NCBI GenBank assembly: GCA_963833095.1
Contig: CAWHWQ010000001.1
Span: 416,001 to 480,000, forward strand
Length of the DNA stretch: 64,000 nt
Source: Vulcanimicrobiota bacterium
Lineage (GTDB): Bacteria > Vulcanimicrobiota > Vulcanimicrobiia > Vulcanimicrobiales > Vulcanimicrobiaceae
Direction of reading: 5' to 3'
Shown: in pieces, positions 1-64,000 of the stretch
Numbering within the stretch: the stretch's first letter is position 1
How the letters are laid out: every line of letters begins with the position of its first letter
Program-made: the position numbers and the translations under genes
Notes under the pieces: generated by a model
The model's input: only the letters and a program-made list of their open reading frames with translations
Databases searched by the model: none
What the model was told of the DNA's origin: nothing

Positions 1-319
1 GATGCGATGGCGGATCGTGACGGGATCGATGTTGCTGCGCGTAGATATTCGTCGCCGTCGAGCAGCACGTTGCCGTCGACGCGTGCGCCGGGCGTGAGAT
101 CGTGCATCCGGTTGAGCGCGCGAATGAACGTCGATTTGCCGCAACCCGACGGGCCGATCAGCGCCATGACGCAGTGCTCCGGAACGCTCAGATTCGCGTT
201 TTTGATCGCGTGAAAGGTGCCGTAGTAGATGTCGAGATCACGCGCTTCAGCTTCGTAGAAGCCGGCGCACTGGTCAAGTCCGGGTTTGAGGCGATCATGC
301 GCGTTGTAAAGTTGTCCAT
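1..319 (-). CDS. pstB: Phosphate ABC transporter ATP-binding protein, partial (runs off the window; probable indels)
   Basis: Manual translation gives [48 protein letters not shown], with a Walker A motif and the PstB-type LNRM motif; adjacent to a PhoB/PhoR-like pair. Confidence 0.88.
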
Positions 320-402
320 ATTGGGAGAGCGGGTACGAGCGAATTGAGCCGACACTGTAGCAGCTCCTACGTCATCGCTGGAATGTTACTGAAATAGCCG
401 AC

Positions 403-428
403 TTAAGTGGTGATTAAGGGACATTAAG
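403..428 (-). promoter_or_regulatory. Putative Pho box (three CTTAA direct repeats)
   Basis: TTAAG on the + strand at 403, 414 and 424 (11 and 10 bp spacing), about 90 bp upstream of pstB. Confidence 0.55.
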
Positions 429-557
429 ATAAACGCCCTCGGCGAATGAGGCCGCGGGCGTAACTTCGGGAAAAACGTCTACGTACCACTCGCGAACGTC
501 CTGCAGCGTCAAAGCGCGACAGTACTCGTCGAGAAACGCCAGGATCTGCCGGCGCAT
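414..557 (-). CDS. Small hypothetical protein (47 aa)
   Basis: MRRQILAFLDEYCRALTLQDVREWYVDVFPEVTPAASFAEGVYLNVP*, preceded by a GAGGAG Shine-Dalgarno; too short for the ORF track. Confidence 0.5.
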   Translation of the reverse strand: MRRQILAFLDEYCRALTLQDVREWYVDVFPEVTPAASFAEGVYLNVP

Positions 558-632
558 CGTGCGCTCCTCAGACTCGGGTCACTTTGAACGCGACATCATG
601 GTCACGGTAGGCGCACGCAGATTAGGCCGGGC

Positions 633-1841
633 TTATCGCCTGTTTAAATGGAGCTGCTTCGTGCAGCTATACTCGAGGGCGACGCGCATGATCGGCATGC
701 GGATCGTAAACAGTCGTGCCGCGTCCCAACGTCGATTCCGCCGAAATCGTCCCGCCGTGCGCGTCGATGATGCCCTTGACGATCGCGAGGCCCAGACCGG
801 CGCCGCCGCTTTCGCGCGTTCGCGACCGATCGACCACGTAAAAGCGCTCGAAGATATGCGGCAAGTCGCGATACGGAATGCCCATCCCCGTGTCGCGTAC
901 GCGCACGACCGCATCGCTGCCGCGCGCGTCCAATTCGACCTTGACGCGACCGCCGCCCGAGGGCGTGTGACGAATCGCGTTGTCGATCAAGTTCACGAAG
1001 ACTTGGGACGAGACGATCTGGGTCGGCCTCGACCGAACCGGCCGCGAGCGTCAGCAGCTCGAGCTTGACGCCTTTGTTCGCGGCCTGCGGCTCGAACGAC
1101 GCGACGATCGGATGCGCAACTTCTTCGAGATCGATTTCGCGAAGATTCAGCTTGAGCTGTCCCGATTCGGCGCGCGCTTGTTCGAGCAGTTGCTGCACCA
1201 GCGCTGCTAAGCGGTCGACTTGCGCCAGCGCTTGCGGCAAGAAGAGATCGGCGGCTTCGTCGTCGGGCGACTCGATCACGGTCTCGAGCATCAGTTTGAT
1301 CGACGAAAGCGGCGTGCGCAGCTCGTGCGAGACGTTGGAAAGAAACTCTTTGCGCGCGCGATCCAGACGCACAAGATCGGTCTGATCTTCGGCAAACACC
1401 ACGACGCGCTCCCGATTCGCCTTCATCGCCGATCGGATAAACCGAAACGCCGTAGGTACGCCGCTCCGTCGCGCCGCGACGATGAACGGCGCGACCGAGG
1501 CCTCTCCCGCAGCGCTTCGTCGATTCGGCGTTCGAACTCGACGTTGGGAATCGCCTCGATGACGTGCGAGCCGATCGCGCGCTCCGCGTCGAAACCGAAG
1601 ATCGCCCCGGCAGCCGAATTGGCGAACTCGATCCGCGCACTGCGATCGACGAACACGACACCGATCGGCAAAGCGCGCGACCAGTCGCACGAATCGCGCC
1701 TCACTCTGCGCGTCGTTGATCACCGTCCGAGGCGTCGCTACGCTCGGGTTCACTGGCTGCCGCGCATGCGCGCGAAGCGCCCACGCCGAGAAGCGCTCCG
1801 GCCAAGAGCGCTGCCACGACGAGCAGACCGACCCAGATCAT
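633..1841 (-). CDS. phoR: PhoR-like PAS sensor histidine kinase (frameshifted in assembly)
   Basis: H-box FLSNVSHELRTPL, N-box NLIDNAIRHT, DTGMGI, FERFY, GAGLGLAI, a PAS segment and an N-terminal TM, spread over several frames. Confidence 0.8.
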
Positions 1842-1855
1842 GGTTTGGGGAAGCT

Positions 1856-2578
1856 CTACGATCTTGAACATATAGCCGCGGCTGACGCACCGTGATGATG
1901 TGCCGCGGCGATACGTGAGTCTTCTTCGATCTTTTCGCGCAGCCAGCGAATGTGCACGCTGACCGTTTGCTGCTCGCCTTCGAAGTCGTAGCCCCACACC
2001 TTATCGAGAAGCGTTTGCCGGGTGACGACGCGGCCGTTGTTTTCCATCAAGACGCGCAACAACGCAAATTCTTTCGGCGCCAGCGCGACGTCTTTGCCGC
2101 GAACGATGAGTTGCTGGCGCGAAGGATCGAGCACAATCTCGCCGAGCGAGATCGCTTCGTCGTGCCCGACTTGGATCGGCGTTTGGCGGCGCAGCCGCGC
2201 TTTGACGCGCGCGAGAAACTCGTGCAGCGCAAACGGTTTGGTGACGTAGTCGTCGGCGCCGAGCTCCAGCGCCAGAACTTTGTCGATCTCTTGGTCCTTC
2301 GCGGTGAGCATGATGATCGGCACCGAGCTGAATTTGCGAATTTCTTTACACGCCTCGATGCCGTCGAGCACGGGAAGCATGATGTCGAGCACCACGAGAT
2401 CGGGCTGTTCGCGCTGCGCCATCGCGATCGGCGCTGCGGCCGTCGCTCGCGGTCACGACGGTATAGCCGCTGCGTTCCAGGTTGAAGCGCAGCGTCTGCA
2501 AGATTGCGGACTCGTCGTCGACGACCAGGATCTTCTTATTGAAGTCCGGGCTCTTGACAAACGCCCCGCGCGTTTCAT
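1856..2578 (-). CDS. phoB: OmpR/PhoB-family response regulator (frameshifted; start uncertain)
   Basis: KILVVDDE, DLVVLDIMLP, GADDYVTKPF and winged helix VSVHIRWLREKIE; next to the kinase and pstB. Confidence 0.8.
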
Positions 2579-3459
2579 CTCCAGCGATCCGTTCATACGA
2601 TTTGGCGATCGCGCTGTAATCCAGCGCGCCGTCTCCTTCGCGGATTGGTCAGTGTACAGCTGGTAGGCAAGCTCCGTCAGCCGGCATCGAGAAATCGATC
2701 GCTCGAGCCGCGTCCAGTGCCGCCGCCAGATCTTTGCGCAGGAGATCGAGGCGAAACCGCCCTCGAACGTTCCGGCCAGCCACGTCTTGGGCAACCATTG
2801 CTCCAGAAGGTAGTTCGAACCCGTCGCCGTTGCAAGAACTTTTCGAACGTCGTCGAGATCGGCTCCGGCCCGCTTCCGCAAAGACTAAGCGCCTCAGCGT
2901 TGGCGATCATAACGTTGGAGATCATGATCTGATTGACGAGTTTTACCGTCTCGCCCATGCCGATGCCGCCGAGCGGTGCGGCGTGCCCATTGCCAGCAGG
3001 ATGGGCTCGACCGCGCAAAAATCGTCGGCTCGGCGCCGACCATGATCGTCAGCGTGCCGGTTGTGGCCCGCGCCGGGCCCCCGCTGACCGGCGCATCGAC
3101 GAAATCCACGCCCGCTTCCGCGAGACGTTTGGCGAACTTCTGCGACGCGATCGGCGAGATCGTCGACATGTCGATTGCAACGCTGCCCTTGGCCAGGCCC
3201 TTGGCGGCCCCGCGCTCGCCAAAGAGCACCTCTTCTACTTGCGGCGCATCGGGCACGCAGGTAATCACGACTCGCTGGCAGCCGCAACGGCCGCCGGATC
3301 GGCCGCCTCTTTGACCCCGTCGGCAACGAGCCGCTCGAGCGCGTCGCGGCGCTTATGGGCCGCAACGGTTACGGCAAATCCGGCACGCAGCAACGAGCGA
3401 ACCATCGGCTCACCCATCGCGCCGAGACCGAGAAATCCAAGGGGGAAACGCGCATCCAT
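2540..3459 (-). CDS. NAD(P)-dependent beta-hydroxyacid dehydrogenase (3-hydroxyisobutyrate dehydrogenase/tartronate semialdehyde reductase family), frameshifted
   Basis: GFLGLGAMGEPM, DMSTISP, FVDAPVSGG, KLVNQ, LDYSAI. Confidence 0.85.
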
Positions 3460-3512
3460 CACCGCCGCGTCGTTTTACAGGCACCCTCACGCTCCTGGCC
3501 GAAGCGGCTGCC

Positions 3513-4436
3513 ATGAGCATTGCAACCCCTGCCGTCAGGCGCCCGACGTTCGACCAATTGAACCTTTCCACGGGCAAACGCACGCGTCTACATCGCTTGA
3601 TGTACGAACACGGACCAGCCAACGGCACGCTGATGATTCTGCCGATCGACCAGGGCCTCGAGCACGGCCCGATCGATTTCTTCGACAACCCCGAATCGAT
3701 CGACACCGATTGGATCTACCGGCTTGCCGTCGAGGGGAATTTCTCCGGCATCGCGCTTCACATGGGCCTGGCGGAAAAATATCACAAACACTACGCCGGC
3801 CGCGTTCCGCTCGTGCTCAAAATCAACGGCAAAACGAATGTGCCTTCCGATGACGAAGCGTTCTCCTCGCTGACGTCATCGGTCGAAGATGCGGTGCGCC
3901 TCGGCGCGGACGCGGTCGGCTACACGCTGTTCGTCGGAAGCCCGTCGCAAGACGTGGACATCGCGCAGTGCAACGAAGTGCGTCGCGAATGCGAACGCTA
4001 CGGTATGCCGTTGATCATCTGGGCGTATCCGCGCGGATCAGCGATGAAAGCCAAAGGCGGGATCGATTCACTCTACGCCGTCGATTACGCCGCGCGCGTT
4101 GCATGCGAAATCGGCTGCGACATCGTCAAACTCAACGAACCGAAGTGGGACGCGGCCACCGCCGACAAACTGCCCAAGCCGTACAACACCTTGCAGTTCA
4201 CCGACGTCGAAGGCTTGCGCAAGGTCGTAAAATCAGCCGGGCGCACGCTCGTGCTGGTTTCGGGCGGCAGCAAGATGGGCGACGAGGACACGATCAAAAA
4301 AGCCCACGCCGCAATGGAAGCCGGCTGCGTCGGGCTGATCTTCGGCCGGAACATGTGGCAACGCAAATGGGACGCCGCCATCGCGATGAGCTCGAGCATG
4401 CACGACGTCCTCAACAACTACGGCCAAGAAGAATAG
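3513..4436 (+). CDS. fbaB: Class I fructose-bisphosphate aldolase (DhnA/FbaB type)
   Basis: LPIDQGLEHGP, AVRLGADAVGYT, WAYPRG, DIVK (Schiff-base Lys), SGG, GRN. Confidence 0.9.
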   Translation: MSIATPAVRRPTFDQLNLSTGKRTRLHRLMYEHGPANGTLMILPIDQGLEHGPIDFFDNPESIDTDWIYRLAVEGNFSGIALHMGLAEKYHKHYAGRVPLVLKINGKTNVPSDDEAFSSLTSSVEDAVRLGADAVGYTLFVGSPSQDVDIAQCNEVRRECERYGMPLIIWAYPRGSAMKAKGGIDSLYAVDYAARVACEIGCDIVKLNEPKWDAATADKLPKPYNTLQFTDVEGLRKVVKSAGRTLVLVSGGSKMGDEDTIKKAHAAMEAGCVGLIFGRNMWQRKWDAAIAMSSSMHDVLNNYGQEE

Positions 4437-4572
4437 CTGATTCGAGGTAGGCCTGCGACATTCGGCCGAACGCGTTAGCCGAAGCGGCGAGCGACCCTGA
4501 CCTTACGTGTCCGAGCCGCGAGGCGCTTAGTGAGGCCGAATGTCGCAGGCCGTGCCTCGAAAATCAGCTATT
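4432..4572 (+). repeat. Structured dispersed repeat, family A, copy 1
   Basis: Long inverted repeat GGCCTGCGACATTCGGCC/GGCCGAATGTCGCAGGCC enclosing a core shared with 9387-9490 and 22990-23080. Confidence 0.85.
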
Positions 4573-4584
4573 ATTTACAGCAGA

Positions 4585-4842
4585 ATGATCGAATCTCAGG
4601 CGGGCATCGCGAGCGAAGAGTCTCTCGAGGAACGGGTCAACCGGGCCCTTGATAAGGTGCGCCCGTTGATTCAGGCCGACGGCGGCGAGGTGTGGCTGAT
4701 CCGCGTCGACGGCAGCACAGCGTATGTCCAGATGCTGGGCGCCTGTGGCGGATGCCCGGCGTCCAACATGACGCTCAAAGGCGCCATCGAGGCCGTCGTG
4801 ACGGCCGACGTCCCCGAAGTCACCGAAGTCCTGCAAGTATAA
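4585..4842 (+). CDS. NifU/NfuA-domain Fe-S cluster carrier protein
   Basis: VRPLIQADGGEV, GACGGCPAS, TLK; start taken at the ATG outside the repeat. Confidence 0.88.
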   Translation: MIESQAGIASEESLEERVNRALDKVRPLIQADGGEVWLIRVDGSTAYVQMLGACGGCPASNMTLKGAIEAVVTADVPEVTEVLQV

Positions 4843-4896
4843 TCCGGCGAGCGGCGTTCAGGCGAGCGGCTTTAAGCGAATCCTGAACGCCCGAGC

Positions 4897-5133
4897 CTAT
4901 GCGCAGTGGCTGCAGTAGTAGCTCACGGCCCCGTCATGCACTTGGGGCACCATGTGCTCGCGCGAACCGCGCCGTCCGCAATTTGCGCAGGCATATGTCG
5001 CGCCGATCGCCGGGACGGTGGCGGCCTCGTGCCGTTTGGCAAACCAGACGGCGAAGTAGATGGCGAGCCCGAGTACGAGCGGGGCCCACGCGAAGAAGTC
5101 GCGGAGTGCGTCTTGTGAAACGACTGGATTCAT
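4897..5133 (-). CDS. Small membrane-anchored zinc-ribbon protein
   Basis: TM segment followed by CANC...CSHC; purine-rich RBS upstream. Confidence 0.65.
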   Translation of the reverse strand: MNPVVSQDALRDFFAWAPLVLGLAIYFAVWFAKRHEAATVPAIGATYACANCGRRGSREHMVPQVHDGAVSYYCSHCA

Positions 5134-5199
5134 AACGGATTCCCTTCATTCGCACGACCGCCGCAAGAGCCCTCGGAACCGGGACCGAAGCTCGTCGGA

Positions 5200-6033
5200 A
5201 TGAACACAGAGGGGTCGCTGCGCGACGGGCTCATTGCCCATCTCGAGCGCACCCGCGTGCTGCGCGACCCGCGCATCGCGGCAACCTTGCGCGCCGTAAG
5301 CCGGCAGCGCTTCATTCCCACGATGTCGCCTGAGGAAGCGTATGAAGATAAGGCGCTCGCGATCAAAGAGCGCGATGGCCTTGTCATCTCGTCGATCTCG
5401 CAGCCTTCGATGATCGTGCACATGCTCGAACTTCTCGACGTGCATTTGGGCGATCGCGTACTAGAAATTGGAACGGGAACCGGGTACAACGCGGCGTTGC
5501 TTGCGCAACTCGCCGGCGCGGCGAACGTCGTCAGCGTCGAGATCGAACGCGACTTGCTTCAAGCAGCGCGTACGGCGCTCGACGAGCAGGGCTGCCGGCT
5601 CGTCAGACTCGTTCACGCCGAGGAGCTTACGGGTGTGCATCAGCCGTTCGATCGCATCATCGTGACGGCGCGTTCGAACGACATCGATCCGAATTGGTGG
5701 CGGCTGCTCGGGCCAAACGGACGCATCGTGGTTCCGCTCGACATCGGCTACGGTGGCGAGCGCGCAATCGGATTCGTGCGCGAGGGCATGCGGCTCCGCA
5801 GCCTGGGATCGTACGCGTGCTCATTCGTGGAACTGCGCGGCGGGAACGTGGATCGCGATCCGGCGATGTTCTTTCGATCGCGCGGAGTGCGCTACGAACG
5901 CGAACCGGGCGCGAGTACACCGCTCGATGTGGTTGCGATCGAGCGGGTCAACGCCGATGCCTCACTGCTGGAGGGAGCAGACGCAGTGGTGGCCCGCCCT
6001 CACACGCTTTTCGCGGTTACGCGGACTTTTTGA
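5200..6033 (+). CDS. Protein-L-isoaspartate O-methyltransferase family protein
   Basis: SSISQPSM, VLEIGTGTGYNAALLA, PFDRIIVTA, GRIVVP. Confidence 0.85.
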   Translation: MNTEGSLRDGLIAHLERTRVLRDPRIAATLRAVSRQRFIPTMSPEEAYEDKALAIKERDGLVISSISQPSMIVHMLELLDVHLGDRVLEIGTGTGYNAALLAQLAGAANVVSVEIERDLLQAARTALDEQGCRLVRLVHAEELTGVHQPFDRIIVTARSNDIDPNWWRLLGPNGRIVVPLDIGYGGERAIGFVREGMRLRSLGSYACSFVELRGGNVDRDPAMFFRSRGVRYEREPGASTPLDVVAIERVNADASLLEGADAVVARPHTLFAVTRTF

Positions 6034-6265
6034 AATAGTCAGCGTTGATAGCGACGAAATTTTGCCATTTCTCGGGAATGTCGGAATCGGCGAAGATCGC
6101 TTCGACCGGGCACGCCGAAACACAGGCTCCGCAATCGATGCACACTTCAGGGTCGATGAAGAGTTGCTCGTCGTTCTCGCCCCCGTGAATACAGTCCACG
6201 GGGCAGACGTCAACGCACGATTTGTCCTTGGTTCCGATGCACGGCTCGGTGATGATATACGCCAT
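6017..6265 (-). CDS. 7Fe-type ferredoxin
   Basis: CIGTKDKSCVDVCPVDCI and CIDCGACVSACPVEAI. Confidence 0.93.
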   Translation of the reverse strand: MAYIITEPCIGTKDKSCVDVCPVDCIHGGENDEQLFIDPEVCIDCGACVSACPVEAIFADSDIPEKWQNFVAINADYFKKSA

Positions 6266-6303
6266 AACACGCGATTATTGGCAACGCCTGGAGCCGACGC
6301 CTG

Positions 6304-6567
6304 CTATACGGTCGAGCGTCTCCCGGAGATCGCGCGAACGACCCAGAGCAGCACTACGGCGCCGATCAGCGCGCACACGAAGCTGCCGAGATTGAACCCG
6401 GTCACGCCCACATGGCCGAACAACTCGAAGATCCAGCCGCCAAGCACGGCTCCGACAATTCCGACAATTAAATCGCCGAGGATGCCGCCCGGGCCCTCGC
6501 CCGGAACGAACCAGCGTGCAACCGCGCCCACGATGATCCCGAAGAGAATCCATAACAGAATGCCCAT
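6304..6567 (-). CDS. GlsB/YeaQ/YmgE family membrane protein
   Basis: WILFGIIVGAVARWFVPG, GIVGAVLGG, ALIGAVVLL; GAGGGAG RBS. Confidence 0.9.
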   Translation of the reverse strand: MGILLWILFGIIVGAVARWFVPGEGPGGILGDLIVGIVGAVLGGWIFELFGHVGVTGFNLGSFVCALIGAVVLLWVVRAISGRRSTV

Positions 6568-6642
6568 TGCTCCCTCACTCTCTTTTCCAAGGGTACCCTG
6601 TTGCCGCGTTACGAAACCCCCGGGAGCGCCGTTAGGAGCAAC

Positions 6643-7356
6643 ATGAACAGAACGCTCGCCCTGCTTACTCTTTTCCTGGTCTCGACCTCTGTCGCGGGCG
6701 CCGCGGCAACCGTTACGCATATCACGGTCAGTGGTGAAGGCACCGTCGCCGTGATGCCGGACGAGGCCACGATACGCGCGTCGATCGTCACGAATGCGGA
6801 TCGCGCCGATGACGCCGTTTCGCAGAACAATACCACCTACGCGCGCATCGTCGCGGCGACGCAGGCGCAGGGCGTCGCGCGCAATGACGTGACGCTCGCC
6901 GATTACAATCTCAATTTCAACCCGCGGCCGAATCCCATGCCCAGCGACGGCGGATTCGCAGCGTCGCAACGCTACGGATACATCGTGTCGCGCACCTTTG
7001 ATATCAAGGTACGTGCAATAGCGAAAGCCGGCGCCGTTGTCGACGCGATCACCAAAGCTGGGGTCACCAACGTCGAGGGCGTCTCGTTCGGCGCATCGGA
7101 TCCTTCACACGCGCGCGCGCAGGCCACGTCCAAAGCATTTGCCGACGCCCGCCTCAAGGCGGATGAGGTTGCGAAGGCCGCCGGTCTACATATCACCGGG
7201 ATAGGGCGGATCGAGTTCGGCGGCAGCGCGCCCGTGGTGCCGATGATGCGCATGGCCGCGATGTCGGCTGCAGCAGCACCCGCGCCGACCGTCTTGGACG
7301 CCGGAAATGTGAGCGTAAGCGCTAGCTTGACCGTTGTCTTTCTGGCAGCGCATTAA
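6643..7356 (+). CDS. SIMPL (DUF541/YggE) domain secreted protein
   Basis: Signal peptide, [35 protein letters not shown]. Confidence 0.88.
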
Positions 7357-7397
7357 CGAAAGCGAAACCGTCGCCGCCGGGGAGAGTAGAGGAAGGC

Positions 7398-9308
7398 ATG
7401 ACCAATACCACCTGCGAGTCGTGCGGCCGGCGACCGTCCACCACGGTTGTCGGACGAAGCGCCCTGTGCAACGCGTGCGCCCAGCGTAAATCTGCCACCA
7501 GCGCGTTGCCCTTTCTCGGTGCAGCGCTCGCTGCAGCCGGGTTGATCGCAGGCGGCGCCATGGTGATCGAAAATCGTGAAGAAATCTCGCGCCGTTTCTC
7601 GATGACGGGCGGCACGCCCACGCTCCAATCATTTTCCCGCGATCTCACCGACCTGGCGCGCGCCGGCAAACTCGATCCGGTCGTCGGCCGCGACGACGAG
7701 ATCGAACGCCTCGTATCGATCCTCGCACGGCGCAGCAAGAACAATCCGGTACTGATCGGAGAGCCCGGCGTCGGCAAGACCGCGATTGTCGAGGGTCTTG
7801 CTCAACGCATCGTGGCCGGCAGCGTGCCTTCCTCTCTTCGCAACAAACGCGTGCTCGCGCTGGCACTGGGTCCACTCGTTGCGGGCACGAAGTACCGCGG
7901 TGAATTCGAAAGCCGCATCAAGCGGATTCTGGATGAGGTCAAGCGCAGCGCGCGTGACGTGATTCTGTTCATCGACGAAATGCATACGCTGGTCGGCGCG
8001 GGCGCTGCGGAGGGGGCACTCGACCTCTCGTCGATGATCAAGCCCGAACTTGCGCGTGGCGATTTACAGTGCATCGGAGCAACGACGTTTGACGAATATC
8101 GCAAATACGTCGAGTCGGATGCGGCGCTCGAGCGGCGCTTCCAACCGGTCATGGTGAACGAACCGACTATCGAGGCGACGATTGCTATCTTGCGCGGTCT
8201 GCGCGCGAAATACGCCGAGCACCATAAAGTGACGATCACCCCCGAGGCAATCGACGCTGCTGCGAATCTCTCGGCTCGCTACATTGCGGATCGCTTCTTA
8301 CCCGACAAAGCGATCGATTTGATGGACGAAGCCGCGGCTAACGTTGCGCTGGCGAACAAGGGCGCCTTCGACCACCCGTCGGTGACCGCCGAACACGTCG
8401 CTGCGGTCGTGACCAAGTGGACCGGGATTCCGCAGCAGACGCTCACGGAGACGCAGGCCAATGCGCTACTCGAACTCGAGGTTACGCTCGCGCGTCGCGT
8501 GATCGGACAAGCGCAAGCGATAGCCAAAGTGTCTGAGGCGATTCGCCGCGCACGCGCGGGATTGCACGATCCGCGTAAGCCCTTGGGTAGCTTTCTTTTC
8601 GCAGGTCCGAGCGGCGTCGGCAAAACCGAGCTCGCCAAAGCCCTCGCAGCCGCACTTTTCGGCACCGAAGACGCGCTCGTGCGCATCGATCTCTCCGAAT
8701 TCACCGAAGCCCACACGGTTTCGCGCCTGCTCGGCGCGCCGCCGGGATATGCCGGTCACGACGAACCGGGGCAATTGACCGAGCCCGTACGGCGCAGGCC
8801 GTATTGCGTGATTCTCTTTGACGAACTCGAGAAAGCGCACCCCGACGTCGCCAACGTGCTCTTGCAAATACTGGACGACGGCCGTGTAACCGATGCCAAA
8901 GGGCGCACGATCGACTTCCGCCACGCGCTCATCGTGCTGACGACCAATCTCGAGGATGACCAGATCGGCGACTACCTGCGGCCCGAATTCTTGAACCGCA
9001 TCGACGATCGCGTACGCTTTAACGAACTGCAACTCCCCGACATCGAAGCGATCGTGGAGATCCACGTCGATGCGCTCGTGCAGCGCATGGGCGCGCGCAA
9101 TTTGCACCTGCGGCTCTCCGACGACGCAAAGGCTTACTTGGCAAGAGTCTCAATGGGCGCGGGAAGCGGCGCACGCTACGTGCAGCGCACGGTCTCGCAC
9201 TACATCTCGACGCCCCTCTCGACGGCGATTTTACGCGGCGAGCTGCGTGAAGGCGGCACCGCCAACGTCACCCTCGCGGGCGACGAACTCGTTGTACGAG
9301 CGGCGTAG
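7398..9308 (+). CDS. Clp/Hsp100 double-AAA+ ATPase with an atypical N-terminus
   Basis: [58 protein letters not shown]. Confidence 0.93.
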
Positions 9309-9312
9309 TCTC

Positions 9313-9567
9313 GCTCTTGTCATCCCGAGCGTGGCAATTGAACGCGAAGCGTTCATAAGCGTAGTCGAGGGAGCGACGAAGCGTTCCGGCTTCGGCGTTC
9401 GGCTGAACGGGTTAGCCGAGCGGCGAGCACCCTGACAATGTAGCTTTGTGCGAGACGCGAGGCGCTTAGTGAGGCCGAACGCCGAAGCCGATGGCGCGTG
9501 GCGCTCCCTCGACTACGCTGCGCTACGCTCGGGATGACAAAAAGGCTACGCTCGGGATGACAAGAGC
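9313..9567 (+). repeat. REP-like palindrome (TGTCATCCCGAGCGT...ACGCTCGGGATGACA) containing family A copy 2
   Basis: Terminal inverted repeats with a duplicated right end; same arms as 22941-23135; lies between convergent genes. Confidence 0.85.
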
Positions 9568-9572
9568 CGAGG

Positions 9573-10061
9573 CTACAGAATCGACTTGATGTCGGCGGTG
9601 AGCTGCGCGCTCGAGAGCTGGCCGACTTCGATTCGACGAATGACCCCAGCTTTGTCGATGAAGACGCCGACCGGCATGCCATTGATCGAATACAGATCGC
9701 TCAGCGTGCCCGAATCAACCACCGCGGGGTACGTGAGCTGGTGCTGTTCGACGAACTGCTTGGCCTTTTGCGCATTCTCTTCCACGTCAACGCCGATCAC
9801 TTGCAGGCCCTGTGATGCGTACGCCTTATAGGCTGCGTTGACTTCGGGGGCTTCGTCGTTACACGGAGGGCACCAGGTCGCAAAGAAATCCATAAAGACC
9901 GGCTTCCCGCGTAGCTGCGCCATCGTCAACGAACCCCCGCTGACCAATGGGTCCTTCCAGTCGGGCGCCGACTCGCCGATGCGCGCCGTTGCTCCCACAC
10001 CGTGGCCGTTGCAGCCTGCGAGCAGCAAAGCTGCCGCGGCAATCATCAATCGTCTAACCAT
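9573..10061 (-). CDS. TlpA/ResA-family thioredoxin-like lipoprotein
   Basis: Lipobox LLAGC, FFATWCPPC. Confidence 0.88.
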   Translation of the reverse strand: MVRRLMIAAAALLLAGCNGHGVGATARIGESAPDWKDPLVSGGSLTMAQLRGKPVFMDFFATWCPPCNDEAPEVNAAYKAYASQGLQVIGVDVEENAQKAKQFVEQHQLTYPAVVDSGTLSDLYSINGMPVGVFIDKAGVIRRIEVGQLSSAQLTADIKSIL

Positions 10062-10962
10062 AACTAGGATACGCCACCGCCTCCAAATCGGTTTTCATTT
10101 GCACGATCAATTCGTCGACCGACGCGAAGAGCCGCTGTTCGCGCAGGTACCGCAGGTCCCGCACCGCCAGCTCGTGACCATAGATTGTGCCGTTGAAGTC
10201 GCGAAGCCACGCTTCGATCGTCCGGCGCTTTCCTTCGAACTGCGGGTTGGTGCCGATCGAAACCAGTGCTGCATGATCGCGCCCGTCATAACGCGCGACT
10301 GCGGCATAGACGCCGTCTTTCGGTAGGAGCTTCTCCGGCACGGCGATATTCGCGGTCGGAAAGTCCAAGTCGTGCCCACGCCCGAAACCCACTTCAACGA
10401 CGCCCCGCAGTTCGTAACTGTGACCCAGCAAGTAGTCGGCCAATTCCACATTGCCGTCGGCAAGAAGGGTGCGGATGCGCGTGCTGGAGATACGCTCGCC
10501 CTCGTGTGTGATGTTCTCGAGCCCGACGAACGGCAGACCGCGGTCAGCGAAGTACGCCGCCATCGTTGCCGCATCGCCCGCTCGCTTATGGCCGAAGCGA
10601 AACGTCGCCCCAACCGCCACGCCCTGCACGCTCATCGCCGTAAGGCGGCCAAGGAACTCTTGCGGCGTCAGTTTCGAGACCTGCTCGTCGAACTTGATCA
10701 GGAAGCACTCCTCGAAGCCCGCCTGCGCGAACAAATCGATGCGCTCGGCGGTCGTTGTGATCATCGGCGGCTGCGTACCGGGCCGCAAGAACTCGGCCGG
10801 ATGATTAGCGAACGTCAACACCCCAACCCGGTAACCGGGCTTGCGCATCCGGCGCGCCGCTTTCGCGATCTCCATGTGCCCGCGATGCATGCCGTCAAAG
10901 AAACCAATAGCTAATACTAAAGGTCTGTCATTCTCCCTAAAAAGCTCATGGTAAATCTTCAT
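10054..10962 (-). CDS. ribF: Bifunctional riboflavin kinase/FAD synthetase
   Basis: IGFFDGMHRGH, FRFG, ISSTRIR, FPTANI, LREQRLF. Confidence 0.95.
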   Translation of the reverse strand: MKIYHELFRENDRPLVLAIGFFDGMHRGHMEIAKAARRMRKPGYRVGVLTFANHPAEFLRPGTQPPMITTTAERIDLFAQAGFEECFLIKFDEQVSKLTPQEFLGRLTAMSVQGVAVGATFRFGHKRAGDAATMAAYFADRGLPFVGLENITHEGERISSTRIRTLLADGNVELADYLLGHSYELRGVVEVGFGRGHDLDFPTANIAVPEKLLPKDGVYAAVARYDGRDHAALVSIGTNPQFEGKRRTIEAWLRDFNGTIYGHELAVRDLRYLREQRLFASVDELIVQMKTDLEAVAYPSYG

Positions 10963-11014
10963 TTTGAACGGCGCTCCGCCCGAGGCTCCGCGCCCCCCGC
11001 TTCGCGGGGCCCCC
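10962..11014 (-). repeat. Structured dispersed repeat, family B, copy 1
   Basis: GGGGGCCCC-hairpin-GGGGCGCG..AGCGCCGTTCAAA matches 32376-32429. Confidence 0.65.
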
Positions 11015-11081
11015 AAACCAGGGGGTGCGTTTCACCTGATTGGAAAGAAAAAGACTCCCCTAGGGCACCCCCATTTAACAT

Positions 11082-11960
11082 CTAGACGAACACTTTCCGT
11101 GGCGCCAACAACGCGCCATGCGCCTCGCCGACACCGACCAGCGTGCGCGACTGATCGCGCACGAAGACGCGCGAGGCGGGGGCGCCCTCGGGCAACGGTA
11201 CCGCGCGGCCGGCGCGAAAGTCCGCGGAACCGCGCAGGTCCAGCACGATCGTCGGGAACGGAATGATGTGTTCGGGCGGCGTGACGCTGCCTTGGGGATC
11301 CTCGGCAATCTCATCCAGCGTGCGGGATTCGTAGAGCACGAACGGCCCAGACGCCTCACGCACGAGCGCGCCCATGTGCGCCGGCACGCCCAGCGCGGCA
11401 CCGAGATCCTCGCAGAGCGTGCGCACGTACGTGCCTTCACTGCATGCGACGCGAATGCGCGCCTTGTTCGGTGCTTGGGTTCCGAGCAGCGAAAGCCCAT
11501 AGATCGTCACGCTGCGCGCCTTGCGCTCGATCGTCTTTCCCTCGCGGGCAAGCTCGTACAGGCGCTTGCCCTCATGATGCAGCGCCGAAAACATCGGCGG
11601 CACTTGCGACAGTTTGCCGATGAACTGCGGCAACGCTTCTTCGAGTTTGCGCTCCCAATTCGGTGGCAATGCGCCCTGCGCAACCGTCTCCCCGAGCGCA
11701 TCTTGTGTCGTTGTCGAACGGCCCAGCACCACGAGCGCGGTATAGGCTTTGCGTTGGTCTTCGAGCAGAGGGATCAGGCGCGTTGCTTTGCCGATCGCAA
11801 CCGGAAGAACGCCGGCTGCTTGCGGGTCGAGCGTGCCGAGATGGCCTGCGGCGATTTTGCGGTCACGGCCGTAGACGCCGTAGATTCGCTTGACCCGGGC
11901 GACGATCTGCGCCGAGGTATAGCCTGCGGGTTTGAAAACGTTGACGAACCCAATTACCAC
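11082..11960 (-). CDS. truB: tRNA pseudouridine(55) synthase
   Basis: GHLGTLDPQAAGVL, QVPPMFSA, CSEGTYVRTL. Confidence 0.96.
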   Translation of the reverse strand: MVIGFVNVFKPAGYTSAQIVARVKRIYGVYGRDRKIAAGHLGTLDPQAAGVLPVAIGKATRLIPLLEDQRKAYTALVVLGRSTTTQDALGETVAQGALPPNWERKLEEALPQFIGKLSQVPPMFSALHHEGKRLYELAREGKTIERKARSVTIYGLSLLGTQAPNKARIRVACSEGTYVRTLCEDLGAALGVPAHMGALVREASGPFVLYESRTLDEIAEDPQGSVTPPEHIIPFPTIVLDLRGSADFRAGRAVPLPEGAPASRVFVRDQSRTLVGVGEAHGALLAPRKVFV

Positions 11961-12011
11961 GATGCGTTAGATGCGTTGGCGGCGTGAGCGGGCAAAGCGC
12001 GCCACGCGAAA

Positions 12012-12992
12012 TTAAAGTCCTTCGGCCGAGAGCGCCGCATCGACGGCGGCGAAAGCCTCGCCAAGCGACCCGTGCAACGTCAAGCCCGAAGCGCGGAAAT
12101 GCCCGCCGCCGCCCAGACGCGCGGCCGCCGCTTGCACGCTCACGCGCCCACTCGAGCGAAGGCTCACGCGAATCTCGCCGTCGTAGGCTTTGAAGAGCGC
12201 CGCGACGTCGACGCCTTCTTGCCCGCGAAGCACATTAACCATGTCCTCGGTGTCTTCGCCGTCGGCGCCGGTTAGCTTGAGCATCTCGTCGTCAACATGC
12301 GAAAAGCAGTATTTTCCGTCATGCGCAAACTGCATTTCGTCGATAACCCGGCCGAGTAATCGCGTTGCTGCGACACGCTTGTTTCCGAAGATCTCCTCGG
12401 TAATCTGCTCTTTGTCGGCACCCGCGCGCATCAGCTCGGCCGCAAGCTCGAGCGTTTCGGAGGTCGTGTTGGAATGCATGAAGCCGCCGGTGTCGGTCAT
12501 GATCGTGGTAAGAATGCAGGTCGCGATCTTCGGGTCGATATGCGCGTTCATCTCGCGGAAGAGGCGCATCACCGCTGTACCGGTCGAAGTCTCGGTCGGA
12601 ATCACAAAATTGAGCGCGCCGAAATGCGAATTCCCCAGGTGGTGATCGATATCGAGCATGTTGGCGCGATCGACCTTGGGCAAAAATTCGCCCGCCCGCG
12701 CGTGGTCACTCATATCGCCGAAAACATACAGCGTATCCGGAGGAAAATCGGCGGGAATCTCGCGCGAGACGAACTCCGCGTCGGGGAGAAACCGCAGGTT
12801 GCGCGGCACCGGATCCTGATTGAAGTACGCGACCCGTTTGCCCAGACGCTTGAGCGCGATGCCGAGCGCAAGTCCCGCCCCCAGCGTATCGCCGTCGGGT
12901 TTGACGTGGCTCACCATCACAAAAGCGGGCCGCCGCCGCAATTCGGCAACGACCTCAGCTTCAGTCGAAGAACGCAGCTCGTTCTCGATCAT
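12012..12992 (-). CDS. nrnA: DHH/DHHA1 nanoRNase / pAp phosphatase
   Basis: HVKPDGD, IDHH, TDTGGF, SLRS, GGGGH. Confidence 0.9.
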   Translation of the reverse strand: MIENELRSSTEAEVVAELRRRPAFVMVSHVKPDGDTLGAGLALGIALKRLGKRVAYFNQDPVPRNLRFLPDAEFVSREIPADFPPDTLYVFGDMSDHARAGEFLPKVDRANMLDIDHHLGNSHFGALNFVIPTETSTGTAVMRLFREMNAHIDPKIATCILTTIMTDTGGFMHSNTTSETLELAAELMRAGADKEQITEEIFGNKRVAATRLLGRVIDEMQFAHDGKYCFSHVDDEMLKLTGADGEDTEDMVNVLRGQEGVDVAALFKAYDGEIRVSLRSSGRVSVQAAAARLGGGGHFRASGLTLHGSLGEAFAAVDAALSAEGL

Positions 12993-13360
12993 TCAGTCAC
13001 CTCATCGGCAGCGCTTTGACGCGCGGCATCTTCGCGCAAGGTCTTTGCCAGCGCGATCGCGCGCTCGGTCGAACGATCCTCCACAAAGATCAACTGCGGC
13101 GTGTGCCGCAAATCGATCTTGTGCCCAAGTTCTCCGCGCAAAAAGCGCGATGCGGACTCCAGCGCCTCGAGGGACTGACGCGCCTGATGGCGATCGCCGA
13201 TGATCGAGACGAAGACCTTGCAGTGCTGGAGGTCGTCGGTCACTTCGACGTGCGTCACGGTCACGAAGCCCAGGCGCGGGTCCTTCAGCTCTTGGGTAAT
13301 CACCGTGCCGAGGATACGCTGGATTTCGTGGTCGATGCGCGCGAGTCTTTGGCTCTTCAC
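12989..13360 (-). CDS. rbfA: 30S ribosome-binding factor A
   Basis: KDPRLGFVTVTHVEVTDDL, LRHTPQLIF; operon context. Confidence 0.96.
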   Translation of the reverse strand: MKSQRLARIDHEIQRILGTVITQELKDPRLGFVTVTHVEVTDDLQHCKVFVSIIGDRHQARQSLEALESASRFLRGELGHKIDLRHTPQLIFVEDRSTERAIALAKTLREDAARQSAADEVTE

Positions 13361-16098
13361 GCCGTGACGAGCTCCGCCGCCACCTGCTCCGTGACGTAGG
13401 CTTCAATCACGTCGCCGACTTTGAGATCCTGGAACTTGGCAACCTGGATGCCGCACTCGAAGCCTTCCGCGACTTCGCGCACGTCGTCCTTGAAGCGCCG
13501 TAGGCTCTCGAGTTCGCCGGTGAAAACCACCGCCGAGTCGCGCACCACGCGCACCTTGGCGCCGCGCGTGATCTTGCCGTCTTTGACGTAGCAACCAACG
13601 ATGGTTCCGACCTTGCTGACCTTGAAGACTTCGCGCACTTCGGCATGGCCGAGCGTGACTTCACGCTCCACCGGCGAGAGCATACCCGTCATCGCCTTGC
13701 GCAGATCGTCTTCGATCTCGTAGATGACCTGATAGAACCGCAAATCAACGCCTTCGTTGTCGGCCAAACGTTTCGCCGTTTCGTCCGGTCGAATGTTGAA
13801 GCCGATCAGCACTGCGCCCGACGCGCTTGCGAGGTTGACGTCGTTGGGCGAGATCGCGCCGACGCCGCCGTGAATGACGCGCACGTCGACTTCTTCGGTC
13901 GAGAGCGACTCCATTCGCGAGCGCAGCGCTTCGAGCGAGCCCTGCCCGTCGGCCTTGATGATCAGATTGAGCGTCTTCTTGCCCTCGGCCGGCATCTGCA
14001 TGAAGGTCTCGAGTGAGACGCGTTGCGATCCCGAGCCTGCGATGCGAACATCGCGGCGGCGGACCGCACGCTTCTCGGCGGTTTCACGCGCGACGCGTTC
14101 GTCGCTAACAACCATCAACGTGTCGCCCGCGGCGGGAACGTCTTGCAGACCCATTACCTCGACTGGAATCGAGGGTCCGGCCTTCTTGACTTGTTTGCCC
14201 TTGTCATCGATCAGCGCGCGCACCTTACCAAACGTGCCGCCGACGACGACGATGTCGCCGACGCGCAGCGTACCGTTTTGCACCAGCACGGTTGCGACGG
14301 CGCCGCGTCCGCGCGAAAGCTGCGATTCGATCACGACACCGGTTGCCCGGCGATTTCTGTTAGCTTTGAGTTCTTTGATGTCGGCTTCGAGCAGGACGGT
14401 ATCGAGCAGCGCATCGATGCCGGTGCCGGCCTTGGCCGAGACCGGAACCATTTCGATCGTGCCGCCCCAATCGACCGGCTGCAATCCCTCTTCGGAAAGC
14501 TGCTGTTTCACGCGATCGGGCTGCGCATCGGCCTTGTCCATCTTGTTGACGGCGACCACGATTGGAACGCCCGCGGCCCTGACGTGCGCGATGGCTTCTT
14601 TAGTTTGCGGCATGACGCCGTCGTCAGCCGCGACCACTAGGATCGCGACGTCGGTGACCTTGGCGCCGCGCGCGCGCATCGCGGTGAACGCTTCGTGACC
14701 CGGCGTATCGATGAACGTGATCTTGCGGTCGTTTCGCTCGACCGTATACGCGCCGATTTTTTGCGTGATACCGCCGGCTTCGCCGCCGGCAACGTTGGCG
14801 CTGCGAATTCTATCAAGCAGCGACGTCTTGCCGTGATCGACGTGACCGAGCACGGTGACGACCGGCGGTCGCGCGGTCATCATTTCGGGTTTGTCTTCTT
14901 CTTGCTCGACGGTGACTTCTTCGCCGGCCTCTTTGACGACCGCGTTGAAGCCGAACTTCTTTGCTACCGAGATCGCAACGTCGCTTGGAATGTTTTGATT
15001 GATGGTCGCCATCGTGCCCATCTTGATCAATTCGGTGATGACGTCTTTGATCGGAACGATCATCGATGTCGCCAGTTCTTGAACCGTGAGCAAGTCAGGA
15101 ATTTCGATCGTCTCGAGCGCGCGCGCCGGCGTCGGGGGCGAAGCGTCTACGCCACCCTTCTTCTTACGCTGACGCTCTTTTTCGAGCAGCAGTTCCTTCT
15201 CGCGGTCCTTTTTCGCGGCGGCCTTGTCTTCGTGGCTACGGGAACGATCGCCGGGACGGCCACCGGCCGAGGGCGCGGGAGCATCGTTGGGGTTCGCCGG
15301 TACGCCCGGACGCGGCCCTACTGGGCGCGCCCCGGGGGCGAGCGGACGGAAGGGACCGTTGCCCGCGGGCCGGCGCTGTCCGGGCGGGTTGAGCGGGCCG
15401 TTGCCGCGTGGAGCCGGAGCGACGGGACCTTTGCCGCCTTGCCCGGGCAGCGCCTGGCCGGGTCTTGGCGCAACACCGGGACGGCCCGGCACACCGGTCG
15501 AGGGGCCAGGCGAGGCCGAAGCCGAGGTGGTCGGCGGCGGCGGACGACGGACGATCGAGTCCTGCCCGTGCGGGACCGGTTGTAAACGCGGGATCGGCAC
15601 CTCGGGCGCGCTCGGTCGTGGTGGACGCGGCGCGGCGACAGGAGGCGGCGTCGGCTCGGGTGCGGCGGCAGCCGGTGCGGGCACTTCGAGGACTGGTGCG
15701 TCGGGCACTTCGACGATCGCGGCGGCCGCCGGTTTGGCGACAGGCGCCTTGGGCACACGAGGGGTCGAGCTTGGGGAGACCGGGCGTAACCGTGGAACAG
15801 GTGCTTCCTCAGCAGGCGGCGCCGCGGGCGGGGCAGCTTTCGGAGCAGCGGCTTTACGAGCAGGGGCGGACGGCGCATCGGCGGGGGCAGCCGGCGCGGC
15901 CTTGGCTGCGGGTGCCGGCTTGAGCACGCTGCGAACCAGATCCGCGATGTTCTCGGGGACGACGCTGAGCTGATTCTTGGCTTCGAAAACGCCGCCAAGA
16001 CGCTCGTTGAAGAGCGCGATTAACTCTTTGGATGTGAGCCCTACCTCTTTGGCGAGCTCAAAAATGCGTACTTTACTGCCGGTCGTTGCTGCTGCCAA
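13357..16098 (-). CDS. infB: Translation initiation factor IF-2 (start TTG 16098 or GTG 16119)
   Basis: GHVDHGKTSLLD, GGITQ, DTPGHEAF, NKMD; Pro/Ala-rich N-terminal linker. Confidence 0.97.
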   Translation of the reverse strand: MAAATTGSKVRIFELAKEVGLTSKELIALFNERLGGVFEAKNQLSVVPENIADLVRSVLKPAPAAKAAPAAPADAPSAPARKAAAPKAAPPAAPPAEEAPVPRLRPVSPSSTPRVPKAPVAKPAAAAIVEVPDAPVLEVPAPAAAAPEPTPPPVAAPRPPRPSAPEVPIPRLQPVPHGQDSIVRRPPPPTTSASASPGPSTGVPGRPGVAPRPGQALPGQGGKGPVAPAPRGNGPLNPPGQRRPAGNGPFRPLAPGARPVGPRPGVPANPNDAPAPSAGGRPGDRSRSHEDKAAAKKDREKELLLEKERQRKKKGGVDASPPTPARALETIEIPDLLTVQELATSMIVPIKDVITELIKMGTMATINQNIPSDVAISVAKKFGFNAVVKEAGEEVTVEQEEDKPEMMTARPPVVTVLGHVDHGKTSLLDRIRSANVAGGEAGGITQKIGAYTVERNDRKITFIDTPGHEAFTAMRARGAKVTDVAILVVAADDGVMPQTKEAIAHVRAAGVPIVVAVNKMDKADAQPDRVKQQLSEEGLQPVDWGGTIEMVPVSAKAGTGIDALLDTVLLEADIKELKANRNRRATGVVIESQLSRGRGAVATVLVQNGTLRVGDIVVVGGTFGKVRALIDDKGKQVKKAGPSIPVEVMGLQDVPAAGDTLMVVSDERVARETAEKRAVRRRDVRIAGSGSQRVSLETFMQMPAEGKKTLNLIIKADGQGSLEALRSRMESLSTEEVDVRVIHGGVGAISPNDVNLASASGAVLIGFNIRPDETAKRLADNEGVDLRFYQVIYEIEDDLRKAMTGMLSPVEREVTLGHAEVREVFKVSKVGTIVGCYVKDGKITRGAKVRVVRDSAVVFTGELESLRRFKDDVREVAEGFECGIQVAKFQDLKVGDVIEAYVTEQVAAELVTA

Positions 16099-16155
16099 GT
16101 ATCCCCACGTGGTCCCCACACGCGGGGCACCACAGCGTTAAGTCACCAAGAAGAG

Positions 16156-16207
16156 GGTTCGGCCGGCTTCGCCGGTCGCGCGTCCTGCGCTCCGAACCTT
16201 CAGCCGC
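16156..16207 (-). repeat. Structured dispersed repeat, family C, copy 1
   Basis: GAAGGTTCGGAGCGCAGGACGCGCGACCGGCGAAGCCGGCCGAACC matches 45361-45414. Confidence 0.8.
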
Positions 16208-16238
16208 ATCGTGCGGCTATCCGTGATCATTGTTCAGA

Positions 16239-16501
16239 TCATTCATTACGTTTTTCAGCGTCCATCGAACTACTTATTAAACCATATTCGGCCGCCGCGG
16301 ATGCAAGACCCGGGTAACGCCTGTTCTTTACCGCCCGCTGCGCGCAAACCGGCGAACACAGGTAGACGCCACGCCCCGGTTGCCGCTTCCCGACCCGGAG
16401 GGTCCGGCTGCCAGCCGTCGGTACGCCGGACGAACCGCGTCAACGCCGCCTGCGGCTTGAGCTTGCCGGCAGCCGACGCACGTGCGAACCGGGACGGACA
16501 T
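16239..16501 (-). CDS. ylxR: YlxR/RnpM family RNA-binding protein (frameshifted)
   Basis: PVRTCVGCRQ, LTRFVR, GRGVYLC across frames; lies between nusA and infB. Confidence 0.8.
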
Positions 16502-16504
16502 GCG

Positions 16505-17724
16505 CTACTCGCCAAGCCGCTCGCGGCGGAACTCTTCGAGCTTGCGGATGAGCTCGGCATCGACGGATGCAGCACCGCCACTCCGCGGCCCGACTTCGGC
16601 CTCCTCGGCGGCCTCGGCAGCTGGCGCCTCTTCGCCGCGGTGCGCTTCGGCGCGCTCGGCCAGGTAGCGCTCCCGCGCTTCCTCGGCTTCGGTCTCGCTT
16701 GTGATGTCGAGGCGCCAGCCGGTCAGCCGCGCGGCCAGACGCACGTTCTGTCCGTCGCGTCCGATCGCGAGCGAGAGTTGATAATCGGGCACGACGACCA
16801 GCGCGACGCCGTCGTCCTCGAAGAGTTCGACCCTGATCACCTTGGCCGGCGCGAGCGCGTTCATGATGAACGTCGCGGATCGGCGTCCCAGCGAATGATG
16901 TCGATTTTCTCGCCGCGCAAGTTATCGGTGACGTTAGCGATGCGGCTCGACTTCGGGCCCGAGGCACGCGCCGATCGGATCGACTTCGGCGCGATGCGTG
17001 CGCACGGCGACCTTGGAACGGCTGCCGGCTTCGCGCGCGATCGCCATGATCTCGACGATGCCGTCGGCGATCTCCGGAACTTCCAGCTCGAGCAAACGCT
17101 GCACGAGTCCCTCGGCCGCGCGCGACAGAATGACCTGCGGACCCTTGGGCGATTTGCGAACGTCGAGCACGTACGCGCGCATGAAATCGTTGATGCGGAA
17201 CGACTCGCCCGGAACTTGCTCGGAGAGCGGCAGAATCGCTTCGTCGCGACCTTCGAGCATCACGAACATGTTGCGCTGTTCGTAACGCTGAACGGTGCCG
17301 GTTACCAGATCGTTGAGCTTGCGCGCATATTTGTTGAAGACCGTATCGCGCTCGGCCTCGCGGATGCGCTGCACGATCACTTGCTTCGCCGTCTGCGCGG
17401 CGATGCGGCCGAAGTCTTTGGGCGTGACTTCTTCATCGAAGAAATCGCCGGCCTGATACGGCTCGCCGGCCTCTTTCATGGAGATCTCGAGTTTGGGATC
17501 TTCGACCGTTTCGACGACGTACGCGGCGATGGAAGACCTTGATACTCGCCGGTCTGCCGGTCGACGATCACGATCGCGTTGGCTTCGCTGCCGAAATGCC
17601 GCTTGTATGCGGTCAGCAATGCCGCCTCGAGCGCCTCGAGCAGCATCTCGAACGGAATGTTGCGTTCCTTCGCAATGAACTGGAGGACGTCGATAAGTTT
17701 TTCGTCAGCTGCCGATTCTGCCAT
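16505..17724 (-). CDS. nusA: Transcription termination factor NusA (frameshifted)
   Basis: [52 protein letters not shown]. Confidence 0.95.
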
Positions 17725-18215
17725 GTGCTTTCCGTTCGCGTTTGTGGCGTTGAAGATCGGCGCGTGGATCGTATTCGAGATTTGCCGATTTGATGGTGGC
17801 GACCGGAAGCGGCAGTTCGCCATTCTCGGTCTCGAGAATCACCGTTTCGCCGCGCAGCCCGCGAGCGTGCCGCGATGCGTTTTGTTGCCGTTGATTTGGA
17901 GCGAGGTCACGATCCGCGCGCGCTTGCCGGCAAAGCGCTCGTAATCGTTCGGCCGGATCAACGGCCGTTCGAGTCCCGCCGACTCGACTTCGAGCGAGTA
18001 CGGCAGGTCGATCGCCTCGAGCGCGTGATTGATGCGCGCTGCGATGCGTTCGCAGGTGGCCAGATCGACGCCGCCATCCTTATCGATGGTGACGGTCAGC
18101 GAGGTCATGCTGCGACGCGATTGCGCCGCATGTGTGACGATCTCGACACCCGACGATCCCCGTCGTGCGCGATCGCGTCGATCTCACGCTCAAAAAGGTC
18201 CGTAAGTTCCGACAC
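17705..18215 (-). CDS. rimP: Ribosome maturation factor RimP (frameshifted)
   Basis: IDKDGGVDLATCE, YSLEVESAGLERPL; GGAGG RBS before GTG. Confidence 0.9.
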
Positions 18216-18231
18216 CGTCTAGAGGCCTCCC

Positions 18232-18265
18232 AACAAAGAAGCGCGGGACCTGCCCACGCTTACTC
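18232..18265 (-). promoter_or_regulatory. rimP leader terminator-like hairpin
   Basis: AAGCGTGGG-CAGGT-CCCGCGCTT followed by CTTTGTT immediately before the rimP RBS; fits the known GGG/CCC rimP leader. Confidence 0.7.
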
Positions 18266-18281
18266 GATCAAACCGGCTTCC

Positions 18282-18311
18282 ATAGTACCTTAAAATGACG
18301 ACGGGCCGCAA
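18282..18311 (-). promoter_or_regulatory. Putative sigma70 promoter for the rimP operon
   Basis: TTGCGG-18 bp-TACTAT. Confidence 0.55.
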
Positions 18312-18571
18312 GCCCACGTGGCTTGAACGGCCCCCCGTTGAGAACGTCCTATGCGAATTTTCGCGCGGTAGCTGGATACGTCCAGCCGGCGTCAGCGCCT
18401 CGAAGCGCTGCTTTGGTGCGCGTATTCGCGGGCTATATGGCCCGGTGGATCTTGCGGCTCCAAGTCGGCCGCCCTCCCTGCAGGGTTCGCGTTCCGCAAA
18501 CCCGTGGCGTTTTTGGGAGCTTATGCTCCCAAAATCCGCAGCTGATATGCTGCAGCATCCACTGGATGCTG
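18292..18571 (-). ncRNA. Candidate novel multi-hairpin ncRNA or long structured leader
   Basis: About ten consecutive hairpins starting just after a TTGCTG-17-TAGAAT promoter; no credible ORF. Confidence 0.6.
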
Positions 18572-18576
18572 TCTAC

Positions 18577-18605
18577 ATTCTATTCCGATAAAAGTCGTAC
18601 AGCAA
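18577..18605 (-). promoter_or_regulatory. Putative sigma70 promoter
   Basis: TTGCTG-17 bp-TAGAAT. Confidence 0.65.
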
Positions 18606-18621
18606 GTGGGAATCACCCAAC

Positions 18622-20013
18622 CTACGGCGACGGAGGAGACGGGCGAGTGAACGGCACCAGCGCGCGCTCGGTGCATGGTGCGCTAGCGTGCGCCTCCACG
18701 ATCGGCGGTCCGAGGCCACCGTGAGCGGAACCACCAACGGATGTGCTCACAATGATCCCGCCGGCGACATTGTGCGTCATGTTCCCCTGCATTGCGACTG
18801 GTTGTGAGTTCTGTGGATAGCGTACCAGCCAGCCTTCGCAGATTAGCGCTGGGCCCACGCGATGGGTACTCGTCACCCACATCCGATCGAGTGCATCGCT
18901 GCCCGCGCCACGCTCTTCGTATGTGAACTTGGTCATCGCGACGACATCGGGTGGCGGCGTCGGATCCATCGAGCCGTTGAGCCCAACGTGGAAATTCGTG
19001 CTCGATTGCGTCGGGTTGACCGCATTGTGCGGGATCATTTTGCCGAGCAAATCGTTGAGATCGTTGTGAATTCCCGTTCCGGTCGAACGGCCGGACCCGG
19101 CCCCACCTGAAGCCGGCGGTTTTGGGGTCGGTGGCACCACGATCGGACGCTCCGGCCCGCTCTTTGTCCCCGCGTTTCCGGGCTTTGGCCCGGGCGAACC
19201 CTCGGCCTTGGGACCGGGCGACGGGTGCGTTCCGGTGGTCGTCGCTAGCTTGGCGGCGCCTTGCGTCGGGCTTGGGCTCGGAACGCCTGGATTCGCCGCC
19301 GGCGCTTTGCTCGGTTGATTGGCTGGTTGCGGGGATGCGCTCGGAGCGATCGTTGCGCGCGAAGCAACGACGGTCGCTGCGGTGGGAGCAGCTGTCGGCG
19401 CAGCGCTTGGCGCGGGCGTCGCCGGTCTGGATGTCGGTGCCGCAGTTGGTGCTGGTGGACGCGCTGTCGGTTTTGCGGTCGGCACGATCGACGGAACGGG
19501 ACTTGGAGCGGCAGTCGGCGGGATTCGGACCGCGACCGATTCGACCGCGACCGATGGCATCGCGGTCGGCACGGCGGGCAATTCATTTTGTGGCTTCGGC
19601 TCGTAAATCGCCGTTGTGGGCTCAGGGTTGGGTTGGGTGGAAGCTTGCGGCGCAGGCGTCGGGTTCGGCGGCGCGGTCGGCTTGAATTGCGAAAGCTCGT
19701 GGTGCTGCGGGGGTTGTGGTTGGCGCTTGGGTTGCACGAGCGGCGGATGATGCACAACCGGCGCGATGCGCGGGACATTTGGAACCGGCGCGGCTTGTTG
19801 CGCCGGCGCCGCCACTTGCGCAACAATCGGCGCGCGCTGCTCAAGGGTGACGAGCGTCCCTCCGGAGACCGATTCGCTTGCGCCTTCCTGCGACGAGCTC
19901 GAGACCAACGAAAAAAGTAGCGCGGCCAGGAGCGCATGCACGACCAACGATGCGAGGTAGCTCCCCGCGAGTCGCTCGCGCCGTCGTGGGTCACGCGGAT
20001 CGCGTTTGAGCAT
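18622..20013 (-). CDS. Pro/Ala/Thr-rich membrane-anchored protein with a TonB/TolA-like architecture
   Basis: N-terminal TM with SxxxH (ASLVVHALL), about 250 aa Pro-rich linker, and an unrecognised C-terminal domain with two Cys. Confidence 0.7.
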   Translation of the reverse strand: MLKRDPRDPRRRERLAGSYLASLVVHALLAALLFSLVSSSSQEGASESVSGGTLVTLEQRAPIVAQVAAPAQQAAPVPNVPRIAPVVHHPPLVQPKRQPQPPQHHELSQFKPTAPPNPTPAPQASTQPNPEPTTAIYEPKPQNELPAVPTAMPSVAVESVAVRIPPTAAPSPVPSIVPTAKPTARPPAPTAAPTSRPATPAPSAAPTAAPTAATVVASRATIAPSASPQPANQPSKAPAANPGVPSPSPTQGAAKLATTTGTHPSPGPKAEGSPGPKPGNAGTKSGPERPIVVPPTPKPPASGGAGSGRSTGTGIHNDLNDLLGKMIPHNAVNPTQSSTNFHVGLNGSMDPTPPPDVVAMTKFTYEERGAGSDALDRMWVTSTHRVGPALICEGWLVRYPQNSQPVAMQGNMTHNVAGGIIVSTSVGGSAHGGLGPPIVEAHASAPCTERALVPFTRPSPPSP

Positions 20014-20080
20014 GCGCGGTGATTATGCGCTTAAACGAGCGCAGGAGCCTGCAAGCACGGACGCGCATCTGCACGCTTTC

Positions 20081-21514
20081 ATGGAACACCTGTTGCAAAA
20101 ACGCACCAAGATCGTCGCCACCATCGGACCCGCGTCGCGCGATCCCGATGTCATGCGTTCGCTCTTCGTTTCGGGCGCAAATGTTCTGCGCTTGAATTTT
20201 TCGCACGGAACTCCAGCCGATCACGCCGAGGTCATCGCGACCGCGCGCCGCATTGCGACAGAGCTCGATATTCAGATCGCGATTTTGCAAGATCTCCCCG
20301 GTCCCAAAGTCCGCACGGGAAAGCTGAGGGACGACCTGCCGACCGTGCGCCTGGAGCGCGGCAATCGATTCGTGCTTACCACCGATGAGATACCGGGCGA
20401 CGATACCCGAATCAGCGTGCAATATAAGAATCTCCCACGCGACGTCGCGGTGGGAAATCGCATTTATCTCCAAGATGGCCAGATCACGCTGCGCATCACG
20501 GGCAAGACCGAGACTGAGATCGATACGACGATCGAATTCGGGGGCGACCTGCGCTCGACACAGGGCATCAACTATCCCGACGGCACGCTGGACATCCCAT
20601 CGGTCACCGATCGCGATTTCGAATTCCTGGCCTTCGGAATCGAACAACGCGTCGATTACGTCGCGGTTTCATTCGTTCGTTCGGCTGACGATATCGCACG
20701 CGTCAAGGACTTCATGGCGGAGCGCAGCCACATGATTCCCGTGATCGCGAAGATCGAGAAACACGAAGCCCTCGAGGACCTCGACAACATCATCGATGCT
20801 GCCGACGGTGTCATGGTCGCACGCGGAGACCTCGGCATCGAGATTCCGCTCGAGCAAGTGCCGCTGGTGCAAAAGGCAATGATCGCCAAATGCAATCGTG
20901 CGAGTAAGCCCGTCATTACGGCCACGCAGATGCTCGAGTCGATGACGTTCAGTTCAAAGCCGACGCGCGCAGAGGTGGCCGACGTTGCCAATGCCATCCT
21001 CGACGGGACCGACGCGGTGATGCTCTCGGGCGAGACTGCCCGCGGACAGTTCCCGACCGAGTCGGTGCGCACGATGGCCGAGATCGCGCGCGAAGTGGAG
21101 AAGAATTACCCACACGTGACGTTGCGCGAGCGGCGTCTCGCGGGCATGAGCCCGACGGTAGCCACCTCGATAGCAGAAGCTGCGACGCGTGCCGCCGACG
21201 AGCTGTTCATCCCGTTTATCGCAACCGGCACGACCACCGGGAACACCGCGCACCATATCGCGGCGTTTCGCCCGCGCGCGCGAATCATTGCGCTCACACC
21301 TTCGCCCGAAGTCGCGCGACGACTGGCGCTGCTCTGGGGCACGGAAGCGCTACTGATCGAGCGCTATAGTTCGTTCGACGTGTTGCTCTTCATGACCGAA
21401 CAACGGATGACGCAGGCCGGCATCGTGCGCTCGAAGGACTTGATCGCGTTCACGACCGGTATGCCGGTCGGCTCCGGCGGCACCAACCTTCTCAAGATCC
21501 ATGAAATCCCCTAA
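20081..21514 (+). CDS. pyk: Pyruvate kinase
   Basis: TKIVATIGPAS, RLNFSHG, IAKIE, MVARGDLG, ATQMLESM, DAVMLSGET. Confidence 0.97.
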   Translation: MEHLLQKRTKIVATIGPASRDPDVMRSLFVSGANVLRLNFSHGTPADHAEVIATARRIATELDIQIAILQDLPGPKVRTGKLRDDLPTVRLERGNRFVLTTDEIPGDDTRISVQYKNLPRDVAVGNRIYLQDGQITLRITGKTETEIDTTIEFGGDLRSTQGINYPDGTLDIPSVTDRDFEFLAFGIEQRVDYVAVSFVRSADDIARVKDFMAERSHMIPVIAKIEKHEALEDLDNIIDAADGVMVARGDLGIEIPLEQVPLVQKAMIAKCNRASKPVITATQMLESMTFSSKPTRAEVADVANAILDGTDAVMLSGETARGQFPTESVRTMAEIAREVEKNYPHVTLRERRLAGMSPTVATSIAEAATRAADELFIPFIATGTTTGNTAHHIAAFRPRARIIALTPSPEVARRLALLWGTEALLIERYSSFDVLLFMTEQRMTQAGIVRSKDLIAFTTGMPVGSGGTNLLKIHEIP

Positions 21515-22955
21515 ACGCTCGCACTTTCTTGCCGGACTCGCCGGTGCGGCGGCGCTGCCATACGTCGAGTGGGTTCGCCCGGCGTTGGCACAAAGTCCGC
21601 CGGCTAAGCTCTCGGACATCGAGCACTTCGTGATCTTGATGCAAGAAAATCGCTCGTTCGATCACTATTTCGGCACGCTTTCCGGCGTTCGCGGCTATAG
21701 CGACCCGGGCGCCGGAATCTTGCTGAACGGCAATACAGTGTTCCACCAGCCCGACGGCGAGAGTCGCGACGGCTACGTCTTGCCGTTTCACCTCGACACA
21801 AAGACTACCAACGCGCAGCGATTACACGACCTTAGTCACTCGTGGAACGCGCTGCACGCCTCGTGGAACCGCGGCCGTCTCGACGGTTTCGTCAGCGCGC
21901 ACCGCGCCACCGACGACGGAAGCGGACCCCTCACAATGGGTTACTATACGCGCGACGACCTGCCGTTTTACTACGCGCTTGCGGATGCGTTTACGATCTG
22001 CGATGGCTACCACTGTTCAATGATGGGTCCGACGTATCCAAACCGGTACTACTGGATGAGCGCGATCGATCGATCCCGATGGCATGCACGGCGGACCGGC
22101 GCTCAATAACAGGACGACGCGGTTGACCTGGGAGACGTATCCGGAACGCCTGCAGCGCGCCGGCGTTTCGTGGCGCATCTACCACGAATCACCCGAACCC
22201 GGCTTTCCGATCGGTCTGAACACATTATGAACTTCGCCGCGTTTCAGGATGCGCAATCACGGCCGACGTCACCGCTCTACGAATATGCGGTGAAAACCCG
22301 AGCGGTCGACGCGTTGCTCGACGATATGCGCACCGGCAACCTTCCGCAGGTGAGCTGGGTCGTGCCGCCCTACGCGATGTGCGACCATCCCGACCAACTG
22401 CCCGCAGCCGGCGAGAACTACGCGCGCCAAATCGTTGCAGCGCTCATGTCGAGTCCAGTGACCTGGGCAAAGACGGCGTTCATCATCGTCTACGACGAGA
22501 ACGACGGCCTCTTCGATCACGTCTTGCCGCCGACGCCGCCGCCCGGTACCCCCGACGAGTACGTCAATGGAGCGCCGATCGGTTTGGGCTTTCGCGTGCC
22601 CGCGTTGATCGTCTCGCCGTTTACTCGCGGCGGCTACGTCTGCGGCGACACCTTCGATCACACGTCGACGCTGCGACTGCTCGAATCGCGCTTCGGCGTC
22701 GAGGTCCCAAATTTGTCCGCGTGGCGACGCAACACCTGCGGCGACATGACCAGGGCGTTCGGCTTCGGGATGCCGGCCGATACCAGTGTTCCGGCATTGC
22801 CGCAGACGGCGCAAGCGCTGCTCGCGGTTGAGAAGGAGATCCTTACCCTACCACGGCCATCAGCGCCGGCGATTCAAACGATGCCGCAACAAGAGCCGGG
22901 CACGCGCAAACGCCGCGATGTCAAGGTCGCTTTCACCTTCTCATCCCGAGCGTAG
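21501..22955 (+). CDS. Phosphoesterase-family phospholipase C, probably exported (frameshifted near 22070-22200)
   Basis: IEHFVILMQENRSFDHYFG, GPTYPNR, YDENDGLFDHV, GLGFRVP, FDHTS; KRSHFL Tat-like leader. Confidence 0.88.
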
Positions 22956-23135
22956 CGAAGCGTAGTCGAGGGATCGCCTCACGTTCTTGACTTCGACATT
23001 CGGCCTCACTAAGCGCCTCGCGTCTCGCACAAGAGCTACATTGTCAGGGTGCTCGCCACCTAACGCAAGAGGCGGATGCAAAAGGTCCTACCGTCCCTCG
23101 ACTGCGGCGCTACGCGCCTACGCTCGGGATGACAA
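22941..23135 (-). repeat. REP-like palindrome containing family A copy 3 (inverted)
   Basis: TCATCCCGAGCGTAG...CTACGCTCGGGATGACA arms; core is the reverse complement of 9423-9479. Confidence 0.85.
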
Positions 23136-23140
23136 AGTCG

Positions 23141-24169
23141 CTACGACAAGAGCTCGAGCGGCGAGGCGGCTTCGGCGACGCGCAGTTGATCCATCGTGCA
23201 CGCTTTCGGCTTTTTGTCGGGACGCCAGCGCAGAATTTTCGTGCCGTGTCGGAAGCGATCGCCGGTGACGTGATCGTAGCGCACCTCGACAACGAGCTTT
23301 GGCGCGAGTGGATACCACGGCTCCTCGGTTTGTTTCCAACGGCTGGGCCCGCCGGGCGCCGAACCGGTAAATCCTGGCGGCTTCTCGAGCGGTTGCACCT
23401 TCTTCAAAAGCGGTCCACGCTCGCTATCGCGGAAGCCGGAAGTGAATCCCACATGGTTGAGTTTGCCGGCGTCATCGTACAGTCCAAGCAACAGCGATCC
23501 AACGCCATTGCCCTGCTTGTTGAGCCGGTAGCCTCCGACGACGCAATCCGCCGTGCGGAGATGTTTGATCTTGACGCCGCCTTGGCGCGAGCCTGACGCG
23601 TAAGGAAGGTCACGCCGTTTAGCAATCACACCGTCGAGGGCGTTCCCGACACGCTGGTACCAGGCGTCGACGGTGGCACGATCTGTCGTGAATGGTGAGA
23701 GTGCGATCTCGCTCTTGGCGAAATATTTTCTCGCGAACGCATCGAGCGCTTTGCGTCGCTCATCGAGCGGCTTTTCTGTTAGGTTCTTGCCGCTCGCATC
23801 GACAAGCAGGTCGAACACGACATATCGCGCCGGTGTCTCCTGCGCGAGGCGCTTCACCCGAGTCCCCGCCGGATGTATGCGTTGTAAGAGGGCGTCGAAC
23901 GAGAGTTCATCGCCGACCTGAACCAGCAGCTCGCCGTCGAGCACGCACTGCTCGACCGTAAGCGCGCGCACGGCCTCAACGATCTCGGGAAAATATCGCG
24001 CGAGCGGCTGTCCGGCTTTCGATTGAAGATGGACGGTGTCGCCATCGCGGAACGCCATGCAACGGAAGCCGTCCCACTTCGGCTCGTACTGCCACTGCGG
24101 TCCTTGGGGAATCGTTTCGACTTGCACCAATTCCATCGGCTCGAAGTCTACATCGATCGGGAGCGTCAT
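23141..24169 (-). CDS. ligC: ATP-dependent DNA ligase, LigC type
   Basis: YEPKWDGFR, LDGEL, FDLL, GSLLLGLYD, GPSRW, EVRYDH, RFRHG, RWRPDK. Confidence 0.88.
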   Translation of the reverse strand: MTLPIDVDFEPMELVQVETIPQGPQWQYEPKWDGFRCMAFRDGDTVHLQSKAGQPLARYFPEIVEAVRALTVEQCVLDGELLVQVGDELSFDALLQRIHPAGTRVKRLAQETPARYVVFDLLVDASGKNLTEKPLDERRKALDAFARKYFAKSEIALSPFTTDRATVDAWYQRVGNALDGVIAKRRDLPYASGSRQGGVKIKHLRTADCVVGGYRLNKQGNGVGSLLLGLYDDAGKLNHVGFTSGFRDSERGPLLKKVQPLEKPPGFTGSAPGGPSRWKQTEEPWYPLAPKLVVEVRYDHVTGDRFRHGTKILRWRPDKKPKACTMDQLRVAEAASPLELLS

Positions 24170-25083
24170 CCCAGTAGCGACGCCAAATTGAAGCGGCCTT
24201 TTTTGGCGACCATCGGCTTCCACAAGTCACCGACCAACGCGATTCGCGCGCGCACGTTGTCGACGCGAAAGTCGTCGATCTCAATGCCTGCTTCTACCTC
24301 GTCCCAGGTTACGGGCGTCGAGACGCTTGCCCGTGGCGCCGGCCGCACCGAGTAGACGCTCGCGAGCGTCGCGCCCCAACGATTCTGATTGTAGTCGACC
24401 AATACGCGGTCTTTCGGGCGCTTATCCTTGTGATAGGCGACCGTTGTGAGCTCTTTGGTGTGCTGGGCGAGCGCGTGCGCAAACTCTTTTGCGAACGTCC
24501 AGACTTCTTTTTGGGTGGGACCCCGTACGATTGGGACGTACACGTGCATCCCTTTGGATCCGGTCGTCTTCGCGTAACTCGGCATACCCAGGGCCAGCAG
24601 CCCGTCGCGCACCAGGAGCGCAACCTCCCGCACCATTCCAAAGGTCGATTCACCCGGATCGAGATCGAAGTGCACGTAGTCAGGACGGTCCACATCGTCG
24701 CAACGGGCATACCACTGATTGAGATCGATGCAGCCGAGGTTGATGACCCACATCAGCGCGGCCAGATCGTCGATCATCGGGAAGTCGATCACGTTGCCCG
24801 AGTCGTGCTCGATCCGGCAGGTGCGCAGCCACTCCGGGTGCGGTTGCGGCGTACGCTTCATGAAAAAGAAGTCGCCGTCGGCACCATGCGGATAGCGCTT
24901 CATCACCATCGCCCGCTCGGCAATGTGCGGCAGCAGCACGTCCGCGACATCCGCGTAGTACTGCAAGAGGTCGCCTTTGGTCAAACCGATCGCCGGAAAA
25001 AACACCTTGTTCACGTTTGTAACCGGAACCCGCTTGCGCCCGATCGAAAGCGTGACATTTGCCGCCTCGCGCGGAATCGTCAT
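24166..25083 (-). CDS. Stand-alone LigD-type primase-polymerase (AEP)
   Basis: TKGDLLQYY, KRYPHG, FFMK, FDLDP, KTTGSKGMHVYVP, DYNQN, YSVR. Confidence 0.9.
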   Translation of the reverse strand: MTIPREAANVTLSIGRKRVPVTNVNKVFFPAIGLTKGDLLQYYADVADVLLPHIAERAMVMKRYPHGADGDFFFMKRTPQPHPEWLRTCRIEHDSGNVIDFPMIDDLAALMWVINLGCIDLNQWYARCDDVDRPDYVHFDLDPGESTFGMVREVALLVRDGLLALGMPSYAKTTGSKGMHVYVPIVRGPTQKEVWTFAKEFAHALAQHTKELTTVAYHKDKRPKDRVLVDYNQNRWGATLASVYSVRPAPRASVSTPVTWDEVEAGIEIDDFRVDNVRARIALVGDLWKPMVAKKGRFNLASLLG

Positions 25084-26711
25084 CGCGCGCGCAACAACAT
25101 CCGGGCGTGTTCGAGCGCGATGTCGTGGGATTCGCCCGAGAGCATGCGCGCCAGTTCCGCCGCGCGAGCCTCTTCGCCGGAAATCTCGCGCACCGAGATT
25201 GCGGTCGCGCCCGCCTTCTCGTGCTTTTCGAGGACGTAGTGCCGATCCGACCAGGTTGCGAGTTGCGCGAGGTGGGTGACGCAGACTACCTGCGCTTCGC
25301 GCGCGAGCCGGCCGATACGCGCTCCAACCGCGGTGGCGGTCGCACCGCCGATGCCGGTGTCGATCTCGTCGAAGATCAGCGCCGTGCGATCGCGCGCCCC
25401 GGCGAGCACCACGACGAGCGCGAGCAGTACCCGCGAGAGTTCTCCGCCCGAGGCGACCCGCGCGAGCGGACGCAGCGGCTCACCCTTGTTGGCTGCAAAC
25501 ACGAACTCGATCGGCTCAAACGATACGTCGAAGCGGGCTGACGAGAGCGCAAGCGCGCCGAGCTCCTCGCGCATCGCCGCTTTGAGCCGCACGGCCACCC
25601 CCTCGCGAATCGTGCGCAGGCGCGCTTCATTGGCGGCGAGACCGGCCTCGGCTTCGCGCAGCGCTGTGGCGAGCTGCGCCGTTCGCTCGTCACGCGTTTC
25701 GAAGGCCTCGACGATCGCTCGCACCTGTTGCTCGCTCGCCAGTACCGCTTGGATCGTGCCGCCGTGCTTGCGTTTGAGACGATCGAGCAGATCGAGCCGC
25801 GCGTTGATCGACTCCAGCTCGGCCGAATCGAATTCGGTCGCGTCGAGCTGGCGCGCAATCTGCGTCGCCAGTTCGCTGGTATCGCTCTGCAGCGCAGCGG
25901 CAGTATCAGCCATGGCGCGCAAGTCGGCCGAGATATCGCCGATCCCGTGCAGCGCTACGCTCGCTATTCCGAGCGCCCCCGTAGCGCTCTCTCCGTCGCC
26001 GCCGAGCGCATCATGCGCGGTGCGCAGCGCGGCGGCAATTCGCTCGACATTGTCAAGGTAGCGCCGTCGCTCCGCGAGGCGCTCGTCCTCGCCGATCTCC
26101 GGCGCGACACCTACGATCTCGTCGAGAGCAAATCGCGCATCATCGTAGCGCTCCTGGGCGCGGCGTTCATCTCCACTGAGCGCGCGGAGATCCTCCGCGC
26201 ACGCGCGTACCCGAACACGCGCGGAAGCAACGATGTTGCGCGCCTCGATTGCCGCAGTCCCGGCGAAGCGATCGAGCAGTTCGACGTGATAGGCCGGCAA
26301 AAGCAGCCGCTGCGCATCATGTTGACCCACGATCTCCGCGACTTGCGTACCGATCTCGCGCACGTAACTCGCCGTCGCAATGCGTCCGTTGACGCGCATG
26401 CTCGACTTTCCCGCGTCGTTCATCTCTCGCACGAACGTCGCGTCCTCGCCCGGATCGAGCTCGAAGCCGTCGGCGACCAGACGTTCGCGCACGGCAACGC
26501 TTGGCTCGAAACTGAGCGTTACCGTTGCACGAGTCGCACCGCTCCGCACCACCTCGGCACTGGCACGCTCTCCGAGCGCAAAGTCAAGGGCCCCGAGAAT
26601 CATCGTCTTGCCCGAGCCGGTTTCGCCGGTAAAGATCGTCGCGCCCGGGCTGAACTCGATCGCACCGCGAGCGATCAAGCCGAAGTTCTCGATCTCCAGG
26701 CGCGTCAACAT
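25080..26711 (-). CDS. recN: DNA repair protein RecN
   Basis: TGETGSGKT, ASGGELSR, IFDEIDTGIGG, VTHLAQLA, ELARMLSG. Confidence 0.96.
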   Translation of the reverse strand: MLTRLEIENFGLIARGAIEFSPGATIFTGETGSGKTMILGALDFALGERASAEVVRSGATRATVTLSFEPSVAVRERLVADGFELDPGEDATFVREMNDAGKSSMRVNGRIATASYVREIGTQVAEIVGQHDAQRLLLPAYHVELLDRFAGTAAIEARNIVASARVRVRACAEDLRALSGDERRAQERYDDARFALDEIVGVAPEIGEDERLAERRRYLDNVERIAAALRTAHDALGGDGESATGALGIASVALHGIGDISADLRAMADTAAALQSDTSELATQIARQLDATEFDSAELESINARLDLLDRLKRKHGGTIQAVLASEQQVRAIVEAFETRDERTAQLATALREAEAGLAANEARLRTIREGVAVRLKAAMREELGALALSSARFDVSFEPIEFVFAANKGEPLRPLARVASGGELSRVLLALVVVLAGARDRTALIFDEIDTGIGGATATAVGARIGRLAREAQVVCVTHLAQLATWSDRHYVLEKHEKAGATAISVREISGEEARAAELARMLSGESHDIALEHARMLLRAR

Positions 26712-26720
26712 CGCTGGACC

Positions 26721-27596
26721 TTACCGCGTAACGGCCCGAATGGAAACGCCCCAACGCATCTTTTCTTCCAGACGCTCGAAGAAGCGCAGCGGCGAAAGGC
26801 GCGCGAACTGCACGTTTTTGGGATGCCGGCGCACGTTGACGACGGTGTTCGGGCCGATTTCGGCGAGGACATCGCCGTCGCACTCCAGGTGCGCGTGCGC
26901 GACGTCCGAGTCGCAGCCGACGCCGATCTCCGAAGTCGTCGGTACAATCAGCGGCCGCGAGAACAGCGTGTGCGGAAGCAAGGGTACGATGCCGAACGCA
27001 TCGACGCGCGGCGAGATGATCGAACCGCCGGCGGAGAGGAAATAGGCCGTCGACCCAGTTGCGGTCGCAATGCAAATGCCGTCGGCCGGGATGTCGGCGA
27101 TGTGCTCGTTATCCAGGCTCAAACCAAAGGGCACAATGCGTGACACGTCGCCCTTGCGCACCACCACGTCGTTGAGCGCAAAGTAGGTCCGCTCGCCGTA
27201 CTCCGCTTCGAGCGTCGAGCGCTCTTCAATCAGGAGACCTTCATCGACCAGGGTCGGCAGCTGCGCGATGCGCGGATCGCCGTCGTCGAGCTCGGTCAAA
27301 AAGCCGAGCCGCCCGGTGTTGATGCCCAAAAGCGGCACACCAATCTCCGTCGCGACGCGCGCCGCGCGAAGTAGCGTCCCGTCACCGCCTACCGTGATGA
27401 ACAGCGCGGCGTCTTCCGCGCGCGCGCCGTTGGTCGCGAGCTCAGCAACACCTTGCTGCCCCTTCCACGTCGCAATCTCGTAGCCGTGCGTGCGAAAACT
27501 CGACGCGATTTCGTGCGCGAGCGCGCGCGCGCTATCGCGCACCACATCGACGTAAAGCGCGATGAGTTTGCGACCGACGGCAAGACGAGTGAGCAT
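26721..27596 (-). CDS. nadK: NAD kinase
   Basis: GGDGTLL, GRLGFL, ALND, TGSTAY, SAGG. Confidence 0.95.
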   Translation of the reverse strand: MLTRLAVGRKLIALYVDVVRDSARALAHEIASSFRTHGYEIATWKGQQGVAELATNGARAEDAALFITVGGDGTLLRAARVATEIGVPLLGINTGRLGFLTELDDGDPRIAQLPTLVDEGLLIEERSTLEAEYGERTYFALNDVVVRKGDVSRIVPFGLSLDNEHIADIPADGICIATATGSTAYFLSAGGSIISPRVDAFGIVPLLPHTLFSRPLIVPTTSEIGVGCDSDVAHAHLECDGDVLAEIGPNTVVNVRRHPKNVQFARLSPLRFFERLEEKMRWGVSIRAVTR

Positions 27597-27598
27597 CG

Positions 27599-28369
27599 CT
27601 AGGGGCCTTCGCCGACGACGCCGTCTATCCGCTCGTCATCTATCGGGGCTGCGCCATGCCGCATTTCGGCCAAAAATTCGCGGTTGCCCGCCGGTCCCAG
27701 CAGCGGCGATGCGACCAGTTCGGCGATCGGTATATCGAGGGCGGTGGCCGCGTCGCGCACCTCGCGCAGCACCGCGCGGTGGACGGCAGGATCGCGCACC
27801 ACGCCGCCACCTCCTAAGCGTTCACGCCCGGCTTCGAACTGCGGTTTAACGAGCGCGACGATGCGCCCCGATGGCGCAAGATATCCGACGGCTCGCGCCA
27901 GGATGGTGCGCAGCGAAATGAACGACGTATCAATGACGATCAAGTTGAACGGCGCCGCAAACGCATCGTCCGGCAAACGGCGAAAGTTCGTGCGTTCCAT
28001 CACCGTCACTCGCGGATCGTTACGCAGCCGCCAATCGAGTTGACCGTATCCGACGTCGACGGCCGTGACGTGATTCGCACCACGCTGTAAGAGGCAGTCA
28101 GTGAAGCCGCCGGTCGAGGCGCCGACGTCGAGCGCATCCGTACCGCGTACGTCGAGGCCGAAAGCATCGAGCGCTCTTTCGAGTTTTTCGCCACCTCGGC
28201 TCACGAAACGCCGCGGGGCTTCGACGGTAATCTCGGCGTCATCGCGGACGCGCTGGCCTGCCTTGCCGGCGGGCTCGCCGCCGATGCGAACGCGCCCTTC
28301 CATGATCAAGCTCCGAGCCTGCGAGCGCGTTACACCCGCGCGCGCCGCCACCGCTTCATCGAGCCGCAT
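27599..28369 (-). CDS. tlyA: TlyA family rRNA 2'-O-methyltransferase
   Basis: S4 domain, FVSRGGEKL, DVGASTGGFTD, SFISL, KPQFE, GNREF. Confidence 0.95.
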   Translation of the reverse strand: MRLDEAVAARAGVTRSQARSLIMEGRVRIGGEPAGKAGQRVRDDAEITVEAPRRFVSRGGEKLERALDAFGLDVRGTDALDVGASTGGFTDCLLQRGANHVTAVDVGYGQLDWRLRNDPRVTVMERTNFRRLPDDAFAAPFNLIVIDTSFISLRTILARAVGYLAPSGRIVALVKPQFEAGRERLGGGGVVRDPAVHRAVLREVRDAATALDIPIAELVASPLLGPAGNREFLAEMRHGAAPIDDERIDGVVGEGP

Positions 28370-28576
28370 TCATCCAGAGCTGGTCGAAGGGCCCATTGCC
28401 GCGTCGATTTGTTCCTGCGAGCTCTTCAAGAGCGCCTCGCACTGGGCCACCAGCGTCTTGCCTTCTTTGAACAGTTCGATCGCGCGGTCGAGTTGGACGC
28501 CCGACTCGAGCTCGCGTACGATCGCGTCGATACGCTCGAGTTTTTCTTCAAATTTCAGCGGCCCTTCGCTACTCAT
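28370..28576 (-). CDS. xseB: Exodeoxyribonuclease VII small subunit
   Basis: FEEKLERIDAIVRELESG; follows xseA. Confidence 0.9.
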   Translation of the reverse strand: MSSEGPLKFEEKLERIDAIVRELESGVQLDRAIELFKEGKTLVAQCEALLKSSQEQIDAAMGPSTSSG

Positions 28577-29849
28577 CACGCACCGTTTCGACGCGAGCAT
28601 CGAGCGTTCCGTGCCCAAGACGCGCGACTATTCCGTCCCCGACCGCGACGTCACGCGTGGAACGCACCAGCGAGCCATCTCGGAAGATCAATGCGTAACC
28701 ACGCGCTAGCGGCTGTTCCGGGTCGAGCGCCGCGAGCTTCCCGGCCACGTCCTGCAGGCGGCTGCGACGGAGCGAAACGTACCGCTGCCACATCGCCGGC
28801 AAACGCTCGCGCGCAACCGCGAGCCGCGTCGCGCGTTGCGCGACCCGCGCGGCGGGACTCTGGGCGTTTAGACGACGTTCGAGTTCGAGGAAACGTTCGC
28901 GTTGGCGGCCGAAGGCGCGGCTCAGGCCGCTCGCGAGCCGCTGCGCCAGCAAATCCCGGCTTTGCGCCGCGTTTAGCATGTAACGCCTAATACGTTCGTC
29001 TAGGCGCACCTCCAGGTTGCGGAGACGGTTGATTGCCTCCACCCAACCCCGAGCAACACGGTCCGCTGCAGCTGATGGCGTCTCAACGGAAACGTCGGCT
29101 GCGAAATCAGCAATGCTGCGATCGCGCGTGTGCCCAAGCGCCGTGATAATTGGAATCTTTGCGCGAAAGATTCTACGCGCCAACGACTCCGTGTTGAACG
29201 GCTGGAAATCTTCAAACGAGCCCCCGCCACGCGTTATCACGACGAGATCGAATCCCGCGCGTTCTGCCTCGTCGATGCGTTCGAATATCTCAAGCTCGGC
29301 GCCCTTCCCTCCTACGCGACTTTGGAAAAATTTCACCGACACGTATGGCGCCTTCTGTTTGAGAATCGTTTCGAAGTCCAGGGCCGCATCTCGTTTTGCG
29401 GAGATCAAAGCGACACGACGGGGAAATTGCGGCAGCGGACGTTTGCGCTCATTCGCAAAAAGTCCGTCCTCGCGCAGCTTCTTGACGAGCGCTTGATACT
29501 CGGCGTATAACTCTCCCTCACCGGTTATCGAAAGCGTCCTAGCAAGCAACTGATATGAGCTGCGTTGCTTGCGAATCTCAATAGATCCCCGGGCGACAAC
29601 CGCCGATCCGTCTTCGACGGGTGGAAAGCGTCGCGCGTCGCTCCCGAACGCATAGCATTCCAAAAGCGCGCGATCATCTTTGATTTTGAAATAGACCGAT
29701 CCGTCGCTTTGCAGTTTCCACTCGGAGATCTCGCCGCGAAGCGCGATGTTCGCAAGCTTCGGTCGGCTTTTGATTAATCTCTCAAGGTTCTCTGCGAAAT
29801 CCCCGACGGTGAACTCTAAGGCCGCTTCAGCGTCCGCCTCGCCATTCAT
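28569..29849 (-). CDS. xseA: Exodeoxyribonuclease VII large subunit
   Basis: GEIS, YFKIKD, RGGGSFED, GHTRD, TPSAAA, LARGYA. Confidence 0.93.
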   Translation of the reverse strand: MNGEADAEAALEFTVGDFAENLERLIKSRPKLANIALRGEISEWKLQSDGSVYFKIKDDRALLECYAFGSDARRFPPVEDGSAVVARGSIEIRKQRSSYQLLARTLSITGEGELYAEYQALVKKLREDGLFANERKRPLPQFPRRVALISAKRDAALDFETILKQKAPYVSVKFFQSRVGGKGAELEIFERIDEAERAGFDLVVITRGGGSFEDFQPFNTESLARRIFRAKIPIITALGHTRDRSIADFAADVSVETPSAAADRVARGWVEAINRLRNLEVRLDERIRRYMLNAAQSRDLLAQRLASGLSRAFGRQRERFLELERRLNAQSPAARVAQRATRLAVARERLPAMWQRYVSLRRSRLQDVAGKLAALDPEQPLARGYALIFRDGSLVRSTRDVAVGDGIVARLGHGTLDARVETVRDE

Positions 29850-31976
29850 CGGCGCGGTTTGGCCGACGGTTTTGGCGTCGGTGCAGACGAGGGCGAATCC
29901 AGCGGAACGTAGTGGGTGCCGTCGCCGACGCTATCCGGTGGCGGCGTCGCCGCAGCGCTCGACGGCGGATCGGTCGCGGCCGGAGCATTAACGGCATCCT
30001 GCGCCGTTTGCCGCGTTCCGCATCCGCCCACCGACGGTTGCGTGCCAATCAAGTAGTAATCCATACCGCCCGAGCAGCCTGCGACGCGCACCACTTGGTC
30101 GGCGGGCATCGTGAAGTCGTGTTTGGCAACGCCCGCCAGCGCCTGCTTCATGAAACGCGCCCAGATCCGCGCCGGGATGTCGCCGCCGTAAGCCTCGTTC
30201 ATGCGCGTGTAGTCGTCGTTGCCGATCCACACCGCGGTGACGAGATCGGGCGTGTAGCCGACGAACCAGGCGTCGCGGAAGTCCGAGGTCGTGCCGGTCT
30301 TGCCGGCCGCCGGGCGCCCGATGATCGCGTTCGGATAGCCGGTGCCGTTGTTGATGACGTCTTCCAGCATCGACGTCACGATATATGCGGTGCCCGCGCT
30401 CGACGACTTCGGTCGCCTGCGGATAGCGGTCGTCGAGCACGGCGCTGCCGAGCGAATCTTTCACGATGCGGATCGGCGTCGGATCGATGTGGATCCCTGA
30501 TTGGCGAGCGTCGCAGTAACCCGCTGGCCTGATCGAGCGGCGACACCACCGACGAACCGAGCGCGAGCGAGAGATTCGGCTCGAGCGGCTGCGTGACGCC
30601 CATGCGGTGCGCGTAGTCGATCACCTTGTCGAGCCCGACGCGGTCGGCCAGCTTGACCGCGACGACGTTGCGCGAGAGCGTCGAGCGCCGTGCGCAGCGT
30701 GACCGCGCCCATGTAGCGGCCGTCGTCGTCGTTCGGCGACCAGCTCGTGCCGTCGCCCATCGGATAGCTCACCGGCGAGTCGTCGATCGTAGTGGTCGGC
30801 GGCATGCCCGAGTCGATCGCCGCGGTGTAAACGTACACTTTGAACGACGAGCCGGGTTGGCGGTGCGCCTGCCACGCGCGATTGAACTGATTCTCGAGCG
30901 AGAAGTTCGTGCCGCCGACCATCGCCACGATCTCGCCGGTCGACGGACGGATCGAGACCAGCGCCGCCTCGTGCGCGTCGATGCCCTCAGGCCTTTGCTT
31001 GCGCGACGCCCCAGTCGACGGCATTCTTGCGCTTCTTCCTGCATGCGCGGATCGAGCGTCGTGTAGACCTGCAGGCCGCCCTCTTCCACTGCCTGCTTGC
31101 CGAACAGCGCTCGAGCTGCGCGATCACGTACGTCGTGAAGTACGGATAGAGATAGCCTTGCAATCCCGGCGCGCGTTCGCTTGGTGAGGCCCGAGCGGCG
31201 CGTCTGCGGCCTCTCGGCTTGCGTCTTGCGTGATGTAGCCGCTCTCGACCATGCGATCGAGCACGTGGTGCTGCCGGTCGCGCGCAAGCGCAAGATTGAC
31301 GAACGGCGAGTAGTCCGACGGCGCGGCGATGACGCCGGCGAGCATCGCCGCCTGCGCCGACGCTGAGTCTTATCGACGCTCTCGCCGAAGTAGGTGTGCG
31401 CCGCGGCATCGACGCCGTACGCGCCCGCCCCGAGGTAGATGATGTTGAGATAGCGCTCGAGGATTTCGTCTTTGGTGTAGTAGCGCTCGATCTCGATCGC
31501 GAGCAGCGCTTCTTGAATCTTGCGCGAGATCGAGACTTCGTCGTTGAGGAAGAGCTTGCGCGCGAGCTGCTGCGTGATCGTCGACGCGCCTTGAAATTCT
31601 TGGTGCGTCAGGTCGGCGAACGCCGGCGCGCACGATGCCGCCGAAATCGACGCCGTGGTGGTGGTAGAAATTGTGATCTTCGTTGGCGATGAACGGCTTG
31701 CTGCACCACACGGCGGGATGCGCGCGAGCGGCACGCAGATGCGGTTCTCTTTGTATACCGAGGCGAGCAGCGAGCCGTCGCGCGCGAAGATGCGCGTCGA
31801 GCTCGCGGGTTGATAGTCCGCCATCCGGCTGATGTCGGGGAGGTTGCGCGAGTACGCCGCGACGATGCCGGCGACCATGCCGGCGCCGAACAGCACGAGC
31901 AACAAGGCAACGATCAGTGCGCCACGCAGCCAGCTCGTTCGCCGGCCGTCCGGCGCCTTACGCTTCGACGTTTCAT
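29846..31976 (-). CDS. Class A penicillin-binding protein, PBP1A family (heavily frameshifted)
   Basis: EDHNFYHHHGVD, GASTITQQLA, RKIQE, ILERYLN, RQPGSSFK, KTGT, DAWFVGY. Confidence 0.9.
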
Positions 31977-32363
31977 TCGCGACAGCATTCAGTACGCCGT
32001 TGACGAATCGGTTCGAATCTTCGGTCGAGAAACTCTTGGCGAGCTCGACCGCTTCGTTGATCGCCACTGCGCGCGGCGTTTCGGCCGATGGCGCAGTTCG
32101 AACGCGCCCATCTGCAACACCAAGCGATCGATCGTGGGCAGGCGTTCGATCGTCCAGCCCTCCAGCAGCGGCGCCGACAAGAGGTCGGCCTCATCGGCAT
32201 GGTCGAGCGTGCCGAAGACGAGATCTTTCACGAAGGCCCGGTACTCGGTGTCGCCGCCGTCGCCGACGATCTCGGTCAGCGCGTCGCCCGGCTCGCGGTG
32301 CCCGACGGCGACCGCGTACAGCGCTTGCAGGGCCGGCTCGCGGCCTTGTCTACTTGTAGGCAT
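31960..32363 (-). CDS. nusB: Transcription antitermination factor NusB (frameshifted; end approximate)
   Basis: RE.ALQALY, WTIERLPTIDR, AINEAVELAK, FVNGVL. Confidence 0.9.
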
Positions 32364-33786
32364 TAGTTTGCACTCGGGGGCCCCACGGGCTTTGCCTGTG
32401 AGGGGCGCGCAGCCGAAGCGCCGTTTAAACTCTCGGGGGCCGCCGATTGCGCAAGCAATATGGGGAGGAAACCGATATCGTAGCGGCCCTCGCGGAACTG
32501 CGGCGTCGCCAAGATGTCGAGACAATAGGCGATCGTCGTGTTTACGCCTTCGATGACGGTTTCGCGCAGCGCGCGTTCCATGCGCGCGATCGCGGCCTCG
32601 CGCGTCGCGCCGAACGCGACGATCTTCGCGATCATCGAATCGTAGTACGGCGGGACGACGGCGCCCGAAAATACGTGCGTGTCGACGCGCACGCCGGGGC
32701 CGCCCGGGAAGACGACCGCGTCAAGGTGCCGGCCTGCGGCGCGAAGTTGTTGTAGGGATCTTCTGCGTTGATGCGGCACTCGATCGCGTGGCCGCGCAGC
32801 GCGAGATCGGCTTGAATGTAGCCCAGCGGCTCACCCGCCGCGATGCGGATCTGCTCTTTCACGAGATCGACGCCATAAACCATCTCGGTCACCGGATGCT
32901 CGACTTGGATGCGCGTGTTCATCTCCATGAAGTAGACGTCATTGCCGCTCACCAGAAACTCGAGCGTGCCCGCGTTGGTGTAGTCGCACGTGCTTGCAGG
33001 CGCGCACCGCCATATCGAGCAGCGCGGCGCGCACGGAATCGGAAAGATGCGGCGCCGGCGATTCTTCGATCAGCTTTTGATGCGAGGGCTTCTGGACCGA
33101 ACAATCGCGCTCGCCGAGGTGCACGACGTTGCCGAACTCGTCGGCCGAGCACTTGGACCTCGATGTGGCGCGGATCGATGATCAGTTTTTCCATGTAAAC
33201 GCGGCCGTCTTTGAAGCTCGCTTCGGCTTCGGCCGTCGCGCTGGCGTAGGCGCGTTCCAGTCTCGTGGGCGTTCTCGACCACGCGCATGCCCTTGCCGCC
33301 GCCGCCGGCGGTCGCTTTGAGCAGGACCGGATAGCCGATCTCCCCGGCCTCGCGCAGCGCCTCGTCGACCGATTCGAGAATGTCGGTGCCCGGCGTCGTC
33401 GCGACACCGGCTTCGTGCATCACGCGCTTCGCCGTCGCCTTGTCGCCCATCGCCGCGATCACGTCGGGTCTCGGACCGATGAAGGTCAGCCCGTGATCGG
33501 CGCAGATCTCCGCGAAACCGCGCGTTCTCGGCCAGAAAGCCGTAGCCCGGATGGATCGCATCGCAGCCCGTGATCAGCGCCGTCGAAATGATATTCGGGA
33601 TGTTGAGGTAGGAGCGCGGACCGGGCCGGGCCCGACGCAGAACGCTTCGTCGGCTTGGCGCACGTGCAGCGACTCGCGATCGGCCTCGGAGAAAATCGCG
33701 ACCGTGCGCACGCCCAGCTCTTGGCATGCGCGGTTGATCCGCAGCGCGATCTCGCCGCGATTGGCGATGAGAACCTTCGTGAAAAT
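32363..33786 (-). CDS. accC: Acetyl-CoA carboxylase biotin carboxylase subunit (frameshifted; apparent ATT start)
   Basis: [58 protein letters not shown]. Confidence 0.93.
32376..32429 (+). repeat. Structured dispersed repeat, family B, copy 2 (inside the accC 3' end)
   Basis: GGGGGCCCC-hairpin-GGGGCGCGCAGCCGAAGCGCCGTTTAAA. Confidence 0.65.
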
Positions 33787-33798
33787 GCTTTACGTCCT

Positions 33799-34220
33799 TT
33801 ATCCGCGATCGACTCGAAGAGTGCCGACCCATATTCGACGGGCTCGCCGTCGCCTCGTCTGATCGTCACGATGCGCCCCGAACCGTGACTGCGCACCGGG
33901 TTGCGGATGCCAAGCGCCTCGATGAAGGCGAGCTCTCGATCGCTCTCGAGCAGGTCGCCTTCCGACGGCGACGGCCGGCTCAAGTGGAAGATTCCCACGA
34001 GGTCCGCCTTGATAAGATCGGCACGGACCGGGTGCGCGTCGAGCGCTGTCAGGTCGTGCGGGATCTCCGGGACCAGGTCGGGATGGAGCGCGCGCCGCCC
34101 GAGCTCGATCTCTTCGCCATCGCGTTCGATCCGCAGCCGCAGGAGATCGGTCTCCGCCAACAGCTCGGCCAAGGCGCGGACGTGCCGGGCGGCCGGGGGG
34201 ATGGGGTACTCGTCGGGCAT
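33799..34220 (-). CDS. Biotin carboxyl carrier protein (AccB)-like protein lacking the biotinylated lysine
   Basis: [37 protein letters not shown]; directly upstream of accC. Confidence 0.8.
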
Positions 34221-34297
34221 CGGCGCTACGCTTTCGCCCTCCCGGGCGATCCCTCCGGCTCTGGCGCAATTTCCGATTTAGGCCGATGATATAAGGG

Positions 34298-36092
34298 ATG
34301 GCGACACTGGTTCTGTATCCGCACGACCGACCTCGGTGAACTGCCCCTGCTCTTGGGAACGTGGGCGTTTCGGTCCATGCGGTGGATTTCAAACGGCTGC
34401 GCGAACGCGGCGGATTAAAAGCGCTCGGCGCTCCTCCGGCCAGCGCTATCATCGTGTTGCCCCGCAGCATTTCGCCCTCGCTTGGCTCGCCGACGAGCCC
34501 GAGGTCGTGGCAATCATCCACCCGCCGGTGACGGGCTCCTCGCTGCTCGCGGCGCTGCGGACCGCCGCCGAATCGAGACAGCGCGGACGCTTACGCGCAC
34601 TGCGCGAGAAGGCGGAGAGCTGCTCGGGATCGCGCGCTCGCTCTCGTCCGAGCGCGACCTCCCGACGCTGCAACGCTTGATCGTGCATAAGGCCCGCGAG
34701 TTGACCTTCGCGGATGCCGGCAGCTTGTTCGTGATCGAAGAGCGCGACGGTGAGAAGCGCTTGCGTTTTGCCGTCGCACAGACCGGTCCAAAGGACGACG
34801 GCGTTCTGATGGACGCGATGCTCCCGCTCGCAACGACGTCGATCGTCGGCTACGTCTCGGTGACGGGCAACGCCGTGCGCATCGAGGACGCCTACGCGAT
34901 CCCTGAGACGTCGCCCTATCAGTTCAATCGCGCGTTCGACGACACGAACAAGTATCGAACGAAATCCATCCTGTGCGTGCCGATGCGCAACCTGCCGGTG
35001 ACGATCGGCGCAATTCAGCTCATCAACAACAAGCCGAGTTTTGATATCGTGCTCGAATCGCCGGCGCATACCGAAGAGGTCGTCCGCCCCTATGATCCAC
35101 ACGACGAACGGCTGCTCACGGCGCTTGCTTCGCAAGCCGCCGTCGCTATGGAAAATGCGCGGCTCGTCGATGCGATTCAAAATTTGTTCGAACGATTCGT
35201 CCATGCCTCGGTCAAGGCGATCGAAGTACGCGACAAGTCGACGCAAGGCCACTCCGAACGAGTCGCTGCGCTCACCGTGGCGCAAGCCGAAGCGATCAAC
35301 ACGATCGAATCGGGCCCGCTCGCCGGTTTGCACTTTACGACCGAGCAAATCCGCGAAGTACGCTACGCTTCACTCTTGCACGACTTCGGCAAAGTCGCCG
35401 TGCCCGAATACATTTTTGCCAAGGCGAAAAAATTGCCCGACGGGCGGCTCGACACGATTCGTCTGCGCTTCTTGCTCGCGCTCGAACAGGCGCGTAACAA
35501 AGACGACAAAGAGTTGCTGCGCGAGTTGCTGGCCAAAGTCGAAGGTGCCAACGAACCAAACGTCGTAGGCGAGGCGGGCGACGAAACGCTCTTGCGCGCG
35601 ATGGAACGTCGCTATCGCGATACCGACGGTCCGCGCCCGCTGCTCGATCAAGCAGAATACAGCTATCTCACGATTCCGCGCGGTTCGCTCTCCGACGACG
35701 AGCGCAATCGTATGCAGGAGCACGTCACGCAGTCGTTTCTGTTCTTACGCGAGATCCCGTGGCAAGAAACGCCCTGGCGCGACGTCGCGGACTTGGCTTA
35801 CGGCCACCACGAGCATCTCGACGGCACCGGCTATCCGCGCAAGCTCAAAGGCGAGGCGATCAAGCCACAGGTGCGCATGATGACGATCAGCGACGTATTC
35901 GATGCGCTCACCGCATCGGACCGGCCCTACAAGAAAGGCATGTCGACCGAACGCGCGCTCGACATTTTATCCAAGGAATTTGCCCAACGCGGCAAGGTTG
36001 ATCCGTTACTGCTCGACGTCTTCATTCACAAACGCCTGTACGAAGTTACCAATCGCGAAGACAATAATCCACTGATAAAACACGTTTCGTAA
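34298..36092 (+). CDS. GAF + HD-GYP c-di-GMP phosphodiesterase (5' end frameshifted)
   Basis: GAF (FD...YRTKSILCVPM), GHSERV, HDFGK, HHEHLDGTGYP, DVFDALT, RPYK. Confidence 0.9.
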
Positions 36093-36116
36093 TTTCATCG
36101 TCGGAGGGTGTCTACG

Positions 36117-37103
36117 ATGAACCCTGCGAAGTTCGCAGCAATTTCAATTGCTGCACTCCTTCTCGCAGCCTGTGGCGGGTCGCTCGCGCCTGCGCCCGCG
36201 CCAACCGTCGCGTTCGCCCCGCTCGCCTTGCCAACGCCGCAATTTTCGCCCGGCATCACACTGCCGACCGGCATCGTCGCGAACCTCATCACCGCAAGCA
36301 GCGTCGAGACCAGCGGCGCGACCGTCGGCGCACTCTCCAACAACGGCGTGTGGACCGCGATCACCTACCCATCGGCGACGTCGACTGCTGCCTACGGCCC
36401 TGCGGTAACCGCAACCGGGTATCGCGTGGTCGGCAGCTATAAGATGCCTGGAGCACCGTACGCGTTCGACAACGCATTCTACTACGACTCGGCGAGCAAC
36501 ACATTTACGACGATCGATCCGCCCCCAAGCTTTTGCGCGCCGAGCCTGTGCAACGAAGTGATCGCACACAGCAGCTACGGCACGACGCTCTTTGAAATTG
36601 TCGGGAACTGCGATGCGGTTAGCGGCGCCCCCCTGCCGCTAGCCTACTCGGTGACGGCAAATGCGTTTCTTTATACGCCGGCGACGAACACCTACGCGCT
36701 GATCAACATGCCAAATGCGATCAGCACGACCGCCTATGGTATATGGATCGATAGCGATACGGTGGTTGCCGGTGGGTTCACCGACACGAAGGGCACCCAC
36801 GGGTACGTGCGCGGACTGGTGAGCGGCAACGTCATCGCCTACGACTATCCCGGTGCCGGCATCACGCACTTCGAAGGCGTTACCGGCGCGGGCAGCACGG
36901 GTAACTACAATCTCGCCGGCAATTACAGCAGCGCCGCGCCGGGATCCACCGTCTATGGATTCTTTTTGCCCGTGCGCAATTGGACGTTCGGTTCGCCGAT
37001 CGTTCTCGGAGCGGTGAGCGCAAACTCCGTGTATCAGCAGACGGTCGTCGGCGTCATGCCGTCGGGAACGTCCTCGACCGGCTACGTCGCTACCGTTCCA
37101 TAA
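36117..37103 (+). CDS. Hypothetical lipoprotein, beta-rich
   Basis: Lipobox LLAAC; repeated (Y/M)P.A.ST.AYG units. Confidence 0.75.
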   Translation: MNPAKFAAISIAALLLAACGGSLAPAPAPTVAFAPLALPTPQFSPGITLPTGIVANLITASSVETSGATVGALSNNGVWTAITYPSATSTAAYGPAVTATGYRVVGSYKMPGAPYAFDNAFYYDSASNTFTTIDPPPSFCAPSLCNEVIAHSSYGTTLFEIVGNCDAVSGAPLPLAYSVTANAFLYTPATNTYALINMPNAISTTAYGIWIDSDTVVAGGFTDTKGTHGYVRGLVSGNVIAYDYPGAGITHFEGVTGAGSTGNYNLAGNYSSAAPGSTVYGFFLPVRNWTFGSPIVLGAVSANSVYQQTVVGVMPSGTSSTGYVATVP

Positions 37104-37554
37104 CCGAAACACCGGCGAGCGCACCCTCACTGAGCGCATCGCGCATCGTTGCATACTGCGAAGCGATTTCCGCCAACGGTACCAGAGCGAAGGCCCGCTC
37201 GTGGAGACGGGGGTGCGGGATCACGAGATCGCCGTCATCGATCTCTTCGTCACCGAACACAAGGATGTCGAAGTCGATGCGCCGCGGCCCCCAGCGTTCG
37301 CCCTCCTCGGCGCGACCCAGCTCACTTTCGAGCCACTTGAGCGCATGGAGCAGCGGGCGTGGGCGCAGCTTCGTGTCGAGCGCGACGACCGCGTTGACGA
37401 ACTCAGGCTGGTCGGTTTTTCCCCACGGCGCCGTGCGATAGAGTGAAGAAACGGCGACCACCTCGCCGACCGCGCGCAGCGCGTCGATTGCGCTTCGAAC
37501 TTGGCCCGCCGGCTCGTCGAGATTCGAACCGACGCCGATGTATGCGCGAATCAC
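37090..37554 (-). CDS. folK: 2-amino-4-hydroxy-6-hydroxymethyldihydropteridine diphosphokinase
   Basis: YIGVGSNL, QPEFVNAV, WGPRRIDFDIL, PHPR, RAFAL. Confidence 0.95.
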   Translation of the reverse strand: MIRAYIGVGSNLDEPAGQVRSAIDALRAVGEVVAVSSLYRTAPWGKTDQPEFVNAVVALDTKLRPRPLLHALKWLESELGRAEEGERWGPRRIDFDILVFGDEEIDDGDLVIPHPRLHERAFALVPLAEIASQYATMRDALSEGALAGVSVMER

Positions 37555-37910
37555 GGCCAGGGTTCGCGCTGCCTTACCAAACGGACTGACGGCGTCGCGC
37601 CGCCTAGTAAACCAGGTTTGGCGATCGAGACATCCGCGCACGCGATGCGGTCGTCGGCGGCCACCTCATCCAGAATCACGGCTGCCAACCGTTCGAGAAG
37701 CGCGTACGAATGCGTCTGGACGATCTCTACGACGCGCCGGTAAACGTCAGCATAGTCAAGCGTATCCGCCAGATCGTCACTTGCCGCGGCGCGCGAAAGG
37801 TCGAGCTGCAACACGAGATCGATTCGCAACGTCTGGGGCTGCTCGCGCTCCTGTGCGTAGGCTCCGTGCCGTCCCTGCGCGATGATGTCGTGAAGAACTA
37901 TCCGATCCAT
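37551..37910 (-). CDS. folB: Dihydroneopterin aldolase
   Basis: HG...ER...Q, SDDLADTLDY, LLE, KP. Confidence 0.93.
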   Translation of the reverse strand: MDRIVLHDIIAQGRHGAYAQEREQPQTLRIDLVLQLDLSRAAASDDLADTLDYADVYRRVVEIVQTHSYALLERLAAVILDEVAADDRIACADVSIAKPGLLGGATPSVRLVRQREPWP

Positions 37911-38725
37911 CCGGTCGGCCTCCAATCCCGCACGATCGCATCGGAAACGCTGATCACGTCGCGGTTTTGCGCCACGTCGTGCACGCGCACGACGTCGATA
38001 CCTGCCGCGATGCCCAGCGCGGTCGTCGCCGCCGTGCCGTAAATCCGCTCGTGCGCCTCACGACCGGTCAGTTTGCCGATCGTGGATTTTCGTGATGTGC
38101 CGAGCAGCGTCGGAAAACCGAGCTCGCAGATACGATCCAGGCTTCGCAGTAAGCGAATGTTGTGGTTGGGCGTCTTGCCGAATCCGATACCAGGGTCGAG
38201 CATTATCCGTTCGGGTCCGATGCCGCAGCGGAGCGCGCGCTCCGCGCAATCGCGTAGGAACGCGGTCACGGCATCGACCACGTCTTCGTCGTAGTGCGTT
38301 CCAGCCTGGTTGTGCATTACCGCGATCGGCATTTCGAGGTCAGCCGCGACCGCGAGCAGATCTTCGGGTGCCCCCCACACGGAATTGATCATGTCGGCAC
38401 CGGCCGCGTGCGCCGCGCGGGCAACGGCGGTCTTATACGTGTCGACGGAGATCACGGCATTGCGCAGACGCTCGCGCACACCCGCAATCACCGGCACCAC
38501 GCGCGCCAGTTCCGTCGCTTCGTCTACCGGCGCGTGACCGGGACGCGTCGATTCCCCGCCGATGTCAAGCATGTCCGCGCCCGCATTCCACTGGCGCACG
38601 GCATAGTCGATCGCCGCCTCTATTTGCGTGCGTCCGTCGCCGGAAAATGAATCCGGCGTCACATTGACGATCGCCATCAGGTACGTCCGTTCGCCCCACG
38701 CGAAGCTGCGCCCACGAAGGCGCAT
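37898..38725 (-). CDS. folP: Dihydropteroate synthase
   Basis: NVTPDSFSGDG, DIGGESTRPG, DPGIGFGK, SRKS, RVHDV. Confidence 0.96.
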   Translation of the reverse strand: MRLRGRSFAWGERTYLMAIVNVTPDSFSGDGRTQIEAAIDYAVRQWNAGADMLDIGGESTRPGHAPVDEATELARVVPVIAGVRERLRNAVISVDTYKTAVARAAHAAGADMINSVWGAPEDLLAVAADLEMPIAVMHNQAGTHYDEDVVDAVTAFLRDCAERALRCGIGPERIMLDPGIGFGKTPNHNIRLLRSLDRICELGFPTLLGTSRKSTIGKLTGREAHERIYGTAATTALGIAAGIDVVRVHDVAQNRDVISVSDAIVRDWRPTGWIG

Positions 38726-40032
38726 CACGCCGCGACCAGCCACCATTCCCGCAATGCCGCAACTAAGAAGGTCGAACCCGTAACGACGATCACGTCGTTT
38801 GCCGCGGCGCTGCGCCGCGCGACCGAGAGCGCCTCGACGGCATCGCCCACGCAGCGGCCCCACGTTCCGATCGACTCGGCAATCCGCAACAGCCGCATGG
38901 GGTTGGTGGCTTCGCGACCAGCCGTGTCGAAAGTGGTAAAGACGAAATTTGCCGGAAGGCTCGCAAGCGTTCGCAAAATCTCGGCGGCATCTTTGCTCGC
39001 GCCAATTGCCACGACGAAGGTGAAGTGACGATCTTCGTAGCGTTCCCGCAACGAGCGGACGAGCTGCTCGGCCTTCTCCACGTTGTGCGCGATATCAAAG
39101 ACCAGCGTCGGATGTCCGGGATACACCTCCATGCGCCCAGGTATCAACAAATCGGCGAACGCGCCTTCGATCTGCGCGGCGCTCGGGCGGAGCGCCTCGG
39201 GCAACGTCTCCATCGTGGCGATGGCGGTTGCCGCGTTGCGTCGCTGAAATGATCCAAGCATCCGCGTCTCGATGGTATAGCGCGCATGCGGCGTTACGAC
39301 GTCGAAGTGCTGCGCCTCGCGCTCCATGCGTATGTTGTCGACGACAACGGCATCCTGGCGCGCATCGACCAGCGGCGCGCCGACCTGCCGCGCTTGATCG
39401 GCGATCACCTCGAAGGCCGCGGCATCCTCAACCGCCACGACCAGCGGCACGCCGGGCTTGGCGATGCCGGCCTTTTCGAGCGCAATCTCTTCGATGGAGT
39501 CGCCCAGAACGTCGGTATGGTCAAGCCCCACCGACGTAATCGCCGCCACCACCGGGACAAGAACGTTGGTGCCGTCGAGCCGGCCGCCGAGCCCCACCTC
39601 GACCACCGCAACGTCGACCTTCTCTTGCGCAAAGTAGAGCAGCGTGAGCGCGAGCAACGTTTCGTAATAGGTTGGACGCCCGTGCGCCTGCGCGGTTCGC
39701 TCGATCGCCGGCATCATCTCATCGAGTAACGCTGCGAAGCGCTCTTCGCTTACCGCGGCGTCGTCGATTCGCGCGCGTTCAGTCATCGAACGCAAGTGCG
39801 GCTTGGTATGCAAACCGGTGCGTTTCCCGCTGCGCGTGAGCGCTGCGGCAATCATCATCGACGTCGAACCCTTCCCGCTCGTTCCGCCAACATGCACCGT
39901 CGGATACCGGTCTTGCGGATCGCCGAGCTCGTGCATGAAGGCGCGCATGCGTTCGAGCCGGTACGGCATCCGCCGCGAAACCGTTTCGTTGATAGTGGCG
40001 AGCAGATACCCTTGGGCTGCTTCGAAATCCAT
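38725..40032 (-). CDS. folC: Folylpolyglutamate synthase/dihydrofolate synthase
   Basis: HVGGTSGKGST, EVGLGGRLDGTN, DH, EKAGI, PGRME, DIAHN, TGS. Confidence 0.95.
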   Translation of the reverse strand: MDFEAAQGYLLATINETVSRRMPYRLERMRAFMHELGDPQDRYPTVHVGGTSGKGSTSMMIAAALTRSGKRTGLHTKPHLRSMTERARIDDAAVSEERFAALLDEMMPAIERTAQAHGRPTYYETLLALTLLYFAQEKVDVAVVEVGLGGRLDGTNVLVPVVAAITSVGLDHTDVLGDSIEEIALEKAGIAKPGVPLVVAVEDAAAFEVIADQARQVGAPLVDARQDAVVVDNIRMEREAQHFDVVTPHARYTIETRMLGSFQRRNAATAIATMETLPEALRPSAAQIEGAFADLLIPGRMEVYPGHPTLVFDIAHNVEKAEQLVRSLRERYEDRHFTFVVAIGASKDAAEILRTLASLPANFVFTTFDTAGREATNPMRLLRIAESIGTWGRCVGDAVEALSVARRSAAANDVIVVTGSTFLVAALREWWLVAA

Positions 40033-40043
40033 GAAGGTGGCCT

Positions 40044-40526
40044 TCAGCCGTCCGTTACGCGGTCGGCGAGCAGTTCGAGCGCATGCGGCAAGACTGGCAA
40101 GATGACGCCGAGCGACTCGGCCACCGCTTTGGGGCTCCCCGGAAGGTTGACGATTAGCGTGCGATGGCGCACGCCCGCGATCGCCCGCGAGAGCATCGCC
40201 GTGCGCACGATCGGTATGCTCGCCGCGCGGATCGCCTCCGCGATCCCCGGCACTTCGAAGTCGAGAACTGCGGACGTGGCCTGCGGCGTGCGGTCGCGCG
40301 AGGAGAGTCCCGTGCCGCCGCTCGTGAGGATCAGCGCTGCTGCGCCGCTATCGGCAAGGTCGATTAGCTCTGCCTGCAGCGCACCGGGGTCGTCGGGCAA
40401 AATCAATGCGCGCACGATGTCGTAGCCCGCGCCGAGGTGATCTCGCATCACGGGTAGGCAGCCATCCTCGCGGCTTCCATCGGCCGCCCGGTCCGAAAGT
40501 ACGATGAGCGCGGTGCTAAAGGGCAC
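40044..40526 (-). CDS. MogA/MoaB family molybdenum cofactor biosynthesis protein
   Basis: SDR, TSGGTGLSSRDRTP, AMLSR, NLPGSPKA. Confidence 0.92.
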   Translation of the reverse strand: MPFSTALIVLSDRAADGSREDGCLPVMRDHLGAGYDIVRALILPDDPGALQAELIDLADSGAAALILTSGGTGLSSRDRTPQATSAVLDFEVPGIAEAIRAASIPIVRTAMLSRAIAGVRHRTLIVNLPGSPKAVAESLGVILPVLPHALELLADRVTDG

Positions 40527-40977
40527 TCTTACCGCCGGTCTTCGAGAGCAAGCGCACGTTCTCGACCACGATGCCCTTATCAACGGCCTTCGTCATATCG
40601 TAGATCGTTAGCGCTGCGATGCTTGCGGCCACCATGGCCTCCATCTCAACGCCTGTCTGAGCGCTCGTGGTCGCCTCGGCCTCGATGCGCAGCACCTCGT
40701 CGTCCTGCCATGCGAAGCTCACGTCCACGCGCGCGAGCGGCAGCGGATGCGCAAGCGGTATCAAGGCGGCCGTCTGCTTTGCCGCCATGATGCCGGCAAC
40801 TTGCGCGGCAACGAATGCATCGCCCTTCGGCAGCGTCGCGTCGCGCAGCGCCCGGGCTGCCTGCGGACTCATCCGCACCAGCGCCTGCGCGCGCGCGGTG
40901 CGCGCCGTGACGGGTTTATTGGAAACATCCACCATGGAAATGCGGCCGTCGGCCAGGATATGTGAGGGTTTCTGCAC
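40516..40977 (-). CDS. moaC: Cyclic pyranopterin monophosphate synthase
   Basis: MVDVSNK, KGD, AGIMAAK, LIPLAH, TGVEMEA, IYDM, KTGGKS. Confidence 0.95.
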   Translation of the reverse strand: MQKPSHILADGRISMVDVSNKPVTARTARAQALVRMSPQAARALRDATLPKGDAFVAAQVAGIMAAKQTAALIPLAHPLPLARVDVSFAWQDDEVLRIEAEATTSAQTGVEMEAMVAASIAALTIYDMTKAVDKGIVVENVRLLSKTGGKSAL

Positions 40978-41001
40978 GGCTTTATGTAAACGGCGTAGGG
41001 A

Positions 41002-42147
41002 ATGACGCTATTCCAGGACACCGGCGGCGATCCTCGGACGGCTCGCGCGTTTGTGGCCGACGTTCTTGCGTGGTTTGGCGCCGTAGGCGACGCCGCAATG
41101 GGCAATTCGCCCGGCTTTGCTGTCCAGAAAGCCTCGCTCGCCGTGGCTCTCGCGCAGACCGCGCAACTTCAGGAATCCGATTGGCACGCACTCTATTTCG
41201 CGGGTCTGCTCCACGCAATCGGCGCGATCGGCAATCCCGCTTATCGCAAGGGCGAAGAGCTTTCCGAACGGACCGCGCGGATGGAGAGCTGGGATGCTCC
41301 CGCGCAAGGCGCGCAGATCTGCGAAGCCGTCGGGTCGCTGCCGCCCGAAACAGCCGACATGGTGCGCTGGCAGCACGAGGCATGGGACGGAACCGGCTAT
41401 CCCGACCTCTTGCGCTGGACCGGGATCCCGCGCACGGCACAATTTCTCGGAATGGCAGACCGCTTTGTGCGCGCCCACGATCCCGAGGTGGCCCTGAGTC
41501 AGATCGGCCTCGAGAGCGGCCGCGCCTTCAATCCCGAAACGGTGCGAACGTTTTCCATGTGGTTCCACCTCAGCGGCGCAGAAATCGAATTGGTCGAGGC
41601 TCCGGTAGATTCACTGCGCGATGCCCCGCCCGACGCGCAGATCTTGCTCGAACGCTTCGCCGACCGCATCGACGCGCACAACGGCGTGCAAGGGCGCTGG
41701 CGTCGCATCGCGCAGATCTCTGAAGCGACCGCAGCGCAGCTCTCGCTCGCCGAGGCTGACGCGCGCGATTTGGCGATCGCATGCCGCATCTTCGGTGCCG
41801 GCGAGATCGGCGATAAGAACGTTGAAGACGAGGACTTTGATCCGCTCGCGCGTCTGGGCGTTGAACATCGCGCGAACAACGCGAGCGCCGCTGCGGCAAT
41901 TGCGCGCGCGTATCCGGCCTTACGGGGCGCTTCCCAGGTCGTCGCCGCGCGCGGCGAGTGGTTCGACGGCACGGGGAAGCCGCATGGACATGCTCGGGCG
42001 GGTCTTCCGATAGCGGCTGGTATTCTTGCGGCCGCCATCGCCTACGATCGTCTCGATCGCGGCGAGCGCATCGATACTGCGGCCGGGACGCAATTCGACC
42101 CCGCGGTGGTTCGTGCAATGATGGAGGCTGCGAAGCTGCGCGCATGA
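41002..42147 (+). CDS. Tandem degenerate HD-GYP-like protein
   Basis: Domain 1: LLHAIG, QHEAWDGTGYP. Domain 2: IFGAG, GEWFDGTGKP, AGTQFDP. Confidence 0.75.
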   Translation: MTLFQDTGGDPRTARAFVADVLAWFGAVGDAAMGNSPGFAVQKASLAVALAQTAQLQESDWHALYFAGLLHAIGAIGNPAYRKGEELSERTARMESWDAPAQGAQICEAVGSLPPETADMVRWQHEAWDGTGYPDLLRWTGIPRTAQFLGMADRFVRAHDPEVALSQIGLESGRAFNPETVRTFSMWFHLSGAEIELVEAPVDSLRDAPPDAQILLERFADRIDAHNGVQGRWRRIAQISEATAAQLSLAEADARDLAIACRIFGAGEIGDKNVEDEDFDPLARLGVEHRANNASAAAAIARAYPALRGASQVVAARGEWFDGTGKPHGHARAGLPIAAGILAAAIAYDRLDRGERIDTAAGTQFDPAVVRAMMEAAKLRA

Positions 42148-43058
42148 TCGAACTTCCCGAACGAACCCGCCGTATTTCTCCGTCTCGTCTTCACGAGATA
42201 CTGCTTGCGCACGATTGTAAGAGTCTGGTCGACCCGTTTATGGGCCTTCCAACCCACTTGAACTATCTCAAGCGCCACGGCATAGCCGTGCATGGCGGTG
42301 ACTTGCTTGAGTGGTTCGTGCGCGTCGGCGAAGGCTTAATCGTCAACGATCTCACGTATCTGCGCGACGCCGAAGTCGCGGAGATCGTCGAGATGTTACC
42401 CGGGCGCATCTACTCGATCGATCTTTTCAAGGCCTGGGAAGGCGTCTTTTTCAGCGAAGAGCAGTGCATGTATTTAGGCGTCTGGCACGATAACGTGCGC
42501 AACCTGCGCAGCGATCAGCAGACGGGCCTCGCGATCCTGGGGTTGTGGCGCGCCTTCTGTTATTGGATGCAAAAGACGCAATCGCCCGACGATATGCAGG
42601 ATACGCCGCCAAGCGAACTCGCGTGGTCCTACATCCGCCAGACCGAGCAGTGGGTCACGTCAAACATGCGCCGCAATACCGTGCGCCAAGGTGATGTGCT
42701 GGCGACGATGGGCGCGCGCAGCGCTGACGCGCTCTTCCTTGCGCCTCCACCGCGCAATTCATTTCGTAGCGCAGACGCGCGCATTTGGATGTGGGAAGCT
42801 TGGTGGCAGGGTAATCCGTATTTTACGATCGAGCACGCCTATCGCGATTCACTCCTGGGCGCTCGAGCGGCCGATGCCGCGGCGTATGCACGGGCGGTAG
42901 CGACCATTCTTGCGAATGCCGACCCCTATCCCGTGGTCATCATGCAAACAACCGAGCAGCGAATCGGCGACCTCGAGCCGCTCGTTCGAGACGCGCGCGC
43001 AAACGTCACCACGATCGCCCCGCATCCCTACGAGATCTATCTCGTCGCGACGAAATAA
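42144..43058 (+). CDS. Hypothetical protein resembling a degenerate adenine-specific DNA methyltransferase
   Basis: LVDPFMG (motif I-like), VHGGD, DALFLAPPP (DPPY-like); ATGA overlap with the upstream gene. Confidence 0.6.
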   Translation: MIELPERTRRISPSRLHEILLAHDCKSLVDPFMGLPTHLNYLKRHGIAVHGGDLLEWFVRVGEGLIVNDLTYLRDAEVAEIVEMLPGRIYSIDLFKAWEGVFFSEEQCMYLGVWHDNVRNLRSDQQTGLAILGLWRAFCYWMQKTQSPDDMQDTPPSELAWSYIRQTEQWVTSNMRRNTVRQGDVLATMGARSADALFLAPPPRNSFRSADARIWMWEAWWQGNPYFTIEHAYRDSLLGARAADAAAYARAVATILANADPYPVVIMQTTEQRIGDLEPLVRDARANVTTIAPHPYEIYLVATK

Positions 43059-43112
43059 CAGAATTCAGCTTCGCTGAATCTGTGGCGTTCGGCCTCCGGC
43101 CGATCCGCTGCG
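43058..43112. terminator. Double hairpin between convergent genes
   Basis: ATTCAGC-TTC-GCTGAAT and TCGGCC-TCC-GGCCGA. Confidence 0.5.
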
Positions 43113-43114
43113 TT

Positions 43115-43306
43115 TCATCGAACTGTATTGCTCTGGAAGCGATACCATATCAGGCAGAGCAGCGCAAGCACCCAGCAAATGACCAAATGCGACACGTGGT
43201 GCGAGTGCTCGGTTCCGGATTTGGTCATGAAGTTGATGGTGCCGAGGCCGTAAAGCGCACCCAGCACGAAGAATGCGAGCGCGAGCAGCAGGGCGAGCGG
43301 TTTCAT
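43115..43306 (-). CDS. Small two-TM membrane protein
   Basis: Two hydrophobic helices around HSHHVSH; ATGA overlap with uppP. Confidence 0.65.
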   Translation of the reverse strand: MKPLALLLALAFFVLGALYGLGTINFMTKSGTEHSHHVSHLVICWVLALLCLIWYRFQSNTVR

Positions 43307-44163
43307 GAAAGCAGACCTCGTTTACTCAAGATATAGCAGCATACGCCGACGATCAGACAATACCAGCCGAACGGGCGTAGATCGTTCGACTTGAAGTAAC
43401 GCATGAGAAACGCGACCGAGAGATAGGCGGCGACGGCAGCCACAACGCCGCCAAGGAGCGCCTGCAAGAATACGACATGTGCGCCCGGCGCGATGAGATA
43501 TCTGGTTTCGAGCAGCGCCGCTGCGAAGATCACCGGCGTTGCCAGCAGGAACGAGAATTCGGCAGCGTCCTCGTGATCGAGATCGCATAAGAGTCCAGCG
43601 ACCATCGATGCCCCCGAGCGCGAGATGCCGGGAAGGAGCGCAAAGCTCTGCGCGAATCCCACCAGCACGCTTTGGGCAAAGCTCAGCTGCTCGATCGCTT
43701 TATCGGCGCGCGCCGGGTTGGCAAGCTGCCGCCGGCGCAGCGCCTCGCCCGCGAACATAACGAGGCCGTTGAGGGCGAGAAAGAGCGCGACCGGTGCCGG
43801 CGAGCCGAAGAGCGCGCGCACGGGTTCCTCGAGGAGCACGCCCAGCACACCCACCGGAATCGTTCCTACGACCAGAAGCCAACCAATCCGCTCGTCGCGG
43901 TCGTCAGACAACCGCCCCCGAACGACGCTTGCCACCAGCGCTCGAACGATCGCCCACCATCGCGCACGATAATACACGATAAGTGCAACGGCCGTTCCGA
44001 GATGCAGCACGACCACAAACGCGAGGAATGTCGGATTGGCGCGATCGATATTCGTCCAGTGTAAAAGCGCCGGCACGAGAATCGTATGGCCAAGGCTCGA
44101 GACGGGAAACAGTTCGCTGACGCCTTGGAGCAGCGCGAGGATCAGCGCTTGGATATCGGTCAC
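43303..44163 (-). CDS. uppP: Undecaprenyl-diphosphate phosphatase
   Basis: QGVSELFPVSSLGH, HLGT, PGISRSG, AEFSFLLATP. Confidence 0.94.
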   Translation of the reverse strand: MTDIQALILALLQGVSELFPVSSLGHTILVPALLHWTNIDRANPTFLAFVVVLHLGTAVALIVYYRARWWAIVRALVASVVRGRLSDDRDERIGWLLVVGTIPVGVLGVLLEEPVRALFGSPAPVALFLALNGLVMFAGEALRRRQLANPARADKAIEQLSFAQSVLVGFAQSFALLPGISRSGASMVAGLLCDLDHEDAAEFSFLLATPVIFAAALLETRYLIAPGAHVVFLQALLGGVVAAVAAYLSVAFLMRYFKSNDLRPFGWYCLIVGVCCYILSKRGLLS

Positions 44164-44249
44164 GGAGCACTCTGGTACGCCCCACAGCCGAAGTGCGCCT
44201 CCCACGCATGGAGGATTGCCTATGCAAGCAGCCTAAGGCGCGTAGGGCA

Positions 44250-44636
44250 GTGGATCAGCACGAAGAAAGCCGTGCCTTCGAGCCGCAAGAGCGCAAATTC
44301 GCTCGTGTTGGTGACACACTGCTCGTGTCTTACAGCATCGGCGACGACTTTGCGCCCGAGTTCACCGAAACGTATGATATCGCCCTCGGCGGCATGGCCA
44401 TGCTTACCAATGCCGAGCTCATCCGTGAGGATCCGATCGACGTGCAGATCGAGCTGCGCAGCGATCCCGAACCGGTCTTGCACGTGCGCGGCGTCGTGCG
44501 CTGGTCGCGCTACGATCCGCTGTTGCAGCGCTATCGCACCGGCATCGCCTTCCTCGACGTCGATGAGAAGACACGCATGCATCTCCAACGCTACATCGAC
44601 ACGCTCCACCTACTCCGCGACATGGGGATGCTTTAG
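44250..44636 (+). CDS. PilZ domain protein
   Basis: ERKFAR (RxxxR), DIALGG, GVVRW, GIAF. Confidence 0.8.
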   Translation: MDQHEESRAFEPQERKFARVGDTLLVSYSIGDDFAPEFTETYDIALGGMAMLTNAELIREDPIDVQIELRSDPEPVLHVRGVVRWSRYDPLLQRYRTGIAFLDVDEKTRMHLQRYIDTLHLLRDMGML

Positions 44637-44701
44637 CGCGAGCGAAGCCGCGCGTCCTCGTCGCTCGGACAATCGTTCGGGTCGATCGTCGAACGCGGCC
44701 C

Positions 44702-45319
44702 TTACCAGGCGACAAATCTCACCGCGTAGGTGTAGTCCGCCAGCACGGCTTTGCAAGCATGCGTCGCGGGCGCATATTGTGCGCCGCGTGCCATGGCCAT
44801 TGCAACTTGATCCAACGAGGCGCTTCCGCTCGACGCGACCACTGTCGTGCTCTCGACGCCGCCGTTCGGATCGACGATCACACGAACTTGCGCCGTTCCG
44901 CTCACCCGGTCCGCACGCGCGCCGGATGCAATTTCCGGCGGAGGCGGCGATGCGATGATTTGTACCGGCGTGTCGCTCGTCGCGCAATTCGGCGTTGCCG
45001 TCGCCGCGGGAGTCGGCGAGGCAGGCGTTTCCGTCGCGGCAGTGACGATGCGTCCTTGCGTCAGGGACGACTTCGGATTCACCGCGGTAGCTTTGGCCAC
45101 GTGCACGGGAACGCGTCGCGGCGGTGCTGGTGCCGGCGTATGCGGCGGCGGCGTCGCGTGCGCGATGCGCGTAGTATGGAGGTGCTCGATGCTTACGATC
45201 TGCACGTCGTCGCTCGAACGGCGAAACGGCCAGCGAATGATACCGGTGAGGATCAGGTGGATGAGCAACGATAAAGCGAACGCGACGATAAGAAACCGCC
45301 GCGTCCGTTTATCATCCAT
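44702..45319 (-). CDS. TonB family energy transducer
   Basis: TM with SLLIH, Pro-rich linker, and TonB_C (G...V...VDPNG.V, SSG...LDQ.A). Confidence 0.82.
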   Translation of the reverse strand: MDDKRTRRFLIVAFALSLLIHLILTGIIRWPFRRSSDDVQIVSIEHLHTTRIAHATPPPHTPAPAPPRRVPVHVAKATAVNPKSSLTQGRIVTAATETPASPTPAATATPNCATSDTPVQIIASPPPPEIASGARADRVSGTAQVRVIVDPNGGVESTTVVASSGSASLDQVAMAMARGAQYAPATHACKAVLADYTYAVRFVAW

Positions 45320-45360
45320 TGTCCAGTTTTTCGATTTCGAAGACGAGGTACCCGCACGAA

Positions 45361-45414
45361 GCGGGTGAAGGTTCGGAGCACAGGATGTGCGTCCGGCCAC
45401 GGGCCGGCCGAACC
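45361..45414 (+). repeat. Structured dispersed repeat, family C, copy 2
   Basis: GAAGGTTCGGAGCACAGGATGTGCGTCCGGCCACGGGCCGGCCGAACC. Confidence 0.8.
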
Positions 45415-45417
45415 GTC

Positions 45418-46137
45418 TTAGTCGGGATTAAACTCCGCTCGAAAGAGATACGAGCCGGTCGTCGGCGCGCAATTTACGAGCTTGGGCGCATACTGCGACT
45501 GCCGCGCGGCGCGAATCGCCGCCTGATCGATCGCGCTGTTATGAGATGACTGCTGGATCGAGGCTTCCACCAATGCGCCGGTGGGACCAATCGTCACCTC
45601 GACCAGAACGGTCACTGGACCCAGTCCCAAGTCGCGCGCGGAATCCGGATAGTCAGGCGACATCGCCTGGGTTACCGTCGCTTCCTGATTTGGATTCGCA
45701 CACGCGGGCTTTTCCGTCGGGGCGGGCGTTGCGTTCGTGGGCGGACCCGTGCTCGTACCCGCGGGCACACCGTTTTCCGATCCCTTGTTGACGTTGTAGG
45801 TCTGCTCGTTGCTCGTCGTGCTCGTGTCGTTCGTCGTCTTGGGCACGTTGACTTTGAGCTTGGGCTGCGGCGCCGTGTGATGCGGCGGTGGTGTTTGCTG
45901 CGGCGGCGGCGTCGGCGTCGGTGGGGGCGTCGGGGTCGGCGGTGGCGGGGTGGGGACCCTGACCTGCACCTTCTTGGTCTCGCTTATCTTCTCGACTTCG
46001 TCGCTCGAATGATGCGACGCGAGGTTGGGATAGAGCGGCGCGGCCAGACCGTTGACGAGGATAGACAACAGAAAAGCAAGCCCCAGATAGTTCCGGATGC
46101 GCTCGCCCGAAGTGATGTACGTTTTTTCTTTCGCCAT
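45418..46137 (-). CDS. TonB family energy transducer
   Basis: TM, PTPPP repeats, PDYPDSAR, IDQAAIRAA. Confidence 0.85.
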   Translation of the reverse strand: MAKEKTYITSGERIRNYLGLAFLLSILVNGLAAPLYPNLASHHSSDEVEKISETKKVQVRVPTPPPPTPTPPPTPTPPPQQTPPPHHTAPQPKLKVNVPKTTNDTSTTSNEQTYNVNKGSENGVPAGTSTGPPTNATPAPTEKPACANPNQEATVTQAMSPDYPDSARDLGLGPVTVLVEVTIGPTGALVEASIQQSSHNSAIDQAAIRAARQSQYAPKLVNCAPTTGSYLFRAEFNPD

Positions 46138-46140
46138 CCG

Positions 46141-46566
46141 TTACGAACTTTGCCCCTGCGGAGTGCCTTCGATGTGGTTCGCAAGGCCAAAGTCGATCAA
46201 ACCCGACGACTTGGCAGCATCCATCACTTGTAGGATGGTTCCATAGTTGGCTTTCGGGTCGGCTTTGATGATCACGCTGCGAAACTTATGCCCGGTATTG
46301 TCCTGCAGCGTCTCAAATGCATCGTGCGCCTGCGAGATCGGCACCGTGTTGGATCCGATTTGGATATTGTTCTTTTCGTCGATGATCACGACGATCTGCG
46401 AGGGCTGCACCTTGTCCTTGTTACGGGCATCGGGCAGCTTCGGCTCTTTCGTAACCGAGGCAAGAATGATGAAGATAATGAGGAGCACCAACAACACGTC
46501 CGTAAACGGCGTGATGTTGATGGTCGACATCACATCATCTTCTCCCCCACCTGTCGAAACGGCCAC
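46141..46566 (-). CDS. exbD: ExbD/TolR family protein
   Basis: INITPFTDVLLVLLIIF, IKAD, YG. Confidence 0.9.
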   Translation of the reverse strand: MAVSTGGGEDDVMSTINITPFTDVLLVLLIIFIILASVTKEPKLPDARNKDKVQPSQIVVIIDEKNNIQIGSNTVPISQAHDAFETLQDNTGHKFRSVIIKADPKANYGTILQVMDAAKSSGLIDFGLANHIEGTPQGQSS

Positions 46567-46586
46567 GAGTCTTGTTAAACCTCCAC

Positions 46587-46997
46587 CTAGGACGTGACGA
46601 AACCGACGTCTTCGAGTCCGGCTTCCTTGGCAGCATCGAGAATGCGGATGATGACGCCGTAGGGCGCTTTCGTGTCCGCGGTGATCGAGACGTGCTTGTG
46701 CGGCCGCTTGATCGCGGTGATGGTCATCACCCGATAGATACCTTGCGAATCCGTCTTCGTTCCGTCGACGAAGATCACGCCCTTGTCGTTGACGATCACT
46801 TCGATATCATTCTTTTGCTGTTGCTGCGTATTGTTGTTATTGCTGTGGTTCGGAAGCTCTTTTTCGAAGCCGGGTGGCGTCACGAGAGCAGCCAGGATCA
46901 TGAAGATAATGAGCAGCACCAAAAGGACGTCGGTGAACGGCGTGATGTTGATCTCCGCCATGACGTCGGCCTCTTGTTGTGCCGAGAGCAGTGACAC
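46587..46997 (-). CDS. exbD: ExbD/TolR family protein
   Basis: EINITPFTDVLLVLLIIFM, ITAD, PYG. Confidence 0.9.
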   Translation of the reverse strand: MSLLSAQQEADVMAEINITPFTDVLLVLLIIFMILAALVTPPGFEKELPNHSNNNNTQQQQKNDIEVIVNDKGVIFVDGTKTDSQGIYRVMTITAIKRPHKHVSITADTKAPYGVIIRILDAAKEAGLEDVGFVTS

Positions 46998-47012
46998 GAC
47001 GCTACTCCGGGC

Positions 47013-47684
47013 TTACTTCGCGCCGGTTTGCGACGGCTGATACAGCTCGGTCGGGATCGGGGCGCCGGTGTTGTGGAAGTGAAGCATTTCGGCAAGCTGA
47101 TTCGCCGCAACGATCATCTCTTGGTTGTACGCCTTGATGCGCGACTTGAAGTAGTTGAAGAAGATCACGGCCACGATCGCGACCACGAGGCCCGCGAAGG
47201 TGGTGATCAGGGCTTCTGAAACGCCGCCGGCGACGACCGCTGGCGTCGAGTTCCCTTTGAGCGCGATATCTTCAAACGCGCGGATGATACCGAGCACCGT
47301 TCCGGACAGACCGATGAACGGCGCGATCACCGCGATCGTACCGATCACACCGAGGAAGCGCTCGAGTGAGTTCAGGTGCTCCATCAGCGCTATCGAGAGC
47401 GCGTCGGTGATGTCGGCGCGATTTTTCTCACCGCGGCGAAGCCCGAACTCGAGGATACGCGGAAGCATGCCTTTGTTGGCCTGGCAAATCTTGATTGCGC
47501 CGTCAAGATCGTCTGCGGCGATTTTGGCGCCGATTTGGCGCAGCAGACCTTTGGTATCGCTATGCTGCGACGCAAAAAAGATTAGTCGCTCGATCACGAT
47601 GGCGACCACAACGATTGACGCGATGAGCAGCATCCACATAACGGGACCGCCGCGATCCATCACGCTGATAAATCCGTCAAACAC
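47013..47684 (-). CDS. exbB: MotA/TolQ/ExbB proton channel protein
   Basis: APFIGLSGTVLGII, GVSEALITT, AGL. Confidence 0.92.
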   Translation of the reverse strand: MFDGFISVMDRGGPVMWMLLIASIVVVAIVIERLIFFASQHSDTKGLLRQIGAKIAADDLDGAIKICQANKGMLPRILEFGLRRGEKNRADITDALSIALMEHLNSLERFLGVIGTIAVIAPFIGLSGTVLGIIRAFEDIALKGNSTPAVVAGGVSEALITTFAGLVVAIVAVIFFNYFKSRIKAYNQEMIVAANQLAEMLHFHNTGAPIPTELYQPSQTGAK

Positions 47685-47836
47685 GAGTTTCGAAACCCTC
47701 CCGGGTGTTCATGTAAAGTGCACTAGACAATGGAAAACACGGGCGGTGTGCCGCCCCGTGAGGGCGGACCATTGGCCTACCCTCCTGGAAAGTCCTGGTA
47801 CGTTCTGTACCGGGTGCTTGGATAGTCAACGGCTTC

Positions 47837-49151
47837 TTATTGAGGAACGTTCTTAATCTGGCTTTCGATCTGCAAAGCAAGCCCCTCATTGCCGGCCGCC
47901 TTGGCCAATTGGTCAGATTTTTTCAGGTAGGTGAGCGCTTGCGTCTTATCGTCGGTCTTCTTGCTCGTTACGTAAATGTTGGCGTACGCCACCCCGGCTG
48001 CGAAATTTGCCTGTACGTCGTCGGGTGAGGCAGATACCGCCTTGAGCGCGTATTCCTTGGCCTTATCGTAGTCCGGCTTTTTCCCGCTCATGATTGCAAA
48101 CGCGGCAAACGTGTTCGCCGTGACCGCTTCAGGTGCGCTCCCCGCCGAGGCGGCCTGATCGAAGTCCTTGAGCGCGCCGGCGTAGTCTGCTGCTTTCATC
48201 GCATCGTTCCCGGCCGCTAGGTAGTGCTGAGCGATTGCCCGCTGAGCGCCGGTGCCGCTCGGGTCGAGCGACTTCATCTCATTCGCCGTAGCCTGAGCGT
48301 CGGCTGAGTCGTTGGTCGCGAGATAACCCTGCAGCAGCTCGGTGTCGATGTTCAATCGCGCCGCCTTGTCGGTCACTTGGTCGTGGACGCTCTTGAGCGT
48401 CGCAAGCGCATCGGGATACTGCTTATTCGCAAGCTCCGCCACGCCCAGCGCGAACTTCGAGGTGTTGTCGCCGGAGAGCGCCATGGCCTTGTGCGCAAAA
48501 TCGAGCGATTGCGTCGGATCGGTGGAGGAGACTCGCACGGCGCCGGTAGCGAACGCCTGTGCGGCGATCGGCTGGAACGGCTTCTTGATGTCGTCGACCC
48601 GGTTGAACGTGGTTGCCGCTTCAACGTAATCATTGTCGTAGTACTGCGCTACGCCGAGTAGTTGCAACACCGCCGGGTTGCCGGGCGACGCGAGCAAGGC
48701 GGCATTGGCCTTGGCAATCGCGTCTTTGTATTTTCCTGAACGCACGAGCGCATCGATCGCCGCGGTGTCGCCGCCGCCGACTGGAGATCGCGTTCTCCTC
48801 AGGCGTCTGCGCCGACTTCCCGTTAAATCGCAGGCTAAAATCGTAAAAGGTCGTTATCGGCGTCGAGCCGCGCCGTGCGGGTCTATAGGTAGAGGTCTGC
48901 GCGATCTCCATCGCCGCGGCGTTATCGCCTGTGTTGTCGGACTTGAGGATCTTCACGACCTTGTGCGTGCCGTCGGCGTTGACTTGCACCTGGACCAGGA
49001 CGGTTCCCGAGCCCGCAATCGGCTGCGTCGTCGTCCCTTGTTTAATGACTTTGGCGATCGAGTAGTCTTGGGATTGCGCAAAGGCCGGCGCTGCGGCGAC
49101 TGCGATTGTCAGCGCCGAGAAGCCGGCGACGATTCGAGAGATTCGATTCAT
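47837..49151 (-). CDS. Secreted protein with a TonB C-terminal-like domain and TPR repeats (frameshift near 48770)
   Basis: Signal peptide ending AFA, GTVLVQVQVNADG..DNAAAMEIA, then TPR-like helices. Confidence 0.7.
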
Positions 49152-49163
49152 GAGGTACCTCAA

Positions 49164-49931
49164 CTACGTAGAGCTATGCTTCCCATCCTGGGAAGCAACG
49201 CGCCGGAGTGCGGAAAGTTCCTTGGGAGTCAGCGAGCGCGAGTGGCCGACCGGGAGATCGCCCAAGGCAATGGGGCCGAAACGCAGCCGAACGAGCGTTT
49301 GCACGGGATGACCTAGCGCCTCAAACATCCGGCGCACCTGACGATTGCGGCCTTCGTGAATGGTGATGTCGACGACCGAGGATCCCGAACGGACTGCGAC
49401 CACGCGTACCTGCGCTCCCGCCGCGTGCTCGCCGCCATCCAGGACGACGCCGTCATGGACCCGTTTGACATCTTCGGGGGAGAGCCGGCCGCCAATCGTT
49501 GCGCGATAGGTCTTTTCGACACCGAAGCGCGGGTGCAAAAGCCGATTCGCGAGATCGCCGTCGTTCGTCATAAGCAATACGCCGGCCGTATCGTAGTCGA
49601 GCCGGCCGACCGGCACAACGCGCGGCATGCGCTTGGGGATCAGGTCGGCCACCGTTCGCCGTCCTTGCGGATCGCGCATGGTCGTCATGACGCCCGCCGG
49701 CTTGTGCACCACCAGATATTCGGTCTGCTCCATCGCCGAGATAGGCGTTCCGCTCACGTCGACTTTATCGCCGGGGGCGACCATCGTACCCAATTCGCGC
49801 ACGACCTTGCCATTGATACGCACCTTGCCGTACGCGATCAATTCATCGGCGCGCCGGCGCGATGCCACGCCGGCCTGCGCGATGTATTTGTTGAGGCGCG
49901 TGCCGTCACCCACGATCCTGGAGTCCTTCAT
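49164..49931 (-). CDS. rluB: RluB/RsuA family pseudouridine synthase
   Basis: RLNKYIAQAGVASRR, VGRLDYDTAG, EGRNRQVRRM. Confidence 0.9.
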   Translation of the reverse strand: MKDSRIVGDGTRLNKYIAQAGVASRRRADELIAYGKVRINGKVVRELGTMVAPGDKVDVSGTPISAMEQTEYLVVHKPAGVMTTMRDPQGRRTVADLIPKRMPRVVPVGRLDYDTAGVLLMTNDGDLANRLLHPRFGVEKTYRATIGGRLSPEDVKRVHDGVVLDGGEHAAGAQVRVVAVRSGSSVVDITIHEGRNRQVRRMFEALGHPVQTLVRLRFGPIALGDLPVGHSRSLTPKELSALRRVASQDGKHSST

Positions 49932-50094
49932 CGGCGCGGAGCCTGTCTCGGGTCATTTTTGCGGCTTCTTCTTCGCTCAGCGATCGTCCGCGGAAGAATA
50001 CAGAACCCGAACCGGCGGATGGCCGGTTCGGGCCCTGACGTAGATAGGCGATGAGCGCGAAGCAGACGATCGCTATTGCAATAAGAACGATCAT
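49906..50094 (-). CDS. Small membrane-anchored hypothetical protein
   Basis: N-terminal hydrophobic helix; fills the rho-rluB gap. Confidence 0.55.
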   Translation of the reverse strand: MIVLIAIAIVCFALIAYLRQGPNRPSAGSGSVFFRGRSLSEEEAAKMTRDRLRADEGLQDRG

Positions 50095-50108
50095 CGAGTT
50101 AACGAGGG

Positions 50109-51563
50109 TTAATATTTACTGCTGCTGTTGCCGTTGTTGTCGTCATAGCCGCGAGACATCGAGAGTGCCTCTTTGGTGACCGACTGCAAGAACTCGTCGT
50201 TCGTGCGCGTCTGGGCCATCTTATCGAGGATGATCTCGGTGATATCTCCGGTGTTGAGAACCGACGTGGCGCGGCGAAGCATCCAGATCTTGCGCATCTC
50301 TTCGGTCGTAAGCAGCAACTCTTCGTGTCGCGTGCCCGAACGCTTGATGTCGATTGCCGGGAACACGCGCGACTCGGCGAGTTTACGCGTGAGGTTGAGC
50401 TCCATGTTGCCCGTGCCTTTGAACTCTTCGAAGATCACGTCATCCATCTTGGATCCGGTTTCGATGAGCGCCGTGGCAATGATCGTGAGCGATCCGCCTT
50501 CTTCGATTTTGCGCGCAGCGCCGAAGAAGCGTTTGGGTTTGTGGAGCGACGCGGTATCGAGACCACCCGAAAGCGTTCGGCCCGAACTCGCGACGACTTG
50601 ATTGTAGGCGCGAGCGAGGCGTGTGATCGAGTCGAGGAGGATCACGACGTCTTTGCCGAGTTCCACCAAGCGTTTTGCGCGCTCCATCGTCAGTTCGGCG
50701 ACGGCGGTGTGATTCTCGGGATGCTCGTCGAAGGTCGATGCGACGACTTCGCCGTCGACCGTGCGCTGCATATCAGTAACTTCTTCCGGCCGTTCGTCCA
50801 CGAGTAGCGCAATGATATGCGCATCGGGATGATTGATCGAAATGGAATTGGCGATGTTCTTAAGCAGCGTGGTCTTGCCGGCTTTGGGCGGCGAGACGAT
50901 CAGCGCGCGTTGACCCTTACCGATCGGGCAGAACAGATCGATGACGCGAGTCGAGAGCTGCGTCGCTCGAACCTCAAGCTTAAAGCGCTCGTTCGGATAT
51001 ATCGGCGTGCCTTTTTCGAAAAGGCGCCGGCCCTTGATCGCTTCGGGGTCGAGATCGTTGACACGATCGACGCGAATGAGGCCGTAATACTTCTCGCTCT
51101 CTTTGGGGCGGCGTACTTGGCCTTCGACCATGTCGCCGCGGCGCAGCTCGAAGCGCCGAATTTGCGACTGGCTCACGTAGATATCGTCGTTGCCGATGAT
51201 ATAACCGCCGCGTCGCAAGAAGCCGTAGCCCTCGGGAAGGACGTCGAGGATCCCGCTAGCCATCTCCATGCCCGAGCGCTGTTGCTGGGTGGCGAGGATC
51301 GCGGCGATGATCTCGTCTTTCTTCATGGTCGTCGGATTGCCGAGCGCGATTTCATTTTGCTCGGCGATCTCGACCAGTTCAGCCTTCTTCTTATCTTCGA
51401 GATCGGCTGCGGTCAAAAGCGGCGGCCCAGTTTCCGCTTGAGGAAACTGTTCGTTGTGTTGTTGAAATTGCGGGTTGAACCCGTGGCGGCGGCGCGAACG
51501 GCGGCGACGTCCGCCACCCTGCTGCCCATTGTTATTGTTGTTGGGGCGATGTTCCGTTTGCAG
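50109..51563 (-). CDS. rho: Transcription termination factor Rho, with a probable N-terminal extension from a CTG start
   Basis: GYGFLR, DIYVSQSQI, PPKAGKT, DERPEEVTD, DSITRLARAYN, EEFKGTGN; frame open upstream of TTG 51416. Confidence 0.95.
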   Translation of the reverse strand: MQTEHRPNNNNNGQQGGGRRRRSRRRHGFNPQFQQHNEQFPQAETGPPLLTAADLEDKKKAELVEIAEQNEIALGNPTTMKKDEIIAAILATQQQRSGMEMASGILDVLPEGYGFLRRGGYIIGNDDIYVSQSQIRRFELRRGDMVEGQVRRPKESEKYYGLIRVDRVNDLDPEAIKGRRLFEKGTPIYPNERFKLEVRATQLSTRVIDLFCPIGKGQRALIVSPPKAGKTTLLKNIANSISINHPDAHIIALLVDERPEEVTDMQRTVDGEVVASTFDEHPENHTAVAELTMERAKRLVELGKDVVILLDSITRLARAYNQVVASSGRTLSGGLDTASLHKPKRFFGAARKIEEGGSLTIIATALIETGSKMDDVIFEEFKGTGNMELNLTRKLAESRVFPAIDIKRSGTRHEELLLTTEEMRKIWMLRRATSVLNTGDITEIILDKMAQTRTNDEFLQSVTKEALSMSRGYDDNNGNSSSKY

Positions 51564-51790
51564 AGGAGTGTTCTCTCTCGTAGAGTCGTACGCATGAACA
51601 ACGCGACGCTGTCACGGGCGAGGCTGCCACGCGAGCGTCGAGTCCGAGGTACGGGGGGGATTAAACGACCACACTATACCACAGGCCGGGGAAGCCGCAA
51701 TGTGCCCCGCCTCGTCGTCGGCTCGACCAGGCGTTATCGTCAAAGCGAAGCTCTCCCGGCTAGATCCGCGCAGATTCGCTCGCCTAGTCA

Positions 51791-52357
51791 TTAAGGCGAA
51801 AGGTTTTTTGGGCCGCTCAGGTAGGGATTGCCGCGTTCGTAAAACCTCAGGAGCCGGCGCGCGGCCGAGCTCACGCCGATTCTGCGGCTGCGCCGAATCG
51901 CTCCCACAGGCCGGTCGGGCGGATGAAGTTGCAACGTCGAATTGGTCAGAAGATTGCAGCCATCGAGCGTCCGATCGATCTCCAGCGCTTGGGACAGGCG
52001 CCCAGGCCCGCTGCAAAGGAGGCGCGGATCCTCTAGCCCACGGCGTTCACGCATCAGCGCGATGCCCTCGAGCGGTTCGAGAGCACGAATCAGCACCGCT
52101 GCCCCCTGTCCATCGGCCTCACTCGAAACGTTGACGCACCAATACCGCCCGTAAATACGGTAGACGTAGGCGTGAAACGGTGCGCCGAACATCGTGCGAT
52201 TGCGGGGACGTACGCCGCGAAAAGCGTGCGATGCCGGATCGCCGATGAGGTAGGCTTCGGTTTCAATGATGCGGCCCGCAGAGGTCCCGGCCGGGCCTAG
52301 GCGCACGAGCCGCCACCCGATGAGCGCCCGCGCCAGTGCTTGCGTCTCCTTCGGCAA
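51791..52357 (-). CDS. DNA-3-methyladenine glycosylase, MPG/AAG family (start uncertain)
   Basis: LARALIG, GRIIETEAY, DPASH, YVYRIYG, AVLIRALEP, GPGRL, RIGV. Confidence 0.92.
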   Translation of the reverse strand: MPKETQALARALIGWRLVRLGPAGTSAGRIIETEAYLIGDPASHAFRGVRPRNRTMFGAPFHAYVYRIYGRYWCVNVSSEADGQGAAVLIRALEPLEGIALMRERRGLEDPRLLCSGPGRLSQALEIDRTLDGCNLLTNSTLQLHPPDRPVGAIRRSRRIGVSSAARRLLRFYERGNPYLSGPKNLSP

Positions 52358-52376
52358 CTCTGGAAGAACCGACGGT

Positions 52377-52775
52377 CTACGCGGCGCTATGCAGTACCAA
52401 TTCCGCGCGAGCGCGCGCCTCGAGATCGTCATCGCCTCCGGTGCAGACCGCGTACGCGGCGAAACGGTTCAGCGCGCAACGCAAGCGCACGTACGGCAAT
52501 ACTAACGGCGGCGGCACATTGCGATGCTCGTTGCAATCGGCAACCAGCTCGCCGTCGGCGAGTCCAAACGACGCGCGCTCGAGGCCGCGTTCCCGCAGCA
52601 TCGCGGCGACCGCGGTCAACGCCGCGTAGCCAATCTCGCGACCTCCCAGACCCTCGAAGCGCGCGACGCGGAAGGCGACCCGCACAAGCCGCTCTCCCGC
52701 CCGCGTCGTCAGGCGAGCGTAGGCGACTCCCTCCCCGAGCCGGTCGGCGGCGAACCCTAGCTGTACCTGCACCAT
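52377..52775 (-). CDS. Hypothetical protein, probable degenerate RNase H-like fold, leaderless
   Basis: EIGYAALTAVAAMLRERG..ADGELV..LRCALNRF pattern; ATG 6 nt after the -10 box. Confidence 0.7.
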   Translation of the reverse strand: MVQVQLGFAADRLGEGVAYARLTTRAGERLVRVAFRVARFEGLGGREIGYAALTAVAAMLRERGLERASFGLADGELVADCNEHRNVPPPLVLPYVRLRCALNRFAAYAVCTGGDDDLEARARAELVLHSAA

Positions 52776-52779
52776 ACCC

Positions 52780-53949
52780 TTATGATACCGAACGTATGTT
52801 CGTCTCGTCAACCGGGTGTGGCTCCAGCAAGCTCTGATAGAGATCGATCATCGCGTCGACCTGCCGAACCGCCGAGAAGCGGCTCGCCGCCGATTTCGCG
52901 CGACGGGCTGCCGCGGCGTCCGGCGCCGCGGGGATCTCGCGTAGGGCGTGAGCGAAGGCACCGCGATCCGGCGCGACGATGCGCGCGGCATCGCCCAGCA
53001 CCTCGCGATTGGGTTGCGTGTCCGCGGCGATGACGAGCGCTCCGGCGGCCAGTGCCTCGGCTTGAACCAGTCCCTGCGTTTCCGTCGTGCTCGGAAAAAC
53101 GAACGCATCCGCGCTGGCGTAAAGATCCGGAAGCTCTTCGCTCGCGACGACCCCGAGAAATACGACACGGTCGGCAATGCGCAGGTCGAGCGCGAGCCGC
53201 TCGAGCTCGTCGCGCTGTGGTCCATCGCCGGCGATCACGAGCACCAGCGACGGATCGTTCGCTTCGGCGAGGGCGCGCAGGAGCACGTCGACGTTCTTTT
53301 CGCGCGCTAGGCGCGAGACAAACAAGACCAGGCGACCGTCGGCCCGCACGCCTAGACGGCGGCGCAAACGATCGTCGCGCACTCCCGCGCCGAAACGCTC
53401 GACGTCGATACCCGAGGGAACAACATCGATGCGCGCCTCGACCCCCAGGTCGCGAAGATGCCGCGCGACGGCCGGCGTCGGCACGACGACCGCATCCACT
53501 AAATTGCAGAATGTCCGCGTCAACTGGCCCGCCGCAAAACGCGTCGCATTCGGCTCGAACGGTACGTAGTGGGCGTACGCTTCGAGCTGCGTGTGATACG
53601 TGTACACGATCGGCATGCCGTAACGGCGCGCGTACCGCAGCCCGGCCCAGCCGGTTACAAAAAGCGAGTGCACGTGGATCAATCCGAGTCGCTTGATGAT
53701 GTTGTTGACGTTGCGCCGCCCCACCAGCGGCAGGGTGAGGCGATATGGGGCCGCCGTCGGCAGCGGTAGCGACGGCAGCCGGAACACGGCGCCGTCGCTC
53801 TGTGTTCCGCCCGGCATGCTCGGCGCAAAACAGTAGACCTCGTGTCCGCGCGAACGCAAACCCTGAGCCAAGGTGTCGACCGACGTCACCACACCGTTGA
53901 CCACCGGCCGGTAGATCTCGGTAAAAAAGCCGAGGCGCAGATGGGTCAT
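52780..53949 (-). CDS. GT4 glycosyltransferase (diacylglycerol glucosyltransferase-like)
   Basis: FTEIYRPVVNGVVTS, YTYHT, RLAREKN, GDGP, TETQGLVQAEA. Confidence 0.9.
   Translation of the reverse strand: MTHLRLGFFTEIYRPVVNGVVTSVDTLAQGLRSRGHEVYCFAPSMPGGTQSDGAVFRLPSLPLPTAAPYRLTLPLVGRRNVNNIIKRLGLIHVHSLFVTGWAGLRYARRYGMPIVYTYHTQLEAYAHYVPFEPNATRFAAGQLTRTFCNLVDAVVVPTPAVARHLRDLGVEARIDVVPSGIDVERFGAGVRDDRLRRRLGVRADGRLVLFVSRLAREKNVDVLLRALAEANDPSLVLVIAGDGPQRDELERLALDLRIADRVVFLGVVASEELPDLYASADAFVFPSTTETQGLVQAEALAAGALVIAADTQPNREVLGDAARIVAPDRGAFAHALREIPAAPDAAAARRAKSAASRFSAVRQVDAMIDLYQSLLEPHPVDETNIRSVS
52782..52811 (-). promoter_or_regulatory. Sigma70 promoter with a LexA (SOS) box in the spacer
   Basis: TTGACG-18 bp-TATCAT enclosing CGAAC-N4-GTTCG at 52789-52802. 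Confidence 0.8.
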
Positions 53950-54025
53950 GGCGTTACCTTCGCCGATGGCCTTGGGGTCCGCTCTAAAAAGAGGGCACTC
54001 CTGCCGATTTCCGACATAAGGCATA

Positions 54026-54054
54026 TTCCCGGCTCGGAATGGGCATGGTATAGT
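54026..54054 (+). promoter_or_regulatory. Putative extended -10 promoter
   Basis: TTCCCG-17 bp-TATAGT with an upstream TG. Confidence 0.55.
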
Positions 54055-54059
54055 GCCGG

Positions 54060-54210
54060 GGTCACTGGTCGCCCGTCCAACAGGCGGCCATCGCGTGGAT
54101 CATCATTGCCGGCTCCCCCTTTGCGAGCCTTGATCCGCCACCAACGGCGTTTCTCTAACTACCAGGGACCATCTCCCCACATCTGTGGGGCGCTATCGCC
54201 GATTTTTTAC
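54060..54210 (+). ncRNA. Candidate structured 5' leader RNA
   Basis: Closing stem GGTC-CTGGT/ACCAG-GACC with internal helices, then hairpin CCCCAC/GTGGGG and a downstream T tract. Confidence 0.45.
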
Positions 54211-54299
54211 CTACTGTTGGTTCAACTTGCGGGCATTCGTTCGCCACTGCGGGTGCGCGGTGTGCCGGTGCCGGAGTTGGGACAGAAAGGACCTCGGTC

Positions 54300-55283
54300 T
54301 TGATAGGACGCGGCCCCCTACGGCGTAGCCACGTGCTTGCCGTCAGCGTCTTGACCGCCGGCCTCGTATGGGCCGGATTTGTCACCTACCCGTCACCGGC
54401 GTATGCCGGTAATGCGTCGATCGCTACGAACGTCGCGCACGTGGTGATCTTCACCGCGCAAGGTTCGACGACCGAGCAGCCGACCAATGCGACGACGGTT
54501 GGCGCATTCTTGCGCGAACATGGTATCGGCGTCGGTGCGAACGACTACATTTCTCCGTCGGTTGATACGCCGCTTTCCGACCGCATGTCGATCGAGTATC
54601 GTCCAGCGGTATCCGTCACAATCGTTTCCGGTAAACGTCGAAACACGGTTATCACGAGCGCGCCAAACGTTGCAGCGCTGCTGCAATCGCAAAACATTCG
54701 GCTCGGAAGATACGACAGCGTCACGCCCACCCTTACGGACTCGGTTCCTATCGACGGCACCGTGCGCATCGACCACTTCTTGACGTGGCAACGCGTCGAA
54801 CATCGTATTATTGCGATGCCGACGATCAAGCGCGTCAACGTCTCGCTAAAGCCGGGAGCGGCGCGACTCGTGAACAGAGGACAGCCGGGAATGCTCGACG
54901 TTCTCGTATCGTTCACGCAGCGCAACAACGGCGACGTGAAGGCTCGAGTGATCGGCTCGCGCGTCGTGCGCAAAGCGCATGCGCGCCTGGTTGACGTCGG
55001 TGCAGCCGACTCGATGCAGATGGTCGCAACTGCGTACACGCCATATTGCTCCGGCTGCAGCGGCATCACCGCAAGTGGCCGGCCAGCCGGACACGGCATC
55101 GTGGCGGTCGATCCGCGGGTGATCCCACTTGGTACACGCCTGTACATTCCCGGATACGGCTACGCAATCGCCGGCGACACCGGCGGCGCAATTGTTGGCT
55201 ATCGCATCGATCTCGGTTACACTTCATATCGTGATGCGATGCAATTCGGGCGCCGGGCGGTGACGGTATACCGTCTGAAGTAA
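54300..55283 (+). CDS. DUF348-G5-3D domain cell-wall protein (YabE/RpfB-like)
   Basis: TTVGAFLRE repeats, G5-like GQPG, MVATAY, VAVDPRVIPLGT, AGDTGGAI, RIDL; upstream of ksgA. Confidence 0.88.
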   Translation: MIGRGPLRRSHVLAVSVLTAGLVWAGFVTYPSPAYAGNASIATNVAHVVIFTAQGSTTEQPTNATTVGAFLREHGIGVGANDYISPSVDTPLSDRMSIEYRPAVSVTIVSGKRRNTVITSAPNVAALLQSQNIRLGRYDSVTPTLTDSVPIDGTVRIDHFLTWQRVEHRIIAMPTIKRVNVSLKPGAARLVNRGQPGMLDVLVSFTQRNNGDVKARVIGSRVVRKAHARLVDVGAADSMQMVATAYTPYCSGCSGITASGRPAGHGIVAVDPRVIPLGTRLYIPGYGYAIAGDTGGAIVGYRIDLGYTSYRDAMQFGRRAVTVYRLK

Positions 55284-56107
55284 ATCCGCGCGTTTTACTC
55301 TCGCAGTGGGGCGCACGTCCGAAGAAGAAGTTCGGGCAGAACTTCCTGATAGACCCGGGCGCTTCGCGCCGGATCGCGCAAGTTGCGTGCCAGGACGCGC
55401 CCGCCGGCGCGCGCTTGATCGAAATCGGCGCGGGTACCGGTACGCTCACCCTCGCGCTGCTAGAAGCGGGAGCGAACGTCACCGCTCTCGAGATCGATCC
55501 GCAGCTGGTGAGCATCCTTGGTAATCGCGCGGACCTCGCGCGCGCAACCGTGGTGCTCGCCGACGCGATGACGTACGATTACGCCGCCTTCGCCCGTGGC
55601 GGCGCTTGGCGCGTTGCCGGCAACCTCCCTTACAACATCGCGACCCCGCTCTTGCTCCAACTTATCGAGATGGATGACGGACCCGAAACGATCGTCGCGA
55701 TGATTCAAAAAGACGTCGCGGACCGCATCGGCGCAAAGCCCGGCACCGCTGCCTACGGCAGCCTATCGATCGCGGTGCAATATGCGATGACCGTCGAACG
55801 CGCATTCACGCTCGGGCCTCGCGCATTCTATCCACCTCCCAAGGTCGACTCCTCGGTGATCCGCCTGGTACGCCACGCAGAGCCCGCCGTGCAGCCGCGC
55901 GACCTCGAACTTTTTCGGAAGGTCGTGCGCGGCGCGTTCGCGTACCGGCGCAAGACGCTCGCAAATAGTCTGGCGCTCGCGCTGCACATCGAACGCGATG
56001 TCGTCGCCCGCGCCATTTCCGCGAGTGGTCTGCCTGCGGAGTCACGTGGTGAACAACTCGATCTCGAAGCGTTTTGTCGACTGGCCGACGTCCTGGCCGA
56101 GCGGTAG
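55280..56107 (+). CDS. rsmA: 16S rRNA m6,2A dimethyltransferase (apparent GTA start)
   Basis: KKKFGQNFL, IEIGAGTGTLT, GNLPYNI, YGSLS, FYPPPKVDS, RRKTL. Confidence 0.95.
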   Translation, partial: VNPRVLLSQWGARPKKKFGQNFLIDPGASRRIAQVACQDAPAGARLIEIGAGTGTLTLALLEAGANVTALEIDPQLVSILGNRADLARATVVLADAMTYDYAAFARGGAWRVAGNLPYNIATPLLLQLIEMDDGPETIVAMIQKDVADRIGAKPGTAAYGSLSIAVQYAMTVERAFTLGPRAFYPPPKVDSSVIRLVRHAEPAVQPRDLELFRKVVRGAFAYRRKTLANSLALALHIERDVVARAISASGLPAESRGEQLDLEAFCRLADVLAER

Positions 56108-56129
56108 CTTCCGCGCCTTCCCGACGGCG

Positions 56130-56811
56130 TTGTTATTCGTCGTCGTCGTTTTTCCGATGTTCGCGTTCGGCATCTATCAGGTGATCGCTGTCGGCGTCGT
56201 CAAGCATCGATCAAAAACTGCTGGGCGATCCGCTCGTGGTCATCGCGTCGCTCGGACTCACACTCCTGGTCGAAGGCGGTCTTGCGCTGATCGTGCTGCT
56301 GCTGCTGCCATGGGCATCGCGGCTTTCGCTGCGCGCGCTCGGCTATCGGCCGCCCAGCGCGCGGGATCTGCTCGCTGCATTCCTTGGCTCGCTCGTCATG
56401 GCGCTGGTGGCCAACGGCGGGGCTTCGCTCATTCAATCGCTGCTCCACACGAATCAAGACCAGCAAGCCGTTGAAATGCTGCGCCAGCTGCACGATCCAA
56501 GGCTGTTGATAGCCTTTACCGTTTTTGCCTGCGTGCTCGCGCCGCTCATGGAAGAAACGATTTTCCGTGTCTTCCTTTTCAACGCGGTGCGGCGGTATCT
56601 GGGATTCTGGCCCGGTGCGCTGGTGAGCGGGCTTTGCTTCGGCGTCGCCCATGGCGATCCGATCGCTTCGCTTCCGCTCGCGCTGGGCGGCGTGGTCCTC
56701 GCGTTTGTTTACTATCGCACGAACAACGCGTTCGCATCGATGGTTACCCATGGTCTCTTCAACTCATACACGATCCTCGCGCTGATCTTCACTCCGCAAC
56801 TGGCGAAGTAG
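56130..56811 (+). CDS. CPBP (Abi/CAAX) intramembrane metalloprotease (5' frameshift; start approximate)
   Basis: PLMEETIFR, FGVAH, HGLFN. Confidence 0.85.
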
Positions 56812-56821
56812 GCAAACCCCC

Positions 56822-57793
56822 ATGCGCGTTGCAGTCGACGCTTGGAATCTCGTCAACGATCGACGTGGCATGGGTCGCTACGTCAGACGCGTTCTAACCG
56901 ACTGGCAGAACGAGCGCGATCTCGAAGTGACGCTGCTCGTTCGCAAGGCCGGCCACGCGGCATTGCTGAACCGAGAATTTCCCTATCACGCGCGCAGCGA
57001 TCTCAAGGGCAGCTACGACGTTGTGTGGTACCCGTGGAACGCGCTGCGCTTTGCCATCCGCGGCGCGCGCAGCGTCGTCCTCTTTCACGACGCTTTCGCG
57101 TTTGCGTATCCCCACGCAAATTGGGTAGCGAGGTATCGCGAGCAGGCGCCCATTCGTCGCGCCCTTGCGCGCGCCGACTGCCGGTCGGCAAATTCCTCAT
57201 GGACGGCGAGCGAATTTGCGCGCATCTTCAATCTGGCCGCCGACTCATTCAGTGTCATTCATCCGGTGCCCGACCCGTGGTGGCAGCCGGTAGCGCCGAC
57301 GCAGCATACGCCATATATCCTCGTTGTCGCCGGCCCCGAAGAACGCAAAAATCTCCCGACGCTCGTGCGCGCGTTCGCCCGCGCGTTCCCGGCGCGCGAC
57401 TGCTCTTTGCTCATCGCCGGCAACGCGCCTCGAGCGAACATCCATCCCGACGACACGGAACTGCGCGCGCTCTATAGCGGCGCGCTCGCCGTCGCGGTTC
57501 CCTCGAACGCGGAAGGCTACGGCTTGATGGCGGTCGAGGCGATGGCCTGCGGCGCGCCGGTCATTGCGAGCGACGCATCGGCGCTCCCCGAGGCGTGTGA
57601 CGGCGCGGCCGAACTCGTGCCGGCATTCGACGTCAATGCGTGGGCGCTTGCGCTGCGGATGATCGCTGACAACGCAAATATGCGGACGATCATGCGCGAC
57701 CGTTCGCTCGCGCGCGCCGCACGCATCGATCGCAGCGCGCCGGCGCGCCTTACGCTCGGGTTGCTTCGACGATCGCTCGAAAGCGCTCGATGA
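56822..57793 (+). CDS. GT4 glycosyltransferase
   Basis: GMGRY, RKNL, PSNAEGYGLMAVEAMACG. Confidence 0.88.
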   Translation: MRVAVDAWNLVNDRRGMGRYVRRVLTDWQNERDLEVTLLVRKAGHAALLNREFPYHARSDLKGSYDVVWYPWNALRFAIRGARSVVLFHDAFAFAYPHANWVARYREQAPIRRALARADCRSANSSWTASEFARIFNLAADSFSVIHPVPDPWWQPVAPTQHTPYILVVAGPEERKNLPTLVRAFARAFPARDCSLLIAGNAPRANIHPDDTELRALYSGALAVAVPSNAEGYGLMAVEAMACGAPVIASDASALPEACDGAAELVPAFDVNAWALALRMIADNANMRTIMRDRSLARAARIDRSAPARLTLGLLRRSLESAR

Positions 57794-58822
57794 AGCGCTG
57801 CGGCGAGAACGTTTCGGCGTGCGCGCGTAAGCGCCGTTGATCGTAAGGGCGCGAATCGAACCCTCGCAAGACGGCGGCGAGCGACTCTGCCGTCGGCTCG
57901 CCGAAGAAAGCGCCCGTCTCCCCCTCGATCACCGTTTCGCGAGCGCCGCCCGCTCCGTAGGCGATGGTCGGCCGTCCTGCGGCCGCTGCTTCGATCGGCA
58001 CGAGTCCTAAATCTTCTTCTCCCGGCACGATCGCGGCGATCGCGTTGCCCAAGAGCTGATTGACAGCCGCGTCATCGACAAAGCCTAGCATCGTCGTGGT
58101 GCTCGATCGCGCCCGCTCGCGCAGCGCGCCATCGCCGGTCCATCGCCGGCAACGAGCAGTTTGACGCCGGCGAGCCGCGCGGCATCGATTGCAAGATCGA
58201 TACGCTTGTACGGCAAAAGGCGCGATGCGATGAAGAAGTAATCGCCGGCCCCGCTGCCGATCGTGAACCGGTCAACGTCGGCGGGCGAATGCAGCACGTC
58301 CGCATCGCGCGCATAGAAGGTGCGGACCCGTTCCTGCACTGTGCGGCTATTAGCGACGTACCGCGTCGGCCGCTTGGCAGCCTCAAGATCCCAACGTACC
58401 AGGCCGCGCACCATCGGCCTTGCGAGCCGCGAAAGCCCGAACCCGCCAACGTACCGTTCATAGTCGAAGAGAAAACGGCTGACCGTGTGAATGAAGCAGA
58501 CGTGAACGGCATCCTCGCGTATACGGACGCCCTTTGCCCAAGCGCTCGTCGAACTCAGGATAAGATCGTACTCACGCAGATCGAAGGCCTCGAATGCGTG
58601 AGGATAGAGTGGCGCGAGGTAGCGAAAGTTCCGGTTGGCTCCCGGAATCCGTGCAAGCAGCGAGGCGTGCACCCGCTCGCGCGGGATCAAGTCGCCAACC
58701 GCGCCTTCGTCGTAGAGTGCGGTGAAGACCGGCGCTTGCGGCCATGCTTGCGCGAAATGTGCAAAGACGCGCTCGGCGCCTCCGCGCTGATTTAAGTAAT
58801 CGTGAACCAGCGCAACGCGAAT
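57750..58822 (-). CDS. GT4 glycosyltransferase (frameshift near 58090; apparent ATT start)
   Basis: RVALVHDYLNQRGGAERV, SRLLPYKRID, EEDLGLVPIEA. Confidence 0.88.
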
Positions 58823-58825
58823 GGC

Positions 58826-60126
58826 TTAGGAATCTTCTCTTGGAAGAACCAGCGCGATCGTCGGGTTGCTCAAGTACTTGCGCGCAACGCGTTGCAAATC
58901 GCTCGCGCTCGTCTGCGAGATCGCGTCGAGCGTGCGCGAGAGATAGTCCGCCTGTTGTCCATTTTCGTCATAGACCACAGCCAGCCAGGCTCGTGCCTCC
59001 AGGCTATTTGCGCTGCTGATAAAGTCCCCTGAGGCCATTGCTTTGAAATCCTCAATGGAACCTTGGAGTTTCGCGGATGCGAGAATGCTGGCAATCGAGA
59101 GCGCCGTCGCAAACGAGCGGTTCGGGTTCCCGATCCCCCCATTGACATACAGTACCAAGTTAGGCCGAGCGTTTTCGTATTGGTAAAGCGCGCCGACCGC
59201 TCGCGACGCATAGGTCTCGGAAACGACGCCGGGCACGTCGGCCATGTCGGCAAGCGTGCGCTGCATGAACGACGCAAGCACGAGCATCGGGCCAAAGTCT
59301 TTGCTGCCGACGAGCGGCGCAGGATACTGTGCGATAAGCCATGGTGCCGTGATGTCGCGCTGCGCGACGAGTTGTCGCGATGCGCCGGTGAGCTTAGGCA
59401 ATTGGACGCTCAGGGCCGTGGTGCTGCCGTCGGGCAGCGTTTGCCCAAAGCCCGCGAGCGTTCCCGCCGAAAGCGCGTCAATGCGGCCGGCCGCACTGAC
59501 ATACGTTCCACCGCGGCGATAGTAGGTAGCGTAGAACGCTTGCGCGTCGTCGGGACCGAGCGTGCGCGAGCGCAGCCGGCAGTCCCAACTCCGGCAAACC
59601 GGCATTGGCCGACGCGGCCAGCGTGAGCTGAGCATGTCCAGCCCGACCTGCAGCGCGATTTGCTGATTTTCGTCGATCGCCTGGTCAGCGTGACGCGCGC
59701 GGCCTGCACGGACGCGGCGTAGAAGGCGGGCGCCGCCAGCGCCGTGCGCGAAGCGTCCAGCACCGTCGCGGCATCCTCGCGAGCGCCTCGACGTCAAAGC
59801 GTACGTCGCCCGGATCGACGGTAAAGCGAACCGAACCGCCGCGCGCAGCGATCGCGTCGCTAGCGGCGCGGAAGGCGAACCGACCGGCGTGCGCAGGATC
59901 GTCTGCGCGGTGAACGCCGCGAGACCGTTCTGCTTCATCGTCTGGCGGTCGAGCCCGGCGCGCACGACGTACACGACGTCGACCAGCGATGCGTTGGCGT
60001 CGAGCTGGCGAACGATGGTCGTTCCGCCGCTGCTCTCCATCGTCGGGGCCGGCGCGGCGGCACCGGCTGCGAGCGCCGCAGACGGCGCGGCGACGAGCGC
60101 GGCCAGAAGGCGGCGATGAGTTTCAA
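58826..60126 (-). CDS. Secreted M16 (insulinase) peptidase-like protein without HXXEH (frameshifted)
   Basis: VRAGLDRQ, NGLAAF, FYATYY, DLQRVARKYL. Confidence 0.65.
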
Positions 60127-61437
60127 GATGTGGACTCCTTCGAGGTTGCGGACGAGCGTGACCGTAACCGCGTTCTTCAAGTAGCGTCGCACGATGACGG
60201 CAACGTAGTGCGGGATCGAGTTCGCGGGCCTTCGCGATGTAATTGCCGTTGGCGTCACCCGGCGCGTACGTGGCGTTGCCCTCGGCGGCGTACCAGCCGA
60301 GATTGTCCGCCTGCTGCTGCGGCGTCTGCGTATCGGAGGCAAGGTGATAGAGAAACGCTTCCCGCGCCGCCGCAAACGCGGCCGGATCCATCGGTTTTTC
60401 GAGCTTGGCAAGCTCGTCGAGCACGCGCTGTTTCGCCGCTTTGGCGGCGTCGCCGCCGACGGTGACGACCAGCACGCCGGGATCGTGCAGCGTGATGAAC
60501 TGCCCGTTGACGTAGGCGTCGGTCTTGCTCGCATCGAGCGCACGCGACACGACGCCGGTGTCGTCGCGGAACAAGATAATCGGCGATGAAGTCCATCGCG
60601 GTCGCCGCTTTTTCGTCGGCGATCGGCGGCCCGGCCCATGCCAAGCCGAGGCCGTCGACCGAGCCCGTCGACGTCTTTCTCCGCGAGCCGGCGCCAGCGT
60701 CGAATCGATCGGCGCGTCCGGCTGCCGCGGTGCCGCCGCCGTCGGTTACCGCGTCGATGCTCGACGCATCGACGTTGCCGGCGAGCGCGAGCACCGCGTT
60801 GCTCGAGCGGAACGCGCGCTTCGCAAAGGCGTCGACGTCGGCCGGCGTAATGCTGTGCGATCTGCGTCAGACGTCGTCGGAATCGGCGAATAGTGCGCCG
60901 GTCCCGAGGCAAAGAGTTGCGCAAAGAGCGGGTCGTGCAAGAGATCCTCGCGGCCGCGTACGTATTGCTTGCACCGCCAGGACCGCCGCGTCGCGCTGTG
61001 CCGACCTTCACGCGATCGTCGTCGATGGACGGCGCAAAGTATGCGGCGGTCATCGCGGCGACGATGCGCCGCGCCTGCGGAGCGGGTACGACCGCGTCCA
61101 CGCTGACGATGTCCGGATAGACGTTGATGTTCAAGTCGCCGCCGACGCTGTGCACCAATGCGAAGAGCGATTTGCCGCGATGCCAGCGGTGCCGCCGCAG
61201 CGGCCGTCGCCGCGAGCCGCGAGATACCGGGCGAAGCGTTGTCGTAGCCTGCTCCCGGCGCACGGAACCAAAGGCTGACGGCCGCGGCTGCCGACCGTCG
61301 TGTCGGGGCGCAGAACGTAGGTGCCGCCGCGCGGCAACGCTCCGGCCTGCTGCTGCGCCGAGCTCGCCGCACACGGCAACGGCGCAAGCATCTTGCCGAT
61401 ACGCCGAGCATAACGGCCAGGAGCAGCGCCCCGCGCT

Positions 61438-61441
<4 letters not shown>
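60123..61441 (-). CDS. Secreted M16 peptidase-like protein without HXXEH (frameshifted)
   Basis: LPRGG, VSLWFRAPGAG, PGISRLAA, GGDLN, LALAGNVD, DPGVL. Confidence 0.65.
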
Positions 61442-63376
<1,935 letters not shown>

Positions 63377-63465
63377 TTATTTTGCTTTCGGACCCAGGTG
63401 CGTCGCTAGATTAAACACGTTTCCCGGGCGAACGTTTCCTTAGACGGCGCCGCTCTCACACAGGC

Positions 63466-64000
63466 TTAACCGTCGGTAAAGACCTCGGGCCGAAGCTGCG
63501 CCAGGTACGGCAGGTTCCGGAACAATTCCTGATAGTCCAGACCGTAACCTACGACGAACGCGTCGGGCGCCTGAAGCCCCACGTATTCGACCGTCACGTC
63601 GACCAGCCGGTGATACGGCTTGTCGAAGAGGACACAGGCGCGCAGACTCGCCGGATTTCGCTCTCCCAGTAACGCGCGCAAGTACTGCAGCGTGAGGCCG
63701 TTGTCGACGATGTCTTCGACAATCACCACGTGCCGGCCGGCTGACCGGATCGGTCAGATCCATGAGAAGTCGCACCTCACCTGAGGATCCGCTGGCATTC
63801 CCATAGCTGGAGACGCACATGAAGTCCACGCGATCTCGCTGGGCCCGTCCGGTATCGCCGCAGAGGCGCGGGCCAGGTCGGCGGTGACATAAAGCGCACC
63901 CTTGAGGACGCCGAGAAGTGTCAACGGCACGCGGCGGTGATCGGCCAGCGATCTCGCTGGCCAGCCGCTCGATTGCCGACGCGATCTCGCTGCTGGAAAA
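63466..64000 (-). CDS. hpt: Hypoxanthine phosphoribosyltransferase, partial (frameshifted)
   Basis: GVLKGA, DFMCVSSYG, VIVEDIVDNGLTL, FVVGYGLDY, RNLP; hpt-ftsH synteny. Confidence 0.93.

Follow-up and report, generated by a model that had tools for sequence, protein, structure and literature searches.

Upstream of rimP on the minus strand of the window (the whole stretch of 64,000 nt that was analysed) lies a region rich in hairpins, and the question is what kind of gene, if any, this region represents. The original prediction saw a promoter-driven array of ten hairpins, either a protein-titrating RNA built like CsrB or an elaborate leader of the nusA-infB operon. The relatives of the region are found in the Eremiobacterota, which abound in peat, permafrost and soils and are nearly uncultured. 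In our preferred reading, which we consider an even bet, the region would be a self-contained small gene bounded by promoter P1 and terminator T1. Its highly structured RNA would also be translated and may act as a ribosome-gated switch. The features are collected in Table 1.

Table 1. Features of the region and of the adjoining start of rimP (all on the minus strand; positions in the window)
Feature	Position	Strand	Description	Basis
Promoter P1	18577..18605	-	-35 TTGCTG 18605-18600, -10 TAGAAT 18582-18577, spacer 17 nt	
5′-terminal stem-loop	18554..18570	-	AGCAUCC-AGU-GGAUGCU	MFE and centroid fold
Variable 5′ leader segment	18479..18553	-	three more hairpins (hairpins 2-4 of the original prediction)	comparison with relatives
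Shine-Dalgarno site	18472..18478	-	GGGAGGG; AAGGAGG in most relatives	
Hairpin H0	18454..18472	-	stem GCGGC/GCCGC, UUG start codon in loop	
Short ORF (sORF)	18392..18463	-	UUG start 18463-18461, MEPQDPPGHIAREYAHQSSASRR, UGA stop 18394-18392	conservation
Hairpin H1	18430..18443	-	GGGCC-AUAU-AGCCC; sORF codons 7-12, right after PPG	
Helix P2, 5′ strand	18418..18429	-	GCGAAU-A-CGCGC; sORF codons 12-16	
Hairpin HA	18393..18410	-	first arm of three-way junction	covariation
Hairpin HB	18371..18386	-	GCUGG-ACGUAU-CCAGC	covariation, invariant columns
Helix P2, 3′ strand	18353..18366	-	GCGCG-AAA-AUUCGC	covariation, duplex energies
Terminator T1	18292..18338	-	nested hairpin 18338-18298, then CAUUUU	terminator scan (inner part), covariation
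rimP promoter P2	18282..18311	-	-35 TTGCGG 18311-18306, 18 nt, -10 TACTAT 18287-18282	
rimP-leader hairpin	18231..18261	-	hairpin 18261-18239, interrupted U tract 18238-18231; outside the element proper	
rimP Shine-Dalgarno site, then GTG start	18215-18213 (start)	-	3′ of rimP-leader hairpin	

Promoter and 5′ end

The hexamers of P1 and the 17-nt gap between them are found on the minus strand exactly where they had been placed before, and the transcript is predicted to start near 18570. A site of the form TTGnnn-17-TA[G/C/A]AAT is the top promoter-like site upstream of the element in all 78 distinct homologues, and the spacing is 17 nt in 70 of the 78 (the alignment was also checked by eye). 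The label "near-consensus" does not fit the -35 hexamer, which agrees with the consensus at only three of six positions, and a promoter scanner run on the window did not call the site. We accept P1 as a sigma-70-type promoter because it is conserved in the homologues.

In 59 of the 78 homologues the first 32 nt from the predicted start contain a hairpin with a folding energy of -5 kcal/mol or better; the sequences of these hairpins differ. The following variable segment can be aligned in the closest relative only. Contigs assembled from the DNA of public runs match 18296-18700 letter for letter, and in all four runs compared there are contigs which omit 18479-18564 and carry 23 other letters instead. 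The segment with the hairpins proposed at 18483-18553 is missing or different in relatives.

A covarying fold on the minus strand

An unusually stable structure spans about 280 nt after P1. The minus strand from 18280 to 18575 folds to -140 kcal/mol, as compared to -108 ± 5.2 kcal/mol for 200 shuffled sequences, none of which folded equally well (z = -6.1); the plus strand gave z = -4.25 in the same test. The conserved core covers 18478-18292 and begins with the Shine-Dalgarno site. In the structure model for 75 distinct sequences 89.2% of the cells are paired, and this value falls to 33-48% when the partners are slid against each other. Compensatory changes occur in 36 of the 44 modelled pairs and none of 500 shuffles matches the observed pairing and compensation values, but the alignment used for counting the pairs was fitted to the proposed structure and many of the aligned sequences are close kin, so that the covariation counts overstate the number of independent events. 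At many pairs the relatives have G-U; four pairs, for instance, are G-U in 16, 15, 13 and 12 sequences, respectively. This fits the minus strand only, in agreement with the earlier observation that some stems pair fully on this strand through G-U.

Eight of the ten proposed hairpins agree with the supported fold. The other two (18419-18430 and 18353-18364) pair with each other to make up a long-range helix, helix P2, which closes a three-way junction and whose partner strand lies about 55 nt downstream of sORF codons 12-16. All ten pairs of helix P2 show compensatory changes. The duplex energy is -15.2 kcal/mol for cognate strands, -12.5 when the partner is taken from another genome and -6.5 with shuffled strands, and in 61 of 75 cases the strand prefers its own partner over those of other genomes. 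Within the junction, the two helices of HA are paired in 81.6% and 95.3% of the cells with compensatory changes in six of six pairs, and HB is paired in 94.1%, with a C-G pair replaced by U-A in seven sequences. The sequence GGACG at the boundary between stem and loop of HB is almost invariant. In H1, 91.6% of the cells are paired and three of five pairs have changes on both sides, and the four pairs of H0 all form in 70 of the 78 sequences. The helices of T1 are paired to 95.7% and 96.2%, and the terminator scan also flagged the last hairpin with its U run, as had been foreseen.

Database searches point to a new family. With Rfam 15 at the gathering score there were no matches in the whole window, and at E ≤ 10 the only match in the segment 18100-18750 was Transposase-2, whose 12.7 bits fell short of the cut-off of 42.7; Csr and Rsm families gave no match there even at this threshold. 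With P1 conserved, a z-score of -6.1 and no Rfam family, the claim of a promoter-driven, structured and uncatalogued RNA on the minus strand appears to hold. Our literature searches turned up no regulatory RNA that had been described from Eremiobacterota. The element is a new RNA/sORF family, although of a general kind that is already known.

These data also bear on the suggestion of a non-coding, protein-titrating RNA with repeated AUA-type loops. The element resembles the CsrB/RsmZ sponges in its series of hairpins, the transcript length of about 200-300 nt and its own promoter and terminator, and the conserved HB loop with the neighbouring junction could be a protein-binding site. The sponges, however, carry multiple copies of one loop motif. 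Here the hairpins are heterogeneous and not paralogous, two of them together form one long-range helix, and the element is single-copy without a repeat unit or an Rfam match. The supposed AU-rich repeat is not conserved: AUAUCA and AUAA belong to the variable insert, relatives lack the loops of hairpins 1-4, the loop of H1 varies and the loops differ from each other. Moreover, the best-conserved part is a Shine-Dalgarno site with a short open reading frame that looks translated. We regard a CsrB-like RNA as most improbable.

A short open reading frame with a PPG motif

The sequence GGAGG is found 4-9 nt upstream of the start codon in 77 of the 78 sequences and is complementary to the 3′ end of the 16S rRNA. 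This end was read in two relatives, as no 16S rRNA was found in the incomplete assembly of the source genome. The start codon is TTG in 75 sequences, GTG in two and CTG in one, and the stop codon is TAA in 37, TAG in 35 and TGA in five. In frame 0 the ORF has 15-18 codons in 62 of 78 sequences; the other two frames reach this length in one and three. The encoded peptide consists of MEPQDPPG followed by 8-9 variable residues and is usually 16-17 codons long. Its PPG motif (residues 6-8, codons 18448-18440) is kept in all 78 distinct sequences, and genome G164 reads PPK. The codons change synonymously at their third positions (GAA/GAG, CAA/CAG, CCA/CCG, GGC/GGT/GGA), and two genomes, G021 and G156, encode PPG with different codons including CCC GGG. 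A single-stranded stretch within the sORF, CAAGAUCCACC, is invariant. The stop codon usually follows immediately 3′ of the 5′ strand of helix P2, at codon 17-18. This position is lost in five of the 78 sequences including the window, which reads CAA at 18415-18413 and has 23 codons. On this comparative evidence the short ORF appears to be conserved as a translated ORF of the leader type with regulatory codons.

Could the region then simply be an ordinary small-protein gene, with the 16-17-residue peptide as its product and an RNA structure which stabilises the mRNA or tunes translation? The conservation of the Shine-Dalgarno site, start, frame and stop and the preservation of the N-terminal MEPQDPPG at the amino-acid level by synonymous codons would be expected for such a gene. 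The C-terminal half, however, is free to vary while its nucleotides covary with a distant strand, the compensatory variants of H0 (GCGA/UCGC, GUGG/UCAC, GCGU/ACGC) each alter codon 3, and some members encode 11 to more than 40 residues. The original prediction had named a conserved ORF as an observation that would refute it. Such an ORF explains about 50-70 nt of the region, but the conserved fold extends well beyond it, with about 110 nt of covarying structure outside the ORF. Hence we judge a mere small-protein gene to be unlikely.

The surroundings of the start codon suggested yet another explanation, a decoy imitating the 16S rRNA 3′ end, to which 30S maturation or initiation factors from the neighbouring genes would bind. 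The family consensus GCGGUUGGA at H0 resembles GCGGCUGGA, which in the two relatives directly precedes the anti-Shine-Dalgarno sequence of 16S rRNA, and the genes adjoining the element in the window are indeed rimP, infB and rbfA. Only eight of nine nucleotides match, however, and the match is absent in the genus of the window (GCGGUUUGGAG; in the window GCGGCCGACUUGGAG). The similarity is fully accounted for by the stem, the start codon and the Glu codon, and the element also occurs apart from these genes. We therefore give this explanation hardly any credit.

Two other pairings near the start codon were discarded. A UGGA/UCCA pairing proposed by RNAalifold is lost in sequences with UUGACA or UUGUCA, and GCGG/CCGC is kept. 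Anti-Shine-Dalgarno sequestration involving a CUCC further downstream appears in just a few sequences and is accounted for by helix P2.

Distribution and relation to rimP

Of 71 genomes sampled from one Eremiobacterota family, 57 carry the element; among 79 genomes sampled from other Eremiobacterota families it was not found. It is single-copy in its own genome and in each of the 58 genomes with a match. An origin from a repeat or mobile element was dismissed, as the source genome has one copy and its other matches are at most 24 nt long (E ≥ 0.018). Two plus-strand ORFs (18295-18591 and 18323-18724) were likewise dismissed as genes, since they have no Pfam match and span the non-conserved insert. 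In one RNA-library run the contigs of a related strain that cover the region also span the flanking genes, with ends and strand unreadable; as these contigs may reflect carried-over DNA or read-through, we gave them no weight.

The element directly precedes rimP in the window, in all 17 congeners compared and in most of the family. This location speaks for a leader-peptide attenuator acting in cis on rimP-nusA-infB. P1 would then be the operon promoter, translation of the PPG-sORF or the level of NusA would set the read-through at T1, and the rimP-leader hairpin would serve as a second, tandem attenuator. Some read-through is plausible, because the U tract of T1 is interrupted: at least four T within 8 nt follow the stem in 64 of 72 sequences, but fewer than five in 26 of 72. 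Tandem terminators before rimP and a proposed autoregulation by NusA are described for Gammaproteobacteria (PMC2965389), and proline-codon leader ORFs govern attenuation of Salmonella mgtCBR (PMC3641672). Further, in G021 and G156 a gene begins 18-70 nt after the element with no recognisable promoter between them, and the final hairpin of the element lacks a U run.

Against the cis attenuator stands first that constrained folding of the 78 sequences revealed no antiterminator in an equilibrium model. Averaged over the sequences, T1 is paired with a probability of 0.83 when no ribosome is present, 0.88 when one is placed at PPG and 0.82 when it stands on the stop codon; T1 as modelled is thus indifferent to the position of the ribosome. 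Second, the stop codon of the sORF is more than 100 nt ahead of T1, so that a coupled ribosome cannot mask the terminator. Third, rimP seems to have its own promoter and leader, as the original prediction had supposed. Between T1 and rimP, 66 of 73 sequences have a TTGCGG-like hexamer followed at 17 or 18 nt by TAnnnT. The -35 hexamer of this promoter P2 sits within the 3′ half of T1, and T204, A205 and T209 are invariant in the alignment. Where T1 is without the hexamer of promoter P2, a separate TTGCGN-17-TATNCT site is found downstream. Fourth, other lineages have T1 and promoter P2 without the element, and the T1 hairpin then directly follows the stop codon of the upstream gene (L103). Finally, in a few genera the element itself is located away from rimP beside unrelated genes (genomes G021, G156, G164, G165 and G157). 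These points weaken the view of the region as an elaborate nusA-infB leader; it still stands as a rival, which we consider possible rather than probable. Since the element is found at loci without rimP, since T1 occurs elsewhere without the element and since rimP has promoter P2, the best reading of the comparison appears to be that the element is autonomous of rimP.

Two further connections to the neighbourhood were rejected. A homologue of the proline-rich upstream ORF is missing at the non-rimP loci, and a regulator of the S15 type with a three-way junction does not suit the window, where no rpsO follows infB.

Comparison with known systems

The element has features in common with dual-function small RNAs such as SR1/SR1P, SgrS/SgrT and RNAIII/hld. 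They are described as transcripts which are structured and encode a peptide (PMC12310071), and the element would resemble them as a short structured transcript with a small peptide and a predicted promoter and terminator of its own. Its peptide is shorter, however, and its coding region is at the same time a strand of the structural RNA.

The mgtCBR and mgtA leaders of Salmonella (mgtP, mgtL) share with the element a short ORF with consecutive prolines in a structured 5′ RNA. In these leaders the pausing of ribosomes at proline codons is read out by RNA folding (PMC3641672) and depends on EF-P and on Pro-tRNA (PMC5299641, PMC6460261). In contrast, the element has no alternative pair of stem-loops that decides over a terminator. 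The 3′ half of its ORF instead closes the three-way junction, and behind its own terminator stands a promoter that serves the next gene separately. The leaders belong to another phylum and are not similar to the element in sequence. Neither the competing antiterminator of trp/his/mgtP-type attenuators (equilibrium model) nor a promoter-free gene reached by read-through was found, G021 and G156 being exceptions with regard to the latter.

A Pro-Pro motif in a small ORF is also typical for the RAPP/RGPP arrest peptides SecM, ApdA, ApdP and ApcA, upstream ORFs which stall ribosomes and thereby regulate the neighbouring gene (PMC12992588, PMC7897499). In these peptides, which carry localisation signals, the R-A/G-P-P motif is described as lying close to the C terminus, as refractory to EF-P and as freeing a downstream ribosome-binding site (PMC12992588). 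The element differs in having PPG at residues 6-8 of a hydrophilic peptide of 16-17 residues; the motif reads Q-D-P-P-G at residues 4-8, and folding revealed no ribosome-binding site sequestered by the hairpins adjoining the sORF.

Proposed mechanism

We return to the ribosome-gated switch as the preferred reading and suggest that it could operate in the following steps. The leading edge of a ribosome footprint is about 16 nt downstream, and helix P2 starts 16 nt past the first nucleotide of the codon for Pro7. While a ribosome pauses at Pro-Pro-Gly and Pro7 occupies the P site, its leading edge would stand at the first pair of helix P2. Such a ribosome would melt H0 and H1, and the junction consisting of helix P2, HA and HB would remain folded. 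Once the ribosome clears PPG, a known pause site that is relieved by EF-P (PMC5021804), it would unzip helix P2 until it terminates. The fraction of folded junctions could then be a readout of the speed of ribosomes through the polyproline motif, and this speed would be set by the activity of EF-P and the supply of Pro- and Gly-tRNA. As outputs we envisage a changed stability of the RNA, protein binding at the conserved HB and junction or a function in trans. Leaky read-through at T1 could add to the transcription of rimP-nusA-infB.

More speculatively, the element might be a "polyproline gauge", a small RNA in which clearance of PPG opens the junction and which converts the capacity of EF-P and of Pro- and Gly-tRNA into an RNA-structure signal for rimP-nusA-infB-rbfA. 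The signal could be passed on in trans or by read-through of T1 combined with occlusion of promoter P2. We put this forward as a tentative idea that is rather less likely to be right than wrong. If it were true, an abundant, family-specific RNA would report on polyproline translation to the genes of transcription and translation. As a ribosome-sensing RNA, the element would differ in design from the classical terminator/antiterminator leaders in two respects, as the coding strand itself closes the three-way junction and as the pause site lies one ribosome footprint upstream of the closing helix. With about 200 nt the element could serve as a compact test system for the sensing of polyproline and EF-P.

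The rimP-leader hairpin

The layout of the rimP-nusA-infB control region in Eremiobacterota, as set out here, includes a second hairpin downstream of promoter P2. With its stem GGGC-AG-GUCCC this hairpin fits the rimP-leader type, which we take to be Rfam family RF01770, and it had no Rfam match at E ≤ 10 over 18100-18750. The rimP-leader was described in the 5′ UTR of rimP as a stem GGGC...CCC with a U-rich tail (Naville and Gautheret 2010, PMC2965389), and the agreement with the published motif GGGc...gCCC plus U stretch is approximate. That description covers the downstream hairpin only and not the upstream element with its sORF and three-way junction, which is not known to belong to any rimP leader described so far. 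The hairpin is invariant in all 24 aligned relatives, and its pattern occurs in at least 119 GTDB contigs, mostly from Eremiobacterota.

Anatomy of the element

We searched the DNA of 40 relatives for the locus. It is present in all 17 genomes of the same genus, and parts of it occur in five of seven other genera from the family; the two flanking genes are the same throughout. The end of the upstream ORF with the promoter (18640-18565) is conserved within the genus and 18477-18231 family-wide, while 18564-18478 shows no conservation among the relatives. Three of the ten hairpins put forward in the original prediction, and most of a fourth, fall into this last stretch. A Csr-like sponge, also proposed there, appears highly improbable. 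In contigs of a related strain, assembled from all four runs (three DNA libraries, one RNA library), exactly 18479-18564 is skipped; 23 different letters stand in its place, which is also what genome G009 shows. This 86-nt hairpin segment is polymorphic between strains.

The anatomy in the table was drawn from alignments A1 and A2 and a per-sequence listing. The predicted hexamers TTGCTG (18605-18600) and TAGAAT (18582-18577) with their 17-nt spacer are indeed present. The -35 box fits the consensus at only three of six positions, which is why a simple promoter scanner did not list promoter P1. Among 78 homologues the spacer is 17 nt in 70, the -10 box reads TAGAAT in 28, TACAAT in 24 and TAAAAT in 10, and the start codon follows after 30-156 nt (median 48.5).

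Features of the element and its surroundings (positions in the window)
Feature	Position	Strand	Remarks
Upstream ORF	18622-20013	minus	463 aa, proline-rich, no Pfam match
Promoter P1	18605-18577	minus	TTGnnn-spacer-TA[G/C/A]AAT is the best upstream match in 78/78 distinct homologues
5' stem-loop			kept in 59/78 homologues with differing sequences
Shine-Dalgarno site			AAGGAGG in the family, GGGAGGG in the window; complementary to the 16S 3' end of two relatives
Short ORF (sORF)	18463-18392	minus	usual stop reads CAA in the window
Hairpin H0			GCGG/CCGC, start codon in loop; compensatory variants change codon 3
Hairpin H1			directly behind PPG
Long-range helix P2	18429-18418 and 18366-18353	minus	first strand is codons 12-16; encloses HA and HB
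Hairpin HA	18410-18393	minus	arm of three-way junction
Hairpin HB	18386-18371	minus	arm of three-way junction
Terminator T1	18338-18298	minus	nested hairpin after an A-rich linker; followed by CAUUUU
Promoter P2 (rimP)	TTGCGG 18311-18306, TAnnnT 18287-18282	minus	-35 box in the 3' half of T1
Downstream genes			rimP-nusA-infB-rbfA-DHH phosphoesterase-truB-ribF

The sORF starts with TTG in 75 homologues, GTG in two and CTG in one. Codons 2-8 read E-P-Q-D-P-P-G, with P6, P7 and G8 invariant in all 78, and most of the differences are synonymous (GAA/GAG, CAA/CAG, CCA/CCG, GGC/GGT/GGA). The ORF ends with TAA in 37, TAG in 35 and TGA in five. A length of 15-18 codons is found in 62 of the 78, as against one and three cases in the other two frames, whose median open lengths are 32.5 and 37 codons. 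In the window the ORF runs to 23 codons because of the altered stop. The family's start-codon consensus GCGGUUGGA (18454-18472) resembles the 16S stretch GCGGCUGGA just before the anti-Shine-Dalgarno (L193 2985-2999, L194 2984-2998). Eight of nine nucleotides match; the resemblance is probably due to chance, and an element that mimics the 16S 3' end seems very improbable to us.

Covariation of the RNA fold

As predicted, the minus strand is strongly structured: 18280-18575 folds with -140 kcal/mol (z -6.1, none of 200 shuffles as good), and the plus strand folds more weakly (z -4.25). An Rfam search, suggested in the prediction, found nothing. Helix P2 and its enclosed hairpins HA and HB form a three-way junction. 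A covariance model built from our 44-pair structure matched all 78 loci supplied, namely the window's own (L009) and 77 of 103 others (L010-L032, L039-L118), the 26 excluded being duplicates or lacking a full-length match to the first model. In the resulting alignment of 75 distinct rows, which is fitted to the structure and contains many close kin, 89.2% of the cells hold standard pairs; sliding the 3' partners by 1-3 columns lowers this to 33-48%. Changes on both sides are seen in 36 of the 44 pairs, among them all ten pairs of helix P2. None of 500 shuffles reached any of the observed measures. Frequent G-U pairs fix the strand. The duplex energies of helix P2 depend less on the fitted alignment: the mean is -15.2 kcal/mol for the own strands, -12.5 with strands from other genomes and -6.5 after shuffling, and the own partner beats that of other genomes in 61 of 75 cases.

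From these sequence comparisons we consider it fairly probable that the element is an autonomous, translated and structured small RNA gene. We rate a plain small-protein gene as improbable.

Possible mode of action

Helix P2 starts 16 nt downstream of the Pro7 codon's first base, and the sORF stop codon lies immediately behind its 5' strand. In toeprints the leading edge of the ribosome is seen about 16 nt past the first base of the P-site codon. When Pro7 occupies the P site, the ribosome's leading edge would stand about at the start of the helix. Ribosomes paused at PPG would leave the junction closed, and those past PPG would open it. PPG is described as a pause motif relieved by EF-P (PMC5021804). 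The spacing of helix P2 together with this property of PPG makes a ribosome-gated RNA the best explanation in our view. This specific gauge mechanism is nevertheless put forward only tentatively and may well be wrong; for the small RNA gene and the gauge combined we see the chances as evenly balanced.

The main rival is a leader or attenuator for rimP-nusA-infB acting through a leaky T1, which we regard as rather unlikely. The T tract behind T1 has fewer than five T in eight positions in 26 of 72 cases. Constrained folding of the 78 sequences at equilibrium put the mean T1 pairing probability at 0.83 for the ribosome-free RNA. It was 0.88 when a ribosome shielded the RNA as far as 15 nt beyond the Pro7 codon, and 0.82 when one stood at the stop codon; pairing fell below 0.5 in three, two and five sequences, respectively. 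At equilibrium no conserved antiterminator was found, and more than 100 nt separate the sORF stop codon from T1; both speak against a classical attenuator.

In the way it would work, the preferred ribosome-gated RNA comes nearest to the proline-codon leader ORFs of Salmonella mgtCBR and mgtA (PMC3641672, PMC5299641, PMC6460261), and dual-function sRNAs are also close (PMC12310071). RAPP-type arrest peptides differ in motif, motif position and readout (PMC12992588). Literature searches, supplements excluded, turned up no such element; they covered polyproline/EF-P leader peptides and attenuation, rimP/nusA/infB leaders, Eremiobacterota small RNAs, and PPG-uORF/EF-P and dual-function polyproline RNAs. 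Given this and the known analogues, we rate the element as a new RNA/sORF family among ribosome-sensing short-ORF RNAs, a general kind already known.

The rimP promoter and leader

rimP has its own promoter and leader, as had been suspected. In 66 of 73 cases TAnnnT follows TTGCGG after 17 or 18 nt; where T1 lacks the hexamer, a separate TTGCGN-17-TATNCT site lies downstream. The -35 box of promoter P2 (18282-18311) sits in the unpaired or 3' part of T1. Promoter occlusion is possible, since a polymerase that stops at T1 would be positioned on promoter P2. The short leader driven by this promoter contains a hairpin (18261-18239) and an interrupted U tract. This hairpin, AGCGUGGGC-nn-GUCCCGCGCUU with its U-rich tail (18231-18261), is invariant in all 24 relatives, and its complete lack of covariation suggests sequence-specific recognition by a protein. 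It fits the rimP-leader of PMC2965389, where a terminator-like hairpin with GGGc...gCCC is proposed to be NusA-responsive; an Rfam search gave no match on it. At least 119 GTDB contigs carry the pattern, most of them from Eremiobacterota, and lineages without the upstream element are among them. L103 represents one of these lineages; here T1 comes straight after the upstream gene's stop codon. Thus T1 and promoter P2 predate the element, which looks to have been inserted between that gene and T1.

Genomic context and distribution

The element lies on the minus strand between the proline-rich ORF and the rimP operon. The ORF is extremely rich in proline, with a hydrophobic N-terminal segment and numerous PP motifs, and its synteny with rimP extends over several families; we have the impression of a TonB-like architecture. 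rimP and nusA are broken ORFs in the window (nusA fragments 16270-17823). Within rimP, a T is inserted after 18162 in all four sequencing runs compared and an A after 17861 in two of the four. The frameshifts are therefore single-base assembly deletions and not real pseudogenes. Such deletions may also contribute to the completeness estimate of the assembly (80.7%, 8 contigs). The stretch 18296-18700 is matched without any difference by contigs of the public run X1, and the element is single-copy in its own genome.

We searched a sample of 151 genomes of the phylum with the covariance model; none of our conclusions depends on the unpublished genome G036. The model matched 58, the window's own and 57 of 71 others sampled from the family, always once per genome; there was no match in the 79 sampled genomes of 20 other families, which does not prove absence there. 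The match lies away from rimP in G021, G156, G164, G165 and G157, five genomes from divergent genera. These elements come with a TTTACA-17-TATACT/TATAAT-type promoter of their own, with a 5' hairpin and with an unchanged Shine-Dalgarno site. Their sORFs include MESQNPPGHLAGV, MGSQNPPGHFAGV, MASQDPPGQ... and MTSQDPPGS..., and one has PPK instead of PPG. PPG is written as CCA CCC GGG or CCG CCG GGG at these loci, an argument that the peptide or its decoding is under selection. Different genes lie downstream: they encode an AurF-like protein (its Pfam match is weak and under the cut-off), an ammonium transporter located 320 nt past a true terminator, and otherwise proteins without Pfam match. In G021 a gene for a divergent E1 dehydrogenase lies upstream.

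L191 (G157:C4) carries a further short ORF in tandem, about 100 nt beyond the first sORF and inside the same element. It has an AGGAGG of its own, reads M-T-E-D-P-P-K-E-Y-P-S and looks like a duplicated Pro-Pro mini-ORF. In G015 the locus occurs twice, on separate contigs (C21:160442-160843 and C32:48007-48251), and in all others once; this may reflect strain heterogeneity or bin contamination. Near-identical copies on contigs titled Alphaproteobacteria, Acidoferrum or Acidiferrales (L052, L071, L075, L079, L086) are probably mis-binned Eremiobacterota contigs.
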